Shown: positions 1 to 34,282 of the stretch, in pieces | Numbering within the stretch: position 1 is the first letter of the stretch | Layout of the letters: every line of letters begins with the position of its first letter | UHGV virus genome: UHGV-0276200 | Direction: 5' to 3' (one strand) | Source: a virus | Length of the DNA stretch: 34,282 nucleotides | Notes under the pieces: generated by a model | Seen by the model: the letters and a program-made list of their open reading frames with translations, nothing else | Databases searched by the model: none | Told to the model about the DNA's origin: nothing | Translations under genes and position numbers: made by a program

Positions 1-577
1 CTGGCCTGAATCGACAGCGTTATTTTGTACGGCGGTCAGTGCATTCATCAGAAGCGATCCTCTTATGAGATGTAGGGTGACATGGCGATGCTCATTTCGT
101 AGCCATAATCTAAAAATATCTACATTTCTGAAAAATGCGCATAAAAGTTACATATTGTTTTCTTATTGTGATCAATAACAACAAATTAATAACAAATAAT
201 GTGAGGGATAAGAATTGGGTTGAAAGGAAATGAATAATTAAAACAATATATTAAGTGTGCTTATACTCTTTTCGAACTGGTGGCATTTGTTTAAATGCTA
301 TTTAAACTGCTTTTCCAGAGTTCAACTTACTGAGTTCCGTGTCGACTAATGTGAGTAAGATCAATCGCATCCAACCTATGTTACTTGATGGAATCGATAA
401 CAATATTAATGAATATACAGATTCCGGGAAGGCTGGCTATGGGGGCAAATTATTCTCTTTCTGGCAACGGGTAAATAACAGTGACCATTTGTCGAGAAGC
501 TGATACTGAGCTGAGGGATACTGTATATGTCTGGACTGTAATTGGATGAATTCTATTCAGGGCGGGTCAGGACCAAT

Positions 578-599
578 AAAAAAGCCCGCATCAGCGGGC
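578..599 (-). terminator. Rho-independent terminator-like hairpin (GCCCGC-ATCA-GCGGGC) followed by a T6 run on the minus strand
   Basis: Perfect 6-bp stem at 584-589/594-599 with a 4-nt loop; A6 run at 578-583 gives T6 after the stem on the minus strand. Only TTTAAT follows on the plus strand. Confidence 0.4.
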
Positions 600-729
600 T
601 TTAATGTCATAGGGAGTCGCGACTCCGTTGCGTATCCTTTTTTGTCTCCTCACCGTCTGGTCGGTGTCCTGCTGAGACTTATAACTTCCTGTTTTTGTTG
701 GTGTAGTCCTTACACCGTCCAATCATGAT

Positions 730-774
730 TGGTGGAGCTGGCGGGAGTTGAACCCGCGTCCGAAATTCCTACAT
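730..774. repeat. attL: 45-bp direct repeat identical to the 3' end of ssrA (prophage left junction)
   Basis: tggtggagctggcgggagttgaacccgcgtccgaaattcctacat is identical to 34098..34142; sequence diverges immediately after. Confidence 0.85.
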
Positions 775-893
775 ACCATTTTTACTATAACAAAAACAGT
801 AAATTTCGTTTGAAAACATATTGTTAATGTTATTTGGTGTTTGTCCGTTTTATAGGTTTTTAATGCTCTGCCGCCAAAATGTCGCCATTACTA

Positions 894-2099
894 TCATGGT
901 TTAATATGGGCATATACTTGAATTTCATCCATACAAGTTTCGAGTTTATAAAAGTCAGTTAAATTATAGATGTTCAAAATTTCATCATCTATGCTTCCTG
1001 TTAGCTCACGATTTTTTCTTCTTCGTAGCCTTCTGCTGAGATTCTCTCGATCGGATTGTGCAACTGATTCAGGCACGTACTCAACTGTTTTTAGGACCTG
1101 CCAAGATACAGGCAATGTGAATTTGAAAATTTTCGCTAGATTTGGACAAAATTCATTATTGGCCATCTCCTCGTAACGCACTTTTGGAGGAAGTACCACA
1201 TTTATTCCTCTGCTACCTAAGGCATTAGCAGGTAATTTTGTTGAGCGGTAGGCTATACCAACAACATTCTCATTGCTGTTCCGACTGATCCATTGCATCA
1301 AAAGATTGGGGATAATATATTCTTGTACAAAGGAAGCATTGTCATATTTTTTTAAATAATTGCATGCAATTATCAAAGGCCAAAGTGCTAAATATGAGAG
1401 TTTGGTATTGAAATCATATTTGTTCTTTCTTTTTGACTCTAATATAGATCTCTGTTTATATAAAAAATCAGGTCCTATATTTAGTACCTTTGAGTCATTA
1501 TTTTTATCGATCTTGTAGGCAGATATATATAGCTTATCAAAATCTGGCTTATCCATTTCTCTCCAGCATATATAAAGAGATGTTCCTAAATATAAACAGG
1601 GTAGACCAGCAACTGAAAATCTCTGTGCTCTAACAAAGTGACGCTGACTGAACGGAATATGAAACATATCTCTTCTTGATGTAAGTGGCGTATCAGATTT
1701 TCTAACGCGGAATAATGGTTTATCTTCATTACATAAGTCAGAAAGAGGTATGCATATATTTTCAATATGACGAGATATAGTTCGTGGCTCTAGCATACTT
1801 TCAAATGAGTCATATGCCGACTTAATATCCCCTGATAAAAAACACTCTAAACACGAGACGATTTCTTTCTGCATGATATCTACAGCTCTAAGTCTATTGC
1901 GCAAGCGTAAACTTAACCTGTTATCATTTTCCTGGATGTAATCTACTAAACAACCCCGGAATTTACTGCATTTTAGAGCGAAGTCATCTATCAAAGTAAG
2001 GTTTTTTTCAATCTCAATTGGTGGTCGAATACTTGATTTTTTTCTAATAGTGTCAAAAAGATTATTAAGTTCTTCATCGAGTTCTTGTTGAATATGCAT
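894..2099 (-). CDS. Hypothetical AT-rich cargo protein (401 aa) downstream of int; central segment resembles a RES-domain signature (tentative)
   Basis: Uninterrupted 401-codon ORF starting 9 nt after the int stop, with no obvious SD. Much lower GC than backbone. Segment FRVRKSD...QRFSVAGLPCLYLGTSLYICWRE matches the R-F-x...P-x-LYL-x-x-S...C-x-x-E pattern recalled for RES toxins such as MbcT. Confidence 0.6.
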   Translation of the reverse strand: MHIQQELDEELNNLFDTIRKKSSIRPPIEIEKNLTLIDDFALKCSKFRGCLVDYIQENDNRLSLRLRNRLRAVDIMQKEIVSCLECFLSGDIKSAYDSFESMLEPRTISRHIENICIPLSDLCNEDKPLFRVRKSDTPLTSRRDMFHIPFSQRHFVRAQRFSVAGLPCLYLGTSLYICWREMDKPDFDKLYISAYKIDKNNDSKVLNIGPDFLYKQRSILESKRKNKYDFNTKLSYLALWPLIIACNYLKKYDNASFVQEYIIPNLLMQWISRNSNENVVGIAYRSTKLPANALGSRGINVVLPPKVRYEEMANNEFCPNLAKIFKFTLPVSWQVLKTVEYVPESVAQSDRENLSRRLRRRKNRELTGSIDDEILNIYNLTDFYKLETCMDEIQVYAHIKP

Positions 2100-2108
2100 T
2101 TTTATTTA

Positions 2109-3125
2109 TCACTTTAAGTTAAATAAGGGGTTTTTAGTAACAGCATCTTCAAGATGTTCTGGTGCGAAATGGGCATAGACCATTGTCATTTTTATATCTG
2201 AGTGCCCTAAAATATCTCTCAATACAAGAATATTTCCGCCATTCATCATAAAGTGACTAGCGAATGTATGGCGCAATACATGCGTGCACTGGCCCTCTGG
2301 CAAGTCAATACCTGCTCTTTTTACTGCACGCTCAAAAGATTTTCTGCATGGCGTGAATAACTTCCCTCTGTTTTTGGGGAGTTCGTGATACAGATCTTGA
2401 GATATTGGTACTGTTCTGTTTTTCTTGCCCTTTGTCTTTGTATAAGTAATTCGGTATTTCGATATTTGGTGGCCCTGAAGGTTTTCGGCTTCACTCCACC
2501 GTGCGCCGGTAGCTAAGCATATTTTTGCAATCATTAGTAGGCTCGGGCTTTGAGATTCAGCACATGCAGCCAACAGGCGCTTGATTTCGTCCACGGAAAG
2601 AAAAGCCAGCTCACCTTCGGTAATTTTGAAGGTCGGAAGTCCTGCCAGCGGGTTTGGTGCTGACCAGTGTCCTAGTTTTTTTAATGTACCGAACACCGAT
2701 GATAGATTGCGCTGTTCAAGGTTTACCGTGCGGGGCTTAACGGGCGACATAAGCGTGCCATCTTCATTTCGTACTTCACCTTTTAACCGTGCTTCGCGGT
2801 ATTTCGTAAAGTCACCGGCTGTTAGTTCTGAGGCGATGGGATCGCCTAGACCATTACAGATAATTCTAAGTTTCGCCATGAGGCGCTTGGGGTCTGCGAG
2901 TGTTTGACCATACAGGGAATACCACTGCTCAATTAATTCTGATAGGTGTCGCCGATCTTCCTTTTCCCCCAGCCATGGTTTTTTGTTCACTTCTTCCATT
3001 GTGAAGCTTTCAAAAGCAATGGCTTCGCCTTTCGTAGCAAATTGCTTACGCACGCGCTTGCCATTGCGTCCATTGGGATAGCACTCGCACAACCATTTAC
3101 CGTTTGGCTGTTTTCTGACAGTCAT
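2109..3125 (-). CDS. int: Tyrosine integrase (P2 Int family)
   Basis: 338 aa. N-terminus GRNGKRVRKQF...AFE resembles P2 Int; C-terminus has HxLRHTFAS...GH...MVYAH catalytic R/H/R/Y-type motifs. Located next to the att site. Confidence 0.9.
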   Translation of the reverse strand: MTVRKQPNGKWLCECYPNGRNGKRVRKQFATKGEAIAFESFTMEEVNKKPWLGEKEDRRHLSELIEQWYSLYGQTLADPKRLMAKLRIICNGLGDPIASELTAGDFTKYREARLKGEVRNEDGTLMSPVKPRTVNLEQRNLSSVFGTLKKLGHWSAPNPLAGLPTFKITEGELAFLSVDEIKRLLAACAESQSPSLLMIAKICLATGARWSEAENLQGHQISKYRITYTKTKGKKNRTVPISQDLYHELPKNRGKLFTPCRKSFERAVKRAGIDLPEGQCTHVLRHTFASHFMMNGGNILVLRDILGHSDIKMTMVYAHFAPEHLEDAVTKNPLFNLK

Positions 3126-3127
3126 GT

Positions 3128-3760
3128 TTAGATACTCTTTATTACTTTGACTGCACGCCCAATAACTTCCACATCATCAGTAGAGCACTCGAAAGACGCT
3201 TCATCTTGATTTACTACAATCTTATTGCCGGGAATCCGCATGATTTTTGCAACAATAATCATTCCATCAATATTGATAAGCCAGAATCCATTGCTGACCT
3301 GTTTAATTGATTTATCGATGAGATAACAATCAGTAGGGGTTTCTAAGAACATCGATTCTTCATAATCTGCAGGTAATATGCTGTGGTCTAGGAAAATCTC
3401 TTCATCAATACTGAGTTGTCCATTCTCCAGGGTTCCTTTAGGAATAGCTGGAGTTATGAGTTTGGATAACGGTTTAATTGCTTGTTTGTTCTCATTATGA
3501 GAACTTTTCTCAGGCTCAGCTCCTCCTTTCATGCTTCCCTGTCCTGTAGCTAACCAAAGCAACGAAACACCGGTTTCTAGTGCGCACTGAATTATCCAGT
3601 CAGCAGGAAAGCTGTCACGTAACACTCTGTTTGCCATAGTGCTTTTTGAGACATTCAGGTGCTCGCTTAATGCCTGCTTAGTTGTGAATCCATAAGCCTC
3701 AAGCAGCCTTTCAATAGCTGCCTTACCTCCCGTATCGGAACCCATTCTGATGTTTAACAT
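3128..3760 (-). CDS. cI: CI-type immunity repressor (186-like)
   Basis: 210 aa with N-terminal HTH-like region (TKQALSEHLNVSKSTMANR...CALETGVSLLWLATGQG). Divergent from apl/cII across a promoter/operator region, as in 186. Confidence 0.75.
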   Translation of the reverse strand: MLNIRMGSDTGGKAAIERLLEAYGFTTKQALSEHLNVSKSTMANRVLRDSFPADWIIQCALETGVSLLWLATGQGSMKGGAEPEKSSHNENKQAIKPLSKLITPAIPKGTLENGQLSIDEEIFLDHSILPADYEESMFLETPTDCYLIDKSIKQVSNGFWLINIDGMIIVAKIMRIPGNKIVVNQDEASFECSTDDVEVIGRAVKVIKSI

Positions 3761-3773
3761 TGGTAATCTCCAT

Positions 3774-3802
3774 TTGACAATCTTGAATCAAGATCGTAAT
3801 GT
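3774..3802 (+). promoter_or_regulatory. Putative rightward early promoter (pR-like) with embedded operator palindrome
   Basis: -35 TTGACA (3774-3779), 17-bp spacer, -10 TAATGT (3797-3802). Perfect 6-1-6 palindrome TCTTGA-A-TCAAGA at 3781-3793 inside the spacer. About 80 bp upstream of apl. Confidence 0.5.
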
Positions 3803-3881
3803 CTTCATGTCTCTTGATGTGAGAGTTTAAGAGACGGGCTAAAACGAACTAACACGCACACAAAGTAAGAGATACTGCACT

Positions 3882-4124
3882 ATGAGTACTGATATTTCAA
3901 TTCGTGTACCAAAAGAGATGGCTACGCCTGCAGAGTTCGCAGAGTGGGAGGGTATTTCCCGCGGCTCTGTTTACCAAAAAATTCACCATGGTCAACTTGC
4001 TAAGTACATGGTCAAGAAAGAAAAAAACAAAGGTCGCGTAAGCCTGCGTTATCTGATGTACAAAACCGATCAGGTCCGTGAATCCCTCGGTCATTCCAAC
4101 TTCCGAGTCATTGTTGGTAAGTAA
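3882..4124 (+). CDS. apl: Cox/Apl-family excisionase and transcriptional regulator
   Basis: 80 aa; first rightward gene opposite cI. Segment PAEFAEWEGISRGSVYQKIHHGQL resembles the HTH region of P2 Cox. Confidence 0.6.
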   Translation: MSTDISIRVPKEMATPAEFAEWEGISRGSVYQKIHHGQLAKYMVKKEKNKGRVSLRYLMYKTDQVRESLGHSNFRVIVGK

Positions 4125-4157
4125 GTTCAATTATGGGAACTTTCTAAGGGGGGCACC

Positions 4158-4667
4158 ATGTTTGATTACAAGATTTCCAAACATCCGCATTTCGATGAAG
4201 CCTGTAGGGCTTTTGCACTGCGCCACAACCTGGTGCAACTGGCAGAACGTGCAGGCATGAATGTGCAGATTCTGCGGAACAAGCTGAACCCAGCTCAACC
4301 TCATTTATTAACTGCACCAGAAATCTGGTTGCTTACCGATCTGACTGAAGATTCAACGCTGGTAGATGGTTTTCTGGCTCAGATTCACTGCCTGCCATGT
4401 GTACCGATTAATGAGGTGGCAAAAGAGAAACTGCCACATTACGTCATGAGTGCAACCGCAGAGATCGGGCGTGTTGCTGCAGGTGCGGTATCTGGCGATG
4501 TAAAAACCAGTGCAGGTCGTCGTGATGCTATCAGCAGCATTAACTCTGTAACACGACTGATGGCGCTGGCTGCTGTTTCATTGCAGGCCCGTTTACAGGC
4601 TAACCCTGCGATGGCGAGTGCAGTTGATACCGTGACTGGCCTCGGTGCTTCATTCGGTTTGCTGTGA
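4158..4667 (+). CDS. cII: CII-like lysogeny establishment regulator (186 CII family)
   Basis: 169 aa, the same length as 186 CII, in the canonical position after apl. Good RBS (aaggggg) before the ATG. Confidence 0.7.
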
Positions 4668-4674
4668 GGTGCTT

Positions 4675-4875
4675 ATGCTGACGAAAGAACCATCATTTGC
4701 ATCGCTGCTGGTAAAACAAAGTCCGGCAATGCACTACGGTCACGGCTGGATAATGGGTAAGGATGGTAAACGCTGGCATCCGTGCCGTTCACAAGATGAA
4801 TTGCTGGCAGAACTATCAACGAAAAAACGGGGGAACAAATGGCTATTGAAGGCGCTGCGGCGACTGTTCCATTAA
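4675..4875 (+). CDS. Small hypothetical early protein
   Basis: ATG at 4675 preceded by GAGGTG, directly after the cII stop. The track ORF 4645 is an N-terminal over-extension. Confidence 0.4.
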   Translation: MLTKEPSFASLLVKQSPAMHYGHGWIMGKDGKRWHPCRSQDELLAELSTKKRGNKWLLKALRRLFH

Positions 4876-4975
4876 GCCCCGGCGAACGCCTGAATGGACT
4901 TAATCACATTGCGGAATTAAGGGCGAAAGTTTTGGCCTTAATATTGAGTCAGAGCTTGAGCGGTTTATTAAAGAT

Positions 4976-5179
4976 ATGCGTGATCCACGGGATATCAATA
5001 ATGAACAAAATAAACGGGCACTGGCTGCCATATTCTTTATGGCAAAAATTCCAGCTGAACGTCATAGCATCAGCATTAGTGAGCTGACCACTGATGAAAA
5101 GCGGGAGTTGATTAAAGCAATGAATCATTTTCGTGCAGTGGTGAGCTTATTTCCAAGACGGCTAACCATGCCGAATTAA
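4976..5179 (+). CDS. Small hypothetical early protein (possibly the 3' part of a frame-disrupted gene)
   Basis: 67-aa ORF with a protein-like composition. The upstream overlapping ORF 4839..5087 in another frame has a plausible N-terminus but a junk-like C-terminus. Confidence 0.3.
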   Translation: MRDPRDINNEQNKRALAAIFFMAKIPAERHSISISELTTDEKRELIKAMNHFRAVVSLFPRRLTMPN

Positions 5180-5246
5180 CCAACTAATGAAATTAATGGC
5201 GTAAACCCGCCGGGCATCCCTTTATCTAAATTCAGGAGAATTGATT

Positions 5247-5480
5247 ATGCGTAATATTGAAACCCTCACAACCAAAGCCGGACCGGATGACGCAGGGCTT
5301 AATATTTTACTGACAGAGGCTCGTCTGGAAGAACGCCGGGCAAGGGCTGAAGCAATGGCAGCTCGCCTTGATAGCCTGGCGTGTCATATCACATCCCGCC
5401 AGCTAAACCACGTCGAAGCGGCAGAACTACTGCGTGTAACTGCTGAAGCAATCCAGAACGAAGCGCAGGAGATCCACTAA
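5247..5480 (+). CDS. Small hypothetical early protein
   Basis: ATG at 5247 preceded by AGGAG at 5234-5238. The track start at 5241 is a TTG. Confidence 0.45.
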   Translation: MRNIETLTTKAGPDDAGLNILLTEARLEERRARAEAMAARLDSLACHITSRQLNHVEAAELLRVTAEAIQNEAQEIH

Positions 5481-5707
5481 TGGCTGATGCAATGGATCTC
5501 GTACAGCAGCGCGTTGAAGAAGAACGCCAGCGCCATATTCGTGCTGCCCGTGCCAAAACACCGGGCGTGTCTCGCGTGCTTTGTATTGAATGTGAAGCGC
5601 CAATTCCGCCGGCACGACGCCGCGCCATTCCGGGAGTGCAGCTTTGCATTACCTGCCAGGAAATCGCAGAGCTGAAAGGCAAACATTACAACGGAGGTGC
5701 TGTATGA
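5480..5707 (+). CDS. TraR/DksA-family C4 zinc-finger protein
   Basis: 75 aa with CIECEAPIPPARRRAIPGVQLCITCQ (CxxC-N17-CxxC). AGGAG RBS upstream. Confidence 0.7.
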   Translation: MADAMDLVQQRVEEERQRHIRAARAKTPGVSRVLCIECEAPIPPARRRAIPGVQLCITCQEIAELKGKHYNGGAV

Positions 5708-6561
5708 GCACCATCCTGAAATGGGCGGGAAATAAAACCGCCAATATGTCCGAACTGAAAAAACACCTTCCTGCTGGCCCGCGACTGGTTGAACCTTTCG
5801 CGGGTTCCTGTGCTGTGATGATGGAGACGGATTACCCCAGCTATCTGGTTGCGGATATTAATCCTGATTTAATCAACCTCTATAAAAAGGTTGCCGCTGA
5901 TTGTGAATCGTTTATATCTCGCGCCAGAGTTTTATTTGAGATCGCAAACAGGGAGGTGGCTTATTACAACATAAGGCAGGAGTTTAATTACTCCACTGAA
6001 ATTACTGATTTCATGAAAGCGGTATATTTCCTGTATCTCAATCGTCACGGTTACCGTGGTTTATGTCGTTATAACAAGAGCGGGCATTTCAACATTCCCT
6101 ACGGTAATTATAAAAATCCGTATTTCCCTGAAAAAGAAATTCGTGCATTTGCAGAAAAAGCCCAGCGGGCAACATTTATCTGCGCCAGCTTCGATGAAAC
6201 GCTGGCAATGTTGCACGCGGGAGATGTGGTGTATTGCGATCCGCCGTATGACGGTACGTTTTCCGGCTATCACACTGATGGTTTCACTGAAGATGACCAG
6301 TATCACCTGGCATCCGTTCTTGAACATCGGTCATCAGAAGGACATCCAGTCATTGTTTCTAACAGTGACACATCCCTGATCCGTTCGCTGTATCGCAATT
6401 TTACTCACCACTATATCAAGGTAAAACGCAGCATCGGTGTGGCAGCTGGCGAGGGTAAATCAGCAACAGAAATCATTGCTGTTTCCGGGCCGTGCTGCTG
6501 GATGGGATTTGATTATTCGCGTGGCGTGGATAGTTCTGCCGTGTACGGAGTACGTGCATGA
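5704..6561 (+). CDS. dam: DNA adenine methyltransferase (Dam-like, N6-adenine)
   Basis: N-terminal LKWAGNK motif and catalytic DPPY motif ([12 protein letters not shown]). The track ORF 5644 is an upstream over-extension. Confidence 0.85.
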
Positions 6562-8972
6562 CTCATGCCGATATGAACAACTGCTGCGGCTTTAACGAGG
6601 CTGCCGCAGCATTCTCATGGAACAGCCCGAAAAAGGCCATTAACCCTTATCTGGACCCGGCGGAAGTTGCGCCGGTTTCTACGCTTTCAAACCTGATCAC
6701 TCTGTACGCTGCCGATAACGAGCAGGAACAGTTGCGCCGCGAGGCACTGAGTGATCAGGTCTGGGAGCGTTATTTCTTTAATGAATCACGTGATCCTGTC
6801 CAGCGCGAAATGGAGCAGGATAAGCTCATTAGCCGGGCAAAGCTGGCGCATGAGCAGCAGCGTTTTAATTCAGACATGGTCATTCTGGCGGACGTCAACG
6901 CCCAGCCTTCCCATATCAGCAAGCCGCTGATGCAACGTATTGAATACTTCAGCAGCCTGGGCAGGCCAAAGGCTTATTCCCGCTATTTACGTGAGACGAT
7001 TAAGCCATGTCTGGAACGACTGGAGCATGTACGCGACAGTCAGCTATCTGCATCTTTTCGCTTTATGGCAAGCCATGAAGGGCTGGACGGCCTGCTGATC
7101 CTGCCTGAAATGAGTCAGGATCAGGTGAAACGCCTGTCCACCCTGGTAGCTGCGCATATGAGTATGTGCCTTGATGCAGCTTGTGGTGATTTGTATGCCA
7201 CCGATGACGTTAAGCCAGAAGAAATCCGCAAGACATGGGAAAAGGTGGCAGCGGAAACCCTGCGTCTGGATGTCATCCCACCTGCGTTTGAGCAACTCCG
7301 TCGGAAAAGAAACCGCCGTAAACCCGTGCCCTATGAACTCATTCCGGGTTCGCTGGCGCGTATGTTGTGCGCCGACTGGTGGTATCGGAAATTATGGAAG
7401 ATGCGTTGCGAATGGCGGGAAGAGCAGTTGCGCGCTGTTTGCCTGGTCAGCAAAAAAGCATCTCCTTATGTCAGCTATGAAGCCGTGATGCATAAACGTG
7501 AGCAGCGCCGTAAGTCGCTGGAGTTTTTCCGTTCTCATGAACTGGTGAACGAAGACGGCGACACGCTGGACATGGAGGATGTGGTAAACGCCAGCAGCAG
7601 CAACCCTGCGCATCGCCGCAATGAGATGATGGCCTGTGTTAAAGGTCTGGAGCTTATCGCGGAAATGCGCGGTGACTGCGCCGTTTTCTACACTATCACC
7701 TGTCCGTCGCGTTTCCATTCCACGCTAAATAACGGCAGACCAAACCCGACCTGGACAAACGCGACGGTAAGACAAAGCAGCGATTATCTGGTCGGCATGT
7801 TTGCTGCATTTCGTAAGGCGATGCACAAAGCCGGGTTGCGCTGGTATGGCGTGCGGGTGGCTGAGCCGCATCATGATGGCACAGTTCACTGGCACCTGTT
7901 GTGTTTCATGCGCAAAAAAGACCGCCGTGCCATCACTGCATTACTGCGTAAGTTTGCCATCCGTGAAGACCGCGAGGAGCTGGGCAATAACACTGGGCCG
8001 CGCTTTAAGTCTGAGTTGATTAACCCGCGCAAAGGAACGCCGACAAGCTACATCGCGAAATATATCAGTAAGAACATTGACGGTCGTGGTCTGGCTGGCG
8101 AGATCAGCAAGGAAACGGGTAAATCTCTGCGTGATAACGCTGAATACGTGAATGCCTGGGCGTCTTTGCATCGTGTTCAGCAATTCCGCTTCTTTGGCAT
8201 TCCGGGGCGTCAGGCTTACCGTGAACTGCGATTGTTGGCTGGTCAGGCGGCAAGGCAACAGGGGGACAAAAATGCAGGTGCGCCGGTACTGGATAACCCG
8301 CGTCTTGATGCCATTCTGGCTGCTGCTGATGCTGGTTGTTTTGCCACCTACATCATGAAGCAGGGCGGCGTACTGGTTCCCCGTAAATATCACCTCATCA
8401 GAACCGCTTATGAAATCAACGAAGAGCCGACCGCCTATGGCGATCACGGCATTCGTATTTATGGCATCTGGTCACCCATTGCAGAGGGCAAGATCTGCAC
8501 TCATGCAGTGAAGTGGAAAATGGTTCGTAAAGCCGTTGACGTTCAGGAGGCGGCAGCCGACCAGGGCGCTTGCGCCCCTTGGACTCGTGGCAATAACTGT
8601 CCCCTTGCTGAAAATTTGAACCAACAAGGGAAAGACAAATCAGCTGATGGGGATACCAGAACGGAAATCACCCGCATGGATGACAAGGAATTGCACGATT
8701 ACCTGCACAGTATGAGCAAAAAAGAGCGCCGGGAACTGGCAGCAAGGTTACGCCTGGTTAAACCGAAACGGCGTAAAGACTACAAACAGCGAATTACAGA
8801 TCATCAGCGACAGCAGCTCGTCTATGAACTGAAGTCCAGAGGATTTGATGGCAGCGAGAAAGAGGTCGATTTACTCCTTCGCGGCGGCAGTATTCCGTCA
8901 GGAGCAGGCCTGCGTATCTTCTATCGGAACCAGCGTCTGCAGGAGGATGATAAATGGCGGAACCTGTATTAA
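6558..8972 (+). CDS. A: Replication initiation protein A (rolling-circle nickase, P2 gpA family)
   Basis: 804 aa. HUH-like motif ([10 protein letters not shown]) and tyrosine motif ([12 protein letters not shown]). Positioned after the early operon as in P2/186. Confidence 0.85.
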
Positions 8973-9064
8973 TTACGCAGGTTAACAATTCGTGCTCTTA
9001 ATAATACCAGGCATATCAGGCTGATGAGCGTAAAAAAACGTTTTACATCAGTAAGATTATTATA

Positions 9065-9084
9065 TACTGTAAATATAAACAGTG
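9065..9084. promoter_or_regulatory. LexA (SOS) box
   Basis: tactgtaaatataaacagtg matches the LexA consensus TACTGTATATATATACAGTA at 17 of 20 positions with perfect CTGT-N8-ACAG. Overlaps candidate -10 elements about 45 bp upstream of ORF 9125. Confidence 0.6.
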
Positions 9085-9124
9085 GTTATGTATACAGTGT
9101 TGCTTTGGTGTCATAGGAGGAAAG

Positions 9125-9313
9125 ATGCAGGACTATTTTTTGGAGTCTTTGAAGCTCCAGCGCATTGATTTTTTTCTTAAGCTTGTAGCGGCTAGTGAGT
9201 GTAGTGATGAAGAGAAGGGGCTGGCCCTGCAGTGGGTTTCTGAACTGACAGATGAACTCATGGCAAAAATCAGAACCCACGAATACAACCGCTCAATGGA
9301 TGTCATCAGCTGA
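9125..9313 (+). CDS. Small hypothetical protein, first gene after the LexA box (possible Tum-like antirepressor module)
   Basis: 62 aa, RBS GGAGG before the ATG. The antirepressor assignment rests on position only, by analogy with 186 tum. Confidence 0.4.
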   Translation: MQDYFLESLKLQRIDFFLKLVAASECSDEEKGLALQWVSELTDELMAKIRTHEYNRSMDVIS

Positions 9314-9323
9314 GGTGACTTTT

Positions 9324-9557
9324 ATGCGCATTGAAATAATGATCGATAAAGAGCAGAAGATTAGCCAGTCTACCCTGGACGCTCTGGAGTCCGAGCTTTA
9401 CCGCAACCTGCAACCCATCTATCCCAAGACAGCTATCCGCATCCGTAAAGGGTCGGCAAACGGCGTTGAGCTGAGTGGCTTAAAGCTTGATGAAGACAAA
9501 AAGCGGGTGATGGAAATTATGCAGCAGGTTTGGGAAGACGACAGCTGGCTGCACTAA
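9324..9557 (+). CDS. dinI: DinI-family protein
   Basis: 78 aa. MRIEIMIDK...TLDALESELYRNLQPIYP...EIMQQVWEDDSW aligns along its whole length with E. coli DinI. The track ORF 9252 is an over-extension. Confidence 0.8.
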   Translation: MRIEIMIDKEQKISQSTLDALESELYRNLQPIYPKTAIRIRKGSANGVELSGLKLDEDKKRVMEIMQQVWEDDSWLH

Positions 9558-9630
9558 GGAACGTTCCTGATGTAAGAACTTGATTCTGACGTCAGCAAGG
9601 TTGAACAACGAGAGTAGCGAGGCGTTAGCC

Positions 9631-9891
9631 ATGGGTAAAAAAGACAGTAATCACCAGATTATTTATCGGGGCCAGGTGCTGGAACGGTTTACCCCTGGCG
9701 GCTGGGTCTTCTTTCAACGCCCAAAGGAGTGTGGCGGAGGTTTTTGGTTGGGCCGCACCTATGAAGACTGCTTCTGGCTTGAGCTGGAATTCCCCGTTTC
9801 GCTATATGACGGCCTGGAGTTTTTGATGGAAGTCACCAGGGTAGAGCAGAGAAGTGATGAGGTTGACGCGAATTATTCCCTGTTTGATTAA
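9631..9891 (+). CDS. Hypothetical protein
   Basis: ATG at 9631 (MGKKDSNHQ...); no domain recognised. Confidence 0.4.
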   Translation: MGKKDSNHQIIYRGQVLERFTPGGWVFFQRPKECGGGFWLGRTYEDCFWLELEFPVSLYDGLEFLMEVTRVEQRSDEVDANYSLFD

Positions 9892-9939
9892 AAATGTATT
9901 AGCTTATAATGGAATACTATTTTTGCAGGTGGGGGCGCA

Positions 9940-10551
9940 ATGGATTTAGTCTTTAAAATTCTGGCTTCGTTGGGTGGGGTGTCTTTTGTTGCATCTGGCA
10001 TATTTGTTTGGATCGGGAAAGTTTATTTAGAAAGATATAAGTCGCGGCTAAACAAAGATATTGCTGAATTTCAATCACAACTGAGTGCAACTAATGAAAG
10101 AATAAAGGCTAAGTTAGACAATTCTGTTTATGTAACGAAAGCGTATTTTGATAAGGAGTTATCAGCATATAGTCTCATTTGGAATTCGATGTTTGAAACC
10201 AGAGAAAGCGTGCTTAAGCTGAGGCCTGCGCTGGATCATTTTGACCCCAACGAACCATTTGAAGAGAGAAAATTTAGAAGGTTGAAAGTTTTTTTCGATG
10301 CATTTAATACTTTTGTTACAAGTGTTGAGTCTAACAAACCGTTCATCTCACCAGAGGTTTATATAATCTTGGACCGTTTCCGGAAGGAATGCCTTTCAGA
10401 GTCAATATCGTTTCAGCATGGCGATCCAGAATTTGACTGGCAAAATTATTGGAAAGAGGCAGAGTTGAACCGTACAACCATCACCAAGCTTTTTGATGAG
10501 ACGTGTGATGCAATTCGAGACAGGATGCACACATTAACTGTGGTTACGTAG
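9940..10551 (+). CDS. Hypothetical membrane-anchored cargo protein (N-terminal transmembrane helix)
   Basis: 203 aa; residues about 5-26 are hydrophobic (ILASLGGVSFVASGIFVWIG), followed by a charged, helix-rich soluble region. AT-rich. Confidence 0.55.
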   Translation: MDLVFKILASLGGVSFVASGIFVWIGKVYLERYKSRLNKDIAEFQSQLSATNERIKAKLDNSVYVTKAYFDKELSAYSLIWNSMFETRESVLKLRPALDHFDPNEPFEERKFRRLKVFFDAFNTFVTSVESNKPFISPEVYIILDRFRKECLSESISFQHGDPEFDWQNYWKEAELNRTTITKLFDETCDAIRDRMHTLTVVT

Positions 10552-10642
10552 TTTTCCAAAAAGTCTCGATGCCCGCTTTGGCGATTGTGCATGTCTATGC
10601 CGCATGAATCCGCATGATCGTTTGAGGATCGTTTTAGCTGAG

Positions 10643-10669
10643 GCCCGCTAGGAATGGCGGGCTTTTGCT
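10643..10669 (+). terminator. Rho-independent terminator
   Basis: GCCCGC (10643-48), 8-nt loop, GCGGGC (10657-62), then TTTTGCTT. Confidence 0.5.
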
Positions 10670-10711
10670 TATGTCATGCAGGCGCATGAAAACCACTACA
10701 TAAAGCGGGCA

Positions 10712-10730
10712 GGCGTGGCGGGGATACGAG
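10712..10730. other. Candidate cos site (cohesive-end sequence)
   Basis: ggcgtggcgggga (10712..10724) matches the first 13 nt of the 186/P2-type 19-nt cohesive end as recalled from memory (186 GGCGTGGCGGGGAAAGCAT). Confidence 0.5.
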
Positions 10731-10840
10731 CGCGCGCTCATGGTTGAATTAATGAAATTATGGTGTTAAATAGGCTAGCTTTTTAAGTCGTGAATATTCA
10801 ATTTTTCAACTCATTTTTTTCATAGGGAGGAGTAATTGAC

Positions 10841-11539
10841 ATGGTTATGTTAGTGGATGACTGTCCACGATGTGGATCACAAAAAATAGCGTTTGATGTT
10901 AATGGGCTGAATTGCACTAGGGTTTACAATGCATTGGGCGGGGGTAAAACATACGAGTACGAGGTCTATTGTGTTTGCCGAGAGTGTCATAAAACGACAA
11001 TGTTTCTTTGCAGACCTTTAACGAAAAATAAAACTTTAGATGGCTATAATTGGGAAAGTGGAATATTCGGCTTAAAGGAAGTTGCAGAGGTTGTTAGGCC
11101 TATATCACCGGCAGACTTAGCAGTAGAGGAGCCACCAGAGTTCTTACCTGAGCATATCAATAGTGCATATGAGGAAGGGGCGAAATGTTTGGCTATAGGT
11201 TGTTATAATGCAGCAGCAACCATGTTTAGGCTTTGCCTTGATTATGCCACAAAAGGACTTCTTCCTGATGGGGAGCAAGGGCCTGCGCAAAAAATAAGGA
11301 GAAGCCTAGGGTTAAGAATGGAGTGGTTATTTGATAATCATCTACTGCCTGAAGCTTTAAGGGAACTAGCTGAATGCGTTAAAGATGACGGAAATGATGG
11401 AGCGCATGAAGGTATTTTGGATAAAGCTGCTGCTGAGGATCTTGAAGATTTTACCTATCTTTTTTTAGAACGGCTTTACACTGAACCTCAACGCCTTATC
11501 GAAGCCAAGACAAGGCGTGAACAAAGAAGAAACAAATAA
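10841..11539 (+). CDS. Hypothetical cargo protein: N-terminal zinc ribbon plus C-terminal DUF4145-like domain
   Basis: 232 aa; CPRCGS...CVCRECHK gives four Cys. C-terminal helical region with GNDGAHEG and the following acidic helix resembles the DUF4145 signature as recalled. Strong RBS GGGAGGAG. About 42% GC. Lies between cos and the Q stop. Confidence 0.6.
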   Translation: MVMLVDDCPRCGSQKIAFDVNGLNCTRVYNALGGGKTYEYEVYCVCRECHKTTMFLCRPLTKNKTLDGYNWESGIFGLKEVAEVVRPISPADLAVEEPPEFLPEHINSAYEEGAKCLAIGCYNAAATMFRLCLDYATKGLLPDGEQGPAQKIRRSLGLRMEWLFDNHLLPEALRELAECVKDDGNDGAHEGILDKAAAEDLEDFTYLFLERLYTEPQRLIEAKTRREQRRNK

Positions 11540-11547
11540 GTTCGGAA

Positions 11548-12585
11548 TTATTCTTCTGAAAGAATATAGGGCGTAAATTTAATCACTTCTTCGCCCAGCC
11601 AGTCGTTCAGCTCTTGTAGCCTTTTTTGCAAGGGCGTTAATTCATTACGTACAAATACGCGACTAGCCTTCTCCACATCCCCAAACCCTCCAACATTATT
11701 AGGCATAATCCCCATCATTTGCGGCGGCACGCGGTGCGCAGCCATCATGTCGTCGCGGCTGACATTTTTGATATTCAAAAACTCATCCTTCGCCGCGACT
11801 TCTGACAATGGGATGATCTGAAGCCCGTCTTTTTTGCCGTTAGGCGAGTACATAAACAGGTTGCGGAAGTTGCCTGGACCTTTGGCGCTTTTCATCGCAT
11901 TGCGGAGGTTGTTCACATCCTCCTGGTTTTGCGCGGCATCGGTCATGTACATGATAAAGCCCGCATGACTGCCGTTAATGTAATACTTGCGACGGAACAG
12001 CGTGGCGGACTCGTTGAGCAGGGCTGACGGAATGGCAGAAAGATAACCGGGCAGGCCGTAGATCTCCTGATTAATATCCGGTTCCATCAGATGAAAAATG
12101 CTGCCTTTCGTGAACTGATACGGCTGGGTTGTCATACCGTATTGCACAAACCAGTAGGTATCCAGGTCTAACCCGCGTCGGGTGTATTTTGCCAGTGCAG
12201 GCTCAAGGGCGATAACTTCACCGAAGCGGTTCGTGCGTTTCTCCAGGTAGGCGTTACCAAAAACCAGATAGTCCTGCACAAAACGCGAAAAAGCCTGCTG
12301 GCTGAGCAGCGGGTGAGGGATGTAGGTGCTGGTCAGAATGTTGCACTTTACTGCAATCGGGGAACTATGATGCACGGCAGCGCGGAAGGTGCGCGCCAGT
12401 CCGTCAAAGCTGACGGGCGGCTCATACCAGCGGTCCATCTGTACGCATTCCACATAATCCAGCAGTTCTCGGCGGTCCAGAACAGGAACGGGATCGCCGA
12501 AGCTGAATGCTTCGGCTGTAGTTTGACTTTTAAGCTGGATCTGTTTCGTCGCCGCAGCGCGGTTCTTCTTACTCTTTCCCATCAA
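11548..12585 (-). CDS. Q: Portal protein (P2 gpQ family)
   Basis: 345 aa (P2 Q is about 344), directly downstream of and overlapping the terminase gene. Confidence 0.85.
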   Translation of the reverse strand: MMGKSKKNRAAATKQIQLKSQTTAEAFSFGDPVPVLDRRELLDYVECVQMDRWYEPPVSFDGLARTFRAAVHHSSPIAVKCNILTSTYIPHPLLSQQAFSRFVQDYLVFGNAYLEKRTNRFGEVIALEPALAKYTRRGLDLDTYWFVQYGMTTQPYQFTKGSIFHLMEPDINQEIYGLPGYLSAIPSALLNESATLFRRKYYINGSHAGFIMYMTDAAQNQEDVNNLRNAMKSAKGPGNFRNLFMYSPNGKKDGLQIIPLSEVAAKDEFLNIKNVSRDDMMAAHRVPPQMMGIMPNNVGGFGDVEKASRVFVRNELTPLQKRLQELNDWLGEEVIKFTPYILSEE

Positions 12586-14348
12586 AAAATCTCCACAATA
12601 TTGCTGGTATTGGCGGATTCGCCCTGCAGCGGTTCGTTAAACAGTGCGTGCATCGTTGCCCAGGCCAGATCGGCGTGGCTGGCTTCTTCGCTGCGGCTGG
12701 CTTCATAGGTCGGGCGGTTGCCACTGGCGGTGGTGGCGCGACGGATTGCCATAAAGGACTGCGCTATGTCGGTGTGTCCGGCGTCAAACTCCAGACGGCG
12801 GTGGCTGATAATGTCGTAGGCCTTGAGTACCAGGGCGTTTTTAACGTTGGGGTTGTAGACAAACTCCCGGACGGCAGGAAAAAACGCTTTCACGTTCTCG
12901 TAAACCCCGTGACCAACGCCGGTTGAGTCGATACCGATATAGGTCACGTTGTACTGTTCGGTCAGTTTTTTGATGGCGTCAGCCTGGGCGCGGAAGTCCA
13001 TTCCGCGCCACTGGTGACGCTCAAGAATGCGGAACTTACCGCCCGGCACGGCTGGCGGCGCCACCACCACGCATCCGGCGCTGTCGCCGTTCTGCGTACC
13101 TTTCGCCGGGTCATATCCGATCCACACTTCGCGCCAGCCAAACGGGCGCAGGGCCAGTGCATGAAAGTCGGTCCAGACTTCCCAACTGTCCACCATGCAC
13201 GCCTGCAGCTCGCTGAGCGGGAACACGGACGCGAGATCGTCCACGAACTCGCACATCAGCAGGTTCTGGTATTCGTCCGGGCTGTACTCCATGCGCAACT
13301 GGTCAAGGTCGAACAGGTTACAGCCGCCGCGCACCGCATCTTCCACGGTGACTATCTGGCGGTACTGCCCGTCTGCGCACAGCAGGCCGGGGGCCAGATT
13401 GCTGTGGGACAGGTCGATGTCCACCTTATCGGCTTTGTTGCGCCCTCGGTTGAACAGCGCACCGGACCAGAACGGATAAGCACTGTGTGTCAGGCTGGAT
13501 GGCGTGGAAAAATAGGTTTGTCGCCATTTTTTGTGAATAGCCATACCGGAAGCCACTTTGCGCAGCTCCTGGAATTTCGGTATCCAGAAATATTCATCCA
13601 GATACAGGTTGCCGTGGTAACTCTGGGCCGTGCGGGCATTGGTGCCGAGGAAGTAAAGCGTGGCCCCGTTAGGAAGCACCATCGGATCGCCTTTCAGTTC
13701 CACATCCACTTCTTTGGCGAAGTCGATGATGTACTGCTTAAAGACGTGGGCCTGTGCCTTACTGGCGGAAAGGAAAATCTGGTTACGTCCGGTCAGCAGG
13801 GCGTCAATCAGGGCTTCACGGGCAAAGTAAAAGGTCGCGCCGATCTGGCGAGACTTCAGCAGGTTGCGGATGCGATTGGTTTTTCCGGCTTCCCACCAGT
13901 GGCGCTGGTAGTTGAACATGGAGGAATGGAAGATTTCTTCCAGCTTCTCAATCTGTTCATCGGTGAAAACATTCTTTTCCGGCTGACGGCGCGGCCCTTT
14001 GTTGCGGTTGGCGACGTTAGGGTTTAAGTCGGCTTCGTTGCCGCCATTGTTAAACTTGCCGATCCGCGCGTGGCGCTCCGACTGGCGCGCCAGCAGGTCA
14101 ATTTCTTTGAAATCTTTCCCTTCTTTGTGCTCCTTCATAATGAGCTGGCAGTAGCGGGCGGCGGTGGTGAGCTGCATCTGATCCAGCGGCCCATAGTCAC
14201 CCCACTTGTCGCGTTTTTTCCAGCTGTGAACGGTTGCAACTTTCTCGCCCAGCATTTCAGCAATGCGGGCTACGCGGTATCCCTGAAAGTACAGCAGCAT
14301 GGCCTGCCGACGGGGATCGAGATCTGCGGGTGTCAGTGTGGTGTTCAT
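12582..14348 (-). CDS. P: Terminase large (ATPase) subunit (P2 gpP family)
   Basis: 588 aa; divergent from O across a late-promoter region, as in P2. Confidence 0.9.
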   Translation of the reverse strand: MNTTLTPADLDPRRQAMLLYFQGYRVARIAEMLGEKVATVHSWKKRDKWGDYGPLDQMQLTTAARYCQLIMKEHKEGKDFKEIDLLARQSERHARIGKFNNGGNEADLNPNVANRNKGPRRQPEKNVFTDEQIEKLEEIFHSSMFNYQRHWWEAGKTNRIRNLLKSRQIGATFYFAREALIDALLTGRNQIFLSASKAQAHVFKQYIIDFAKEVDVELKGDPMVLPNGATLYFLGTNARTAQSYHGNLYLDEYFWIPKFQELRKVASGMAIHKKWRQTYFSTPSSLTHSAYPFWSGALFNRGRNKADKVDIDLSHSNLAPGLLCADGQYRQIVTVEDAVRGGCNLFDLDQLRMEYSPDEYQNLLMCEFVDDLASVFPLSELQACMVDSWEVWTDFHALALRPFGWREVWIGYDPAKGTQNGDSAGCVVVAPPAVPGGKFRILERHQWRGMDFRAQADAIKKLTEQYNVTYIGIDSTGVGHGVYENVKAFFPAVREFVYNPNVKNALVLKAYDIISHRRLEFDAGHTDIAQSFMAIRRATTASGNRPTYEASRSEEASHADLAWATMHALFNEPLQGESANTSNIVEIF

Positions 14349-14394
14349 GGCACAAACCTACAGCCTTGAATGAAGGCTTTCCCCGCCTGCGGTT

Positions 14395-14412
14395 TGTGTG
14401 GTTGTCGGTACA
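14395..14412. promoter_or_regulatory. Ogr-type late promoter activator site (TGT-N12-ACA) between divergent P and O
   Basis: tgtgtggttgtcggtaca is TGT, 12 nt, ACA, lying in the P/O intergenic region. Confidence 0.5.
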
Positions 14413-14490
14413 AATACCGCGCATTGTTTCACTGCCCCCATCACCGCAACCATAAGGCTCCAGTAAGTTTTTTCTAACGGAGCACGGCTC

Positions 14491-15324
14491 ATGACAGTGA
14501 AAGCAAAGCGTTTTCGCATCGGGGTGGAAGGTGCCACTACCGACGGACGCGAAATCCAGCGTGAATGGCTGGAACAGATGGCAGCCAGCTACAACCCGGC
14601 GGTGTATACCGCGCTGATTAACCTTGAGCACATTAAGTCTTATCTGCCGGACAGCACGTTTAACCGCTACGGCAAGGTGACGGCGCTGTTTGCTGAAGAA
14701 ATCGCGGAAGGTCCGCTGGCAGGCAAGATGGCACTGTATGCCGACGTTGAGCCAACGGAGTCCCTGGTGGAACTGGTGAAAAAAGGCCAGAAATTATTCA
14801 CCTCTATGGAAGTCAGCCCGAAGTTTGCTGATACGGGCAAAGCCTACCTGGTCGGCCTGGCTGCCACTGATGATCCCGCCAGTCTGGGTACGGAAATGCT
14901 GACATTCAGCGCCAGTGCAGCCCATAACCCGCTGGCAAACCGCAAGCAGAATCCTGCCAATCTTTTTACCGCTGCAGAGGAAACGGTGATCGAACTGGAA
15001 GAAATCCAGGAGGACAAGCCGTCCCTGTTTGCCCGCGTCACGGCGCTGTTTACCAAAAAAGAGCAGTCCGATGACGTCCGGTTCTCTGATGTGCATAAGG
15101 CCGTGGAACTGGTCGCCACTGAGCAGCAGAACCTGAGCACGCGCACCGAAAAATCCCTGTCTGAGCAGGAAGAACGCCTGTCTGAGCTGGAGACTGCTCT
15201 GCAGGAGCAGCAAACCGCCTTTAACGAACTGGTGGATAAGCTGAGTCATGAAGACAGCCGCCAGGACTACCGCCAGCGTGCAACAGGCGGCAACGCCCCC
15301 GCTGACACTCTGACCAATTGCTGA
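14491..15324 (+). CDS. O: Capsid scaffolding protein (P2 gpO family)
   Basis: 277 aa in the O position, with an acidic coiled-coil C-terminal half; GGAG RBS. Confidence 0.8.
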   Translation: MTVKAKRFRIGVEGATTDGREIQREWLEQMAASYNPAVYTALINLEHIKSYLPDSTFNRYGKVTALFAEEIAEGPLAGKMALYADVEPTESLVELVKKGQKLFTSMEVSPKFADTGKAYLVGLAATDDPASLGTEMLTFSASAAHNPLANRKQNPANLFTAAEETVIELEEIQEDKPSLFARVTALFTKKEQSDDVRFSDVHKAVELVATEQQNLSTRTEKSLSEQEERLSELETALQEQQTAFNELVDKLSHEDSRQDYRQRATGGNAPADTLTNC

Positions 15325-15340
15325 TGGAGCATAAAACCCA

Positions 15341-16399
15341 ATGAAGAAGAATACCCGTTTTGCTTTTAACGCTTACCTGCAGCAACTGGCGCGTCTGAAC
15401 GGTGTGGCAGTTGAGGAACTGTCCAGCAAGTTCACCGTAGAGCCGTCTGTGCAGCAGACGCTGGAAGACCAGATCCAGCAGTCCGCCGCTTTCCTGACGC
15501 TGATTAACGTCACGCCAGTGACTGAGCAGTCCGGTCAGCTGCTTGGATTGGGTGTTGGCAGCACCATTGCCGGAACCACTGACACCACCGCGAAAGAGCG
15601 TGAACCTGTCGATCCGACGCTGATGATCGATGTGGAATACAAATGCGAACAGACCAACTTTGACACGGTGCTGACCTACGCGAAGCTGGACCTGTGGGCG
15701 AAGTTTCAGGATTTCCAGGTGCGTATCCGTGACGCCATCGTGAAACGCCAGGCACTGGACCGCATCATGATCGGCTTTAACGGCGTGAAGCGTGCGAAAA
15801 CCTCCAACCGTAGCGAAAACCCGCTGCTGCAGGATGTGAACAAAGGCTGGCTGCAGAAAATCCGTGAGGATGCACCGGATCACGTCATGGGCAGCACCAC
15901 CACGGGCGGTGAAACCACACCGGGTGCGGTGAAAGTCGGGAAAGGTGGCGAATATGCCAACCTGGACGCCGTGGTGATGGATGCGGTCAATGAGCTTATC
16001 GACGTGGTCTACCAGGACGATGACGATCTGGTGGTGATTTGCGGTCGTGAGCTGCTGTCTGACAAGTATTTCCCGCTGGTCAACAAAGAGCAGGAAAACA
16101 GTGAAAAACTGGCTGCCGATATGATCATCAGTCAGAAACGCATGGGTGGCCTGCAGGCCGTGCGTGCGCCGTTCTTCCCGCCGAATGCGCTGCTGATCAC
16201 CCGTCTGGATAACCTGTCCATTTACTGGCAGGAAGACACCCGCCGCCGTTCGGTTATCGACAACCCGAAACGTGACCGGATTGAAAATTTTGAATCCGTT
16301 AACGAAGCCTATGTGGTTGAGGACTACCGCTGCGCCGCACTGGTGGAAAACATCCAGATTGGCGACTTCAGCGCCGCCGCAGCAGAAACCGGAGCGTAA
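15341..16399 (+). CDS. N: Major capsid protein (P2 gpN family)
   Basis: 352 aa (P2 N is about 357); N-terminus MKKNTRFAFNAYLQQLARLNGV is typical of the family. Confidence 0.9.
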   Translation: MKKNTRFAFNAYLQQLARLNGVAVEELSSKFTVEPSVQQTLEDQIQQSAAFLTLINVTPVTEQSGQLLGLGVGSTIAGTTDTTAKEREPVDPTLMIDVEYKCEQTNFDTVLTYAKLDLWAKFQDFQVRIRDAIVKRQALDRIMIGFNGVKRAKTSNRSENPLLQDVNKGWLQKIREDAPDHVMGSTTTGGETTPGAVKVGKGGEYANLDAVVMDAVNELIDVVYQDDDDLVVICGRELLSDKYFPLVNKEQENSEKLAADMIISQKRMGGLQAVRAPFFPPNALLITRLDNLSIYWQEDTRRRSVIDNPKRDRIENFESVNEAYVVEDYRCAALVENIQIGDFSAAAAETGA

Positions 16400-16402
16400 A
16401 CC

Positions 16403-17053
16403 ATGAGCCTGAGTCCCGCACGGCAGCATCGCCTGCGCGTTCAGGCTGAACAGGCCGCCCGCGAGGGCGGCAGCGTTCGCCACGCGTCGGGCTATGACCT
16501 GATGCTGCTGCAACTGGCAGAAGACCGCCGCCGTCTCAAGGGCGTTCAGTCCACGGTCAAAAAAGCGGAAATCAAGGTGGAGCTGCTGCCGAAATACGCC
16601 GCCTGGGCGGAGGGTGTCCTGGCTGCCGGAGGCGCTCAACAGGATGACGTGCTGATGTACGTGATGCTGTGGCGCATTGATGCCGGAGATTATGTCGGAG
16701 CGCTGGAGATCGGGCGTCATGCCCTGCGTCATGGCTGGGTGATGCCGCTGGGTAACCGCAACGTGCAGACCGTGCTGGCAGAGGAAATGGCAGACGCAGC
16801 GCAGAGCGCAATGCTTGCCACTACCGGCTTTGATGTCGATCTGCTGCTGCAGACGCTGGAGCTGACAGACGGTCTGGATATGCCGGACCAGTCACGGGCG
16901 CGTCTGCATAAAGCGATTGGCGCTGTCCTGAGTGAAAGTAATCCGGCTTCCGCCCTTAATCATCTCAACCATGCGTTACAGCTCGATCCCCGCTGTGGCG
17001 TGAAAAAAGACAAACAGCAGCTGGAGCGCAGACTGCGCAATGACAGCCGCTGA
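16403..17053 (+). CDS. M: Terminase small (endonuclease) subunit (P2 gpM family)
   Basis: 216 aa in the M position after N. Confidence 0.8.
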   Translation: MSLSPARQHRLRVQAEQAAREGGSVRHASGYDLMLLQLAEDRRRLKGVQSTVKKAEIKVELLPKYAAWAEGVLAAGGAQQDDVLMYVMLWRIDAGDYVGALEIGRHALRHGWVMPLGNRNVQTVLAEEMADAAQSAMLATTGFDVDLLLQTLELTDGLDMPDQSRARLHKAIGAVLSESNPASALNHLNHALQLDPRCGVKKDKQQLERRLRNDSR

Positions 17054-17148
17054 CAGAACGTGCCCCCGCGCACGGGCGGCACGGGGTGGCGAAAGGCACT
17101 GCCACATCAAAACCCCGTCCACCGCCCTTTATTTCAGGAGAAAGCAGC

Positions 17149-17613
17149 ATGAAGTTTGTTGCGCCAGAACAGGCACCGGAACAGGCGGAAATCATCAGAA
17201 ATACGCCGTTCTGGCCTGATGTGGACCTGTCGGAGTTTCGCAGTGTCATGCGCACTGACGGCACGGTGACGCAGCCGCGTTTAAAGCAGGTTGCGCTGTC
17301 GGCAATTTCGGAGGTCAACGCAGAGCTGTATGAGTTTCGCAGACGCCAGCAGATGCTGGGGTATGCCTCGCTGGCAGAAGTCCCGGCGGAACAACTGGAC
17401 GGCAAAAGCGAGCGCATTCAGCACTATTTCAACGCGGTTTACTGCTGGGCACGCGCCATGCTCAACGAACGTTACCAGGACTATGACGCCACGGCATCCG
17501 GTGCGAAGCGAGGCGAGGAACTGGCGGAAGCAAGCGGTGATTTATGGCGTGACGCCCGCTGGGCCATCAGCCGGGTGCAGGATGCGCCGCACTGCACAGT
17601 GGAGCTTATCTGA
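17149..17613 (+). CDS. L: Head completion/stabilisation protein (P2 gpL family)
   Basis: ATG at 17149 preceded by AGGAGA; its stop overlaps the X start (TGATG). Confidence 0.75.
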   Translation: MKFVAPEQAPEQAEIIRNTPFWPDVDLSEFRSVMRTDGTVTQPRLKQVALSAISEVNAELYEFRRRQQMLGYASLAEVPAEQLDGKSERIQHYFNAVYCWARAMLNERYQDYDATASGAKRGEELAEASGDLWRDARWAISRVQDAPHCTVELI

Positions 17614-17816
17614 TGAAAGTGCGTGCGCATCAGTATGACACGGTGGACGCACTTTGCTGGCGTCATTACGGGCGCACGCAGGGTGTCACGGAGCAGGTAC
17701 TGAAGGCAAATCCGGGGCTTGCCGAATACGGCCCCTTTTTACCTCACGGGCTGCAGGTGGAGCTGCCGGACATTCCGACAACCACCACCGTGCAGACCGT
17801 CCAGCTATGGGACTGA
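17613..17816 (+). CDS. X: Tail protein X
   Basis: 67 aa, the same length as P2 X, with a LysM-like sequence. Confidence 0.75.
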   Translation: MKVRAHQYDTVDALCWRHYGRTQGVTEQVLKANPGLAEYGPFLPHGLQVELPDIPTTTTVQTVQLWD

Positions 17817-17819
17817 ATT

Positions 17820-18035
17820 ATGACGCTTGAGCGAATCAGCGCCTTTATCACGTATTGCATCGCCGTCGTGCTGGCCTGGCTGGGCGATTTGTCCATCAAG
17901 GATGCCTCAACGCTGGGCGGCCTGATGATTGGTGTGCTGATGCTGGCTATCAACTGGTACTACAAACACAAAGCCTACCAGCTTCTGCGCGACGGGCAGA
18001 TTTCGCGGGAGGACTATGAATCCATCAATCGTTAA
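17820..18035 (+). CDS. Y: Putative holin (two predicted transmembrane segments)
   Basis: 71 aa with two hydrophobic segments and a charged C-terminus, immediately upstream of the endolysin. Confidence 0.6.
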   Translation: MTLERISAFITYCIAVVLAWLGDLSIKDASTLGGLMIGVLMLAINWYYKHKAYQLLRDGQISREDYESINR

Positions 18036-18531
18036 ACGCTGCCTTGTCGGGGCCGTGCTGGCTATTGCTGCCACGCTGCCGGGGTTTCAGCAGCTTCACA
18101 CCTCCGTGGAGGGGCTGAAACTGATTGCCGATTACGAAGGTTGTCGTCTGCAGCCGTATCAGTGCAGCGCGGGTGTCTGGACCGACGGCATTGGAAATAC
18201 GTCGGGCGTCATTCCCGGCAAAACAATCACGGAACGACAGGCAGCAGAAGGGCTTATTTCCAACGTGCTGCGTGTGGAGCGGGCGCTGGAAAGGTGTGTG
18301 AAGCAACAGCCGCCGCAGAAGGTATATGACGCTACGGTGTCGTTTGCCTTCAACGTGGGAACGGGCAATGCCTGCAGTTCTACGCTGGTGAAATTGCTCA
18401 ATCAGCGGCGCTGGGCAGAAGCGTGCCGACAGTTGCCGCGCTGGGTTTATGTGAAAGGTGTGTTTAATCAGGGGCTGGATAACCGCCGTGCGCGGGAGAT
18501 GGCCTGGTGCCTTAAAGGAGCTGGATTATGA
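18016..18531 (+). CDS. K: Endolysin, T4-lysozyme-like, with hydrophobic N-terminal (SAR-like) segment
   Basis: 171 aa. ADYEGCRLQPYQCSAGVWTDGIGNT matches the lysozyme E/D/T catalytic region; N-terminal LVGAVLAIAATLPGF is hydrophobic. Confidence 0.85.
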   Translation: MNPSIVKRCLVGAVLAIAATLPGFQQLHTSVEGLKLIADYEGCRLQPYQCSAGVWTDGIGNTSGVIPGKTITERQAAEGLISNVLRVERALERCVKQQPPQKVYDATVSFAFNVGTGNACSSTLVKLLNQRRWAEACRQLPRWVYVKGVFNQGLDNRRAREMAWCLKGAGL

Positions 18532-18956
18532 CGCGTGCGCTGGCGGTAGTGGCGGCGCTGGCACTCGTTGCGCTGGGCTGGCAGTCGTGGCGGCTTAACA
18601 GCGCCAGCCACACCATCGAAACGCAGCGCGCGGCGCTGAAAAGTAAAGCGCACGAACTGACGAAGAAAAATAGCCAGCTGATCAGTCTGTCCATTCTGGC
18701 TGAAACCAATAACCGGGAGCAGGCGCGGCTCTATGCCGAAGCAGAACAGACCAGCGCGCTGCTGAGACAACGACAACACCGGATCGAGGAACTGAAACGT
18801 GAGAACGAGGATTTACGCCGCTGGGCTGATACTCCTTTGCCTGCTGACATTATCCGGCTGCGGGAACGTCCGGCACTCACCGGAGGTGCAGCTTACCGTC
18901 AGTGGTTGTCCGCGAGTGACGCCGTGTCGGCTGGAGCAGGCAGCGCCGCGCACTAA
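18528..18956 (+). CDS. lysB: Inner-membrane spanin (LysB/Rz-like)
   Basis: 142 aa with N-terminal transmembrane helix and coiled-coil periplasmic region. Confidence 0.65.
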   Translation: MTRALAVVAALALVALGWQSWRLNSASHTIETQRAALKSKAHELTKKNSQLISLSILAETNNREQARLYAEAEQTSALLRQRQHRIEELKRENEDLRRWADTPLPADIIRLRERPALTGGAAYRQWLSASDAVSAGAGSAAH

Positions 18957-19089
18957 CGGTGATCTGAACGCATTGCTGGATGAAACGGAGGCCGCCTGGG
19001 CGGTCTGTGCAGACAAAGTGGACATGATTATTGCGTGTCAGGAGCGAAACAGTGAACAAACCACAATCCCTGCGCCACGCCCTCAATAA
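18799..19089 (+). CDS. lysC: Outer-membrane lipoprotein spanin (LysC/Rz1-like), overlapping lysB in another frame
   Basis: Signal peptide with lipobox LTLSGC; GTG start; embedded in and extending beyond the 3' end of lysB. Confidence 0.6.
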   Translation: MRTRIYAAGLILLCLLTLSGCGNVRHSPEVQLTVSGCPRVTPCRLEQAAPRTNGDLNALLDETEAAWAVCADKVDMIIACQERNSEQTTIPAPRPQ

Positions 19090-19483
19090 AGCAGTGCCTT
19101 ATGTCCGCAATAACCCGGATAAGCTGCATCTGTTTGTGGATAACGGTTCGCTGGTTGCCACGGGGGCCAGCTCCATGTCATGGGAGTACCGTTATACCCT
19201 CAACGTGGTGATTGAGGATTTCAGCGGCGACCAGAATCTGCTGATGGCCCCGGTTTTGCTGTGGCTGCGTGATAACCAGCCCGATGCCATCAATAATCCG
19301 GCGTTACGGGAAAAGTTATTCACCTTTGAGGTGGATATTCTGCGCAACGATGTCTGTGATATCAGCCTCAACCTGCAACTGACGGAACGTGTGCTGGTCA
19401 GCACTGACGGAAGTGTGTCGAGCGTTGAAGCAGTAGCGGAACCCGATGAACCTGAAGAAATGTGGACGGTGAAACGTGGCTGA
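19052..19483 (+). CDS. R: Tail completion protein R
   Basis: GTG at 19052 preceded by AGGAG at 19041-45. The track start at 19031 is a TTG. Confidence 0.7.
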   Translation: MNKPQSLRHALNKAVPYVRNNPDKLHLFVDNGSLVATGASSMSWEYRYTLNVVIEDFSGDQNLLMAPVLLWLRDNQPDAINNPALREKLFTFEVDILRNDVCDISLNLQLTERVLVSTDGSVSSVEAVAEPDEPEEMWTVKRG

Positions 19484-19928
19484 ACTGCAGAAGGTGGACG
19501 ACTGGCTGAGTGCTTTGCTGGCGAATCTGGAACCAGCCGCAAGAAGCCGAATGATGCGCCAGCTGGCGCAGGAACTGCGCCGGACACAGCAGCAGAATAT
19601 CAGGATGCAGCGCAATCCAGATGGCAGCAGTTATGAGCCGCGCAGGGTAACAGCACGCAGCAAGAAGGGGCGCATCAAACGTCAGATGTTTGCAAAGCTG
19701 CGCACCACAAAATACCTGAGAACTGCCGCCAGCGCGGATTCTGCCAGCGTACAGTTTGAAGGTAAGGTACAGCGTATTGCCCGTGTTCATCACTACGGTC
19801 TGCGCGATCGCGTCAGTCCAAAGGGGGGAGTCATTAAGTATCCATCCCGAAAATTGCTGGGTTTAAATGAACATACTGAAAATGAAGTAAGAGATTTACT
19901 TTTAAAGTATTTATTGATGAAAAATTAG
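19476..19928 (+). CDS. S: Tail completion protein S
   Basis: 150 aa (P2 S is 150); GTG start overlapping the R stop. Confidence 0.7.
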   Translation: MAELQKVDDWLSALLANLEPAARSRMMRQLAQELRRTQQQNIRMQRNPDGSSYEPRRVTARSKKGRIKRQMFAKLRTTKYLRTAASADSASVQFEGKVQRIARVHHYGLRDRVSPKGGVIKYPSRKLLGLNEHTENEVRDLLLKYLLMKN

Positions 19929-19933
19929 AATGT

Positions 19934-20464
19934 TTACGCTCTTAATAAACTTAAATAACTTTTTATGCTTTGGCAAAAAGGGAAAAGGTCTATTTTAATT
20001 TTCCAGTTTTTTTTGTTTTGAACCCCAGAAGCAATAATAGAACCGTCCCAATATTTTATTCCATTTTTGCCGGTCTTTTTTGTTAACTCAAAACTTAATG
20101 CGTGAATAATTTTATTGCAGCATTCGCGTATAGAATCTTTAACATGACCATCTATAACAAAAAGTATATTTTCATGTTCTTCAAATGCTTCTTTCTCAGG
20201 TGAGTAATCTGGGTTCCACTCATGTTCACTAGTGTCTTGGAGAATTCGTAGTTTTGTACAAAGGCTAATAAGATTGTTGCTAATGGTATATTCCAACCAT
20301 CCGTTGTACGATAACTCCTCCATTTCAAATTCAGTTACTATAGAACCATCATATACTTTCTGTGTGGAATATATACGCTGTAAATAAAATTCAGATGAAC
20401 AGCATAATTGCTCAATTATTCTTGCGTGTTCTTCTATAGCGTAATAATCAATTGGATGGCTCAT
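19934..20464 (-). CDS. Hypothetical AT-rich moron protein between S and V
   Basis: Antisense to the late operon. ATG at 20464 (MSHPIDYY...) preceded by a GAAAGG RBS. Stop lies 5 bp from the S stop. No domain recognised. Confidence 0.5.
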   Translation of the reverse strand: MSHPIDYYAIEEHARIIEQLCCSSEFYLQRIYSTQKVYDGSIVTEFEMEELSYNGWLEYTISNNLISLCTKLRILQDTSEHEWNPDYSPEKEAFEEHENILFVIDGHVKDSIRECCNKIIHALSFELTKKTGKNGIKYWDGSIIASGVQNKKNWKIKIDLFPFCQSIKSYLSLLRA

Positions 20465-20495
20465 TCTTTTACCTTTCTTTGATTGGAATTGTATT

Positions 20496-20513
20496 TGTGT
20501 CATTTACCACACA
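20496..20513. promoter_or_regulatory. Ogr-type late promoter activator site (TGT-N12-ACA) upstream of V
   Basis: tgtgtcatttaccacaca, about 47 bp upstream of the V start. Confidence 0.45.
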
Positions 20514-20559
20514 AGGACGTATTGATGCCATAGATTCAAGGTCCGTGCAACCTAACCCT

Positions 20560-21138
20560 ATGAACGCACAACTAACCGAAATCATGCGCCTTATCACCAA
20601 CCTGATCCGCACTGGTGTAGTCACCGAAGTGGACCGGGAAAACTGGCTTTGCCGGGTGAAAACGGGCGAGCTTGAAACCAACTGGATCAGCTGGCTGACG
20701 CTGCGTGCCGGGAATGCCCGCACATGGTGGCGACCATCGGAAGGTGAGCAGGTGGTGCTGCTGAGTCTGGGCGGCAATCTGGAAACTGCCTTTGCGCTGC
20801 CCGCTGTCTATTCGAATCAGTTCGCACCACCGTCGACGTCGGCAGACGCCTGCGTGACAGAACATCCTGACGGCGGCTGGTTTGAATACGAACCCACTAC
20901 CGGGCGCTGGTATGTCAGGGGCATCAAATCAATGGTCATTGAGGCCGCTGACAACATCACCATGAAAACCAGTGAGTTTGTACTGGAGGCTGACCGCACG
21001 CGCATTAACAGCGAAGTGGTGATCAATGGTGGCGTTACCCAGGGCGGCGGAGCGATGAGTTCTAACGGGATCGTGGTTGATGCGCATCAGCATACTGACG
21101 TCCTGAAAGGCGGCGACACAACCGGAGGCCCGGTATGA
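20560..21138 (+). CDS. V: Baseplate spike protein (P2 gpV family)
   Basis: ATG at 20560. IRTGVVTEVD...CRVKTGELETNWISWLT...WWRPSEGEQVVLLSLGG aligns with P2 V; the track ORF 20452 is over-extended. Confidence 0.85.
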   Translation: MNAQLTEIMRLITNLIRTGVVTEVDRENWLCRVKTGELETNWISWLTLRAGNARTWWRPSEGEQVVLLSLGGNLETAFALPAVYSNQFAPPSTSADACVTEHPDGGWFEYEPTTGRWYVRGIKSMVIEAADNITMKTSEFVLEADRTRINSEVVINGGVTQGGGAMSSNGIVVDAHQHTDVLKGGDTTGGPV

Positions 21139-21494
21139 CGCTTTATAGCGGGATGAACAATACCAGCGGTAAAGCCATTACTGATATTGATCATCTGCGC
21201 CAGTCGGTGCGGGACATTTTGCTGACGCCGCAGGGTAGCCGCATTGCCCGTCGGGAATATGGTTCCCTGCTGTCGGCACTGATAGACCAGCCACAAAATC
21301 CGGCATTACGCCTGCAGGTCATGTCGGCAGTGTATGTGGCGCTGAGTCGCTGGGAGCCACGGCTGACGCTGGATTCCATCACCATTAACAGCAATTTTGA
21401 CGGTTCAATGGTGGTGGAGCTGACCGGGCGGCGTAATAACGGTGTGCCTGTTTCCCTTTCCGTATCAACAGGAGCAGAGAATGGCAGTGATTGA
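21135..21494 (+). CDS. W: Baseplate wedge protein (P2 gpW, gp25-like)
   Basis: 119 aa (P2 W is about 115); start overlaps the V stop. Confidence 0.8.
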   Translation: MTLYSGMNNTSGKAITDIDHLRQSVRDILLTPQGSRIARREYGSLLSALIDQPQNPALRLQVMSAVYVALSRWEPRLTLDSITINSNFDGSMVVELTGRRNNGVPVSLSVSTGAENGSD

Positions 21495-22389
21495 CCTTTC
21501 GCAGTTGCCTGCGCCGCAGATTGTGGATGTGCCGGACTTTGAGACGCTGCTTGCCGAACGCAAGGCAGAATTTGTGGCGCTTCATCCGAAAGATGAGCAG
21601 GAAGCAGTGATCCGCACGCTGGAACTGGAATCTGAACCCGTCACCAAATTGTTGCAGGAGAATGCTTACCGTGAGTTGCTTCTGCGCCAGCGCATTAACG
21701 AAGCCGCGCAGGCGGTGATGGTGGCTTATGCCATAGGGGGCGATCTGGACCAGCTCGCCGCCAACTACAACGTGAAACGCCTGACGGTGACGCCTGCTGA
21801 TAATGACGCTGTGCCGCCCGTTGCAGCTGTGATGGAAAGCGATGAAGCGTTACGCCTGCGTGTGCCTGCAGCCTTTGAAGGGCTTTCAGTTGCGGGGCCA
21901 ACTGCAGCTTATGAATTTCATGCCCGAAGCGCCGACGGTCGGGTGGCGGATGCCAGTGCAACCAGCCCGGCACCTGCAGAGGTGGTGCTGACTGTCCTTA
22001 GCCGCGAAGGCGATGGAACTGCAGAAAAAGACCTGCTGGACGTGGTGGAAAAAGCTCTGAACAGTGAGAACGTCCGCCCGGTGGCTGACCGTCTTACGGT
22101 TCGCAGCGCAGAAATCATCCCGTATCGCGTGGAAGCCACCATTTTTCTCTATCCGGGACCGGAAGCAGAGCCGGTAATGGCAGCGGCAAAAGCCAGTCTG
22201 CAGAAGTACATTGCCAGCCAGACGAGGCTTGGTCGGGATATTCGCCGTAGCGCCATCTTTGCTGCTCTGCATGTTGAGGGTGTTCAACGTGTGGAACTGG
22301 CTTCTCCGCTGGCGGATGTGGTCCTGAACAAAACACAGGCGGCATCATGTACGCAGTGGAGCGTAACCAACGGAGGAACGGATGAATAG
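21481..22389 (+). CDS. J: Baseplate assembly protein J
   Basis: ATG at 21481 with GGAG RBS gives 302 aa, the same as P2 J. Confidence 0.85.
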   Translation: MAVIDLSQLPAPQIVDVPDFETLLAERKAEFVALHPKDEQEAVIRTLELESEPVTKLLQENAYRELLLRQRINEAAQAVMVAYAIGGDLDQLAANYNVKRLTVTPADNDAVPPVAAVMESDEALRLRVPAAFEGLSVAGPTAAYEFHARSADGRVADASATSPAPAEVVLTVLSREGDGTAEKDLLDVVEKALNSENVRPVADRLTVRSAEIIPYRVEATIFLYPGPEAEPVMAAAKASLQKYIASQTRLGRDIRRSAIFAALHVEGVQRVELASPLADVVLNKTQAASCTQWSVTNGGTDE

Positions 22390-22987
22390 TCTGCTGCCAC
22401 CGGGTTCAACTTCACTGGAGCGCCGACTGGCGCAAACCTGTAGCGGGATTTCTGATCTGCAGGTGCCGCTGCGTGACTTGTGGAATCCGGCTACCTGTCC
22501 GGTCAGCTTCCTGCCTTATCTCGCCTGGGCGTTCTCTGTGGATCGCTGGGACGAGGGCTGGACAGAAAGCGTCAAACGCCAGGTAGTGAAGGATGCTTTT
22601 TATATTCATCAGCATAAAGGAACTACCAGTGCCGTGCGGCGGGTGGTGGAACCGTTCGGATTCCTGATCCGCATTATTGAGTGGTGGCAGACCGGAGAAA
22701 CACCGGGCACGTTTCGCCTGGATATCGGCGTGCAGGACCAGGGCATCACTGAAGATACCTATCTGGAACTTGAGCGGCTGATAAGCGATGCCAAACCATG
22801 TAGCCGTCACATGATCGGCATGTCCATCAATCTGCAGACCAGCGGTCCGCATTGGGTGGGGGCCGCCAGCTATCTTGGCGAAGAAATCACGATCTATCCG
22901 TATATCAACGAAACAATTATTTCCGGCGGCACCGCGCATGAAGGCGGGGCGGTCCATGTTATTGACACAATGAGAGTGAATCCATGA
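22382..22987 (+). CDS. I: Baseplate protein I
   Basis: 201 aa in the I position, overlapping the J stop and H start. Confidence 0.8.
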
Positions 22988-24405
22988 GCACAAAATTTTA
23001 TACCCTGCTGACGGATATTGGCGCGGCGAAACTTGCCAGCGCCGCCGCGCTCGGTGTGCCGCTAAAAATTACCCATATGGCGGTGGGCGATGGCGGCGGA
23101 ACATTGCCAACGCCGGACGCCAAGCAGACAGCATTGGTAAATGAGAAACGCCGGGCTGCGCTGAATATGCTCTATATCGACCCGCAGAACAGCAGCCAGA
23201 TTATTGCTGAACAGGTGATCCCTGAAAACGAGGGCGGTTGGTGGATACGTGAAGTGGGCCTGTTTGATGAGTCCGGGGCATTGATTGCCGTGGGCAACTG
23301 CCCGGAAAGCTATAAGCCGCAACTGGCTGAAGGCAGCGGGCGTACCCAGACCGTGCGCATGGTGCTGATTACCAGCAGCACGGACAATATCACCCTGAAA
23401 ATCGACCCTGCCGTAGTGCTGGCAACCCGCAAGTATGTGGATGACAAGGTACTGGAGCTGAAGGTGTACGTGGATGATCAGATGGCAAAACATCTTGCCG
23501 CACCGGACCCGCATTCACAGTATGCACCCAAAGAAAGTCCGACGTTTACCGGGACACCAAAAGCGCCAACTCCAGCGGCAGGGAATAACACCACGCAGGT
23601 TGCGACCACCGCGTTTGTTCAGGCGGCACTGACGGCTCTTATTAATGGTGCGCCAGCCACGCTGGACACGCTGAAAGAAATAGCCGCAGCCATTAACAAT
23701 GATCCGAATTTCAGTACCACCATTAACAATGCGCTGGCACTGAAAGCGCCGTTGTCGAGTCCGGCACTCACCGGAACGCCAACAGCCCCCACTGCTGCAC
23801 AGTCGGTCAACAATACACAGATTGCCACCACGGCTTTTGTGAAATCGGCGATTGCAGCAATGGTAGGTTCTGCACCTGCGGCACTGGATACACTGAACGA
23901 ACTGGCGTCGGCGTTGGGGAATGATCCGAACTTTGCCACGACAATGCTTAATGCGCTGGCAGGTAAACAACCGCTGGACAATACGCTGACTAATTTGAGT
24001 GGAAAGGATGTCGCTGGTCTTCTCGCATACCTTGGTTTGGGAGAAGCGGCAAAACGGGACGTGGGAACAGGGGAAAATCAGATACCGGATATGGTTTCAT
24101 TTAGTGGTGTGAGGGATTTTTATGGAAAACAACTTTTGCCAGGAGGGTTGATACTCCAGTGGCTGACGATTCCATCAAGTGCAGCAGTCAAAGCTGTAAC
24201 ACTGGATAATGGTAATTATCAGCTGTCAGGCTATAAATGGCCCCAGTCATTTGGTGTCCTGTTTGCTGTGTTTGCCACAAAAGTTTCTGGCTCGACTAAC
24301 GAAGCATACGCAATCTCAGTTAATCGTCACTCTACCGATGTAATTGTCACCTGGAATGCCCGTAAGGCTGATGATGTCCATATTTTAGGAATTGGGAAAT
24401 TATGA
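22984..24405 (+). CDS. H: Tail fibre protein H (constant N-terminal part plus currently expressed variable C-terminus)
   Basis: 473 aa; a collagen-like repeat region followed by a C-terminal receptor-binding part that begins at the inversion crossover (about 24032). Confidence 0.85.
24020..24045. other. Left inversion crossover site (gix/hix-like, 26 bp)
   Basis: TTCTCGCATACC-TT-GGTTTGGGAGAA matches the Mu gix consensus recalled from memory at 18 of 26 positions; inner half and core are identical to the right site in inverted orientation. Confidence 0.55.
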
Positions 24406-24821
24406 AAATGAAATGGTCCCCATCTGTTCAGGGATTTTTCTCTGAAAACAACAGCGATATTCCCGATGATGCTTTCGATATTGAAGATGCTCTTTATTAT
24501 GAACTTATGAATGGTCAGAGTACGGGGAAAATTATTATCAATAGCCCGGATAACTACCCTGTACTTACTGAATATCCAGCGAAGACACATGAACAGGAAA
24601 TAGCTGAAGCGGAGGGAATGAAAAATATACTTATTGAACAGGCCAACGATTATATGAACAGTAAACAATGGCCTGGTAAAGCGGCTATTGGCCGGCTGAA
24701 AGGTGAGGAACTGGCACAATATAATTTGTGGCTGGATTACCTGGACGCACTGGAACTGGTCGATACTTCCGGTGCGCCAGATATTGAATGGCCTACACCT
24801 CCGGTAACTCAGGCCAGCTAA
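24402..24821 (+). CDS. G: Tail fibre assembly protein (P2 gpG / Tfa family)
   Basis: 139 aa. N-terminus and C-terminal motif [12 protein letters not shown] are paralogous to the minus-strand tfa' copy. Confidence 0.75.
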
Positions 24822-25188
24822 TCTCAGGAGCCGTCGAAGTGTCGACGGCTTTTACTTCTTTTTTGTAGTCCATCCAGGCAGATAGTTTTTCTTTATCTGT
24901 ACTGCTGATATCACCAAGCATTAATTCCACCCGCCAGTCAGCTGTGACATTATCGGCATGAGCAAGTAACTGCATTCGCTGATTTTCAGCACGTGCGACA
25001 TAATCAATCGCCGGAGATTTCAGTACCGGTAAACCATTTTCATCTGACGTGATTAATTTCCCCCCTTCCTGCTGTCCGGCAATTAATTCATTGTATAAGT
25101 CTGTACTTATCTCAACAATGTCAGCAGGCATGTCGCTGTTTATACCATCAAAGAAAAAACCATTAGTCGATTTTGAGAAATAAATCAT
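24793..25188 (-). CDS. Alternative tail fibre assembly protein (tfa'), on the inverted arm of the segment
   Basis: ATG at 25188 (MIYFSKSTNGFFFDG...) parallels the G N-terminus; C-terminal [12 protein letters not shown] is conserved. The track start at 25218 is a TTG. Confidence 0.65.
   Translation of the reverse strand: MIYFSKSTNGFFFDGINSDMPADIVEISTDLYNELIAGQQEGGKLITSDENGLPVLKSPAIDYVARAENQRMQLLAHADNVTADWRVELMLGDISSTDKEKLSAWMDYKKEVKAVDTSTAPEISWPELPEV
24830..24865 (+). terminator. Possible terminator hairpin downstream of G, lying inside the 3' coding end of tfa'
   Basis: GCCGTCGA-AGTG-TCGACGGC (8-bp stem) followed by TTTTACTTCTTTTTTG. Confidence 0.3.
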
Positions 25189-25196
25189 AGATATAC

Positions 25197-25563
25197 CTAT
25201 ACACCGATTGCTACCCAAAAACAGGACCTTTCATATTTGACAATTTCTCCCTGAGATATACCGCCAACAATTATATAGAACTGTGATTTGCTGATATCAG
25301 AACAGTTCGCTATGCCCATTGCAGATATACCAGCCACCGACGTTGTATGTGGCACAGCCAACAGCGCAAGTGAACGATTTGGGAATGTTACCGGGTAAGT
25401 CACCGTATAGTTTGATGCTCCACTGACAATACCCCACTGAATAATCAGACCTGAAGGGAGTTTTTGAAAACCCGTTGATGAAAGTGAACTGGCAAACGCC
25501 GCCATATCCGGAATTTGGTTTTGCTCGTTACCCACATTTCGTTTTGCCGCTTCTCCCAAACCA
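25197..25563 (-). CDS. Alternative tail fibre C-terminal segment (Hv'), with no own start; fused in frame to constant H after inversion
   Basis: The minus-strand frame reads ...[21 protein letters not shown]..., sharing GLGEAAKR and the same codon phase with H at the crossover. Confidence 0.6.
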
Positions 25564-25576
25564 ACGTTTATGAAAA
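25551..25576. other. Right inversion crossover site (gix/hix-like, 26 bp)
   Basis: TTCTCCCAAACC-AA-CGTTTATGAAAA matches the reverse gix consensus at 17 of 26 positions; core dinucleotide AA is complementary to TT at the left site. Confidence 0.55.
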
Positions 25577-25631
25577 TGCAGAGATAACGGCTAACTGGCA
25601 TCATCTCCGGTTTTTATTCAGGGGGATGATC

Positions 25632-26198
25632 ATGCTTATTGGCTATGTACGCGTGTCAACAAATGACCAGAACACCGATTTGCAACGTAATGCACTGAAC
25701 TGCGCGGGATGTGAGCGGATTTTTGAGGATAAAATCAGTGGCACTAAGTCCGACAGACCGGGGCTGAAAAAGCTGCTCAGGACACTATCGGCAGGAGACA
25801 CGCTGGTTGTCTGGAAGCTGGACAGGTTGGGGCGCAGTATGCGGCATCTTGTTACGCTGATAGAGGAGTTGCGCCAGCGTGGTGTGAATTTCCGAAGCCT
25901 GACTGACAGTATTGATACCAGTACCCCAATGGGCCGTTTCTTTTTTCATGTCATGGGTGCCCTGGCTGAAATGGAACGCGAACTGATAGTTGAACGTACC
26001 AGGGCAGGGCTGGCTGCAGCTCGTGCCAAAGGCAGAGTAGGTGGACGCCGTCCTAAGTTGACCACCGAACAGTGGGCACAGATTGGGCGTTTACTCGAGG
26101 CCGGAGAATCAAGACAGCGTATTGCACTGATTTTTGATGTGGGTGTTTCCACAATTTATAGAAAATTTCCGGCAAATAAGAGTAATGAATCCCCCTGA
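25632..26198 (+). CDS. gin: Serine DNA invertase (Gin/Hin/Cin/Pin family)
   Basis: MLIGYVRVSTNDQNTDLQRNAL...VVWKLDRLGRSM...FFHVMGALAEMERELI is near-identical to Mu Gin across the catalytic domain, with a C-terminal HTH. The track ORF 25515 is over-extended. Confidence 0.92.
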   Translation: MLIGYVRVSTNDQNTDLQRNALNCAGCERIFEDKISGTKSDRPGLKKLLRTLSAGDTLVVWKLDRLGRSMRHLVTLIEELRQRGVNFRSLTDSIDTSTPMGRFFFHVMGALAEMERELIVERTRAGLAAARAKGRVGGRRPKLTTEQWAQIGRLLEAGESRQRIALIFDVGVSTIYRKFPANKSNESP

Positions 26199-26246
26199 AT
26201 CAGCATTATTTTGATTATCCCTGCAAGTAGACAAATACCGTCATTT

Positions 26247-26264
26247 TGTGTGAATAACGGTACA
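26247..26264. promoter_or_regulatory. Ogr-type late promoter activator site (TGT-N12-ACA) upstream of FI
   Basis: tgtgtgaataacggtaca, about 77 bp upstream of the FI start. Confidence 0.45.
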
Positions 26265-26340
26265 ACTGCGCTTAGCTGTTTGTCAGGCACAATCACTTCA
26301 ACATAGGGCGAAGCCTAATCCAATCAGGAGGTTCGCCACT

Positions 26341-27513
26341 ATGGCTCAGGATTACCACCACGGGGTGCGCGTTGTTGAAGTCAACGAAGGCACCCGATCC
26401 ATTACCACGGTGAGCACCGCCATCGTGGGCATGGTCTGCACGGGCGATGATGCCGATGCAAAAATGTTTCCTCTTAACAAACCTGTGCTGATCACTGATG
26501 TGCTGACTGCCAGCGGTAAAGCGGGTGAGTCCGGCACGCTGGCCCGTTCGCTGGATGCCATCGCTGACCAGGCAAAACCCGTGACCGTTGTTGTGCGTGT
26601 GCCGCAGGGTGAAACGGAAGAAGAAACCACGACCAATATCATCGGCGCAGTGACTGCTGAAGGTAAAAAAACAGGCATGAAAGCTCTGTTATCTGCCCAG
26701 TCACAGCTCGGCGTTAAACCGCGCATTCTCGGCGTGCCAGGTCACGATAACAAAGCCGTTGCGACTGAGTTGCTGAGCGTGGCGCAAAGCCTGCGTGGGT
26801 TTGCTTACCTGTCAGCGTATGGCTGCAAGACGGTACAGGAGGCGATCACTTACCGTGAAAACTTCAGCCAGCGCGAAGGAATGCTGATCTGGCCCGACTT
26901 TACTGGCTGGGACACGGTGCTGAATGCCGAAGCAACGGCATATGCCACCGCCCGTGCACTTGGTCTGCGTGCCAAAATTGATGAGCAGACCGGGTGGCAC
27001 AAAAGCCTGTCCAACGTGGGCGTGAACGGTGTCACCGGAATTTCTGCAGATGTGTTCTGGGATCTGCAGGACCCGGCAACCGATGCAGGTCTGCTGAACC
27101 AGAACGACGTCACCACGCTTGTGCGTAAAGACGGTTTCCGCTTCTGGGGTTCCCGCTGTCTGAGCGATGATCCGCTTTTTGCCTTCGAAAACTACACCCG
27201 CACGGCGCAGGTGCTGACGGACACAATGGCAGAAGCACACATGTGGGCGGTGGATAAACCGCTTAACCCGTCGCTGGCCCGCGACATTATCGAAGGTATC
27301 CGCGCCAAAATACGCAGCCTGGTCAGTCAGGGCTATCTCATTGGTGGTGATTGCTGGCTGGATGAGTCGGTGAACGACAAAGACACGCTGAAAGCCGGAA
27401 AACTCACCATCGACTATGACTACACGCCAGTGCCGCCACTTGAAAATCTGATGCTGCGCCAGCGCATCACCGATCAGTACCTGGTGAATTTCGCCAGCCA
27501 GGTCAGCGCGTAA
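26341..27513 (+). CDS. FI: Contractile tail sheath protein (P2 gpFI)
   Basis: 390 aa (P2 FI is about 396); AGGAGG RBS. Confidence 0.9.
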
Positions 27514-27522
27514 GGGGACAAC

Positions 27523-28038
27523 ATGGCTTTACCACGCAAATTAAAACATCTGAACCTGTTTAACGACGGGAACAACTGGCAGGGGATCGTTGAGTCGCTG
27601 ACGCTGCCGAAATTCACCCGCAAATATGAGAAGTATCGCGGCGGCGGAATGCCGGGTGCAGTGGATGTGGATCTGGGGCTTGATGACAGTGCGCTGGACA
27701 CAGAATTTTCCATTGGTGGTACTGAACTGCTGCTGTTTAAGCAGATGGGCAAAGCCACGGTAGATGGCATTCAGCTGCGCTTTACCGGCTCTATCCAGCG
27801 TGACGATACCGGGGAAGTGCAGGCCGTGGAGCTTGTGGTGCGTGGACGTCACAAAGAAGTGGATTCCGGCGAGTGGAAGACGGGCGAAAGCAACACCACC
27901 AAAGTGACCAGTACCAACAGCTACGCGAAGCTGACCATCAATGGTGAGGTGCTCTATGAAGTGGACCTTATCAACATGGTGGAAATTGTGGACGGTGTGG
28001 ACCTGATGGAAGCGCACCGCAACGCCCTCGGCCTCTGA
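27523..28038 (+). CDS. FII: Tail tube protein (P2 gpFII)
   Basis: 171 aa (P2 FII is about 172), immediately after the sheath gene. Confidence 0.85.
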   Translation: MALPRKLKHLNLFNDGNNWQGIVESLTLPKFTRKYEKYRGGGMPGAVDVDLGLDDSALDTEFSIGGTELLLFKQMGKATVDGIQLRFTGSIQRDDTGEVQAVELVVRGRHKEVDSGEWKTGESNTTKVTSTNSYAKLTINGEVLYEVDLINMVEIVDGVDLMEAHRNALGL

Positions 28039-28092
28039 TGTATCTGAACGGCGCGGGATACCGCGCCAGAACCCAATTTACAGGACAGCAAA

Positions 28093-28395
28093 ATGAGCGA
28101 TAAGCAGACTGAAAAGACTATTCAACTGGATACCCCCATCAAGCGCGGTAAAACAGAAATCACCGAAATTGTGCTGCGTAAACCGCAGTCCGGTGCGCTG
28201 CGCGGTACACGCCTGCAGGCCATTATGGATATGGATGTGAACGCGATGATGACCGTGATCCCCCGTATCTCCAGTCCGGCACTGACTGCACAGGAAATTG
28301 CAGAGATGGACCCGGCAGATCTCACTGCCATGTCGGTTGAGGTTGTCACTTTTTTGTTGAAGAAGTCGGTGCTTGCCGGTTTACCGACAGCCTGA
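28093..28395 (+). CDS. E: Tail assembly chaperone E
   Basis: 100 aa upstream of the tape measure gene; contains the slippery heptamer. Confidence 0.7.
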   Translation: MSDKQTEKTIQLDTPIKRGKTEITEIVLRKPQSGALRGTRLQAIMDMDVNAMMTVIPRISSPALTAQEIAEMDPADLTAMSVEVVTFLLKKSVLAGLPTA

Positions 28396-28529
28396 CGGTT
28401 GACGATCTGGTGGCTGATATCGCCACCATCTTTCACTGGCCGCCATCCGTTACTGACGTTATGCCGCTGACCGAAGTGCTGGAATGGCGGTATAAAGCGA
28501 TTCAGAGAAGCGGGGCCAACGATGAGTGA
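28093..28529 (+). CDS. E': Tail assembly chaperone E+E' (-1 programmed frameshift product)
   Basis: Slippery T TTT TTG at 28350..28356; the -1 frame stays open to TGA at 28527-28529, overlapping the T start at 28522. Confidence 0.6.
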
Positions 28530-31500
28530 TAACAACCTGCGGCTGCAGGTCATTCTTAATGCGGTTGACAAACTCACCCGCCCATTCCGTGTTGCACAGG
28601 CCAGTTCGAAAGAGCTGGCTGGCGCAATTCAGAATACCCGAAACAGCCTCAAAGAACTGAATAAGCAGGCTGGCAGAATTGATGAATTTCGCAAGACGCG
28701 CTCGCAACTAGCCATAACAGCCAACAACCTGAACGCAGCCCGCGAAGAGGCGGCAAAACTCGCCACACAATTTGCTGCCACTAACAGGCCAACCGCCGCG
28801 CAGGCAAAGTTATTCAGTCAGGCCAAAACACGAGTACAGGAACTTCAGCAGACCTATAACGGCTTGTTGGGGGCGGTCCAGAGACAACGTCAGGCACTTA
28901 AAGAATCAGGGATTGATACCAGACAACTCAGTAGTGCCCAGCGAGAACTTAAGAAAAATGCTGAAGAAACAAGGCAGGCAATGGAGGGCCAGCAAAAAGC
29001 ACTTAAACGTCTGGGTGAACAACAGGCACGGATGAACGCTGCCAGAGAACAATACTCAAGACGGCTTGAAGTGCGCGATCGCATCGCAGGAGCCGGAGCC
29101 ACTACCACGGCTGCAGGGCTGGCAATGGGTGCGCCAGTGATGGCAGCAGTAAAAAGCTATACCAGCATGGAAGATGCCATGAAAGGTGTGGCAAAGCAGG
29201 TCAATGGTCTGCGTGATGATAATGGCAACCGCACTGCGCGTTTTTACGAAATGCAGGATGCCATCAAGGCTGCCAGCGAACAGTTGCCGATGGAAAACGG
29301 TGCTGTGGACTTTGCCGCACTGGTTGAAGGTGGTGCGCGCATGAACGTCGCAAATCCTGACGACAGCTGGGAAGACCAGAAACGTGACCTGCTGGCCTTC
29401 GCCAGCACGGCAGCAAAGGCGGCAACAGCCTTTGAGCTGCCAGCGGATGAACTGTCAGAAAGTCTGGGGAAAATCGCCCAGCTCTACAAAATCCCTACCC
29501 GCAATATTGAACAGCTCGGTGATGCGCTGAACTATCTGGATGATAACGCCATGTCGAAAGGGTCAGACATCATTGATGTCATGCAACGCCTGGGCGGTGT
29601 GGCAGATCGTCTGGATTATCGTAAAGCGGCGGCGCTGGGTTCCACCTTCCTGACACTGGGCGCTGCGCCGGAGGTTGCTGCCAGTGCAGCAAACGCGATG
29701 GTGCGTGAATTGTCCATTGCCACCATGCAAAGTAAGAGTTTCTTTGAAGGGATGAATCTGCTGAAACTCAATCCTGAAGTGATTGAAAAGCAGATGACGA
29801 AGGATGCGATGGGAACTATCCAGCGTGTGCTGGAGAAGGTGAACGCACTGCCGCAGGACAAGCGTCTGTCTGCCATGACCATGTTGTTTGGTAAAGAGTT
29901 TGGTGATGATGCAGCGAAACTGGCAAACAACCTTCCGGAACTGCAGCGCCAGCTAAAACTGACAGCGGGCAATGATGCGCTCGGTTCCATGCAGAAAGAA
30001 TCCGACATCAACAAAGACTCACTTTCCGCTCAGTGGTTGCTGGTCAAAACCGGAGCGCAGAACACCTTCAGCAGCCTGGGCGAAACGCTGCGCCAGCCGC
30101 TGATGGATATTCTGTACACGGTAAAAAGCATCACGGGGGCGTTGCGCCGCTGGGTGGAAGCTAACCCGGAACTGACAGGCACACTGATGAAAGTAGCGGC
30201 TGTTGTGGCTGCGGTTACCGTAGGCCTCGGCACCTTAGCGGTGGCGCTGGCTGCAGTGCTGGGGCCGCTGGCAGTCATCCGTCTGGGATTCTCTGTGCTG
30301 GGTATCAAAACGTTACCTTCCGTTACGGCAGCAGTAACACGAACCAGCAGCGCGTTGTCCTGGTTAGCTGGCGCTCCACTGGCACTGCTGCGACGCGGGC
30401 TTGCTTCATCGGGCAACGCAGCGGGTTTACTTACTGCGCCGTTGTCGTCTTTGCGCCGCACCGCATCACTGACGGGGAATGTCCTGAAAACTGTAGCAGG
30501 TGTGCCGGTTGCACTGTTGCGGTCTGGATTATCCGGTTTACGTGCGGTTGCTGTGATGTTTATGAATCCACTGGCAGCACTACGCGGTGGACTGGCTGCC
30601 GCAGGCGCGGTGCTGCGTGTGCTGGCATCCGGTCCGCTGGCGATGCTGCGCGTTGCCCTGTATGCCGTATCTGGTCTGTTAGGTGCTCTGCTCAGTCCGA
30701 TAGGTCTTGTGGTTACTGCACTGGCGGGCGTGGCGCTGGTTGTCTGGAAATACTGGCAACCCATCACCGCATTTCTCGGTGGCGTGGTGGAAGGATTCAA
30801 AGCGGCGGCAGGTCCCATCAGTGCTGCATTCGAACCGCTTAAGCCCGTGTTCCAGTGGATTGGCGACAAAGTACAGGCGTTGTGGGGCTGGTTTACTGAT
30901 CTGCTGACGCCTGTTAAGTCGACCTCTGCCGAACTGCAGAGCGCAGCGGCAATGGGGCGACGATTCGGGGAGGCACTGGCGGAAGGGCTGAATATGGTCA
31001 TGCATCCGTTGGACTCCCTGAAATCCGGCGTTTCCTGGTTGCTGGAGAAACTCGGTATTGTCAGTAAAGAGGCTGCAAAGGCGAAACTGCCGGAAAGCGT
31101 GACGCGTCAGCAACCTGCGACGGTGAATGCAGACGGTAAAGTGATGATGCCATCGGGTGGTTTTCCGTCATGGGGATATGGCTTTGCGGGGATGTATGAC
31201 AGCGGCGGCTATATCCCGCGCGGGCAGTTCGGCATTGTCGGTGAAAACGGGCCTGAAATTGTCAACGGTCCGGCAAACGTGACCAGTCGGAGAAATACAG
31301 CTGCACTGGCTGCCGTTGTTGCCGGAATGATGGGCGTTGCTGCCGCGCCTGCAGAGCTTCCGCCGTTACATCCTTTGGCACTTCCCGCGAAAGGCGGCGA
31401 AGCGATGGTGAGTCGTGCAGCCACTGTGCCGCCCGCTCAACGGATTGAGGCACCGACGCAGATCATCATCCAGACGCAGCCAGGACAAAGTGCGCAGGAT

Positions 31501-31599
31501 ATTGCGCGGGAGGTGGCACGCCAGCTTGATGAACGTGAACGCAGGCTGAAGGCAAAAGCCAGGAGTAACTACAGCGATCAGGGGGGATACGACGCATGA
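28522..31599 (+). CDS. T: Tail tape measure protein (P2 gpT family)
   Basis: 1025 aa, a long helical protein with Ala/Leu/Gly-rich hydrophobic repeats, in the T position. Confidence 0.85.
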   Translation: MSDNNLRLQVILNAVDKLTRPFRVAQASSKELAGAIQNTRNSLKELNKQAGRIDEFRKTRSQLAITANNLNAAREEAAKLATQFAATNRPTAAQAKLFSQAKTRVQELQQTYNGLLGAVQRQRQALKESGIDTRQLSSAQRELKKNAEETRQAMEGQQKALKRLGEQQARMNAAREQYSRRLEVRDRIAGAGATTTAAGLAMGAPVMAAVKSYTSMEDAMKGVAKQVNGLRDDNGNRTARFYEMQDAIKAASEQLPMENGAVDFAALVEGGARMNVANPDDSWEDQKRDLLAFASTAAKAATAFELPADELSESLGKIAQLYKIPTRNIEQLGDALNYLDDNAMSKGSDIIDVMQRLGGVADRLDYRKAAALGSTFLTLGAAPEVAASAANAMVRELSIATMQSKSFFEGMNLLKLNPEVIEKQMTKDAMGTIQRVLEKVNALPQDKRLSAMTMLFGKEFGDDAAKLANNLPELQRQLKLTAGNDALGSMQKESDINKDSLSAQWLLVKTGAQNTFSSLGETLRQPLMDILYTVKSITGALRRWVEANPELTGTLMKVAAVVAAVTVGLGTLAVALAAVLGPLAVIRLGFSVLGIKTLPSVTAAVTRTSSALSWLAGAPLALLRRGLASSGNAAGLLTAPLSSLRRTASLTGNVLKTVAGVPVALLRSGLSGLRAVAVMFMNPLAALRGGLAAAGAVLRVLASGPLAMLRVALYAVSGLLGALLSPIGLVVTALAGVALVVWKYWQPITAFLGGVVEGFKAAAGPISAAFEPLKPVFQWIGDKVQALWGWFTDLLTPVKSTSAELQSAAAMGRRFGEALAEGLNMVMHPLDSLKSGVSWLLEKLGIVSKEAAKAKLPESVTRQQPATVNADGKVMMPSGGFPSWGYGFAGMYDSGGYIPRGQFGIVGENGPEIVNGPANVTSRRNTAALAAVVAGMMGVAAAPAELPPLHPLALPAKGGEAMVSRAATVPPAQRIEAPTQIIIQTQPGQSAQDIAREVARQLDERERRLKAKARSNYSDQGGYDA

Positions 31600-32081
31600 T
31601 GATGGTGCTGGGATTGTACGTGTTTATGCTGCGCACTGTGCCGTATCAGGAACTGCAGTATCAACGCAGCTGGCGACATGCGGCAAACAGCCGGGTCAAC
31701 CGACGTCCGTCCACGCAGTTTCTGGGACCGGACAACGACATGCTGACGCTTTCTGGTGTTCTTATGCCGGAGATAACAGGCGGCAGGCTGTCGTTGCTGG
31801 TACTGGAGCAGATGGCAGAGCAGGGGAAAGCATGGCCCCTGATTGAAGGCAGCGGCACGATTTACGGCATGTATGTGATTGAGGGACTGAATCAGACTAA
31901 AACGGAGTTTTTCCGCGACGGTATGCCGCGCCGGATTGAGTTCACCCTGTCGCTCAAACGGGTGGATGAATCCCTGTCCGATATGTTCGGTGATCTCAGT
32001 GCGCAACTGAATAATCTGCAGGACACGGCAACGTCTGCCTTAAGCGATATCAGTAAAACGGTGGGAGGGCTGCTGTCGTGA
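31596..32081 (+). CDS. U: Tail protein U
   Basis: 161 aa (P2 U is about 159); start overlaps the T stop. Confidence 0.75.
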   Translation: MMMVLGLYVFMLRTVPYQELQYQRSWRHAANSRVNRRPSTQFLGPDNDMLTLSGVLMPEITGGRLSLLVLEQMAEQGKAWPLIEGSGTIYGMYVIEGLNQTKTEFFRDGMPRRIEFTLSLKRVDESLSDMFGDLSAQLNNLQDTATSALSDISKTVGGLLS

Positions 32082-33178
32082 ATTTCAGCTCTGAACTGCT
32101 TAACAAAGGCAACAAAACTCCCGCATTCAGCATCAGTATTGAGGGCAGGGATATCACCACTGTGCTGGATAACCGCCTGATGAGTTTGACGCTGACGGAT
32201 AATCGGGGCTTTGAAGCAGACCAGCTTGATCTGGAGCTGGACGACGCCGACGGAAAAATCGTGCTGCCGCGCCGTGGTGCGGTTATTACGCTGGCGCTGG
32301 GCTGGAAGGGGCAGCCGCTTTTCCCGAAAGGGGCATTCACGGTGGACGAGATTGAACACACTGGCGCACCGGACCGCCTGACTATCCGGGCGCGAAGTGC
32401 TGATTTTCGTGAAACGCTGAATACCCGCCGTGAAAAGTCGTGGCACAAGACCACCGTTGGGGAAGTGGTGAAGGAAATAGCTGCGCGGCACAAACTGAAG
32501 ATGGCATTGGGTAAAGACCTGTCAGATAAACCCGTGGAACATATAGACCAGACCAATGAGAGTGACGGCAGTTTTCTGATGCGACTGGCGCGCCAGTACG
32601 GTGCTATTGCGTCGGTGAAAAATGGCAATCTGTTATTCATCCGGCAGGGACAGGGCAAAAGCGCCAGCGGTAAACCACTGCCGGTGATCACTATCACGCG
32701 TAAGGACGGCGACAGTCACCGCTTTACCCTGGCAGATCGCGGAGCCTATACGGGCGTCATTGCCAGCTGGTTGCATACCCGCGAACCCGCGAAGAAAGAA
32801 AGCACCACGGTGAAGCGTAAGCGCAGAACTAAGAAGCAGAAGAAAGAGCCGGAAGCGAAGCAGGGCGATTACCTGGTGGGGACGGATGAAAACGTGCTGG
32901 TACTTAATCGCACTTATGCCAACCGGAGCAACGCCGAACGAGCGGCGAAAATGCAGTGGGAACGCCTGCAACGCGGTGTTGCGTCATTCTCGCTACAACT
33001 GGCGGAAGGTCGGGCAGATCTCTACACGGAAATGCCTGTGAAGGTCAGTGGCTTTAAACAGCCAATAGATGATGCGGAATGGACCATTACGACTCTGACA
33101 CATACCGTCAGCCCGGATAACGGTTTTACGACCAGTATTGAACTTGAAGTGAAAATTGGTGATCTTGAAATGGAGTAA
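32078..33178 (+). CDS. D: Tail protein D
   Basis: 366 aa, GTG start overlapping the U stop, last tail gene before ogr. Confidence 0.85.
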   Translation: MNFSSELLNKGNKTPAFSISIEGRDITTVLDNRLMSLTLTDNRGFEADQLDLELDDADGKIVLPRRGAVITLALGWKGQPLFPKGAFTVDEIEHTGAPDRLTIRARSADFRETLNTRREKSWHKTTVGEVVKEIAARHKLKMALGKDLSDKPVEHIDQTNESDGSFLMRLARQYGAIASVKNGNLLFIRQGQGKSASGKPLPVITITRKDGDSHRFTLADRGAYTGVIASWLHTREPAKKESTTVKRKRRTKKQKKEPEAKQGDYLVGTDENVLVLNRTYANRSNAERAAKMQWERLQRGVASFSLQLAEGRADLYTEMPVKVSGFKQPIDDAEWTITTLTHTVSPDNGFTTSIELEVKIGDLEME

Positions 33179-33246
33179 ATGGTTCTCAATATTGATATTT
33201 TGTGTATCATTGCAATGATTCTGATAGCAAAGGTAGGGATCTGGAT

Positions 33247-33465
33247 ATGATGAATTGTCCAAAGTGTGGTCATGCGGCGCACACAAGGAGCAGTTTTCAA
33301 GTAACAGAAAGCACCAAAGAGCGTTACTGCCAGTGCCAAAATATTAACTGCGGGAGCACTTTTGTTACCCATGAAACAGTGGTCCGGTTTATTGTGACAC
33401 CTGCAGTGATTGCCACAGCCCCTCCACATCCATTGCCAGGTGGTCAGGGCCATATGAATTTTTAA
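33247..33465 (+). CDS. ogr: Ogr/Delta-family zinc-finger late transcription activator
   Basis: MMNCPKCGHAAHTR...KERYCQCQNINCGSTF...HPLPGGQ aligns closely with P2 Ogr (CxxC...CxxxxC); 72 codons. Confidence 0.8.
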   Translation: MMNCPKCGHAAHTRSSFQVTESTKERYCQCQNINCGSTFVTHETVVRFIVTPAVIATAPPHPLPGGQGHMNF

Positions 33466-33472
33466 GAAAGAG

Positions 33473-33496
33473 AACCTGCTACGGCAGGTTTTTATT
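33473..33496. terminator. Bidirectional terminator hairpin between convergent ogr and the WYL-BRCT gene
   Basis: AACCTGC-TACG-GCAGGTT (7-bp stem) followed by TTTATT on the plus strand; placed just after both stop codons. Confidence 0.5.
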
Positions 33497-33974
33497 CATC
33501 TGGGATCTCACCCGTTTCAAGAAAATGTATAAAGCCAGGCTCATCTATGATGATAGTGCCTTTCATCCTGGCTGCCGATACTTTTGATGGGCCTGCATTG
33601 TAACCGCAACAGAGCATCTGAAGGTTTTGGGTTACAGATGTTCTTACCGTTAATCCTTGTTCATTCGCCTTATCAACCAACCTTTCTTTATCTGCTTTCT
33701 TAAATCCGGTGAAACACACATCGAATGTATTTTTTTTCGGACCTGACTGCTTAGTGAGATGTGAGTAGTTTTCGGGGAGGAATGACGCGCATTCCTGAAT
33801 GGCTTGTTCTTGTGAATCGTATTGTTTAAGAATGCGGTCTTTTCGGAAGGTTTTTATTCGATCGGTGTTCTTACAAATGCCCTGTATGTGATTTTCGCTA
33901 TAACTGATGCTCTGTATTGAGTGAACACCGATACGACCATTTGCATTGATGTAAACAAAGTGAAGTTCTTCCAT
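33492..33974 (-). CDS. Hypothetical cargo protein: N-terminal WYL-like domain fused to C-terminal BRCT domain
   Basis: 160 aa. N-terminus YINANGRIGVHSIQSISYSENHIQGICKNTDRIKTFRKDRI fits the WYL pattern (...R.FR.DRI). C-terminus VCFTGF...KERLVDKANEQGLTVRTSVTQNLQMLCCGYNAGPSKVSAARMKGTIIIDEPGF aligns with the BRCT domain of NAD-dependent ligase LigA. AGAGG RBS; about 42% GC. Confidence 0.6.
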   Translation of the reverse strand: MEELHFVYINANGRIGVHSIQSISYSENHIQGICKNTDRIKTFRKDRILKQYDSQEQAIQECASFLPENYSHLTKQSGPKKNTFDVCFTGFKKADKERLVDKANEQGLTVRTSVTQNLQMLCCGYNAGPSKVSAARMKGTIIIDEPGFIHFLETGEIPDE

Positions 33975-33999
33975 GTCAAACCTCTTTGCATGATTTCAA

Positions 34000-34039
34000 G
34001 ATGGCGACAGGCAAGATGGACGCAAAAGTCTGTCGCCAT
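34000..34039. repeat. 10-bp perfect inverted repeat (ATGGCGACAG / CTGTCGCCAT) in the att arm and promoter region of the WYL-BRCT gene
   Basis: 34000..34009 and 34030..34039 with a 20-bp spacer; a third direct copy of TGTCGCCAT lies at 880..888 in the other att arm. Confidence 0.5.
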
Positions 34040-34058
34040 TTTGCCGCCACTACCTAAG

Positions 34059-34089
34059 AAAAAGGGGCTACGCTTTCACGTAACCCCTT
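34059..34089 (-). terminator. Rho-independent terminator immediately downstream of ssrA, supplied by the prophage
   Basis: Minus strand reads GGGGTTACG-TGAAAG-CGTAGCCCC then TTTTTCTT, 9 nt after the ssrA 3' CCA. Confidence 0.65.
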
Positions 34090-34097
34090 GATTTATT

Positions 34098-34142
34098 TGG
34101 TGGAGCTGGCGGGAGTTGAACCCGCGTCCGAAATTCCTACAT
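34098..34142. repeat. attR core: 45-bp direct repeat (3' end of intact ssrA)
   Basis: Identical to 730..774. Confidence 0.85.
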
Positions 34143-34282
34143 CCTCGGTACTACATGCTTAGTCAGTCTTTACATTCGCTTGCCAGCTGCGGACGGACAC
34201 GCCACTAACAAACTAGCCTGATTAAGTTTTAACGCTTCAACCCCAGGCAGGGCTTCCACGCGATCTCTTTTGGGTTTGACCT
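34098..34282 (-). ncRNA. ssrA: tmRNA (ssrA), 3' portion; the gene continues beyond the window end
   Basis: Reverse complement matches the enterobacterial ssrA sequence from ...AGGTCAAACCCAAAAGAGATCGCGTGGAAGCCCTGCCTGGGG... to the 3' ...GGGTTCAACTCCCGCCAGCTCCACCA. Confidence 0.9.

Follow-up and report, generated by a model that had tools for sequence, protein, structure and literature searches.

Organization of the locus

The 34,282-nt window analysed here corresponds to prophage Cartapus of E. coli LF82, a P2/186-like element whose published boundaries map to positions 730-34097. An exact 46-bp direct repeat, the att core, marks both ends: the copy at 729..774, at the left prophage boundary, matches the 3′ end of ssrA (tmRNA) and overlaps an Rfam tmRNA fragment (730-809), while the second copy (34097..34142) forms the right boundary. 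The host strain LF82 is associated with Crohn's disease. Cartapus has been named in an LF82 CRISPRi preprint for its repressor only.

The last gene of the prophage, CARTA_33 (WP_001429732.1), occupies 894..2099 on the minus strand and has an intact frame of 401 aa plus stop, with its ATG start at 2099; in NC_011993.1 the gene spans 2767984-2769189. Upstream on the same strand lie the 186-type CI repressor gene (3128..3760; Pfam Phage_CI_repr 2e-30, Phage_CI_C 4e-30), which opens the leftward (lysogenic) unit, and the tyrosine integrase gene int (2109..3125; Pfam Int_N 9e-29, Phage_integrase 6e-24). The end of cI is separated from the start of int by 2 nt, and the TGA stop of int (2111-2109) is followed by 9 nt, TAAATAAAA (2100..2108, minus strand), without a terminator or a strong Shine-Dalgarno sequence, and then by the CARTA_33 start codon. 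With gaps of only 2 and 9 nt the three genes are tightly packed, and a scan found no terminator or promoter consensus between them; the first terminator-like hairpin 3′ of CARTA_33 (581..602, minus strand) lies beyond att, in host DNA. The coordinates thus agree with the initial annotation, which had described a 401-codon ORF beginning 9 nt after the int stop on the same strand and appended to the cI-int operon.

The composition of CARTA_33 sets it apart, as had also been claimed: its GC content is 34.6% (GC3 28%), compared with 45.3% in int, 40.9% in cI, 50.7% in the whole window and 52.2% in the rest of the prophage, and this low value marks the gene as acquired cargo. About 7% of random codons would be stops in DNA of this kind, which gives a 401-codon open frame a calculated chance probability of about 1e-13. 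Given its length in AT-rich DNA and its homologues, the frame can be neither a product of chance nor an error of annotation.

Predicted expression in the lysogen

The tight junction with int is not confined to Cartapus. In diverged sister prophages it measures between -4 and +9 nt, in Salmonella phage SopEPhi the orfY gene and int share 4 nt at the int stop, and junctions between int and the homologue of 1-4 nt were found in four further loci (L006 and L009-L011), while in locus L012 the gene order is cI-X-int. In published RNA-seq data of the LF82 lysogen, cI is expressed and int reaches about one third of the cI level. CARTA_33 was missing from the annotation used in that study and the published table has no row for it; the gene is also not listed among the reported morons. 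Since CARTA_33 ends the cI-int unit, low-level production in the lysogen, by read-through from the repressor promoter, would be the most likely case.

A long-form RES-fold protein

The central region of the protein had been proposed to carry a RES-domain signature, in a chain about twice the size of a typical RES toxin. When CARTA_33 itself was compared with the Pfam RES profile (PF08808 / COG5654) it scored 11.9 bits (E 0.23), under the gathering score of 23.2, and so missed the family by its own sequence. Its homologues came closer: 22 of 52 diverse members matched Pfam RES at E <= 0.01, and one of ten homologues examined passed the gathering score (P0265, 26.7 bits, profile positions 2-128 of 157), the others scoring 18-21 bits over profile positions of about 6-137 of 157. 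No match was obtained in NCBIfam, and the PHROGs matches were to families of 'unknown function' only. Searching PDB sequences with two family profiles returned nothing relevant, with either no matches or designed helical bundles. With hhalign, the family profile was aligned to MbcT alone, to a 27-member alignment of the MbcT family and to an MbcA-MbcT read-through protein, and recovered a 21-column Y/E motif only, with 7-11% probability; this match is too weak to serve as a homology test and was therefore used for residue mapping only.

The predicted structure was more informative. An AlphaFold2 (AF2) model built on the 52-sequence alignment without templates reached a pLDDT of 91.2 and a pTM of 0.91, and has a three-dimensional fold of the RES/ART type; an earlier run on 23 close homologues gave a pLDDT below 50 at residues 132-194, left the core unmodelled and was discarded for the 52-sequence run. 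Foldseek comparison of the model with the PDB and the viral BFVD library gave nothing significant, only faint matches to cholera/LT toxin and to DarT. The RES reading of CARTA_33 is supported mainly by this predicted fold. The label as such is not new, for ENA entry OV696611.1 already carries 'putative RES protein, NAD+ binding domain'.

In the model, CARTA_33 consists of a helical N-domain (aa 1-115; 1755..2099, minus strand) with helices at residues 2-22, 36-57, 61-88, 92-103 and 106-115, a RES (ART-superfamily) catalytic core (aa 116-345; 1065..1754, minus strand), in which a loop at about aa 208-232 is poorly conserved and of low confidence, and three C-terminal helices (aa 346-401 plus stop; 894..1064, minus strand). 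The C-terminal region evolves fast, with Y378 invariant and F383 nearly so. Identity within the family is about 15% in the N and C regions against 35-43% in the core. Profile searches of PDB sequences and structure searches with the N-domain found generic helical bundles only, but this domain carries a family motif, Y/F-L-x-G90-x4-A-Y, whose G90 is conserved in at least 90% of the family. Such conservation would suit a part in structure or catalysis no less than one in sensing.

With 401 aa against 144-250 aa in the solved RES toxin chains, CARTA_33 does have the double size that had been pointed out; this is not a peculiarity of the protein, as it is standard in a very large family. We found at least 298 homologues of CARTA_33, and the family comprises about 2,700 sequence clusters from many phyla, for which an architecture of about 400 aa is typical, while overall identity among the 52 diverse sequences is only about 25-30%. 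Among its members are orfY of SopEPhi, which shares 47% identity with CARTA_33 over the full length, and YopC of the Bacillus prophage SPbeta, with 30.5% identity over aa 73-346. In E. coli the gene is rare and patchy (38 of 5,426 genomes). Our literature search found no functional study of YopC, orfY, CARTA_33, WP_001429732 or phrog_7835, nor of RES proteins in defence.

Candidate active site

The motif P-x-LYL-x-x-S...C-x-x-E, which had been noted behind a conserved Arg, is present exactly in the translation as P167-C-L-Y170-L-G-T-S174 ... C178-W-R-E181, preceded by R160 and by R131/R133 (FRVRK). The putative active-site stretch, R160-FSVAGLPCL-Y170-LGTS174-LYICWR-E181, spans 1557..1622, the first-strand motif R131-V-R133-K-S spans 1695..1709 and the segment from S286 to N300 spans 1200..1244, all on the minus strand. 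R133, R160, Y170 and E181 are invariant in all 52 family sequences; N300 is kept in 51 and S286 in 46, with S or T at the latter position in 51. The hhalign alignment places residues 166-186 of CARTA_33 on residues 54-74 of MbcT, so that Y170 corresponds to Y58 and E181 to E69. R160 was equated with R47 by spacing and R133 with R27 of MbcT (R23 of NatT) by motif order, while S286 and N300, by order and spacing, would be the counterparts of the RES Ser and of the Asn of the R-Y-N triad (S184 and N193 in NatT). [quoted passage not shown] By these correspondences, the CARTA_33 family has a first-strand Arg, a loop Arg, Tyr, Glu, Ser and Asn at the places where RES enzymes have theirs. The proposed signature is supported at the level of the family, where members match Pfam RES and the putative catalytic Arg, Arg, Tyr, Glu and Asn are invariant or nearly so; the profile score of CARTA_33 alone lies below threshold.

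A RES-fold protein without a partner gene

Int and cI lie upstream of CARTA_33 and att lies downstream, about 120 bp from its end (119 bp intervening). No ORF of at least 40 aa other than the gene itself lies before the att core, an Rfam scan downstream returned the tmRNA fragment only, and a search for a hidden partner at the locus found no small ORFs, RNA families, promoter or terminator. There is no adjacent gene for an HTH antitoxin of the MbcA/ParS type, in agreement with the earlier observation that an Xre-type antitoxin gene is missing. The same holds across the family. Clustering over 79 homologous genomic loci identified no conserved neighbour, the contexts being lineage-specific, and none of nine small ORFs upstream of homologues has an HTH domain. 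As to a possible antitoxin-like domain within the chain, as had been suggested, the antitoxin toxin-binding profile, which we take to be the Xre_MbcA_ParS_C model, matched none of the 52 family members, and hhalign against MbcA found nothing. CARTA_33 is a member of a large, uncharacterised and partner-less family of RES-fold proteins.

A variable cargo slot

CARTA_33 sits between int and the att core, in a slot whose content varies: in sister prophages with integrases at least 89% identical, it holds a 222-aa, a 506-aa or a 128-aa gene, or a 412-aa gene 65% identical to CARTA_33. Cargo hotspots of P2 have been described (PMC9122126, PMC13586616), and the integrase-att slot is a minor defence hotspot among them, holding 3% of the recognised P2 defence systems (PMC13586616). 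The CARTA_33 gene is not among these recognised systems. A search with PADLOC 2023 (PADLOC-DB 2.0.0) gave no match at E <= 1 for CARTA_33; SPbeta YopC and the SCU-115 allele likewise had no match. The relatives show a defence-island or mobile context: distant homologues adjoin genes for a type I HsdR, a DNA methylase, a STAND-TPR NTPase and an SNF2 helicase, as well as a PtuB-like HNH protein (Septu-like), a GHKL ATPase and a TrwC relaxase. By 2024, a connection between RES systems and phage immunity had yet to be reported (PMC11535050).

Proposed function and alternatives

We favour, with slightly less than even confidence, the reading that CARTA_33 is a self-inhibited, NAD+-consuming abortive-infection effector, carried as cargo and transcribed as part of the lysogenic operon. 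Produced in small amounts from the end of the leftward cI-int unit and shut off on the turn to lytic growth, the protein would bind NAD+ in an arginine-lined cleft (R133, R153, R160, Y170, E181, N300) and cleave it, either by hydrolysis or, in the way of MbcT and NatT, by phosphorolysis to ADP-ribose-1''-phosphate and nicotinamide. We propose that the fast-evolving N- and C-terminal helical parts may hold it inactive until a cue from a superinfecting phage lifts the inhibition; NAD+ would then collapse, the infection would abort, and the lysogen population, hence the prophage, would be protected.

RES enzymes can also be ADP-ribosyltransferases, as ParT is, so that a chemistry other than NAD+ depletion is conceivable. 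CARTA_33 might transfer ADP-ribose from NAD+ to a specific host or phage protein or nucleic acid, in the manner in which ParT modifies Prs, its helical parts serving in substrate recognition rather than as an inhibitory lid; this we regard as unlikely, given that, of the four RES toxins of established chemistry in the papers considered here, three (MbcT, Res and NatT) degrade NAD+ (PMC11535050, PMC6436930) and that no candidate target is evident, even if the sequence does not separate the two activities. Quite unlikely, in our opinion, is a module of host physiology or prophage maintenance, in which a low-level NAD+ phosphorylase would push part of the population into dormancy or persistence, in the way of NatT, or would penalize loss or misregulation of the prophage. 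The physiological roles demonstrated for RES toxins to date, which are limited to persistence, plasmid stability and growth arrest under stress (PMC11535050), would fit such a module, as would the position of CARTA_33 in the lysogenic operon and the lack of a defence signature in PADLOC. However, addiction depends on a labile antidote, for which no gene is present, the slot is one of variable cargo and a reported defence hotspot, distant relatives are found among restriction, STAND and Septu-like genes and not in core genomes, and the gene's rare and patchy distribution in E. coli also argues against it.

A non-canonical toxin-antitoxin arrangement, in which an HTH protein of the phage (CI here, YopB in SPbeta) would act as antitoxin in trans and free the enzyme when the repressor is inactivated or lost, has some appeal in that CI is itself an HTH protein of this operon and weakly matches the Xre-like HTH model of antitoxins (E 0.22), in Klebsiella sp. 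R390 the homologue is immediately preceded by a cI-like gene, and yopB, coding for a 75-aa Cro/C1-type HTH protein, directly precedes yopC. Yet neither CI nor YopB matches the toxin-binding domain of RES antitoxins, in most of the 79 homologous loci no neighbouring gene codes for an HTH protein, and an enzyme set free by repressor inactivation would harm the phage itself during lytic growth, which makes this arrangement very improbable. We give equally little credence to CARTA_33 being devoid of NAD+-linked activity, as an inactive relic or an accessory structural protein that persists only by hitch-hiking with the integrase: all RES matches of its own sequence are indeed sub-threshold, but the active-site residues are invariant in 52 sequences from many phyla at only about 25-30% identity, the frame is intact in AT-rich DNA, and some 2,700 clusters keep the architecture.

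Extended beyond Cartapus, the reading as an abortive-infection effector leads to a broader proposal, which we put forward tentatively and with some doubt, that the long-form, antitoxin-free RES proteins of these clusters might constitute an unrecognised class of single-gene anti-phage immunity, acting as NAD+ phosphorylases or NADases whose own helical parts would be built-in antitoxin and phage sensor. RES toxins are potent destroyers of NAD+ whose natural role is still debated. If the proposal is true, RES would be the next NAD+-destroying immunity fold after TIR and SIR2, and this would be the first immune role for the RES superfamily. As an abortive-infection effector, CARTA_33 would represent a new class of NADase in bacterial immunity and a compact one-gene model of how a toxin is tamed without an antitoxin, and would suggest what thousands of proteins annotated as 'hypothetical' do, among them SPbeta YopC and the products of prophage genes of Salmonella, Klebsiella and E. 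coli. If it has no part in defence, it would still be an unusual solo RES enzyme, as predicted, from a prophage of a Crohn's-disease-associated E. coli.

Comparison with known systems

One close point of reference for CARTA_33 is MbcT of the M. tuberculosis Xre-RES system MbcTA (PDB 6FKG), a protein of 186 aa whose antitoxin MbcA is a separate chain that plugs the cleft with its C-terminus. CARTA_33, with 401 aa, differs in its extra helical N-domain of 115 aa, its larger core and its C-terminal helices, and in lacking an antitoxin gene; the two proteins share about 14% identity and sequence profiles make no significant connection between them. NatT/NatR of P. aeruginosa, Res/Xre of P. putida, VPA0770/VPA0769 of V. 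parahaemolyticus and ParT/ParS of Sphingobium are, unlike CARTA_33, two-gene type II systems with an HTH antitoxin; they are chromosomal or plasmid-borne, and the roles demonstrated for them concern persistence, stasis or Prs modification and not phage defence. Systems of the NatT type have been reported to be absent from enterobacteria (PMC11535050).

YopC and orfY are true homologues and, like CARTA_33, belong to temperate phages. The orfY gene has the same position, overlapping the int stop, whereas YopC, which RefSeq labels 'RES domain-containing protein', is 442 aa long and follows the small HTH gene yopB rather than an integrase.

As to the logic that we propose for CARTA_33, the nearest parallels are single-chain or fused sensor-effector proteins of abortive infection, such as the fused toxin-antitoxin CapRel(SJ46) and, among SIR2 and TIR NADases, DSR2 (see also PMC11850899). 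In these proteins, one prophage- or island-encoded chain has its toxic catalytic domain restrained by an accessory domain of its own until a phage protein is sensed, and CARTA_33 may, by analogy, work in the same manner. The outcome of DSR, TIR and SIR2 proteins is NAD+ depletion, but their catalytic folds are unrelated to that of CARTA_33. In genomic position CARTA_33 can be compared with the exclusion genes that lysogens express, namely rexAB of lambda, which is co-transcribed with cI, and old, tin and fun(Z) of P2. These AT-rich cargo genes act against other phages, are expressed in the lysogenic state and lie at fixed variable slots of genomes that are otherwise conserved, and CARTA_33 occupies the place where temperate phages keep such weapons, while its protein and predicted mechanism differ from theirs.

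A prophage cargo gene behind cI and int

CARTA_33 (WP_001429732.1), the ORF studied here, occupies 894-2099 on the minus strand (401 codons) and lies behind int (2109-3125, -) and cI (3128-3760, -), the latter ending 2 nt ahead of int. As the initial annotation had it, the spacer from the int TGA to the ATG is exactly 9 nt and the GC content falls well under that of the backbone (34.6%, with a GC3 of 28%, against 50.7% for the window; int has 45.3% and cI 40.9%). The motif quoted there also reads exactly as stated (R160, P167-x-LYL-x-x-S174, C178-x-x-E181), and the underlying observation is thus confirmed. At this composition, the calculated chance of a 401-codon open frame is about 1e-13.

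Bases 1-4200 of the window showed 100% identity with the E. coli LF82 chromosome (NC_011993.1), adjoining glaH, and the CARTA_33 region is identical to that of Escherichia phage Cartapus (OV696611.1), a P2/186/Fels-2-like phage of the Peduoviridae. The 3′ end of ssrA (tmRNA) is found as an exact 46-bp direct repeat, with a left att core at 729-774, where this remnant is followed by host DNA towards glaH, and a right copy at 34097-34142. Our Rfam search found nothing but a tmRNA fragment, within 729-809. Because of this repeat and of the published prophage boundaries, which fall on positions 730-34097, the prophage is integrated in ssrA and spans almost the whole window, with CARTA_33 as its last left-hand gene, 120 bp from the att core; an ORF listing of the interval between int and att revealed no further gene.

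Elsewhere in the prophage, LF82 has a frameshift in the DUF5347 gene of the rightward early operon (about 4840-5180, +); this gene is annotated as a pseudogene and is split into two overlapping ORFs (4839-5087 and 4976-5179). A second cargo gene, CARTA_32 (33492-33974, -; 160 aa, annotated 'putative exonuclease'), is flanked by the att core and ogr. On the circular phage genome its place is downstream of CARTA_33, across attP and in the same orientation; in the prophage it comes just downstream of the host ssrA. CARTA_32 is the most strongly expressed Cartapus moron in LF82, 15-fold over background (PMC9928086).

Between cI and CARTA_33, we found no terminator-like or sigma-70-like site except one promoter-like site within cI, and the first terminator-like hairpin on the CARTA_33 strand is located in host DNA (602-581). 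The tight junction with int is equally present in diverged relatives: int and orfY, the homologue in Salmonella phage SopEPhi, overlap by 4 nt, and in four further loci (L006, L009-L011) the two genes either overlap by 4 nt or lie 1-4 nt apart. In RNA-seq data from the LF82 lysogen, for which the annotation used left out CARTA_33, int RNA reaches about a third of the cI level, so transcription does read through the end of cI. The lysogenic promoter of phage 186 transcribes both cI and int, and by this analogy co-transcription of CARTA_33 with the two genes is likely.

The slot itself is variable. In prophages whose integrases are at least 89% identical, it carries unrelated proteins of 222, 506 or 128 aa or a 65%-identical 412-aa allele; the first three gave only very weak, untrusted PADLOC matches (1TM-TIR, E 0.007; 2TM effector, E 0.009). 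In the sister prophages these genes lie at L086 2361-3029 (-), L089 2727-4247 (+) and L088 2525-2911 (+), respectively. The interval from integrase to att was described as a minor hotspot for defence genes, with 3% of recognised systems, in a 2026 survey covering thousands of P2-like prophages (PMC13586616). CARTA_33 is rare in E. coli, being present in 38 of 5,426 complete genomes, always as a single chromosomal copy; in Salmonella, at least 1,000 contigs carry a 65%-identical homologue.

A divergent RES domain in a long-form family

The RES signature proposed in the initial annotation was only partly borne out by profile searches. CARTA_33 itself matched Pfam RES below threshold (E 0.23; 11.9 bits against a cutoff of 23.2) and only over aa 146-182, while 22 of 52 diverse family members matched it at E ≤ 0.01. 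Among ten members sampled, one scored above the gathering cutoff (26.7 bits) and another six reached 18-21 bits, with matches spanning profile positions from about 2 to 137 of 157. NCBIfam and PADLOC searches with CARTA_33 gave no match, its PHROGs matches are families of unknown function, and comparing the family profiles with solved structures by sequence yielded none. A profile-profile comparison with the subfamily of MbcT, the M. tuberculosis RES toxin, aligned a single 21-residue stretch (aa 166-186 with MbcT 54-74) at low probability, which we used solely for residue mapping. All sequence-level RES links of CARTA_33 itself being sub-threshold, its assignment on this ground would be borderline. 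Nor is the identification new, since the label is already public: the ENA record (OV696611.1) reads 'putative RES protein, NAD+ binding domain', and UniRef and RefSeq apply RES to some homologues and to YopC of Bacillus prophage SPbeta, while the RefSeq name for CARTA_33 and all E. coli alleles is 'hypothetical'.

Structure prediction, in contrast, supported the fold. An AlphaFold2 model built from a 52-sequence alignment and no templates reached a pLDDT of 91.2 and a pTM of 0.91, and points to a RES fold with high confidence; in an earlier model from close homologues only, the core was poorly modelled, and Foldseek with the CARTA_33 model was too insensitive to support the fold. The model comprises an N-terminal five-helix bundle (aa 1-115), a core (aa 116-345) with a variable low-confidence loop at about aa 208-232, and three C-terminal helices (aa 348-393), which its high pTM indicates are packed as one body. 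The core is a genuine yet divergent RES domain.

By the 21-residue alignment Y170 corresponds to MbcT Y58 and E181 to E69, by spacing R160 corresponds to R47, and by its place in the first strand R133 corresponds to R27. MbcT toxicity is abolished by R27A, R47A and Y58A (PMC6436930), and the active site of NatT, a P. aeruginosa RES toxin, comprises R23, R82, Y93, S184 and N193 (PMC11535050). All 52 sequences of the alignment share R133, R160, Y170 and E181, with N300 kept in 51 and S286 in 46, and since overall identity to CARTA_33 is only about 25-30%, the catalytic apparatus must be strongly constrained. The N- and C-terminal parts evolve much faster (about 15% identity to CARTA_33, against 35-43% for the core), with G90 (in the motif Y-L-x-G-x4-A-Y), Y378 and F383 fixed; they match generic helical bundles only, and neither the domain search of the 52 members nor profile alignment detected an antitoxin domain.

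The unusual length, first taken as a doubling of a typical RES toxin, turned out to be the family norm and not a local fusion. A profile of 23 enterobacterial homologues recovered 2,685 clusters (50% identity level) at E ≤ 1e-3, 964 of them at E ≤ 1e-30, nearly all of 350-420 aa and aligned across most of their length. Some members (P0149, 611 aa; P0259, 543 aa; P0266, 494 aa; P0206, 461 aa) are longer by 60-250 aa at the N or C terminus, and these additions might serve as alternative modules for sensing or targeting.

Genomic contexts of the homologues

An adjacent Xre-type antitoxin gene is indeed missing, CARTA_33 having only cI and int upstream and att downstream. When three genes on each side were clustered at 79 loci from many phyla, no neighbour common to the family was found, only lineage-specific contexts. 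Seven enterobacterial prophages have the homologue grouped with cI and int, in the order cI-int-homologue except in one, where the order is cI-homologue-int (Klebsiella sp. R390, L012 4398-7255); the latter recalls the hotspot between cI and int described in K139-like Vibrio phages. Seven Bacteroidota loci (L036 1811-5996, likewise L042, L045, L048, L053, L057 and L065) share a conserved cluster of a PtuB-like HNH gene (E 6e-39 to Septu PtuB) followed by genes for a 507-aa GHKL-type ATPase, for a 220-aa protein that gave no family match and for a 365-aa long-RES homologue. The last three genes have overlapping ends, and the cluster may be a multi-gene system with the RES protein as effector. 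Elsewhere the homologues adjoin type I HsdR, a DNA methylase, a STAND-TPR NTPase, an SNF2 helicase, a DUF4209 protein, a GIY-YIG nuclease or a TrwC relaxase. Defence islands and mobile elements have surroundings of this kind.

Nine small upstream ORFs lack an HTH domain. In SPbeta (L003 3276-4939), the gene immediately upstream of yopC, which encodes the 442-aa homologue, is yopB, whose product is a 75-aa Cro/C1-type HTH protein (HTH_26, E 4e-17); it is the only HTH found among small neighbours of family members, and the two could form a regulator/toxin pair.

Proposed function

We propose that low-level expression of the repressor operon would supply CARTA_33 in lysogens, where its own N- and C-terminal helical parts would hold it inactive. 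Superinfection by another phage would activate the enzyme, which would consume NAD+ by phosphorolysis, as MbcT and NatT do, or by hydrolysis, and the cell would die or stall ahead of completion of the invader's cycle. Consumption of NAD+ is a probable activity, the chain as a whole is a proposal whose chances we put slightly below even, and a role in defence is possible, although we lean towards doubting it.

The main rival is ADP-ribosylation of a specific target, as performed by ParT, the RES enzyme that modifies Prs. Lesser alternatives are a role in persistence or maintenance; the use of CI or another HTH protein as an antitoxin in trans, for which yopB speaks and against which the HTH-less upstream ORFs do; and an inert relic, against which stand the invariant active-site residues.

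Against the proposal stand the sub-threshold sequence links of CARTA_33 to RES and its lack of a match in the PADLOC defence catalogue, and the searched literature held no experiment on any long-form member. Undescribed there as well are so large a partner-less RES branch with a fixed three-part architecture and a long-form RES gene in the prophage cargo slot behind cI-int. CARTA_33 may also represent the first immune effector built on RES. The proposed logic has its closest parallels in lambda rexAB, placed behind cI, in CapRel, where toxin and antitoxin are fused in one chain, and in single-chain NADases such as DSR2.

Follow-up and report, generated by a model that had tools for sequence, protein, structure and literature searches.

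A predicted split-tum SOS operon behind the replication gene of a P2-like prophage

After DNA damage, is this prophage released by a LexA-controlled antirepressor, or by cleavage of its own repressor? The question is raised by a LexA box that lies ahead of a small open reading frame of 62 codons (ORF62) and a DinI-like gene in the window, by which we mean the whole stretch of DNA analysed (34,282 nucleotides; UHGV virus genome UHGV-0276200). Positions 2950-10679 of the window are identical to Escherichia phage Cartapus (7730/7730), a P2-like prophage carried by E. coli LF82 and related to Fels-2 (PMC9928086). In our judgment the locus is very probably an SOS operon of the split-tum form, belonging to a P2-like prophage of Fels-2/186 type and with antirepressor-driven induction.

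We picture the switch as follows. In an undamaged cell LexA would sit on a double overlapping operator (9065-9099) and cover a sigma-70 promoter at its -10 and its start, and both boxes would be occupied, with two LexA dimers bound. DNA damage would lead to RecA-stimulated cleavage of LexA and free the promoter, and a single transcript would then give a TumA-like helical hairpin of 62 residues, a TumB-like DinI protein of 77 residues and probably the product of the next small ORF too. We expect the TumA-like protein to form a reversible complex with the 186-type CI repressor, blocking the binding of CI to DNA and leaving it uncleaved; Tum would in this way inactivate the Cartapus CI, and the early lytic promoter would be released once CI is neutralised. 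The DinI-like protein would have an accessory role, acting on RecA filaments.

A conserved promoter and operator behind gpA

The SOS operon lies directly 3' of the gpA replication gene and runs in the order promoter (9042-9070), ORF62 and DinI gene. The original prediction had likened this position to that of tum in phage 186, and the likeness is borne out: p95, its LexA site and tum lie past gene A in the same way, and placement after gene A is common to 186, PSP3, Fels-2 and E. coli HS. The features discussed below are:

6558-8972: gpA replication gene
9042-9047, + strand: -35 hexamer TTTACA of the SOS promoter (the equivalent of 186 p95), 5/6 to TTGACA, 17 nt upstream of TACTGT
9065-9070, + strand: probable -10 TACTGT, the first six bases of LexA box 1
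9065-9084, + strand: LexA box 1, TACTGTAAATATAAACAGTG, 17/20 to the consensus TACTGTATATATATACAGTA
9080-9099, + strand: LexA-like box 2, CAGTGGTTATGTATACAGTG, with a 5-nt overlap with box 1
9115-9120, + strand: Shine-Dalgarno AGGAGG of ORF62, read from the sequence, 4 nt ahead of the ATG at 9125
9125-9313, + strand: ORF62, tumA-like, a predicted 62-aa antirepressor (helical hairpin)
9324-9557, + strand: tumB, a DinI-family gene of 77 aa (Pfam DinI)
9631-9891, + strand: 86-aa ORF, a possible distal gene of the SOS transcript by presumed membership
3128-3760, - strand: CI repressor, the presumed antirepressor target (Phage_CI_repr + Phage_CI_C)

The LexA box that had been claimed at 17 of 20 consensus positions is there: box 1 departs from the 20-nt consensus at 3 positions, is the single such match in 34 kb and is alone in the window in having the form CTGT-N8-ACAG. 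Shuffled sequences gave no match of any kind to the LexA consensus (0/100 shuffles). By an approximate heterology index the two best LexA-like sites anywhere in the window are box 1 (about 4.9) and, behind it, box 2; the index uses an approximate matrix of E. coli sites, which reproduces published values only roughly and serves for ranking only. Likewise the predicted overlap of box and promoter holds, with TTTACA, a 17-nt spacer and then the TACTGT that opens box 1, so that the operator overlaps the promoter. This layout is retained in 27/41 related loci, and the letters of the spacer are unrelated among them and free to vary. The promoter was assigned by analogy with the annotated p95 of 186 plus this conservation; a generic promoter scan gave no sigma-70 site at the operon promoter, because the -10 matches at only 3/6 positions.

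That blank scan is one of two points in favor of a dismissive explanation, in which the LexA-like box is a chance AT-rich palindrome and ORF62 is not a gene. The other is the labelling of the ORF62 family in public records, where it appears as 'hypothetical protein' and, in PHROGs, as phrog_698 with 'unknown function'; a single stray record names it 'levan regulatory protein'. Against it stand the shuffling control, the strong Shine-Dalgarno of ORF62 and the 484 close homologues of this ORF in the database, together with transcription that is induced about 90-fold and a deletion phenotype in E. coli HS, both described below. Conservation weighs heavily as well. Our sample comprised ten phages from seven Peduoviridae genera plus 33 species-level bacterial loci, and a CTG-N10-CAG box lies upstream of a homologous ORF in all of the phages (10/10) and in every intact species-level locus (31/31); one of the remaining two of the 33 loci is cut by a contig end and the other is a pseudogene. 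Box, spacing and ORF are kept in the intact loci even as the flanks diverge, with 18-77 nt between box and small ORF, and the box core is perfect in 25 of the 33 loci and carries one mismatch (usually CCAG) in 6. The chance-palindrome explanation is refuted by the conservation and expression data, and we give it practically no weight.

A DinI gene follows the small ORF in only 20/33 loci, and phages ESSI-2, ev040 and YenM_06.16-2 have box and small ORF without it. The invariant core of the module is promoter, LexA box and small ORF, and DinI is an optional accessory.

Box 1 is joined by a second box at an offset of 15 nt, which is the offset found in the cea operator of ColE1, and CAGTG is common to the two boxes. 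Over its 35 nt (9065-9099) the double site matches the ColE1 cea double operator (5061-5095 of the plasmid record) at 28/35 positions in the same register; for the Fels-2 version the figure is 31/35, with box 2 identical throughout (20/20). A perfect right half-site of box 2 occurs at +15 in 21/33 loci; among the 10 phages and 33 loci examined, 186, PSP3 and the Pantoea/Erwinia branch lack it. Judged by its letters, this operator belongs with the double overlapping SOS boxes of the colicin type. Colicin double operators bind two LexA dimers, are tightly repressed and confine expression to a small fraction of cells (PMC2994835). Neither the overlapping box 2 nor the homology of ORF62 to the N-terminal half of Tum had been remarked on in the original prediction.

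ORF62, its DinI neighbor and the repressor

The proposal that ORF62 be aligned with 186 Tum gave a divided answer: BLASTP returned no alignment between the two, but hhalign, run between the ORF62-family profile and one built for the N-terminal half of 186 Tum, joined residues 2-44 to residues 2-44 with a probability of 96.1% (E 3.1e-9). At the level of profiles ORF62 and this half of Tum are homologous; that BLASTP finds no similarity counts against the explanation that we favor. An exhaustive HMMER search brought in divergent homologues of ORF62 down to about 36% identity. The ORF62 profile compared with the single PSP3 TumA sequence gave an hhalign probability of 7% (E 0.005), in register at the Cys loop. 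An AlphaFold2 model places helices at residues 2-22 and 28-61 (pLDDT 85.6). Searching the PDB with the ORF62 profile gave no match, and neither did a Pfam search of ORF62. Foldseek hits of the model to helical hairpins in the PDB were non-significant (the best, the ExoVII small subunit, at E 0.7) and were disregarded. In comparisons with relatives, codons of ORF62 show 17-20 synonymous and 7-10 non-synonymous differences, a pattern that fits a coding gene under purifying selection.

Closer relatives give the gene its likely name. ORF62 is 98.4% identical to STM2728 of Fels-2, and it is identical at 61/62 residues to ECHS_RS04495 of E. coli HS, which is annotated as a 62-aa 'hypothetical protein'. 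According to PMC3121763, a stop codon divides the tum of Fels-2 and PSP3 in two, with the antirepressor gene first and a DinI gene after it, and in the PSP3 record tumA carries the note 'UV induction of prophage' while tumB is given as DinI. Because of its homology to the N-terminal half of Tum, its identity to STM2728 and its identity to the HS gene, ORF62 would be the tumA of such a split tum (tumA/tumB).

The predicted DinI homologue after the 62-aa ORF is beyond reasonable dispute, with a match to Pfam DinI (PF06183) at 2e-24 that covers positions 1-63 of the 63 in the profile (86.1 bits vs a cut-off of 24.2) and a match to PDB 1GHH at 2e-9. It is also 43% identical to residues 71-145 of 186 Tum, the C-terminal half, and its ribosome-binding site, GAGGTG, shares bases with the stop codon of ORF62. 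Membership of this family suggests that the protein would bind RecA filaments and modulate co-protease activity. Further downstream there is no terminator-like site between 9557 and 9631, and the 86-aa ORF (9631-9891), which matches phrog_2100 (function unknown), may possibly belong to the same SOS transcript. PADLOC returned no match for the downstream 86-aa and 203-aa ORFs, and no Rfam families were found in 8800-10900.

The window CI is homologous to 186 CI throughout (30% identical, E 1e-34), matches the 186 CI crystal structure (PDB 2FJR) at 1e-26 and has the Pfam domains Phage_CI_repr and Phage_CI_C in an architecture identical to that of 186 CI; no Peptidase_S24 hit was obtained in CI at E <= 0.01. 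As the CI is of 186 type and lacks an S24 domain, autocleavage is not expected. In 186 it is Tum, an anti-CI factor made from the LexA-regulated p95, that neutralises CI (PMC7708051).

Genetic evidence comes from the P2-like prophage of E. coli HS, in which the Phollow study made an in-frame deletion of tum (PMC12055606). Neither the Δtum strain nor a lexA(Ind-) strain showed lysis or viral foci after mitomycin C, and the Δtum strain still mounted an SOS response to the drug (PMC12055606). We found the published Δtum primer junctions ATAGGAGGAAAGATG and TGAGGTGACTTTTATGCGCATTG once each in the window, at 9113-9127 and 9311-9333, where they fall exactly on the start and stop of ORF62 (an ATG-to-TGA deletion). 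In the HS genome the same primers flank ECHS_RS04495, and promoter and box 1 are identical to those of the window. Because the DinI gene is intact in the Δtum strain, the small ORF is the essential inducer in HS. A separate observation on this system is that the proven HS Tum acts on a CI just 40% identical to that of the window, which counts against the explanation that we favor.

These results bear directly on the classical alternative of a lambda-like, RecA-stimulated autocleavage of the repressor, with the LexA-controlled genes as bystanders. We found nothing that speaks for it beyond the general lambdoid paradigm. It is opposed by the domain content of CI and the missing S24 hit, by the end-to-end homology with a repressor that a LexA-regulated Tum is known to neutralise (PMC7708051), and by the failure of the HS Δtum prophage to be induced despite intact RecA and an intact SOS response (PMC12055606), and we consider it very improbable. 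Antirepressor-driven induction, to which we return, is a better fit to the same evidence.

Strong tum expression and silent lytic genes in LF82

Transcription of the operon can be followed in published RNA-seq of LF82 (PMC9928086, S1 Table), in which values are given as log2(FPKM+5):

ORF62 (CARTA_44): LB 4.4; DMEM 5.5 at 1 h and 4.4 at 6 h; macrophage 9.9 at 1 h and 10.9 at 6 h
DinI (CARTA_45): LB 3.0; DMEM 4.4 at 1 h and 3.7 at 6 h; macrophage 7.9 at 1 h and 9.2 at 6 h
86-aa ORF (CARTA_46): LB 3.2; DMEM 3.4 at 1 h and 2.7 at 6 h; macrophage 5.0 at 1 h and 7.6 at 6 h

The small ORF is thus expressed, as the original prediction required of a real gene, rising from 4.4 to 10.9. Inside macrophages ORF62 gains 6.5 log2 units (about 90-fold) and DinI 6.2, and both stay flat in DMEM; the 86-aa ORF rises later than these two. 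Host dinI, umuD and sulA follow the same pattern with a smaller amplitude. The profile of the operon in LF82 correlates with that expected of a tightly LexA-repressed promoter.

The rest of the phage does not follow. While tum mRNA is high, the early lytic genes (cox-like, cII and gpA, the last at 2.5-2.8) and the late genes (about 2.3-2.9) remain at background. The cox-like gene reads 3.0 in DMEM and, inside macrophages, 4.7 after 1 h and 3.2 after 6 h, a small transient rise at 1 h that it shares with cII. The mRNA of cI stands at 8-16 times its LB level in both DMEM and macrophages. Cartapus virion DNA was not raised by ciprofloxacin (2.1e5 vs 3.3e5 genomes per mL; PMC9928086), and the authors of the LF82 study scored the phage as 'SOS induced: -' (PMC9928086); neither qPCR nor RNA-seq showed induction of this prophage in LF82. 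The claim of SOS induction through an antirepressor rather than autocleavage is supported: the CI without S24, the homology to the N-terminal half of Tum, the HS deletion and the LF82 transcription all argue for it. The lack of any visible lytic induction in LF82 argues against it, and the last step, in which Tum would inactivate this particular CI, is a prediction.

How can tum be on and the phage off? CI may be present in excess of Tum, by analogy with 186, for which modelling indicates that excess CI exceeds the capacity of Tum to sequester it (PMC7708051). A second possibility is that the Cartapus Tum may be mismatched to the Cartapus CI. Third, the co-resident phage Gally lyses cells at 50-80 min and may pre-empt the slower P2-type cycle, and fourth, switching may be confined to a small subpopulation.

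In a competing interpretation the operon is SOS-controlled yet decoupled from induction here: after mosaic exchange of the immunity region Tum would fail on the present CI or be out-titrated by it, and the operon would be left as an SOS accessory, for instance in modulating RecA through DinI or in inducing other P2-like prophages in trans. The silence of cox-like, cII, gpA and late genes under a roughly 90-fold rise of tum mRNA, the flat virion counts and negative SOS score of Cartapus, the raised cI mRNA and the sequestration limit modelled for 186 all favor this interpretation, as does the pairing of the same Tum allele with CIs that are 40-59% identical to that of the window. It is opposed by RE2010, in which the module is intact with this very type of CI (the CI is identical to that of the window and the Tum 98.4% identical), by the excess of synonymous over non-synonymous differences in ORF62 and by the slight transient increase that cox-like and cII transcripts show after 1 h inside macrophages. 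Furthermore, the ciprofloxacin assay is confounded by Gally lysis, and bulk RNA-seq would mask a small switching subpopulation. On balance we think decoupling unlikely, and hold to antirepressor-driven induction as the working account of this operon.

The pairing of tum and cI alleles deserves attention in its own right. Among phages of Escherichia, Salmonella and Klebsiella the 62-aa Tum is 98-100% identical, and their CIs share 40-59% identity with the CI of the window:

Fels-2: CI 58.5% identical to window CI
Kp4845-2: CI 53% identical
KP12: CI 45% identical
4LV2017: CI 40% identical
E. coli HS prophage: CI of 189 aa, 40% identical

Averaged over seven of these CIs, identity is 71% in the HTH N-domain and 36% in the C-domain, which suggests that Tum recognises the conserved N-domain of CI and may act across immunity types. 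We find it tempting to extend this further: Tum could be a broad-spectrum, trans-acting antirepressor directed at the CI N-domain that cross-induces heteroimmune P2-like prophages, with the double LexA operator restricting its firing to strong or prolonged SOS, and CIs of the Cartapus/RE2010 type may have escaped it. As a whole this is a speculation that we rate as rather doubtful. If true, escape of CI from Tum would account for the 'tum on, phage off' state of LF82, and such action across immunity would resemble that of the Gifsy antirepressors, which act in trans (PMC3121763).

Place among known SOS switches

The module is present in 1126/5426 complete E. coli genomes, so that it would decide the release of P2-like phages after DNA damage in about a fifth of the sequenced genomes of this species, and likewise in many Salmonella and Klebsiella genomes. 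Predictions of induction for such prophages miss the key gene because RefSeq and PHROGs label it 'hypothetical protein' or 'unknown function'. The switch itself is the already known 186 Tum or Fels-2/PSP3 TumA-TumB switch, with its function transferred to the locus in the window. Those defining features of a Tum module that sequence can reveal are all present here, and the biochemical ones have been shown only in relatives. What remains of value is that the double operator is colicin-like, that one Tum is paired with many CIs and that tum is strongly expressed in LF82 without lytic transcription, all of which bear on the timing and coordination of induction in polylysogens.

A close counterpart is STM2728/STM2726.1 of Fels-2, which has the same two-gene order of small ORF and DinI, the same site after gene A and a near-identical double operator, and whose CI is only about 58% identical to that of the window despite 98.4% identity in Tum. 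The E. coli HS prophage, DuoHS, is similarly close in Tum (61/62), promoter and box 1 (identical) and DinI (66/77 identical), with a CI at 40%. The tumA and tumB genes of PSP3 have the order and position seen here, and tumA is annotated for UV induction; however, only one LexA box is found in PSP3 and 186, and their TumA sequence is of another subfamily, whereas the window has the double box. In 186 the p95 promoter lies downstream of gene A and consists of a -35, an 18-nt spacer (17 nt in the window) and a -10 TACTGT with which the LexA site begins. The 146-aa Tum of 186 resembles ORF62 in its N-terminal half and the DinI gene in its C-terminal half, and its target CI has the same fold and is non-cleavable. 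The two halves are fused in 186 into one polypeptide with internal starts, but form two cistrons 10 nt apart in the window, and the 186 operon continues into orf97, which is not present in the window.

Outside this family, the operator of ColE1 has the double box but drives a colicin or lysis operon and not a prophage antirepressor. The GfoA, GftA and GfhA systems of Gifsy-1/2/3 can be likened to the window by operon logic, in that a LexA-repressed operon combines a dinI homologue with a small antirepressor against a non-cleavable repressor (PMC3121763), although their gene order is reversed, with dinI first, and they belong to lambdoid phages with another repressor family.

Expression of the operon and its neighbours in LF82

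In published RNA-seq of E. coli LF82, which carries the identical P2-like prophage Cartapus, the LexA-controlled tum-dinI operon (9125-9557) rises by about 6 log2 units in macrophages alongside host SOS genes, whereas transcripts of the early lytic operon (3882-8972) and of the late genes remain at background level (PMC9928086, S1/S3 Tables). The same study lists Cartapus as "SOS induced: -" and reports that its virion DNA does not increase with ciprofloxacin (PMC9928086).

The genes downstream of dinI, and one adjoining the integrase, are as follows.

9631-9891, + strand: 86-aa ORF, phrog_2100 (function unknown), next gene 3' of DinI
9940-10551, + strand: 203-aa protein, function unknown, phrog_26391, cargo gene
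10841-11539, + strand: DUF4145 protein, cargo gene
894-2099, - strand: 401-aa ORF adjoining the integrase, whose only matches are phage families without an assigned function (phrog_7835)

Because no terminator-like site was found between the 86-aa ORF and DinI, and because its induction in macrophages is delayed (LF82 RNA-seq, PMC9928086), it may be the third gene on the SOS transcript, where phage 186 has orf97. The 203-aa and DUF4145 genes, between which the Cartapus record stops at about 10679, are transcribed in LF82 lysogens, and their transcripts rise in both DMEM and macrophages (LF82 RNA-seq), so their increase is not SOS-specific. The DUF4145 protein has a weak match (1e-6) to PD-T7-4, a candidate defence protein in PADLOC; the 401-aa ORF, which is probably prophage cargo, has no PADLOC match.

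Annotation of tum and the early operon

The records of Cartapus, Fels-2 and E. coli HS label the experimentally validated tum gene (9125-9313) "hypothetical protein", its PHROGs entry (phrog_698) reads "unknown function", and one UniRef name is "Levan regulatory protein": an annotation gap at this gene. In the early operon, RefSeq flags Cartapus gp39 (about 4839-5179 in the window), which lies between a fil-like gene and a DUF2732 gene, as a pseudogene (misc_feature, hypothetical protein).

Repressor partners and module layouts

At related loci (L012-L017, L052), a near-identical 62-aa Tum-like protein (98-100% identity to that encoded at 9125-9313) is paired with CI repressors that share just 40-59% identity with the window CI (3128-3760). 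Conservation of CI is concentrated in the N-domains (mean 71%) and is far lower in the C-domains (mean 36%). This pairing of one Tum with divergent repressors, together with the conserved N-domain, hints that the Tum-like protein could be a broad-spectrum antirepressor aimed at the CI N-domain.

A LexA box and small tum ORF stand without a downstream DinI gene at L005, L006 and L009 and at 13 of the 33 species-level loci compared (L018-L050). Judging from these many relatives, DinI is an optional add-on to the tum module, and the fused tum of 186 is one among several module arrangements.

Follow-up and report, generated by a model that had tools for sequence, protein, structure and literature searches.

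Introduction

The gpA-gpQ region of P2-like phages is a hotspot of anti-phage systems (Rousset et al., PMC9122126), and any small gene found there raises the question of whom it serves: the bacterium that carries the prophage, the phage itself, or neither of the two. Here, we address this question for the open reading frame at positions 9940-10551 of a virus genome of 34,282 nucleotides (UHGV-0276200; this whole stretch is referred to as the window). A first-pass annotation had described its product as a membrane-anchored, helix-rich cargo protein with its own terminator, and had proposed that it is a superinfection-exclusion or abortive-infection effector, or else a partner of the DUF4145-like gene nearby.

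Results

An optional cargo gene of prophage Cartapus

By sequence comparison, the window is prophage Cartapus, a P2/Fels-2-like prophage of E. coli LF82, which is an adherent-invasive strain associated with Crohn's disease. The last part of the Cartapus record (OV696611/NC_070909) is 100% identical to window positions 9000-10680, the GenBank record having been opened at window position 10680/10681. The gene and its ribosome-binding signal are as follows:

9940..10551 (stop codon included), + strand: coding sequence of 203 amino acids, LF82_789 / CARTA_47, with an ATG start
9927..9932, + strand: Shine-Dalgarno sequence AGGTGG, read from the sequence, its AGGT core being kept in orthologues

The LF82_789 reading frame is 100% identical to LF82_RS13710 / WP_000366628.1 of the E. 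coli LF82 annotation. It is preceded, in this order, by gpA (replication endonuclease, 6558-8972), a 62-aa open reading frame, DinI and an 86-aa open reading frame, and it is followed by cos, beyond which come a DUF4145 gene (10841-11539) and then, on the opposite strand, the portal and terminase genes. When LF82_789 is compared with its 83%-identical Enterobacter/Citrobacter orthologue, one obtains a dN/dS of 0.12-0.14 (dS approximately 0.75, dN approximately 0.097), and at the level of sequence this confirms a genuine coding gene under purifying selection. In the Enterobacter/Citrobacter loci, the 86-aa open reading frame upstream is pseudogenised (start codon lost, frameshift, stop) and DinI is deleted.

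The GC content of LF82_789 is 38.6% as compared to 50.7% in the window, in line with the AT-richness remarked upon in the first-pass annotation. The gene is present in 52 of 5,426 complete E. coli genomes, 1,242 of which contain the cos flank, and the related P2-like phages of Klebsiella lack it. LF82_789 is thus AT-rich cargo that a P2-like prophage may or may not carry, placed in the A-to-cos arm of the hotspot, and its initial description as cargo of that arm holds. What is more, exactly the Cartapus arrangement is present in Table S5A of Rousset et al., where LF82_789 is entered as 'hypothetical' (PMC9122126).

A predicted membrane helix, stalk and four-helix bundle

The predicted protein can be divided into three parts:

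9952..10020, + strand: single membrane-spanning helix, residues 5-27, from hydropathy, with family-conserved G12 and G26-K27
10021..10122, + strand: helical stalk, residues 28-61, within model helix 14-61, poorly conserved and of varying length
10123..10548, + strand: four-helix bundle with a two-stranded sheet, residues 62-203, predicted to be cytoplasmic

The best hydrophobic 19-mer comprises residues 7-25, with a Kyte-Doolittle value of 2.02. A hydrophobic N-terminal 19-mer with a hydropathy of at least 1.5 (median start at residue 9) occurs in 94.5% of 237 full-length family members, and a second hydrophobic segment in 0.4%, which agrees well with the one N-terminal transmembrane helix proposed at the outset. 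Lysine and arginine, counted over 15 residues, average 3.0 after the helix and 0.5 before it, and are more frequent after it in 95% of the 237 members. Following the positive-inside rule, such an excess points to an N-out/C-in topology with the bundle in the cytoplasm, this rule being the sole basis for the predicted orientation.

Given close homologues only, AlphaFold modelled the protein with a pLDDT of 80.7, and given 61 diverse relatives, with a pLDDT of 93.8 and a pTM of 0.72, all five models being above 91. The model contains helices at residues 2-10, 14-61, 67-92, 107-131, 138-160 and 167-198, as well as a strand at 63-65 paired with another at 199-201. Taken together, these elements suggest a membrane helix, a stalk of approximately 35 residues, and a four-helix bundle of approximately 140 residues that is clasped by the small sheet, and the helix-rich soluble domain of the first-pass annotation is thereby given a definite form. 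If one takes a position as conserved when it is kept in at least 80% of the 61 diverse members, the conserved positions comprise G12 and G26 in the membrane helix, one face of the first bundle helix (F70, E73, Y77, W81) and, in the rest of the bundle, L94-R95-P96, D99, R114, P134-F135, E154, I192-R193 and R195. The stalk, on the other hand, contains indels of 4-11 residues among homologues.

Expression in the lysogen

A promoter-like element can be read from the sequence upstream of the gene:

9884..9910, + strand: promoter-like TTGATT-N15-TATAAT, approximately 30 nt 5' of the start codon

Five orthologous loci of the Enterobacter/Citrobacter type show no change in either hexamer. A consensus promoter scan made no call at 9884-9910, because the spacer is 15 nt long, and we infer promoter activity for this element. 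Misson et al. report LF82_789 (2759532-2760143, coordinates that correspond to the window reading frame at 9940..10551) as one of two Cartapus morons in LB, at 7-fold over the prophage background (PMC9928086). The RNA-seq values in the S1 table of that study (log2; two replicates where given) are the following (PMC9928086):

LB: LF82_789 5.42 / 5.61; block of 62-aa frame, DinI and 86-aa frame low; DUF4145 gene 4.65 / 4.71
DMEM, 1 h: LF82_789 7.09 / 7.32; same block low; DUF4145 gene 7.00 / 7.23
DMEM, 6 h: LF82_789 8.62 / 8.53; same block low; DUF4145 gene 7.57 / 7.60
Macrophage, 1 h: LF82_789 8.99 / 9.04; same block rises; DUF4145 gene 9.24 / 9.20
Macrophage, 6 h: LF82_789 10.53 / 10.52; same block rises; DUF4145 gene 9.52 / 9.62

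Relative to LB, LF82_789 is therefore up approximately 8-fold in DMEM and approximately 30-fold in macrophages (PMC9928086). Over the same conditions, gpA, Dam and all structural genes stay at log2 2.3-3 (PMC9928086), and the rise of LF82_789 is thus not prophage induction. In LB, it is expressed approximately 5-fold over the adjacent upstream reading frame, and in DMEM it goes up while the upstream operon does not (PMC9928086). Since LF82_789 is already raised in DMEM, it appears to have control of its own, which is consistent with the element at 9884-9910, and most likely it is transcribed from its own promoter. A LexA-box-like site, TACTGTAAATATAAACAG, lies in the upstream block at 9065-9082; it is the only one in the window, where chance alone would give 0.1. 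The expression pattern of the DUF4145 gene parallels that of LF82_789 (PMC9928086). Taken on its own, the induction in DMEM and macrophages fits host adaptation as well as it fits phage exclusion, a point that weighs against the latter.

A hairpin and cos divide the hotspot into two arms

Two further elements are found between LF82_789 and the DUF4145 gene:

10643..10669, + strand: GC-rich hairpin with a short U-tract, terminator-like, from fold and conservation
10712..10730, + strand: cos core GGCGTGGCGGGGATACGAG, a P2/186-type cohesive-end sequence

The hairpin (10643-10662, followed by UUUU) has a folding energy of -18.1 kcal/mol and a z-score of -4.3, with none of 200 shuffles equally stable. 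A simple consensus terminator scan did not pick up the hairpin at 10643-10662, and Rfam recognised no RNA family between 8900 and 11700. Its stem is kept in loci with other cargo, including pair-preserving changes from C-G to U-G and from U-G to C-G, and we infer that it acts as a terminator. Is it, however, the gene's own terminator, as the first-pass annotation had it? The hairpin lies inside a 156-bp cos flank (10585-10740), namely the one present in 1,242 of the 5,426 complete E. coli genomes, 52 of which have LF82_789, and in genomes with the DUF4145 gene but without LF82_789 the match still begins at approximately window position 10585. Judging by these comparisons, the hairpin is a backbone element of the cos flank and is not specific to LF82_789, and it probably shields cos from any cargo in the A-side arm. 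Put differently, a stable hairpin with a U-tail is indeed where it was said to be, while its assignment to this one gene has to be given up.

At cos itself one finds a module boundary. Namely, homology between prophages ends at approximately 10737, and the alignment shows near-identity across the hairpin and the cos core, whereas beyond GGCGTGGCGGGG(A/C)TACGAGCGCGCG similarity is lost abruptly. In 28 P2-like loci, cos is located at a constant 772 nt (0-based offset) from the LF82_789 start, and across cos from LF82_789 these loci have approximately 16 different cargo arrangements, including PDC-S59, PDC-S49, PDC-M03A, PDC-S33 and ShosA-type proteins. The point is best illustrated by the identical orthologue P0002, which is found in six P2-like prophages with six different cargos across cos:

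Cargo 1: 223-aa unknown protein
Cargo 2: AIPR
Cargo 3: STM3845 and reverse transcriptase
Cargo 4: OLD-like ATPase
Cargo 5: AAA_21 and RloB
Cargo 6: Schlafen/HATPase protein

Because cargo varies across cos and homology breaks there, the gpA-gpQ hotspot is made up of two independently recombining arms, which assort separately and are split by the conserved cos flank of approximately 150 bp with its terminator-like hairpin. This two-arm structure holds whatever LF82_789 does and, since the arms recombine independently, adjacency across cos is not to be taken as evidence of an operon.

LF82_789 and the RAZR-like neighbour

The product of the neighbouring gene at 10841..11539 consists of an N-terminal Cys4 ribbon and a DUF4145 domain, and matches PD-T7-4 in PADLOC at 1.2e-6. 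PD-T7-4, since renamed RAZR, is a single-protein abortive-infection RNase that is activated by phage ring proteins (PMC13017515). Could the two genes form one system, as had been suggested, with LF82_789 as the membrane effector or anchor of the RAZR-like RNase? The genes lie side by side in the prophage and rise together in DMEM and in macrophages (PMC9928086), and 25 of the 52 E. coli genomes with LF82_789 hold both. However, the remaining 27 are without the DUF4145 gene, their match stopping at approximately 10737-10762, just beyond cos, and the reverse case, i.e. the DUF4145 gene without LF82_789, is seen in at least 17 genomes among the matches listed. The two are paired in only 4 of 20 IMG/VR loci, the other arm varies as described above, and the distant-homologue contexts that were annotated or scanned contain no DUF4145 neighbour. 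Moreover, cos and the break in homology lie between the genes, the two are at opposite ends of the packaged genome, RAZR defends as a single protein (PMC13017515), and the two proteins are unrelated (hhalign probability 0.2%). The co-occurrence data thus already contradict the two-gene reading, and we regard such a partnership as extremely improbable.

A large, unnamed family

A search of PADLOC-DB v2.0 with LF82_789 returned no family at E<=1, Pfam-A (including the SieB, Imm, holin, LemA, 4HB_MCP and HEPN-type families) gave nothing above the curated cut-off, and NCBIfam gave no match, just as one would expect from the first-pass remark that the protein has no recognisable enzymatic motif. 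The best Pfam match, Val_tRNA-synt_C, whose 16.7 bits fall short of the cut-off of 25.9, is a coiled-coil artefact and explains the occasional RefSeq misnomer 'valyl-tRNA synthetase'. A Pfam scan of the 61 diverse members found no family common to more than 3 of the 61. The protein does match PHROG 26391 over residues 1-203 of 203 (E = 6e-144), but this group is annotated as 'unknown function' and membership in it therefore carries no functional information. A sequence-profile search of the PDB gave no match, and Foldseek against the BFVD viral structures gave nothing below E 1e-3; a suggestive Foldseek match, the 205-aa orf1 of the P2-like phage HP1, was dropped at a profile comparison probability of 0.3%.

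A number of more specific assignments were also considered and rejected. Membership among the HEPN/DUF4145 RNases is opposed by the same hhalign probability of 0.2% against the neighbour and by the Rx4-6H motif: the family conserves R193 and R195 but not H197, and these residues would be spaced as Rx3H or RxH. As to a holin or other lysis protein, the holin, endolysin and LysB are annotated elsewhere in Cartapus and are silent in the lysogen, whereas LF82_789 is expressed. LF82_789 does have the up-down four-helix-bundle fold that is typical of 4HB_MCP, but a periplasmic sensor of this kind does not fit a protein that has a single membrane helix and a predicted cytoplasmic bundle, and that ends with this bundle. 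Finally, the new P4 systems Bandua, Aernus, Toga, Reve, Crouga and Hailong (PMC13586616) have an architecture unlike that of LF82_789.

While a word-seeded search found relatives in Enterobacteriaceae only, 921 clusters at E<=1e-3, of which 386 reached E<=1e-10, came out of an exhaustive HMMER search over 1.84 billion representatives, and they share the architecture of LF82_789. Among the matches listed, most family representatives have 180-230 residues and are matched over most of their length. Their sources include Dyella, Nitrospira and Corallococcus, Pseudomonas and Clostridium phages and a Lactiplantibacillus plasmid, and a narrower genome scan added four loci from Parvibaculum, Methylobacter, Methylotenera and Faecousia. 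On the strength of these homology searches, LF82_789 belongs to a large, unnamed family that extends over elements of Proteobacteria, Nitrospira, Myxococcota and Firmicutes. The protein itself has already been catalogued in RefSeq, in PHROG, in the table of Rousset et al. and in the moron list of Misson et al. That said, a text search of the literature found no match to its RefSeq accessions or PHROG identifier, no described function for the gene or its family, and no experiment that ties the protein or a homologue to phage resistance.

Genomic context of distant homologues

Many cluster representatives lie on contigs of 1-4 kb and the metagenome scan yielded mostly short soil contigs, for which the context is uninformative; approximately 25 independent contexts could be compared. 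An all-against-all BLAST of these contexts revealed no recurrent neighbour, which suggests that the family is stand-alone; a toxin-antitoxin pair or two-gene defence system was rejected on the same ground, i.e. for want of a conserved adjacent partner. Approximately 15 of the contexts, the P2 hotspot included, show hallmarks of mobile elements or defence. In particular, a 47%-identical homologue adjoins an AlpA-type gene such as P4-like satellites carry, the Corallococcus homologue lies in a prophage region with RusA and a P4-cII-like gene, and the Nitrospira homologue has a transposase and an HsdM fragment nearby. In a gut-metagenome lineage, the gene has a start/stop overlap with a DUF3800 (PDC-S51) gene, beside a resolvase and RhuM; one homologue adjoins a restriction-modification fusion and Abi_alpha/PDC-S47, another ImmA and DUF4411, and further ones an integrase, a PD-(D/E)XK nuclease or a type IIG-like methylase. 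In phages, the Pseudomonas phage Riah homologue is located between the early genes and cI and that of Clostridium phage Maintenon in the terS-terL gap, while the L. plantarum homologue belongs to an element with int and VapE. Approximately 10 contexts are free of mobile-element or defence hallmarks, and the neighbours in them include an ABC-transporter binding protein, ClpB, a methyltransferase, a membrane transporter, an omptin and a decarboxylase. Such hallmark-free contexts, along with the fact that PADLOC has no model for the protein, speak against a role in exclusion.

Discussion

What, then, might LF82_789 do? Our tentative proposal, the most plausible of the readings considered although location and context make it possible rather than probable, is that it is a putative stand-alone phage-exclusion or abortive-infection protein on the cytoplasmic face of the inner membrane. 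The A-to-cos slot that it occupies is the arm in which P2 carries its exclusion genes tin and old, between gpA and cos. In favour of the exclusion proposal, the lysogen transcribes LF82_789 but leaves gpA and the structural genes silent (PMC9928086), and homologues occupy accessory positions in phages, in satellites and in defence islands. The base rates that have been published call for caution here: 3 of 8 candidates from the P2 hotspot gave defence (PMC9122126), and 15-32% of P2 unknowns are predicted to be antiviral (PMC13586616).

In mechanistic terms, a few residues would be outside of the cell, followed by one glycine-containing membrane helix, and the stalk of approximately 35 residues would join this helix to a cytoplasmic, sensor-like four-helix bundle. 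The bundle, with its conserved, Arg/Glu-rich set of residues, would be the recognition module and may bind a phage-derived cue or component, be it protein or nucleic acid. One option is that a signal would then pass through the stalk and cause the membrane helices to self-associate, whereupon the membrane would leak, as in abortive infection. Another is that a phage or host component required for DNA entry or replication would be held at the membrane, as in superinfection exclusion. A bolder form of the proposal, which we consider unlikely as it stands, is that LF82_789 is the E. coli member of a widespread, putative class of one-protein immune sensor-effectors, in which the bundle would sense a phage molecule and the rigid stalk would switch the glycine-containing helix to an oligomeric, membrane-breaching state, with no partner enzyme or second messenger involved.

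How does such a protein compare with known systems? P2 Tin and Old share with LF82_789 the gpA-cos slot and the nature of optional, lysogen-expressed single-gene cargo (for the hotspot see PMC9122126). However, there is no sequence or domain similarity between them, LF82_789 having no OLD, TOPRIM or AAA matches, and the two P2 proteins are soluble and have known targets or act as nucleases, while LF82_789 is membrane-anchored and without a catalytic motif. P22 SieA, lambda/P22 SieB, T4 Imm and lambda RexB resemble LF82_789 in being small inner-membrane proteins. They act against incoming phages and, where encoded by prophages, are expressed in the lysogen; most of them are polytopic or much smaller. 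Unlike LF82_789 as predicted, they lack a cytoplasmic helical bundle of 140 residues on a stalk, and LF82_789 matches none of their Pfam families even at E<=1. Cam1 and Csx23 of type III CRISPR and the membrane effectors of CBASS and Pycsar likewise combine one or more N-terminal membrane helices with a cytoplasmic domain, ligand binding to which drives membrane damage. These effectors, however, need a partner enzyme to produce their nucleotide signal, whereas the LF82_789 family has no conserved partner and, in the Pfam scan, no CARF, SAVED or cNMP-binding domain. The 4HB_MCP sensors (Tar/Tsr, TorS, PcaY, NarQ; PDB 4k0d, 3i9w, 6s18, 2d4u) are 3-10% identical to LF82_789, with no Pfam match, and are periplasmic, continuing into a second membrane helix and signalling modules, while the bundle of LF82_789 is predicted to be cytoplasmic, ends the protein and bears an extra two-stranded sheet. 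Lastly, RAZR / PD-T7-4, a zinc-ribbon and DUF4145 HEPN RNase, is similar to the neighbour at 10841..11539 and not to LF82_789, the two being unrelated proteins that assort independently.

The expression data bring to mind a different role, rather unlikely in our judgement, in which LF82_789 is a host-adaptation moron that aids the lysogen under envelope, nutrient or intracellular stress without any anti-phage role, for instance through an interaction with, or modulation of, a host protein in the membrane or the cytoplasm. Its rise in DMEM and, even more so, in macrophages is independent of prophage induction (PMC9928086), many distant homologues stand single among housekeeping-type genes, and the P2 hotspot also holds non-defence cargo such as partition systems and a cytolethal distending toxin (PMC9122126). 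However, the RAZR-like neighbour shows the same induction pattern (PMC9928086), and the pattern is therefore not specific to host adaptation; the shared induction may reflect de-repression of AT-rich DNA. Furthermore, members of the family turn up repeatedly in slots of phages, satellites and defence islands, and the main text of a preprint on CRISPRi of LF82 during gut colonisation reports no fitness signal for LF82_789.

Alternatively, the protein may serve Cartapus itself, in counter-defence, in interplay with P4-like satellites or in modulating lysis or DNA entry, and offer no protection to the host. The location directly beside cos on the phage backbone and the homologue next to an AlpA-type gene agree with this. 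That said, LF82_789 is expressed in the lysogen when all lytic genes are silent (PMC9928086), it is absent from most P2-like phages and thus not needed for their life cycle, and the lysis cassette of holin, endolysin and LysB is elsewhere in the prophage, all of which makes such an accessory role distinctly unlikely. A selfish or addictive membrane toxin, or a hitch-hiker of no benefit to phage or host, would also be a small, AT-rich membrane protein on mobile elements, and toxins such as HokD do occur among the other LF82 prophage morons (PMC9928086). Against this very unlikely case stand the lack of a conserved adjacent antitoxin or partner in the approximately 25 independent contexts, the lack of an Rfam RNA in 8900-11700, constitutive expression in the lysogen with no toxicity reported (PMC9928086), and strong purifying selection on a folded cytoplasmic domain of 140 residues, which would be superfluous in a simple pore-forming toxin.

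In kind, LF82_789 is ordinary, an accessory cargo of a phage defence hotspot, and what makes it moderately interesting is the size of its family, a clean architecture and the expression seen in macrophages. Leaving repressors aside, only two Cartapus genes are clearly expressed in the lysogen, and LF82_789 is one of them. It is also among the prophage genes most strongly induced inside macrophages, for which reason a part played in intracellular life would deserve attention as well. If, on the other hand, the phage-exclusion proposal is true, the repertoire of the P2 hotspot would gain a new system that consists of one gene for a membrane-anchored protein, and at least 921 sequence clusters that are without Pfam, PADLOC or structural annotation would be given a function.

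Neighbor and distant homolog of the membrane-anchored ORF

The 203-aa membrane-anchored ORF LF82_789 is followed, across cos, by a gene with recognizable domains, and a distant homolog overlaps with another gene:

10841-11539, + strand: DUF4145 gene with a Cys4 motif and Pfam and PADLOC matches
5850-7001 and 7001-7684 (L016 coordinates): DUF3800 gene and LF82_789 homolog, overlapping by one base

In particular, the product of 10841-11539 carries a Cys4 motif at its N-terminus (CPRCGS...CRECH), a DUF4145 domain (Pfam, 4.5e-7) and a PADLOC match to PD-T7-4 (1.2e-6), and it is because of these three features that it looks, at the level of sequence, like a distant relative of RAZR, a ring-activated zinc-finger HEPN RNase (PMC13017515). 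It may be a true RAZR orthologue or a variant of the DS-38 type, which is mentioned in the DefensePredictor preprint. According to published RNA-seq, the lysogen expresses the gene, and its level rises in DMEM and in macrophages, as does that of LF82_789 (PMC9928086).

In the gut-metagenome mobile elements L016-L021, the homolog (27% identity) lies immediately downstream of the overlapping DUF3800 gene, which matches PADLOC candidate PDC-S51 (7.8e-112), and has a resolvase gene and RhuM genes next to it. Of the lineages seen, no other has a homolog with a tightly coupled partner.

The cos flank

10585-10740: conserved cos flank with two pairs of short direct repeats

The flank, present in 1,242 of 5,426 E. 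coli genomes, contains one pair formed by CCGCATGA (10600, 10610) and another formed by GATCGTTT (10616, 10627). Both pairs are invariant across loci and precede the hairpin and the cos core; the repeats may be terminase recognition elements.

Other cargo-like ORFs of Cartapus

894-2099, - strand: AT-rich 401-aa ORF adjoining the integrase gene (2109-3125)
19934-20503, - strand: 189-aa ORF, LF82_787, flanked by tail-completion and baseplate genes
33492-33974, - strand: 160-aa ORF at the prophage's far end, LF82_783, with the annotation "putative exonuclease"

By coordinate conversion, the 401-aa ORF falls within the prophage boundary and may represent another cargo slot. LF82_787 is very AT-rich (33% GC), inserted on the strand opposite to its neighbors, in the position that orf30 occupies in P2. 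Neither product has a match in Pfam or PADLOC. LF82_787 is mildly induced in DMEM, and LF82_783 is the strongest Cartapus moron, 15-fold above background (PMC9928086). The latter shows no more than a weak match of BRCT type and, in its C-terminal part, one to PADLOC candidate PDC-S48 (1.7e-7).

The DinI block

9065-9082, + strand: LexA-box-like site TACTGTAAATATAAACAG, by sequence match
9125-9313: 62-aa ORF, downstream of the site
9324-9557: DinI gene, downstream of the site
9631-9891, + strand: 86-aa ORF, phrog_2100 (unknown function), directly upstream of LF82_789

E. coli has an intact 86-aa ORF. Prophages of the Enterobacter/Citrobacter type carry it as a pseudogene (start codon lost, frameshift, stop; about 5690-5950 in L003 and L005), with DinI deleted and the LF82_789 homolog intact. 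The LexA-box-like site lies 43 nt ahead of the 62-aa ORF; the window has no second match, and 0.1 would be expected by chance. In published RNA-seq (PMC9928086), induction of the 62-aa, DinI and 86-aa genes is confined to bacteria inside macrophages, a pattern consistent with an SOS-controlled mini-operon within the hotspot.

Follow-up and report, generated by a model that had tools for sequence, protein, structure and literature searches.

The 152 bp at 10587-10738 of the window, by which we mean the whole 34,282-nt stretch of DNA analysed here, are, we hold with high confidence, the cos site of the 186/Fels-2-like temperate myovirus Cartapus, with 19-nt ends and with accessory cargo split between its two sides. 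A sequence-only reading had flagged 10700-10735 as a candidate cos, and what it flagged is very probably the site at which the DNA of a P2/186-family prophage is cut for packaging, within a functional unit that exceeds those limits (core 10683-10737, lineage-conserved block approximately 10587-10738). We observed directly the sequence homology and position of the site, the pattern of its conservation, its cognate terminase genes and two cargo slots that vary independently, and each sequence-level feature that defines a P2/186-type cos is present, namely the 19-nt end, the core, the synteny and the cognate terminases. The parts of the site, in window coordinates, are as follows.

10712-10730, plus strand: predicted 19-nt 5' cohesive end (cosN equivalent), GGCGTGGCGGGGATACGAG, in register with the 19-nt cos of P2, 186 and PSP3.
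10683-10737, plus strand: 55-bp cos core, with homology to the one that P2 and P4 have in common.
10587-10738, plus strand: full conserved cos block of the Fels-2/Cartapus lineage, 152 bp, from about -125 to +26, delimited by column conservation.

The window contains Escherichia phage Cartapus (OV696611 / NC_070909), prophage 4 of E. coli LF82, in its integrated state, and it matches the phage with 0 mismatches over the 9,765 nt left of cos and, to the right, with none until the host junction at 34143. Perfect 46-nt direct repeats at 729-774 and 34097-34142, lying 33,368 nt apart, are the attL and attR cores, and since the repeated sequence is that of the ssrA 3' end (a 3' portion of tmRNA was called by Rfam on the minus strand at 34098-34282), the prophage sits in that gene. 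Fels-2 also sits in ssrA, and SopEPhi, going by the title of its paper, is reportedly integrated there too. ARAGORN called no tRNA or tmRNA in the window, having missed ssrA because the window end cuts the gene. The cos region here is the same DNA as that of the Cartapus record, where a misc_feature at 1-59, 'putative cos site, homologous to the cos of P2 phage', corresponds to window 10680-10738. The first base of the GenBank record falls at window 10680, which puts it 32 nt upstream of where the top-strand nick is predicted, and the record therefore does not open at the predicted physical end of the virion DNA.

Evaluating the cohesive end itself, we found the 13-mer GGCGTGGCGGGGA at 10712-10724 on the plus strand, its single exact occurrence in the whole window, and the motif GGCG[A/T]GGCGGGGA gave one exact match across both strands against a mean of 0.01 in 100 dinucleotide shuffles. 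We compared this sequence with the GenBank records of P2, 186 and PSP3, in which base 1 is the annotated left cohesive end (cosL) of a 19-nt cos, revealing the ends GGCGAGGCGGGGAAAGCAC for P2 and GGCGTGGCGGGGAAAGCAT for both 186 and PSP3. The 13-mer is identical to bases 1-13 of the 186 and PSP3 ends and matches P2 at 12 of 13, so that the sequence-only reading of it as a 186/P2 end was right for 186 (and also for PSP3) and one base off for P2. Extended to 10712-10730, the 19-mer shares 15/19 positions with 186 and PSP3 and 14/19 with P2 and P4, differing from 186 at positions 14, 16, 17 and 19; it is G+C-rich and homologous to GGCG(A/T)GGCGGGGAAAGCA(C/T), the end that marks a P2/186-type cos (Peduoviridae). 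From this homology we infer nicks at 10711/10712 on the top strand and 10730/10731 on the bottom strand, together with the length and polarity of the overhang. The bottom-strand nick, and with it the overhang length, is placed by alignment alone, since 4 of the last 6 overhang bases differ from 186. The same 19-mer as GGCGTGGCGGGGATACGAG has been given as the putative cos of the Fels-2-like Salmonella phage SEN8 (PMC5427200), whose record (KT630647) has it at position 1 under the label 'putative'; a search of literature and records for a mapped terminus of this exact 19-mer found only 'putative' annotations, those of Cartapus and SEN8.

Those four divergent positions are also what could be said for a cos site cut elsewhere than the 186/P2 model predicts, for example with an overhang shorter or longer than 19 nt, and phiCTX, which is P2-like, has a different overhang length. 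P2-like phages of Ralstonia have divergent ends (PMC5694545). Against such a difference, GCGCGC follows position 19 in exact register with P2, 186, PSP3 and P4, so the spacing across the cut region is preserved, and the 19-mer plus CGCGCGC is invariant in the lineage, which together lead us to regard a departure from the 19-nt model as improbable.

The homology reaches well past the cohesive end. A 55-bp core common to P2 and the satellite P4, running from -29 to +26 of the top-strand nick, is attributed to Ziermann and Calendar 1990 in the accounts given by PMC3931495, PMC5694545 and PMC9594776. Comparing the window with the joined ends of P2, 186, PSP3 and P4, anchored at the top-strand nick, we found ungapped matches over 10683-10737 of 41/55 (P2), 43/55 (186), 44/55 (PSP3) and 42/55 (P4), whereas the next-best position on either strand of the window reached 28-30/55. 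Alignment to these experimentally defined cos sites beyond the 13-mer, on which the sequence-only reading had staked its proposal, was thus good, at 41-44 of 55 against a background maximum of 28-30. The elements in common are (T/C)GCAT(T/G)AAAACC followed by AAAG(C/T)GGGC(A/G) to the left of the 19-mer and (T/C)GCGCGC directly to its right.

To place the site among its relatives, we collected 80 IMG/VR loci (L014-L093) encoding portals at least 93% identical to that of the window. The 19-mer lies beyond the Q stop in all 75 loci with enough downstream sequence, identical in 72 and differing only at base 19 in the other 3, at a distance from the Q stop that ranges from 159 to 3,497 nt. Across 71 unique contexts, per-column conservation was 0.85-1.00 over approximately 10592-10731 and no better than random (0.35-0.46) left of about 10582 and right of about 10741, with the most conserved columns being the 19-mer and its immediate flanks rather than the hairpin described below. 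BLAST matches to Fels-2, SopEPhi, RE-2010 and Klebsiella and Yersinia phages all end at 10737-10743, so that column conservation and BLAST ends together delimit a sharply bounded 152-bp island between unrelated flanks. Its right edge (+26, after GCGCGC) is the exact end of the P2/P4 homology, and the block is strongly asymmetric, with the conserved sequence mostly on the side of the cut that would become the right end. Among 5426 complete E. coli genomes, 1271 (23%) carry it, and the best 10 of the 1271 matching RefSeq E. coli records have no feature annotated at it.

Left of the cut, the block holds two sets of repeats and a hairpin.

10589-10617, plus strand: three direct GCATG(A) repeats, at 10589, 10602 and 10612.
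10640-10668, plus strand: G+C-rich hairpin followed by UUUUGCUU, resembling an intrinsic terminator, from RNA folding.
10674-10689, plus strand: GCATGA pair, with inverted TCATGC at 10674-10679 and direct GCATGA at 10684-10689, followed by AAAACC.

Five GCATG(A) motifs, one of them inverted, therefore fall in 10589-10689, and exact GCATGA occurs four times within 88 nt against about 0.08 copies predicted from its window-wide density. In an alignment of six cos regions (the window, Fels-2, SopEPhi, RE-2010, 186 and P2), GCAT at 10602-10605, 10612-10615 and 10684-10687 is invariant, as are AAAACC at 10689-10694 and the AAG-GGGC and GCGCGC motifs. By analogy with lambda cosB, the GCATG(A) repeats are candidate recognition elements for the terminase small subunit. 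The hairpin folds at -24.2 kcal/mol (z = -3.4; 0 of 200 shuffles fold as well) and is kept in Fels-2, SopEPhi and RE-2010, where its loop and inner stem have changed; it is likely to stop transcription running rightward out of the right-end genes short of the cut. A consensus promoter and terminator scan of 9800-11700 did not call the hairpin, which it missed because only 4 consecutive T are present, and found no plus-strand promoter for the DUF4145 gene that lies to the right of cos. The terminator-like hairpin travels with cos irrespective of the upstream cargo, and in 186 another sequence able to form a hairpin, CGCCAGAGCTGGCG, stands about as far from the cut.

So strong a terminator-like structure inside the block, together with the lack of annotation in those ten best-matching E. 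coli records, could be taken to mean that the block is kept for something unrelated to packaging, for example as a terminator or regulatory RNA closing the early/SOS operon, with the 13-mer a non-functional relic. The block has no Rfam family, however, the best E-values (0.36 and 0.49) being far below gathering scores; the 19-mer and its flanks are more conserved than the hairpin; no other place in the window shows such homology to functionally defined cos cores; and the phage needs a cos, for which the window holds no other candidate site. Packaged Cartapus DNA has moreover been detected (PMC9928086), and we consider a purely non-packaging role very unlikely. An RNA gene at cos was considered separately with Rfam over the whole window and a permissive scan of 10400-10900, and the reading was dropped because at cos both returned only chance-level matches, at the E-values just given. 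As for a chance G+C-rich match of no significance, the loose motif is indeed not rare (allowing 2 mismatches, 3 found in the window against 0.9 expected, not significant, so that only the exact and extended matches carry weight), but with an exact-match expectation of 0.01, a core at 41-44/55 over a background of at most 30, and the block conserved at the syntenic position in 75/75 relatives, we regard this explanation as already refuted and give it practically no credence.

Reading the block as cos, we evaluated what lies to either side of it. The replication gene A (6558-8972), cos (10712) and Q (11548-12585, minus strand) keep the same order in 75 of 75 relatives, and in the window one cargo gene stands on each side of the cut.

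9940-10551, plus strand: last gene at the predicted right end (left slot), 203 aa, from the list of open reading frames.
10841-11539, plus strand: first gene at the predicted left end (right slot), 232-aa DUF4145 protein, by Pfam.

The cargo island is split by cos just as had been proposed, with the DUF4145 gene the first to the right of the cut and the 203-aa gene the last to the left. The proposal that a membrane-protein gene closes the right end also held up, the end being a predicted one, in that the 203-aa protein has one N-terminal hydrophobic helix, with ILASLGGVSFVASGIFVWIG in its translation. A cos adjoining the Q stop, the placement that had been named as speaking against the proposal, has no room there, since the DUF4145 and Q reading frames end at 11539 and 11548. 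The 203-aa protein matches PHROG 26391 (unknown function), with no Pfam family above cut-off and no PADLOC match. The DUF4145 protein was identified by Pfam (E = 4.5e-7; 30.3 bits against a cut-off of 23.1), matches PHROG 1305 'DNA binding protein' (E = 9.5e-53), matches PADLOC PD-T7-4 weakly (E = 1.2e-6, 26 bits), and carries a zinc-ribbon-like CxxC...CxCxxC arrangement at its N-terminus (CPRC...CVCREC). Because Pfam and PADLOC yielded just DUF4145 and the weak PD-T7-4 match, we give the two cargo proteins no function, leaving the DUF4145 gene a candidate defence gene of unassigned mechanism. In GC content the 203-aa gene stands at 35-39% and the two cargo genes together at 35-44%, against 51-57% for core genes, and the cos block forms a GC peak between two AT-rich cargo modules.

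Across the relatives, sequence clustering of the IMG/VR flanks revealed 20 types in the left slot (right end) and 46 in the right slot (left end), which assort independently: 58 combinations occur in 67 loci, and a single left type is found with as many as 15 right ones. No cargo occupies the left slot, from DinI to cos, in 17 of 68 loci, while the right slot, from cos to Q, is filled in 73 of 75 and empty in 2, with cargo of up to 3.5 kb. Around the same block, the genes on either side differ among Fels-2, SopEPhi, RE-2010 and SEN8, and two independently assorting slots are the norm for this lineage. Two marks of the known hotspot are present here, the gpA-gpQ position beside cos and a gene content that varies among close relatives. 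The A-to-Q region of P2-like phages has been described as an accessory and defence hotspot 'adjacent to the cos site' (Rousset et al. 2022, PMC9122126), the gpA-gpQ hotspot also appears in PMC13586616, and the interval from cosL to Q is credited as a hotspot for foreign genes to Dodd and Egan 1996 and Nakayama et al. 1999 in the account of PMC5694545.

Accessory genes also occupy other positions in this prophage. A 401-aa reading frame at 894-2099 (minus strand), between attL and the integrase gene, marks a further accessory position; it is annotated in the Cartapus record as 'putative RES protein, NAD+ binding domain' and had no Pfam match at E <= 0.001. Adjoining attR is a 160-aa reading frame at 33492-33974 (minus strand), annotated 'putative exonuclease' and with only a sub-threshold BRCT match, which has been reported to be a moron whose expression in LF82 lysogens is 15-fold over background (PMC9928086). 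A 189-aa reading frame at 19934-20503 (minus strand), 177 aa in the Cartapus record (CARTA_14), lies on the opposite strand with its function unassigned, inserted between the virion-morphogenesis gene and the baseplate gene V, a position that may be a further moron slot.

Packaging genes of the P2 type adjoin the site, as follows.

11548-12585, minus strand: portal gene, homologue of P2 Q (Pfam Phage_portal, E = 3.6e-18; Cartapus annotation).
12582-14348, minus strand: terminase large subunit of P2 gpP type (Pfam Terminase_6N, Terminase_6C and gpP-like Terminase_5).
16403-17053, plus strand: terminase small subunit of P2 gpM type (Pfam Phage_term_smal, E = 4.9e-40).

The Q stop lies 817 nt from the cohesive end, and a large terminase of gpP type is the enzyme that would be expected to cut cos. 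P2-type terminases take monomeric circles as substrate. We propose that, after excision from ssrA and replication, the gpP/gpM-type terminase would recognise the conserved block, that is the 55-bp core together with the upstream GCATG(A) repeats, and introduce staggered nicks at the top- and bottom-strand positions given above. The product would be a 33,368-bp linear virion molecule whose 19-nt 5' cohesive ends read GGCGTGGCGGGGATACGAG. The requirement in cis to the right of the top-strand nick would then be only about 26 bp, with about 125 bp conserved to its left, so that foreign genes could directly adjoin both sides; with cargo on both sides of cos, the A-to-Q accessory region would in turn be physically split into right-end and left-end slots. 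Misson et al. 2023 found Cartapus DNA in virion preparations above background (mean coverage 13.7; 3.3x10^5 genomes/mL by qPCR; PMC9928086), a recovery which argues that Cartapus packaging works; the same study saw no particles by electron microscopy and found no indicator host (PMC9928086).

Comparison with known systems places the window nearest to its own lineage. SEN8 (KT630647) has the identical 19-mer and also carries cargo genes between cos and Q, and Fels-2, SopEPhi and RE-2010 have the same block as the window, with the cargo on both sides differing among these phages, Cartapus and SEN8. The Eganviruses coliphage 186 and Salmonella phage PSP3 resemble the window in the position of cos relative to the Q/P (portal/terminase) operon and in the upstream GCAT and AAAACC, yet in them cos and the portal stop are separated by some 175 nt that hold no gene, whereas the window has 817 nt and the DUF4145 gene. 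P2 differs in that its overhang has A at position 5 and AAGCAC at 14-19, unlike the window, and there is no gene between its cos and Q, again unlike the window; its accessory genes old and tin lie directly on the right-end side of cos. The window shares with the A-Q hotspot a set of variable, AT-rich, non-structural genes between gpA and gpQ beside cos, and while the papers we found treat A-Q as one hotspot, cos in this lineage divides two independently varying slots. The lambda cos (cosQ-cosN-cosB) is comparable in the way it works, as a staggered nick site flanked asymmetrically by repeat-containing recognition sequence, and differs in having no sequence homology to the window and 12-nt ends against the predicted 19-nt ends.

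Because the Cartapus record annotates the site, the 19-mer has been published and cos-flanking cargo is a known property of P2-like phages, the cos described here was already known, and is real but ordinary. What is mildly new is quantitative only, namely that cos splits the hotspot into two slots that assort independently. It is a doubtful further step, which we would put forward only tentatively, that the 152-bp block also serves as a homology anchor for independent cassette exchange and that placing accessory or defence genes at the ends is itself selected; if so, one might speculate that selection acts because cohesive ends are recombinogenic, for instance, or because genes near an end are the first into or out of the capsid. 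Beyond correct annotation the importance of the finding is small: the position of cos fixes the true ends and the gene order of the packaged Cartapus genome, and the two-slot split is useful for mining P2-like prophages for defence genes and for designing cos-based transducing plasmids.

Follow-up and report, generated by a model that had tools for sequence, protein, structure and literature searches.

The window analysed here, a stretch of 34,282 nucleotides, is an integrated P2-like prophage: from 729 to 34142 it matches the entire genome of Escherichia phage Cartapus (Peduoviridae, Elveevirus) at 100% identity, and Cartapus is prophage 4 of adherent-invasive E. coli LF82. Direct att repeats of 46 bp (729-774 and 34097-34142), equal to the 3' end of ssrA, bound the prophage, and Rfam recognised the 3' half of tmRNA on the right flank (34098-34282, minus strand, 124.8 bits), cut by the window end. 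An ARAGORN scan of the window did not find tmRNA, the gene being truncated there. From the tmRNA 3' half on the flank it follows that Cartapus is integrated in ssrA. The gene under study, CARTA_1 (synonyms LF82_788, LF82_RS13705, WP_000245245.1 and Cartapus gp01; annotated 'DUF4145 domain-containing protein'), sits between the packaging site cos and the portal gene Q, just as the preliminary description of this DNA had placed it (Table 1), and the Q stop at 11548 is only 8 nt past its own. The two stops (11537-11550) are convergent without a terminator between them, and lysogen transcription of CARTA_1 should read antisense into Q.

Table 1. Features in and around CARTA_1 (positions are those of the window; aa, amino acids)
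Feature	Position	Strand	Basis or remark
Terminator-like hairpin, then UUUUGCUU (U-tract)	10636-10669	+	RNA folding; directly upstream of cos
cos (packaging/cohesive-end region, P2-like)	10680-10738		Putative cos of Cartapus record, 1-59
AT-rich upstream region, 29% GC	10739-10840	+	Sequence and GC
CARTA_1 CDS, 232 aa, ATG start	10841-11539	+	Zinc-ribbon plus DUF4145/HEPN protein
N-terminal zinc-ribbon sensor domain, aa 1-89	10841-11107	+	Invariant Cys, structure model
Codon of C8	10862-10864	+	Zinc ribbon
Codon of C11	10871-10873	+	Zinc ribbon
Codon of C46	10976-10978	+	Zinc ribbon
Codon of C49	10985-10987	+	Zinc ribbon
Linker, aa 90-103, PADLAVEEPPEFLP	11108-11149	+	BLASTP and hhalign to RAZR linker
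DUF4145/HEPN helical nuclease domain (predicted), aa 104-215	11150-11485	+	
Putative active-site motif K181-D-D-G-N-D-G-A-H189	11381-11407	+	Equivalent to RAZR R146-I-V-G-N-Q-A-V-H154
Portal gene Q	11548-12585	-	Pfam Phage_portal E = 3.6e-18 and annotation; convergent with CARTA_1

The cos region was placed by the Cartapus annotation together with conservation, the segment being 96-98% identical across five related phages; a search for the 19-nt cohesive end of P2 gave no match at up to 3 mismatches. The hairpin that precedes cos is unusually stable (dG -22.9 kcal/mol, z = -3.87, with 0 of 200 shuffles as stable) and is not in the list returned by a simple terminator scan; it would stop transcription arriving from the upstream cargo gene CARTA_47. 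Between cos and the ATG, a Shine-Dalgarno sequence, GGGAGGAG, occupies 10825-10832, 8 nt upstream of CARTA_1, and a weak promoter candidate can be picked out by eye (TTGAAT at 10744-10749, 16 nt, TTAAAT at 10766-10771; 8 of 12 positions matched) that lies below the threshold of a sigma-70 consensus scan, which reported no promoter upstream of CARTA_1 on the plus strand. The low GC of the gene noted at the outset is borne out, with 41.8% (GC3 31.8%) versus 51.0% for the prophage and a GC3 of 61% for Q. That the reading frame might be spurious was considered and rejected, as conservation, expression and a confident fold are all against it. An exhaustive search puts the size of the family at 927 representative clusters (E <= 1e-3).

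Both halves of the protein are what they had seemed to be from the bare sequence. The N-terminal four-Cys zinc ribbon is indicated by residues C8, C11, C46 and C49, which are invariant across 40 homologues and which an AlphaFold model (pLDDT 96) places at two beta-hairpin knuckles (hairpins 3-6/16-30 and 36-46/52-59); zinc-ribbon profile matches to L33 and RPA12 were weak and non-significant. The resemblance of the C-terminus to DUF4145 is borne out by Pfam PF13643, which matches residues 114-203 above its cutoff (E = 4.5e-7, 30.3 bits versus 23.1). Structure prediction, proposed earlier as a check, returned a confident HEPN fold for this part when the model was built from an alignment of representative-search proteins, whereas a single-sequence model reached only pLDDT 39 and was unusable. 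Conservation is uneven along the protein, mean pairwise identity in the family being 34% in the sensor domain, its most variable region, versus 67% in HEPN; the same comparison in RAZR gives 46% for the sensor versus 86% for the nuclease.

RAZR is the named system that has this layout, and the architecture, which could not be placed at first, can now be assigned: by PADLOC, hhalign and PDB searches CARTA_1 is a remote homologue of it. Originally PD-T7-4, it was described as 'Zn finger-HEPN', a single-gene defence of E. coli UMB1727 whose gene overlaps an integrase gene (Vassallo et al. 2022), and it has since been renamed RAZR, for ring-activated zinc-finger RNase (PDB 9Y9C/9Y6U; Zhang et al. 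Nature 2026). RAZR begins with a Cys4 zinc ribbon, followed by a linker (66-79) described as important and, at the C-terminus, by a DUF4145 domain classed as a divergent HEPN; defence requires R146 and H154, being lost in R146A as well as in H154A, and D179, D180 and R184 are residues of the dimer-dimer/oligomer interface (Zhang et al. 2026). Its activators are the portal proteins of T7, T3 and SECphi18 and the Erf-like Gp77 ring of SECphi27, and 24 RAZR copies surround such phage protein rings (~170 Å), which leads to non-specific ssRNA cleavage and abortive infection (Zhang et al. 2026). The zinc-finger domain is both the specificity determinant and the most variable region, and RAZR alone, even when overproduced, is non-toxic (Zhang et al. 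2026).

Several searches connect CARTA_1 to this protein. A PADLOC profile search returned a single match for CARTA_1, PD-T7-4 (E = 1.2e-6), and 59 of 76 family members match the same model (best 3.4e-11), some of them in alignments that run from the first CxxC to the HEPN motif (for P0034 and P0096 the alignment begins with the first CxxC). With a profile of 76 sequences taken from the exhaustive family search, hhalign against the RAZR family gave 96.5% probability (E = 7.1e-10, 114 columns), superseding the 5.5% obtained with a shallow 40-sequence profile, and RAZR (9Y9C) was the sole significant PDB sequence match of the deeper profile (E = 1.6e-4). PDB searches with the single sequence, with a shallow profile or with the Stx-phage homologue as query gave no match. 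As a RAZR reference we used an ORF of 219 aa that was located in viral contigs by means of the published primer for cloning PD-T7-4 (Vassallo Table S8) and that overlaps an integrase gene; this ORF reaches 329 bits with the PD-T7-4 model and matches 9Y9C, which carries the published AGN68-70, R146 and H154. BLASTP of CARTA_1 against RAZR shows 26% identity over 126 aa, that is the linker and HEPN (E = 0.001 for the pair), and pairs K181 with R146 and H189 with H154. In both BLASTP and hhalign the CARTA_1 linker is aligned with RAZR linker 66-79, PAAGNVELPNPDMP, and the zinc-finger domains align at the Cys knuckles only.

The two proteins share a single-gene format of about 220-230 aa, an N-terminal Cys4 ribbon whose two CxxC knuckles are separated by 30-35 residues and, towards the C-terminus, a DUF4145/HEPN domain containing x-x2-G-N-x3-H; their Pro-rich linkers are similar in sequence (P-A-x3-V-E-x-P-x-P-D/E-...-P-E), that of RAZR being packed on the HEPN helices. 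Common to both are also a variable sensor joined to a conserved nuclease domain and carriage on mobile elements. They differ in that identity is about 22-26% and confined to linker and HEPN, in that the sensor domain of CARTA_1 exceeds that of RAZR by about 24 residues and can be aligned with it at the Cys knuckles only, and in location, since CARTA_1 occupies the cos-Q slot of a P2-like phage whereas RAZR overlaps an integrase gene. The RAZR interface residues D179, D180 and R184 are not conserved either: RAZR T183-R184-P185 aligns with T214-E215-P216, and going by the alignment the invariant R211 and E215 of CARTA_1 could make a salt bridge equivalent to that of RAZR. Given that CARTA_1 scores 26 bits on the PD-T7-4 model versus 329 for the genuine RAZR homologue, it falls into a separate subfamily, and on these sequence comparisons we conclude that CARTA_1 is best seen as a divergent member of the RAZR superfamily, distinct from RAZR proper. 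As to the RAZR locus itself, two viral contigs, L005 (9622-10230, minus strand) and L006 (3343-4002, minus strand), have a common integrase and both PD-T7-4 primer sites; one has RAZR and the other an unrelated 202-aa protein with R107-x4-H112 (HEPN-like) that PADLOC does not match. With such unlike cargo at common integrase and primer sites, the integrase-adjacent site of RAZR is a cassette-exchange slot.

The CARTA_1 branch also differs in its active site. The spacing x-x2-G-N-x3-H is the same as in RAZR, but the catalytic dyad R-x7-H of RAZR is not found: H189 is kept, and Arg146 is replaced by an invariant Lys181. Nor does K-x7-H conform to the canonical HEPN R-x4-6-H, from which RAZR, with its R-x7-H, departs too and is called a divergent HEPN. 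At the first motif position Lys is present in 118 of 120 close clusters and Arg in 120 of 120 RAZR clusters, while among 146 more distant representatives Arg is commonest (67), followed by Lys (47), with R-E-D-G-N-D-G-A-H as the commonest form. Q, H and T also occur there in some relatives, so that some lineages may have an altered catalysis or none. These substitutions, along with the loss of defence in RAZR R146A and the label 'DNA binding protein' of the PHROG family to which CARTA_1 belongs (phrog_1305), could be taken to mean that the protein has kept a RAZR-like fold without RNase activity, and serves as a binding or regulatory protein or as a sensor without nuclease output. To our minds this is improbable. 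In the close clade (40 homologues) K181, N185 and H189 are invariant, which speaks for a site under selection, Lys is positively charged as Arg is, and the PHROG label is a bare annotation; a fast-evolving sensor and a hotspot position, moreover, fit defence.

That position deserves attention in its own right. In P2 itself the Q stop is near cos, and old and tin lie on the other (A) side of cos. The initial expectation that Q normally lies close to cos fails, however, in the Fels-2/Cartapus clade, where each of five relatives examined has cargo between cos and Q, so that a filled gap is the norm there. Comparison of the five, in line with what had been suggested as a check, revealed a different gene or gene pair in each next to conserved cos and Q: Hypoth_Ymh/HEPN, Abi-alpha/AIPR, TIR, Fels-2 STM2723.1 and an ATPase + RloB pair. 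The interval between gpA and gpQ around cos is the defence hotspot of P2 phages (Rousset 2022; Vassallo 2022), as the first description had it, and CARTA_1 lies inside it. Compared with the P2 genes old and tin and with the hotspot systems of Rousset and Vassallo, CARTA_1 shares the gpA-gpQ hotspot and the logic of prophage-borne exclusion, yet the proteins are unrelated and Cartapus has cargo on both sides of cos. The Hypoth_Ymh protein that vB_EcoM-813R9 carries in the same slot, and likewise prophage HEPN sensors such as HepS, are of other HEPN families and architectures without a zinc ribbon.

Among 5426 complete E. coli genomes, 46 have CARTA_1, each time as one chromosomal copy; the cos segment has a match in 1252, and about 3-4% of these carry CARTA_1. 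With so few cos-bearing genomes carrying it and unrelated genes filling the slot, CARTA_1 is dispensable for packaging, and its low GC and rarity mark it as cargo. A 74%-identical homologue resides in the same slot of another P2-like phage (in a cluster named Citrobacter freundii) whose upstream cargo differs, and distant homologues lie beside an IS element, beside a Mu-like Mor gene, at a prophage edge and in Stx (immunity region), Burkholderia and Gordonia phages. No partner gene is conserved in any context examined, and CARTA_1 is therefore a self-contained module. In Gordonia phage Meyran, an actinophage, gene 1 (L004:94-783, plus strand), which opens the genome just ahead of the small terminase gene, encodes a 27%-identical homologue; it and CARTA_1 are both adjacent to packaging sites, in unrelated phages.

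Might CARTA_1 then serve the phage, as an accessory of cos or portal, or as a RAZR mimic, decoy or dominant-negative, that covers the portal of Cartapus itself or poisons the RAZR oligomers of the host and so lets the phage evade RAZR-type immunity? Its place next to cos and convergent with Q, the setting of the Meyran gene, the binding of RAZR to portals and a Lys-for-Arg exchange that could weaken catalysis can all be read in this way. Sister phages with near-identical cos and Q, however, fill the slot with unrelated defence-type genes, the share of cos-bearing E. coli genomes that have CARTA_1 is small, homologues are also found outside packaging modules (IS elements, Mor, Stx-phage immunity regions) and CARTA_1 is on in the lysogen while Q is silent (see below), all of which leaves us with little belief in a phage-serving role.

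For expression we relied on a published LF82 RNA-seq table with values as log2(fpkm+5), in which MB6 denotes bacteria inside THP1 macrophages 6 h post-infection. CARTA_1 reads 4.65/4.71 in LB stationary phase, 7.0-7.6 in B1/B6 and 9.2-9.6 in MB1/MB6, and Q (2.5-3.1) and gpA (2.4-2.9) are floor-level genes; transcription of CARTA_1 with Q and gpA silent therefore amounts to autonomous expression in the lysogen. Thus, of the earlier proposal that the gene is separately promoted, the separateness stands, by virtue of this expression and of the hairpin before cos, whereas a consensus promoter did not emerge from the plus-strand scan. In LB, CARTA_1 is about 4-fold above the prophage background, and its absence from the LF82 authors' list of morons is due to their cutoff of 5-fold above background. 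From LB to macrophages its transcription goes up about 30-fold. In macrophages CARTA_44, DinI, CARTA_46 and CARTA_47 (9125-10551) as well as CARTA_1 all reach log2 7.5-11, with the upstream gpA and the late genes at floor; this joint rise marks the cos-proximal cargo block as a separately regulated, stress-responsive unit. An addiction or stress module, in which CARTA_1 would be a HEPN toxin triggered by host stress (e.g. inside macrophages) rather than by phage, would agree with this rise and with the structure matches of the model, which include HEPN toxins of toxin-antitoxin systems (5YEP, 7AE2), but is the least probable reading to us, given that neither an MNT-type nor any other antitoxin gene adjoins CARTA_1, that neighbours are not conserved across the contexts examined, that overproduced RAZR alone is non-toxic and that induction is not specific to CARTA_1, as DinI and CARTA_44 also rise.

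Some further genes of Cartapus are recorded here for their own sake. CARTA_47 (LF82_789; 9940-10551, plus strand), on the opposite side of cos, encodes 203 aa with a hydrophobic N-terminal segment at 38.6% GC; its sole family match is phrog_26391 (unknown function), Pfam and PADLOC giving nothing significant. It is listed as a moron 7-fold above background (LF82 paper), reaches log2 10.5 in macrophages (LF82 RNA-seq) and is replaced by different genes in sister phages; we regard it as a candidate for defence or exclusion. Between ogr and attR, a 160-aa protein (33492-33974, minus strand) annotated 'putative exonuclease' is the top-expressed Cartapus moron (15-fold). Profile searches gave no support to the exonuclease label; they returned a sub-threshold BRCT match (E = 9e-4) and, for the C-terminal part, PDC-S48 in PADLOC (E = 1.7e-7). 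Beside the integrase, a 401-aa protein (894-2099, minus strand) with the annotation 'putative RES protein, NAD+ binding domain' has no Pfam or PADLOC match at E <= 0.01; the integrase-att position that it occupies is a minor P2 defence hotspot (2026 preprint). Finally, gp14 (19934-20464, minus strand; 176 aa) sits amid the tail/baseplate operon, though on the other strand, has modest lysogen expression (log2 5-6) and is matched by neither Pfam nor PADLOC; its position may be another moron slot.

Taken together, profile, fold, context and expression support the view, put forward in the preliminary description, of CARTA_1 as a candidate anti-phage defence cargo gene acquired horizontally, and we think it probable, by analogy with RAZR, that CARTA_1 is a single-protein abortive-infection defence of the RAZR kind and an exchangeable piece of Cartapus cargo. 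A non-catalytic binder, a phage-serving protein and an addiction toxin are each less likely than defence, because the slot is dispensable and defence-filled in sister phages, because the active site is under selection and because there is no antitoxin. If CARTA_1 works as RAZR does, its protein would be an inactive oligomer in the uninfected lysogen until a competing phage infects and the fast-evolving zinc ribbon binds a multimeric phage protein, which for RAZR is a portal or an Erf-like ring. Binding would shift the HEPN pairs so that H189, N185 and K181 form a composite active site, which would cut RNA non-specifically, so that translation would stop and the invader be blocked at the cost of the cell. 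Under such a scheme the portal of Cartapus itself, encoded next door, must not act as a trigger. The trigger of CARTA_1 probably differs from that of RAZR, given a sensor domain of greater size that resists alignment except at the Cys knuckles. A bolder version, which we put forward as speculation and hold to be rather unlikely, sees the Lys181 clade as a functionally distinct RAZR branch, carried by P2-like phages, in which the bigger ribbon senses another multimeric phage assembly, possibly the portals of competing temperate phages, P2-like or other, the own portal has co-evolved to be invisible and the Arg-to-Lys exchange tunes catalysis without abolishing it.

How much of this is already known depends in part on DS-38, a validated E. 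coli defence system with HEPN and zinc-finger domains, whose predicted structure is described as aligning with PD-T7-4 in the HEPN domain only (DefensePredictor, bioRxiv 10.1101/2025.01.08.631726). A HEPN-only relation to PD-T7-4 is what CARTA_1 has as well, a likeness that holds at the level of the published description. DS-38 may be a member of the CARTA_1 family, in which case defence by this family has already been shown, or may represent a third family. None of the genomes listed with CARTA_1 is obviously named as an ECOR strain. We identified no reported phenotype for CARTA_1 or its subfamily, with the caveat that DS-38 may be of the same family. RAZR/PD-T7-4 and the cargo of the P2 hotspot are already known, and CARTA_1, with its Lys181 and its cos-Q position, is a divergent variant.

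RAZR is a recent case of bacterial immunity that is activated by assembly around a phage protein ring, and what is described here is a divergent sister family of considerable size, 927 representative clusters, which has the RAZR layout and is found in the best-known phage defence hotspot beside a portal gene. With no more than 26 bits on the PD-T7-4 model, CARTA_1 would probably go unlabelled by current annotation tools. The family raises the questions of what a different zinc-ribbon sensor targets, of whether Lys can stand in for the catalytic Arg in a DUF4145 HEPN domain and of how a phage that builds a portal avoids triggering a ring-sensing RNase that it expresses. Should the Lys181 clade indeed be a branch of its own with a portal made invisible to it, CARTA_1 and the portal would form a natural pair showing how a ring-sensing immune protein tells self from non-self. 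LF82 is a model Crohn's-associated E. coli in phage-therapy work, and the gene may matter there because CARTA_1 is strongly transcribed inside macrophages.

Follow-up and report, generated by a model that had tools for sequence, protein, structure and literature searches.

CARTA_14, a horizontally acquired gene in the S-V (orf30) hotspot of the P2-like prophage Cartapus and a candidate single-gene anti-phage effector

The orf30 locus, situated between the tail genes S and V, is one of three loci of horizontally acquired genes that have been described in P2-like phages (PMC3091744; also PMC6823313). The two hotspots explored by experiment are the classical gpA-Q and Z/fun, the source of many new defence systems. 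The S-V slot has figured as variable in listings since the early 2000s and has hardly been mined; papers on the P2 hotspots cover gpA-Q, Z/fun and a 'tail gene' hotspot, and the gene described here is not named in them. In P2 itself the slot holds an antisense gene in an AT-rich S-V interval (GC 0.35), the product of which, Orf30 (NP_046770), is a protein of 261 aa with hydrophobic membrane-like segments that is annotated as non-essential and of unknown function. Among defence proteins that act alone, those of the Abi_2 family (AbiD/AbiD1/AbiF, PF07751) are single proteins of about 300 aa that need no partner and contain two RNxxxH motifs. The HEPN toxins that pair with MNT antitoxins are characterized by an RX4HXY motif. 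A further single-gene form is represented by a defence cassette with a HEPN AbiU2 domain from the chromosomal integron of Vibrio mimicus (bioRxiv 10.64898/2026.03.17.712381).

The stretch of DNA analysed here (34,282 nt, hereafter the window) spans a whole integrated prophage with about 730 nt of flanking sequence on the left and about 170 nt on the right; mapping of the phage record onto the window places the integrase at 2109..3125, cos at 10680 and ogr at 33247..33465. The prophage is Cartapus, a P2-like resident of the adherent-invasive Escherichia coli LF82, a well-studied Crohn's-associated strain with published transcriptomes. The 1.6 kb around the S-V cargo gene are 100% identical to the record of Escherichia phage Cartapus (NC_070909 / OV696611; Peduoviridae, Elveevirus). 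The cargo gene, CARTA_14 (PQA61_gp14, LF82_787, WP_000019234), occupies 19934..20464 on the minus strand, stop codon included, and encodes 176 aa; the initial annotation had drawn the same ORF, and the identical CDS is present in both the RefSeq and the ENA annotation. An alternative start at 20503 would extend the product to 189 aa with the same end at 19934. We favour the ATG at 20464 because all 15 close homologues begin with MSHPI, and the longer version is ruled out by this shared N-terminus and by the location of the 20503 ATG within the Ogr dyad discussed below. A Shine-Dalgarno sequence, AAAGGT (20471..20476, minus strand), can be read 6-7 nt upstream of the favoured ATG, and AGG or AAGG also precedes the Salmonella and Enterobacter copies of the gene. 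GC content falls to 0.28-0.33 over CARTA_14 as against 0.53-0.61 in its flanks, in keeping with the earlier remark that it lies much below that of the surrounding late operon. Comparison with the 74%-identical Salmonella copy gave a dN/dS of 0.09-0.10; CARTA_14 is a real gene under purifying selection. It is found in 22 of 5426 complete E. coli genomes, each time as a single chromosomal copy, and its carriers include the pathogenic strain LF82 and animal isolates. A tblastn search of 50,697 phage records with the protein matched only the two Cartapus records, and a search of the literature for its accession, locus tags and PHROG number returned nothing.

CARTA_14 is flanked by two backbone genes, both on the plus strand: S (19476..19928), a PF05069 homologue with a role in tail completion or virion morphogenesis, and V (20560..21138), which encodes the PF04717 baseplate spike and is the first gene of the PV late operon. 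S and CARTA_14 are convergent, with 5 nt separating their stop codons. Alignment of the S-V junction revealed that nucleotide similarity to relatives breaks off within S, at about 19872, and is regained at about 20547, which leaves 13 nt to the V ATG. Relative to cargo-free phages the variable segment (19872..20546) thus comprises the cargo gene together with the 3' end of S and a PV promoter version of its own. In Klebsiella phage KP12 and E. coli phage 500465-1 the S-V gap is 68 nt and cargo-free. To place these cases in a wider frame we surveyed the best 80 IMG/VR loci whose S protein shares at least 83% identity with that of Cartapus, in 79 of which the interval could be measured. The slot was empty, S running to V through 68 nt, in 58 of these closest loci, while 11 contained CARTA_14 at 98-100% identity and the remaining 10 a different cargo, antisense in every instance, with a GC content of 0.32-0.34 and of five types (0.32-0.39 over all S-V cargo types). 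Copies of CARTA_14 also sit in the same slot of a Salmonella prophage (74% identity) and an Enterobacter prophage (60%). CARTA_14 is therefore horizontally acquired cargo of the S-V (orf30) hotspot that arrived by insertion or replacement. That it might instead be a spurious ORF, or a backbone or structural gene conserved in this position, is scarcely credible: it does lie inside the tail gene cluster, and some ORF fills the slot in P2 and several relatives, but it is missing from the 58 close relatives in which S and V are 85-99% identical, P2 Orf30 is dispensable by its annotation and unrelated (homology was rejected at a BLASTP E of 0.22 over 27 residues), and a spurious ORF is ruled out because of the dN/dS of 0.09 and a family of 464 sequence clusters.

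The alternative cargo types are: 1) a Septu pair (PtuA, E 1e-139; PtuB, E 1e-56), with PtuB as two ORFs; 2) a 566-aa AIPR/AbiU protein (E 1e-25); 3) a DUF6216 membrane protein; 4) a 245-aa protein without an assigned function; and 5) a 253-aa membrane protein. The final 17-20 codons of S exist in a separate AT-rich version (GC 0.20-0.42) for each type, and each type also has a TGT-N12-ACA dyad of its own. In Cartapus the last ~19 codons of S (19872..19928, plus strand; GC 0.20) fall inside the exchanged segment, and they preserve the amino-acid pattern with a sequence specific to the CARTA_14 cargo. A comparison of S 3' ends (window 19872-19928 and loci L028, L033, L042, L059, L067, L005 and L006), with GC of about 0.53 upstream of them, found that the C-termini vary by cargo type yet conform to a similar pattern, LLGxN...D/N-hL..hL. 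Since the 3' codons of S change with the type of cargo, the hotspot boundary lies inside an essential tail gene, and the association of each type with its own S end and dyad defines the exchangeable unit as reaching from inside S to just before V. These units have likely spread as P2-like phages recombined with one another through homology within S and V. Two of the alternative cargos merit separate description. In the sister prophage with Septu in the slot (L033:4142-6122), PtuA is intact (442 aa), and PtuB is divided between ORFs of 111 and 78 aa, one corresponding to the N-terminal and the other to the C-terminal half of the PtuB model, which probably represent a frameshifted pseudogene. 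The 245-aa protein (L059:3962-4699), which has no Pfam, PADLOC or NCBIfam match, contains KARRDTGVHNNW, an R-x4-H string like the canonical HEPN motif.

The Ogr-type dyad of the V promoter, which the initial annotation had put about 32 bp upstream of the ORF, is found there: the TGT-N12-ACA element (TGTGTCATTTACCACACA) occupies 20496..20513, with its near edge 32 nt from the 20464 ATG and its centre 55.5 nt from the V ATG. The pattern match alone is uninformative because the window contains 8 instances of the bare pattern as against 9.1 expected by chance. What supports the dyad as the PV site is its position, as the 55.5 nt between dyad centre and V ATG are identical in Cartapus, its cargo-free relatives and P2 (stretches compared: window 20496-20560, L002/L003 ~2030-2092, L004 2740-2809). 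Further copies of the pattern occur at the expected late promoters of P/O (14337, 14395) and F (26247). In P2 the activator site and the PV start are annotated, the latter coinciding with the first base of the V CDS, and this fact together with the fixed spacing implies a (nearly) leaderless V mRNA across the group. The start codons of P2 orf30 and CARTA_14 are alike in lying 15-32 nt from the PV activator site. Activation of CARTA_14 by Ogr was considered and ruled out, as the point 55 nt to the left of the dyad centre (~20449) falls within the ORF. This geometry bears on the idea that CARTA_14 is a counter-defence or lytic-cycle accessory gene that helps Cartapus, for instance by inhibiting a host defence. 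Its location beside a late promoter and the presence of anti-defence genes in a few P2-like phages (PMC13586616) would agree with such a role, which we nevertheless judge to be very unlikely: the gene opposes the late operons and is active in the lysogen, where these are silent, the dyad geometry bars leftward activation by Ogr, members of the family are found outside phages in chromosomal integron cassettes, and anti-defence genes are rare (28 of 1511 P2-like elements; PMC13586616).

Transcription of CARTA_14 may instead start from a candidate weak sigma-70 promoter, read by eye on the minus strand (20488..20513), in which a -35 element TTGTGT (20513..20508), formed by one arm of the Ogr dyad, is separated by a 14-nt spacer from a -10 element TACAAT (20493..20488). 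A TACAAT/TACAAA-like hexamer also accompanies the dyad in the Salmonella and Enterobacter copies. A strict sigma-70 scan of the minus strand detected no promoter, a terminator scan detected no terminator, and no stable hairpin was seen in the 5-nt gap between the convergent stop codons or at the 3' end of CARTA_14; P2 differs in that a putative terminator separates S from orf30. Strictly defined, a moron is equipped with both a promoter and a terminator of its own. The term, as applied to CARTA_14 in the initial annotation, hence holds in the sense of hotspot cargo, while in the strict sense it is matched by a weak candidate promoter alone and no terminator was found. As the candidate promoter overlaps the dyad, binding of Ogr in the late phase of the prophage's own lytic cycle may shut CARTA_14 off, a speculative possibility.

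Published RNA-seq of LF82 (PMC9928086 S1 Table; values are log2(FPKM+5), from reads that may not be strand-specific) allowed us to follow the gene in the lysogen, as had been suggested earlier. LF82_787 is at background in stationary LB (3.5 and 2.7) and is on in DMEM (5.1-6.0) and in macrophages (4.4-5.3), so that lysogenic expression is seen in the latter two settings and not in the first. The neighbouring S stays at 2.3-3.6 and V at 2.3-3.1, except for ~4.2 at 6 h in macrophages, and cI reaches 8.1-9.3 (PMC9928086). By these data CARTA_14 is transcribed in the lysogen independently of the neighbouring late genes. The authors of the LF82 study designated other Cartapus genes as morons and did not include LF82_787 (PMC9928086); their criterion used LB data only, which accounts for the omission of a gene expressed only in DMEM and macrophages.

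Cartapus carries additional cargo that is expressed in the lysogen, namely CARTA_47 (9940-10551) and CARTA_1 (10841-11539, DUF4145) in the gpA-Q hotspot on either side of cos, and CARTA_32 (33492-33974) beside attR/ssrA. In the published RNA-seq, CARTA_47 and CARTA_1 climb from ~5 to ~9.5-10.5 log2 units in macrophages, far above the rise of CARTA_14. Homology between CARTA_14 and the DUF4145 protein was considered and rejected. Between attL and the integrase lies CARTA_33 (894-2099), a 401-aa protein annotated as 'putative RES protein, NAD+ binding domain', in an interval that has been described as a minor defence hotspot of P2-like prophages (PMC13586616). At the Z/fun position the tail-fibre assembly region (~24400-26198), with two opposed tail-fibre assembly genes, a gp53-like fragment and a Gin-like DNA invertase (25632-26198), resembles an invertible host-range segment.

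The CARTA_14 protein is soluble, with a mass of 20.6 kDa and a pI of 5.4. The earlier statement that it has no recognisable domain stands, as it has no match in Pfam, the PADLOC v2 models or NCBIfam even at E<=1, and its sole family match is PHROG 18838, 'unknown function'. A word-indexed search recovered 16 relatives, and none of the 15 close homologues had a Pfam match. When 1.84 billion cluster representatives were searched with a profile, 464 were recovered at E<=1e-3 (50%-identity clusters); the best 150 of these are nearly all 75-250 aa long and mostly 170-210 aa, so that among the matches listed nearly all members are stand-alone proteins. In a diverse alignment of 54 members (19-41% identity to the query) seven residues are at least 90% conserved, namely R73, R113, N117, K118, H121, G147 and W154, and the core motif takes the form [LI]-x-[IL]-R-E-x-[C/W/F]-N-K-I-I-H-A (IRExCNKIIHA in CARTA_14). 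None of the 54 has a Pfam match at E<=1, PF07751 included, and PADLOC gave only three scattered weak matches among them. Profile searches of PDB sequences returned chance matches only, and Foldseek found nothing at E<=0.001 in PDB and BFVD. The family has neither a name nor a domain model, and CARTA_14 is annotated as hypothetical.

Members of the family were detected in marine Vibrionaceae, Pseudoalteromonas, Chloroflexia and Dokdonia MAGs and many metagenomes. A scan of a genome collection with a narrow family alignment yielded 6 loci. The contexts are varied and all mobile or conflict-related: one member adjoins an Abi_2 gene and DUF6338, another lies within an AlpA-carrying element, a third is beside HP1-type tail-fibre genes, a fourth is beside a helicase and a T5orf172 protein, and the copy in Aliivibrio forms an integron cassette by itself, flanked by 129-nt attC-like repeats. 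The surroundings of the latter in Aliivibrio sp. S4MY1 (L102:4500-12500) resemble a chromosomal integron cassette array, with about eight small genes on the same strand separated by repeats of 82-129 nt that start with TAACAA and end with GCGTTA; the CARTA_14 homologue is at 7887-8465, the preceding cassette encodes a Peptidase_U49 (Lit-like) protein and the following one a GNAT acetyltransferase. A search for an antitoxin-type partner found no second plausible ORF in the 631-nt S-V interval, and the Aliivibrio cassette holds one gene. These single-gene contexts indicate that CARTA_14 works alone, without a partner.

The initial annotation had pointed out that morons so placed in P2-like phages typically belong to the lysogenic-conversion or defence class. 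The presence of defence systems in the same slot agrees with this, and the function itself is suggested by context. Within that class, one reading gives CARTA_14 no anti-phage role and sees in it a factor for lysogenic conversion or host modulation, or else a selfish, toxin-like stabiliser; in the gut or in macrophages it might act, for example, on the RNA metabolism or the stress physiology of the host. Its expression, at background in stationary LB and higher, at about 20-55 FPKM, in DMEM and in macrophages, would suit such a factor, as would its occurrence in pathogenic LF82 and animal isolates, and integron cassettes and prophage hotspots are known to harbour non-defence cargo too. We regard it as distinctly unlikely, as a taxonomic spread from marine Vibrionaceae to Chloroflexia MAGs does not suggest a virulence role tied to a host niche, neither the S-V segment nor the integron cassette contains an ORF for an antitoxin partner, and the neighbours that can be identified are of phage-defence types (Abi_2 and Lit-like U49 beside family members, Septu and AbiU in the slot). 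Most likely, the CARTA_14 protein is a putative stand-alone anti-phage effector.

As to its biochemical nature, the top-ranked folds for the CARTA_14 protein are HEPN toxins, although the ranking is statistically weak. The protein would consist of an N-terminal HEPN-type helical bundle, a three-stranded beta sheet following the motif helix and a C-terminal helix. Its motif, R113-x7-H121, is not the Rx4-6H of HEPN proteins with a polar residue after the arginine; the residue preceding N117, which corresponds to the HEPN arginine, is Cys, Trp or Phe in the family, while N-x3-H and the upstream arginine are conserved. No described HEPN family showed a significant likeness, in sequence or in profile, by Pfam, PDB profiles or an hhalign comparison with Abi_2. 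The last of these gave E values of 0.07 and 0.17, which are not significant, with the motifs in register; we treat the profile alignment as a lead only. In it the string phi-R-E-x-x-N-x-I-x-H aligns residue for residue (SIRECCNKIIHA vs KIREMRNDIAHH), and the two families are further alike in acting as single proteins without a partner. They differ in that Abi_2 proteins are longer and have two motifs, whereas CARTA_14 has one, with a cysteine in place of the catalytic arginine. The HEPN-MNT toxins (PDB 7ae2, 5yep, 8xdj) are only 4-10% identical to CARTA_14 in sequence, and CARTA_14 lacks both their RX4HXY motif and an adjacent MNT antitoxin gene and would possess the sheet and C-terminal helix in addition.

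In light of the above we tentatively propose, with confidence that falls a little short of even, that CARTA_14 is S-V hotspot cargo that acts in the lysogen as a stand-alone HEPN-type anti-phage RNase effector. The cassette arrived with its own AT-rich S 3' end and PV promoter and was probably exchanged by recombination within S and V. A weak promoter of its own would give the gene low-level transcription in the direction opposed to the silent late operons, and its product would behave like the single-protein HEPN abortive-infection proteins AbiD/F, AbiV and AbiU2, remaining idle in the lysogen until activated by an infecting heterologous phage. RNA might then be cut at a site formed by R113, N117, K118 and H121, with R73 possibly replacing the missing canonical arginine, and the infection would be halted, protecting both the lysogenic population and the prophage. 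The same contextual evidence would also accommodate a defence or superinfection-exclusion protein that is not an RNase and that blocks or senses a protein or nucleic acid of the incoming phage, the R/N/K/H residues serving as a ligand site. The statistically weak HEPN assignment and the absence of the canonical arginine are points in its favour; we nonetheless consider it unlikely, given that a near-invariant R...N-K-x-x-H on one helix across 54 members of ~20-40% identity is more typical of catalysis and that HEPN toxins head the fold ranking. Returning to the RNase effector, a more elaborate version of the proposal would have the whole family consist of autonomous single-gene anti-phage effectors with a remodelled HEPN site (R-x7-H, Cys for Arg, perhaps R73 contributed from another helix), distributed as prophage-hotspot and integron cassettes, with a promoter nested in the PV-Ogr site serving as a late self-switch-off; in this full form we hold it to be doubtful.

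If the proposal is correct, CARTA_14 would represent a new single-gene defence system with a non-canonical HEPN-type active site; if it has no anti-phage effect, it would be an ordinary hypothetical cargo gene. The S-V slot, with its complement of Septu, AbiU/AIPR and several unassigned proteins, offers a compact and easily delimited source of candidate defence genes, and the CARTA_14 family is small, autonomous, widespread and absent from the domain and defence databases searched.

In comparison with known systems, CARTA_14 shares with P2 Orf30 the S-V slot, the antisense orientation and the AT-rich composition, and differs from it in being a soluble protein of 176 aa. The Septu and AbiU/AIPR cargos of the sister prophages likewise occupy the same slot in antisense, at a GC content of 0.33-0.34 and each with its own S 3' end and dyad; they are unrelated proteins that belong to recognised defence systems, whereas CARTA_14 is not recognised by PADLOC. 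With integron defence cassettes the family has in common the single-gene form of its Aliivibrio member, bounded by attC-like repeats beside a Lit-like peptidase cassette; CARTA_14 has no Pfam AbiU2 match, and its likeness to the V. mimicus cassette is one of cassette form. The AT-rich antisense cargo of the P2 orf30 slot is already familiar, and CARTA_14 belongs to it, probably as a single-gene defence protein from an unnamed family.

Follow-up and report, generated by a model that had tools for sequence, protein, structure and literature searches.

The tail-fibre region of this prophage raises the question of whether a single phage can display either of two fibre tips, exchanged by inversion of a DNA segment between two crossover sites. 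The window analyzed here, a stretch of 34,282 nucleotides, is Cartapus, a P2-like (Fels-2-like) prophage found in E. coli LF82 and assigned in its RefSeq record (NC_070909) to Peduoviridae, Elveevirus. The original prediction placed the switch in a P2-like tail module, and this was corroborated both by the ORF map, in which the genes follow the P2-type tail order V-W-J-I-H-G...FI-FII-E-E'-T, and by the RefSeq annotation, which lists homologues of P2 gpV, W, J, I, FI, FII, E and T. Cartapus is a complete, inducible prophage that makes virions, and no host or indicator strain for it was found (PMC9928086); the same paper (Misson et al. 2023) mentions neither the invertase nor any inversion. From the results presented below, we consider it very probable that an invertase switches the tail fibre of Cartapus between two states, as in the Mu G, P1 C, e14 P and Fels-2 systems.

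The 1.5 kb segment was predicted to be flanked by perfect 25-bp inverted repeats, and these were located at 24032-24056 (TTGGTTTGGGAGAAGCGGCAAAACG) and, as the reverse complement, at 25540-25564. No other perfect inverted repeat in the window is as long; 30 shuffled sequences gave maxima of 12-19 bp, and analytically about 5e-7 perfect inverted repeats of at least 25 bp would be expected. Similarity between the repeats reaches 75 nt at 79%. A gix-like 26-bp crossover site is present at each end. The left site, TTCTCGCATACC-TT-GGTTTGGGAGAA, at 24020-24045 on the plus strand, has its TT core at 24032-24033 and can be aligned to P1 cixL, to Mu gix and to the sites of Fels-2. The right site, TTTTCATAAACG-TT-GGTTTGGGAGAA, lies at 25551-25576 on the minus strand, with its core appearing as AA at 25563-25564 on the plus strand, and its outer half-site is near-identical to its counterpart in the right site of Fels-2. 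The complementary TT/AA cores are therefore where they were expected, but the sites are not wholly contained in the repeats, as had been claimed: the 25-bp repeat takes in the core and inner half-site plus another 11 bases of the interior, and omits the outer half-sites, which match each other at 7 of 12 positions. The two sites are inverted relative to each other, with TT in each when read toward the interior of the segment. An identical, non-palindromic 2-bp core in two inverted, imperfectly symmetric 26-bp sites is what characterizes the Din family of invertases, and both sites fit the pattern xxxxCxxAAACC-NN-GGTTTxxGxGAA common to the cix, gix and Fels-2 sites. The 14-mer TTGGTTTGGGAGAA of the left site also borders segments of e14 and of enteropathogenic E. 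coli (EPEC) that flip in culture. We found no third crossover site, since the whole window contains just two matches to this 14-mer when up to two mismatches are allowed. A shufflon-like system of multiple inversions with three or more sites, such as p15B Min or the three-site P2-like locus of EPEC, was rejected on this count.

The sequence between the two cores begins within H, the gene annotated as the tail fibre protein in NC_070909. The constant part of H, codons 1-350 (22984-24033, plus strand), lies outside the invertible segment and is read from the upstream late operon; its product matches the Pfam Phage_tail_fib N-terminal domain over residues 1-150 (E = 2.8e-65), as well as PHROG tail-fibre families. 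In the window orientation, H continues into variable tip 1, of 123 amino acids (24034-24405, plus strand), which is the tip expressed in this state. Tip 1 has a C-terminal match to phrog_2557 and a below-threshold match to Gp53-like_C (E = 0.0028), and yielded no significant match in the PDB. It is followed by the gene for its Tfa-type chaperone (P2 G/Tfa; 24402-24821, plus strand; Pfam Caudo_TAP, E = 3e-22; phrog_188, E = 1e-50), which overlaps the H stop codon by 4 nt. The second set lies on the minus strand. Variable tip 2 (25197-25562; 121 amino acids plus the stop codon) matches Pfam Gp53-like_C (E = 2.2e-15), and its only PDB match is a weak one to a putative tail fibre protein (4MTM, E = 7.7e-5); the structure searches pointed to no receptor for either tip. 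Its chaperone gene, tfa' (24793-25188; Pfam Caudo_TAP, E = 2.2e-24; gp21 in NC_070909), is convergent with the tip-1 chaperone gene. In the window orientation, tip 2 has neither a promoter nor an N-terminal part, and tfa' is silent. The two tips are 60% identical over the first 43 amino acids, beyond which they do not align, and the two chaperones are 33% identical.

When positions 24034-25562 (1,529 bp) were flipped in silico, an in-frame fusion resulted, H', with 471 amino acids compared to the 473 of H. The 350 constant residues were kept, and the last 123 amino acids of H were replaced with 121 other residues. Both chaperone genes are inside the segment. The anticipated in-frame exchange of roughly 120 C-terminal amino acids of H, together with the cognate chaperone (G versus tfa'), is thus what the sequence encodes, and a constant N-terminal fibre outside the segment, joined in frame to either of two C-termini that each have their own chaperone, is the arrangement typical of Mu G and P1 C.

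The flipped state occurs in other genomes. E. coli G3 matches the in-silico flipped sequence at 100% over 2,601 nt and five further genomes match it at 98.3% or higher, giving a count of 14 genomes in the window orientation and 6 in the flipped one. In two of the flipped genomes, G3 and N24, the fused H' is annotated by PGAP as 'phage tail protein'. Over 14,601 bp, an exact flip between the repeats and one SNP are all that separate N17 from N24, two closely related CSF isolates. In a sister prophage of strain ATCC 8739, whose invertase is 98.4% identical to that of Cartapus, the flip is the sole difference between two assemblies (NC_010468 and NZ_CP033020) across 10,925 bp. The locus type is therefore not confined to a single orientation: the Cartapus cassette is found both ways round, with breakpoints at the crossover sites, in genomes other than LF82 itself.

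These comparisons also bear on how the flip arises. Homologous recombination by RecA between the inverted repeats, with the neighbouring invertase irrelevant, could draw on a perfect 25-bp repeat set within 75 nt of 79% similarity. However, identity at the flip junctions in ATCC 8739 is just 13 bp (TTGGTTTGGGAGA), starting with the TT core, and the exchange must therefore have taken place inside the crossover site. Thirteen base pairs fall far short of the length required for efficient RecA recombination. Moreover, the repeats are canonical 26-bp invertase sites, and identical sites reach a flip equilibrium of 40-50% in culture (PMC4272514), far too fast for homologous recombination between such short repeats. 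Taken together, this makes the RecA explanation extremely unlikely.

It might also be that the Cartapus locus in LF82 is a frozen relic, in which the sites and the gene are intact, the rate of flipping is negligible, and the orientations seen elsewhere are old inherited states. All three independent LF82-derived records (NC_011993, NZ_CP082771 and NC_070909) are in the same orientation, although a minority orientation would not show in a consensus assembly. A sigma-70 scan of 23900-26400 detected no promoter consensus ahead of the invertase gene, which would agree with a silent locus, but the scan gave no overall excess of promoter-like sites and is uninformative either way. Against this stands an intact invertase reading frame with all of its key residues, whose product is the same, at 100% identity, as in the flipped genome G3. 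This intact invertase, the N17 and N24 isolates, with hardly any other difference between them, and the presence of both states in the single strain ATCC 8739 argue for recent and frequent flips. We therefore regard a frozen locus as distinctly improbable, and an invertase-driven switch that is active in LF82 itself as the likely state of affairs.

The adjacent gene was predicted to encode an invertase close to Gin. It does so: an intact ORF at 25632-26198 on the plus strand, beginning 55 bp past the right site, encodes a serine DNA invertase of 188 amino acids of the Gin/Cin/Pin/Hin/Fin family (Pfam Resolvase, E = 2e-53; HTH_7, E = 1e-15), which aligns without gaps to the structure of Gin (PDB 3UJ3, E = 8e-93). 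Among named relatives, Fels-2 Fin is the closest (86% identity), followed by P1 Cin (79%) and Mu Gin (75%). The protein has the N-terminal catalytic domain with the Ser9 nucleophile and the C-terminal helix-turn-helix that are expected of a Din-family member, and retains S9, R42, K46, K47, R50, Q150, R153 and L154. Enhancer-dependent invertases are set apart from resolvases by the Hin residues K47, K/R48, K/R51, Q151, R154 and L155 (PMC3798978), which correspond to positions 46, 47, 50, 150, 153 and 154 in Gin numbering; at these positions, the Cartapus invertase has the same residues as Gin and Cin.

Whether this gene product or another does the work is a separate matter, and flipping could be catalyzed wholly or partly in trans by a different Din-family invertase in the genome. 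There are precedents: an EPEC Mu-like segment, which has the same 14-mer sites and keeps only a 31-codon invertase remnant, still flips to 60:40 in culture (PMC4272514), and the e14 segment is also inverted by an enzyme encoded elsewhere, PinQ of the Qin prophage (PMC12529663). In Cartapus, however, the adjacent gene is intact, and at the level of similarity detected by megablast the invertase region occurs once in LF82. Catalysis in trans is thus unlikely, if somewhat less so than the alternatives above, and the adjacent invertase is the best candidate for the enzyme.

Invertases of this family act together with Fis at a recombinational enhancer, and a putative enhancer could be placed at 25650-25721 (plus strand), within the 5' end of the invertase gene, as the positional homologue of that of P1. 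The P1 record annotates an enhancer at nt 19-90 of cin, and 56 of its 72 bases (78%) are identical in the candidate, but the conservation of this stretch is not independent evidence, because it codes for the highly conserved N-terminus of the invertase. Two 15-mers of the form G-N13-C, at nt 22-36 and 71-85 of the invertase gene, are kept in Cartapus, Fels-2 and Mu, whereas the first of them ends in A rather than C in P1 and in the EPEC P2 remnant. The centre of the first 15-mer is about 96 bp from the right core. By analogy with these systems, the Cartapus switch probably depends on Fis and the enhancer.

The same analogy, chiefly with Gin and Hin, suggests how the switch would operate. Dimers of the adjacent serine invertase would bind both 26-bp sites and, together with Fis bound to the putative enhancer described above, assemble an invertasome on supercoiled DNA. 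Ser9 would then cleave the central TT/AA dinucleotide of both sites, after which a 180-degree rotation of one subunit pair and religation of the ends would leave the 1,529 bp between the cores inverted. The H promoter and the first 350 codons lie outside the segment, so the same shaft is joined to either of two unrelated tips of about 120 amino acids. In each orientation, the expressed tip would have its own Tfa chaperone directly downstream, with the other tip and chaperone reversed and silent. A population of lysogens should consequently release mixed virions with two adsorption specificities, and the two orientations would be expected to differ in host range.

The switch is real but ordinary; published examples of its kind exist in Mu, P1, e14 and Fels-2, as well as in EPEC prophages that are P2-like. 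The nearest counterpart is Fels-2 of Salmonella LT2 (Fin = STM2702), which has the identical layout of I, H, tfa, convergent tfa', alternative H C-terminus, invertase and FI sheath. At the nucleotide level, the two genomes are about 82% identical over 27 kb, and the outer half-sites (TTCTCACATACC and TTTTCATAAACC) are almost alike. Inversion of the Fels-2 segment between LT2 and LT7 has been published (PMC7953296). Fels-2 differs from Cartapus in its core dinucleotide (TC rather than TT), its inner half-site (GGTTTAGGCGAA rather than GGTTTGGGAGAA), the size of its segment (about 2.7 kb, compared to 1.5 kb), and its tips and chaperones.

In Mu, as in Cartapus, the constant part of the fibre is outside the G segment, the convergent tip-chaperone pairs (Sv/U and S'v/U') are inside it, the invertase gene is just past the right site, and the sites follow the same 26-bp pattern. 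Unlike in Cartapus, the G segment is about 3 kb, a much larger portion of the fibre is swapped, the core is TC, and the tail module is Mu-type. The TT core of Cartapus is that of P1 cix and of the e14 site, not that of Mu gix. The inner half-site of P1, GGTTTAAGAGAA, matches that of Cartapus at 10 of 12 positions; the C segment, however, is about 4.2 kb, cin is on the opposite side of it, and P1 is a different kind of virus.

The P segment of e14, served by Pin, and the prophage loci of E. coli E2348/69 have a crossover sequence in common with Cartapus, AAACCTTGGTTTGGGAGAA(GG) (PMC4272514). These segments, at 1.8-1.9 kb, are close in size to that of Cartapus and contain two tips and two chaperones. 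The P2-like remnant of EPEC also has the Cartapus order of tip, tfa, tfa', tip, invertase and FI, with an invertase that is 80% identical. Flipping in clonal culture was demonstrated for e14, the EPEC Mu-like prophage and the EPEC P2-like remnant (Goldberg et al. 2014, PMC4272514 Table S1). In contrast to Cartapus, these elements are defective or belong to another phage type, their tip sequences are different, and one of the P2-like EPEC loci can adopt four states with its three sites, where Cartapus has two sites. We considered whether the tested EPEC loci were the same cassette as that of Cartapus and rejected this; sites and layout are common to both, but the tips differ.

In the Klebsiella phage Kp4845-2, the flanks are 97.6% identical to Cartapus up to window position 24046 and 95.7% identical from 25502 onwards, and between the sites the tips and chaperones are wholly different. 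The invertible segment thus appears to behave as a host-specific module. The Cartapus cassette itself also occurs in Mu-like tail modules.

A further possibility is that the bacterium, rather than the host range of the phage, is the main beneficiary, for example if a tip protein blocked receptors and excluded other phages. StfE2 of e14 provides a precedent (PMC12529663), and the open frame of the silent tip extends to 25604, where it has its own ATG. That extension, however, is in the leader region of the invertase gene and is most simply fortuitous, and H is in the late tail operon of a complete, inducible prophage that produces virions (PMC9928086). The silent tip, the invertase and a neighbouring accessory ORF had no match among the PADLOC defence models. 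A primary benefit to the bacterium is accordingly very unlikely. Equally slight is the chance that the switch serves the lysogen in addition, with one orientation, or a free-standing silent-tip ORF starting at the ATG at 25604, yielding a receptor-occupying tip that blocks other phages; such a function would resemble the recombinase-activated StfE2 system of e14 and PinQ (PMC12529663).

The tail-fibre switch matters little beyond Cartapus. For Cartapus, it means that virions should come in two fibre types, of which the published genome displays one, and searches for a host, as well as engineering, should therefore use phages locked each way. Where E. coli assemblies that are otherwise identical differ by this 1.5-kb flip, the difference is programmed variation, not misassembly or mutation. 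Finally, the presence of the cassette in both kinds of tail module and the exact replacement between the sites in the Klebsiella relative illustrate the known modular exchange of receptor-binding tips.

The invertible segment lies in Escherichia phage Cartapus (NC_070909 / OV696611; Peduoviridae, Elveevirus), a prophage of E. coli LF82. The phage record and both complete LF82 assemblies were 100% identical to the window at 23700–26300, and the LF82 coordinates, together with the published prophage boundaries, showed that the window spans the 33.4-kb prophage in full, with a few hundred flanking bases at either end. Cartapus is P2-related and near Fels-2; it shows low-level spontaneous induction and has no known indicator host (Misson et al. 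2023). That description makes no mention of an invertase or of inversion. The gene order around the segment is of the P2 type, V-W-J-I-H-G, followed by the invertase and then FI-FII-E-E'-T.

Several other ORFs in the window were noted. An ORF of 189 aa at 19934–20503 (−), on the opposite strand between the tail-completion gene S and the baseplate gene V, matched phrog_18838 (unknown function) and had no match in Pfam or PADLOC. It is missing from the same spot in the related prophages of E. coli G3, N17 and N24, and a sister prophage in ATCC 8739 has a "P-loop ATPase, Sll1717 family" gene there instead. Since the content of this spot varies between prophages, the S/V junction looks like a cargo hotspot. 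The ORF at 894–2099 (−; 401 aa), adjoining the integrase (2109–3125, −) near the prophage end, likewise had no match in Pfam or PADLOC and may be an accessory gene. A DUF4145 protein (10841–11539, +; 232 aa) matched PADLOC PD-T7-4 weakly (E = 1.2e-6); its gene, which neighbours that of the portal at the cos-proximal genome end, may have an anti-phage role. Close to the right boundary of the prophage, the ORF at 33492–33974 (−; 160 aa) gave a weak BRCT match, below the Pfam cut-off, and a weak match to PADLOC PDC-S48 (E = 1.7e-7).

The segment (24034–25562) is flanked by a perfect 25-bp inverted repeat, 24032–24056 and 25540–25564, embedded in 75 nt with 79% complementarity. No longer perfect inverted repeat occurs in the window; the longest in each of 30 shuffles was 12–19 bp, and the chance expectation for pairs of at least 25 bp is ≈5e-7. 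The left 26-bp crossover site (24020–24045, +) reads TTCTCGCATACC-TT-GGTTTGGGAGAA, and the right site (25551–25576, minus strand) reads TTTTCATAAACG-TT-GGTTTGGGAGAA. Both share their pattern with P1 cixL (CAATCCTAAACC-TT-GGTTTAAGAGAA), Mu gix (TTATCCAAAACC-TC-GGTTTACAGGAA) and the Fels-2 sites (TTCTCACATACC-TC-GGTTTAGGCGAA and TTTTCATAAACC-TC-GGTTTAGGCGAA). The original prediction had placed the 26-bp sites within the repeat; the perfect repeat and the gix-like sites are indeed present, but the outer half-sites fall outside the repeat and agree with each other at just 7 of 12 positions. A third crossover site was not found in the window, and the switch therefore has two states.

The tail fibre H (22984–24405, +) has 473 aa, with a tail-collar fibre N-terminal domain (Pfam E = 2.8e-65). 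The TT core occupies codon positions 2–3 in both reading frames, and flipping 24034–25562 in silico yielded a continuous H' of 471 aa, with 121 other residues in place of the final 123 of H. The expressed tip (tip 1) and the silent tip on the minus strand (tip 2) have in common a linker of 43 residues at 60% identity (GLGEAAKR...LP.GLI.QW), past which they do not align. Both matched the C-terminus of phrog_2557. Tip 2 is a Gp53-like C-terminal domain (Pfam E = 2.2e-15; PDB 4MTM, E = 7.7e-5), and the match of tip 1 to that Pfam family was below threshold (E = 0.0028). Each tip is followed by a Caudo_TAP chaperone gene; the two are convergent and their products 33% identical. A terminator-like hairpin (24826–24853, +), with a 12-bp stem and then a T run, lies directly past the stop codon of the expressed chaperone and within the silent chaperone gene, at its 3' end. 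The hairpin could prevent late transcription from continuing antisense into the segment's silent half.

The predicted near-Gin invertase was found next to the segment, at 25632–26198 (+), starting 55 bp past the right site. The 188-aa serine DNA invertase combines a catalytic domain of the Resolvase family with a DNA-binding HTH_7 domain, and its alignment to the Gin crystal structure (3UJ3, E = 8e-93) is gapless. Its sequence shares 86% identity with Fels-2 Fin, 80% with the invertase of a P2-like remnant in enteropathogenic E. coli (EPEC), 79% with P1 Cin and 75% with Mu Gin. Ser9 and Arg42 are retained, as are K46, K47, R50, Q150, R153 and L154, which are conserved only among Fis/enhancer-dependent invertases (McLean et al. 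2013). According to the P1 record, the Cin enhancer occupies nt 19–90 of cin; the Cartapus homologue, 25650–25721, is identical at 56 of 72 positions. It keeps two G-N13-C 15-mers, both ends of which hold in Cartapus, Fels-2 and Mu; the first, centred ≈96 bp from the right core, ends in A instead of C in P1 and the EPEC P2 remnant. Because this stretch also encodes the conserved N-terminus, we infer only a putative enhancer.

The in-silico flipped sequence was used as a query against 5,426 complete E. coli genomes. Rather than a single orientation, both were found in E. coli genomes other than LF82 (G3; N17 and N24; the ATCC 8739 sister prophage). G3 matched the flipped sequence at 100% over the full 2,601 nt in one piece, and its invertase is identical to that of Cartapus. 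Five further genomes had the flipped form at no less than 98.3% identity, and 14 had the orientation of the window. N17 and N24, cerebrospinal fluid (CSF) isolates from one sequencing project, differ as deposited at 1,022 positions in 14,601 bp; once the interval between the repeats was flipped, a single SNP was left. The ATCC 8739 sister prophage, whose invertase is 98.4% identical to that of Cartapus, carries tip 1 and its chaperone with a different second half-cassette. Two independent assemblies of the strain show it in opposite orientations, with 0 differences over 10,925 bp after flipping. Its junctions have just 13 bp in common (TTGGTTTGGGAGA, with the TT core at its start), which places the exchange inside the crossover site and speaks against general homologous recombination. 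The seawater isolates DAM and ANT, with nearly equal genome sizes, apparently have opposite orientations, according to hit tables alone. All three LF82-derived records show one orientation, so flipping in LF82 itself is something we infer.

Related loci are known to invert. Fels-2 has the same layout as Cartapus, H - tfa > < tfa' - alternative C-terminus - fin - FI, with a segment of ≈2.7 kb; published work describes the inversion of this segment between LT2 and LT7 and ascribes it to fin (PMC7953296). Goldberg et al. 2014, who sequenced clonal cultures and ran PCR on them, showed continuous flipping of several loci: the e14 segment (repeat AAACCTTGGTTTGGGAGAAGG, 51% forward), a segment of a Mu-like prophage in EPEC E2348/69 (repeat AAACCTTGGTTTGGGAGAA, 60% forward) and two P2-like loci of the same strain. 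The EPEC P2-like remnant has the Cartapus gene order: tip, tfa, tfa', tip, invertase, FI. At the EPEC Mu-like locus (L012; NC_011601.1 2746500–2754000), the segment (locus positions 2984–4894) has 14-mer sites identical to those of Cartapus, and of the adjoining invertase gene only 31 codons are left (MFIGYVRAST...; 4961–5053). Another invertase of the genome must therefore act in trans to flip this segment. Thus, sites of exactly the Cartapus sequence are proven in vivo substrates, and cross-action within the invertase family is real.

The sites, the in-frame H', the paired chaperones and the intact invertase support the interpretation of the segment as an invertible tail-fibre switch, which is real. 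It is another member of the well-known class of Gin/Cin/Pin/Hin/Fin invertase switches of phage tail fibres; such switches are already documented in P2-like prophages, and the Cartapus anatomy does not depart from the family. Klebsiella phage Kp4845-2 matches the window at 97.6% identity as far as 24046, where the left site ends, and at 95.7% from 25502 on, a stretch with the right site and invertase; in between, it has different tips and chaperones with the same type of flanking sites. In DAM (locus L011, NZ_CM129523.1; locus positions 6715–9157), the same cassette lies behind a Mu-like baseplate and tail module. The left crossover site marks the start of the homology to Cartapus, the constant part of the fibre ahead of the cassette is just ≈100 aa, and the chaperone proteins are identical to those of N17, N24 and G3. 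Because Kp4845-2 swaps the content between the sites and DAM carries the cassette in a Mu-like module, the segment behaves as an exchangeable receptor-binding module, which indirectly supports a role in host specificity.
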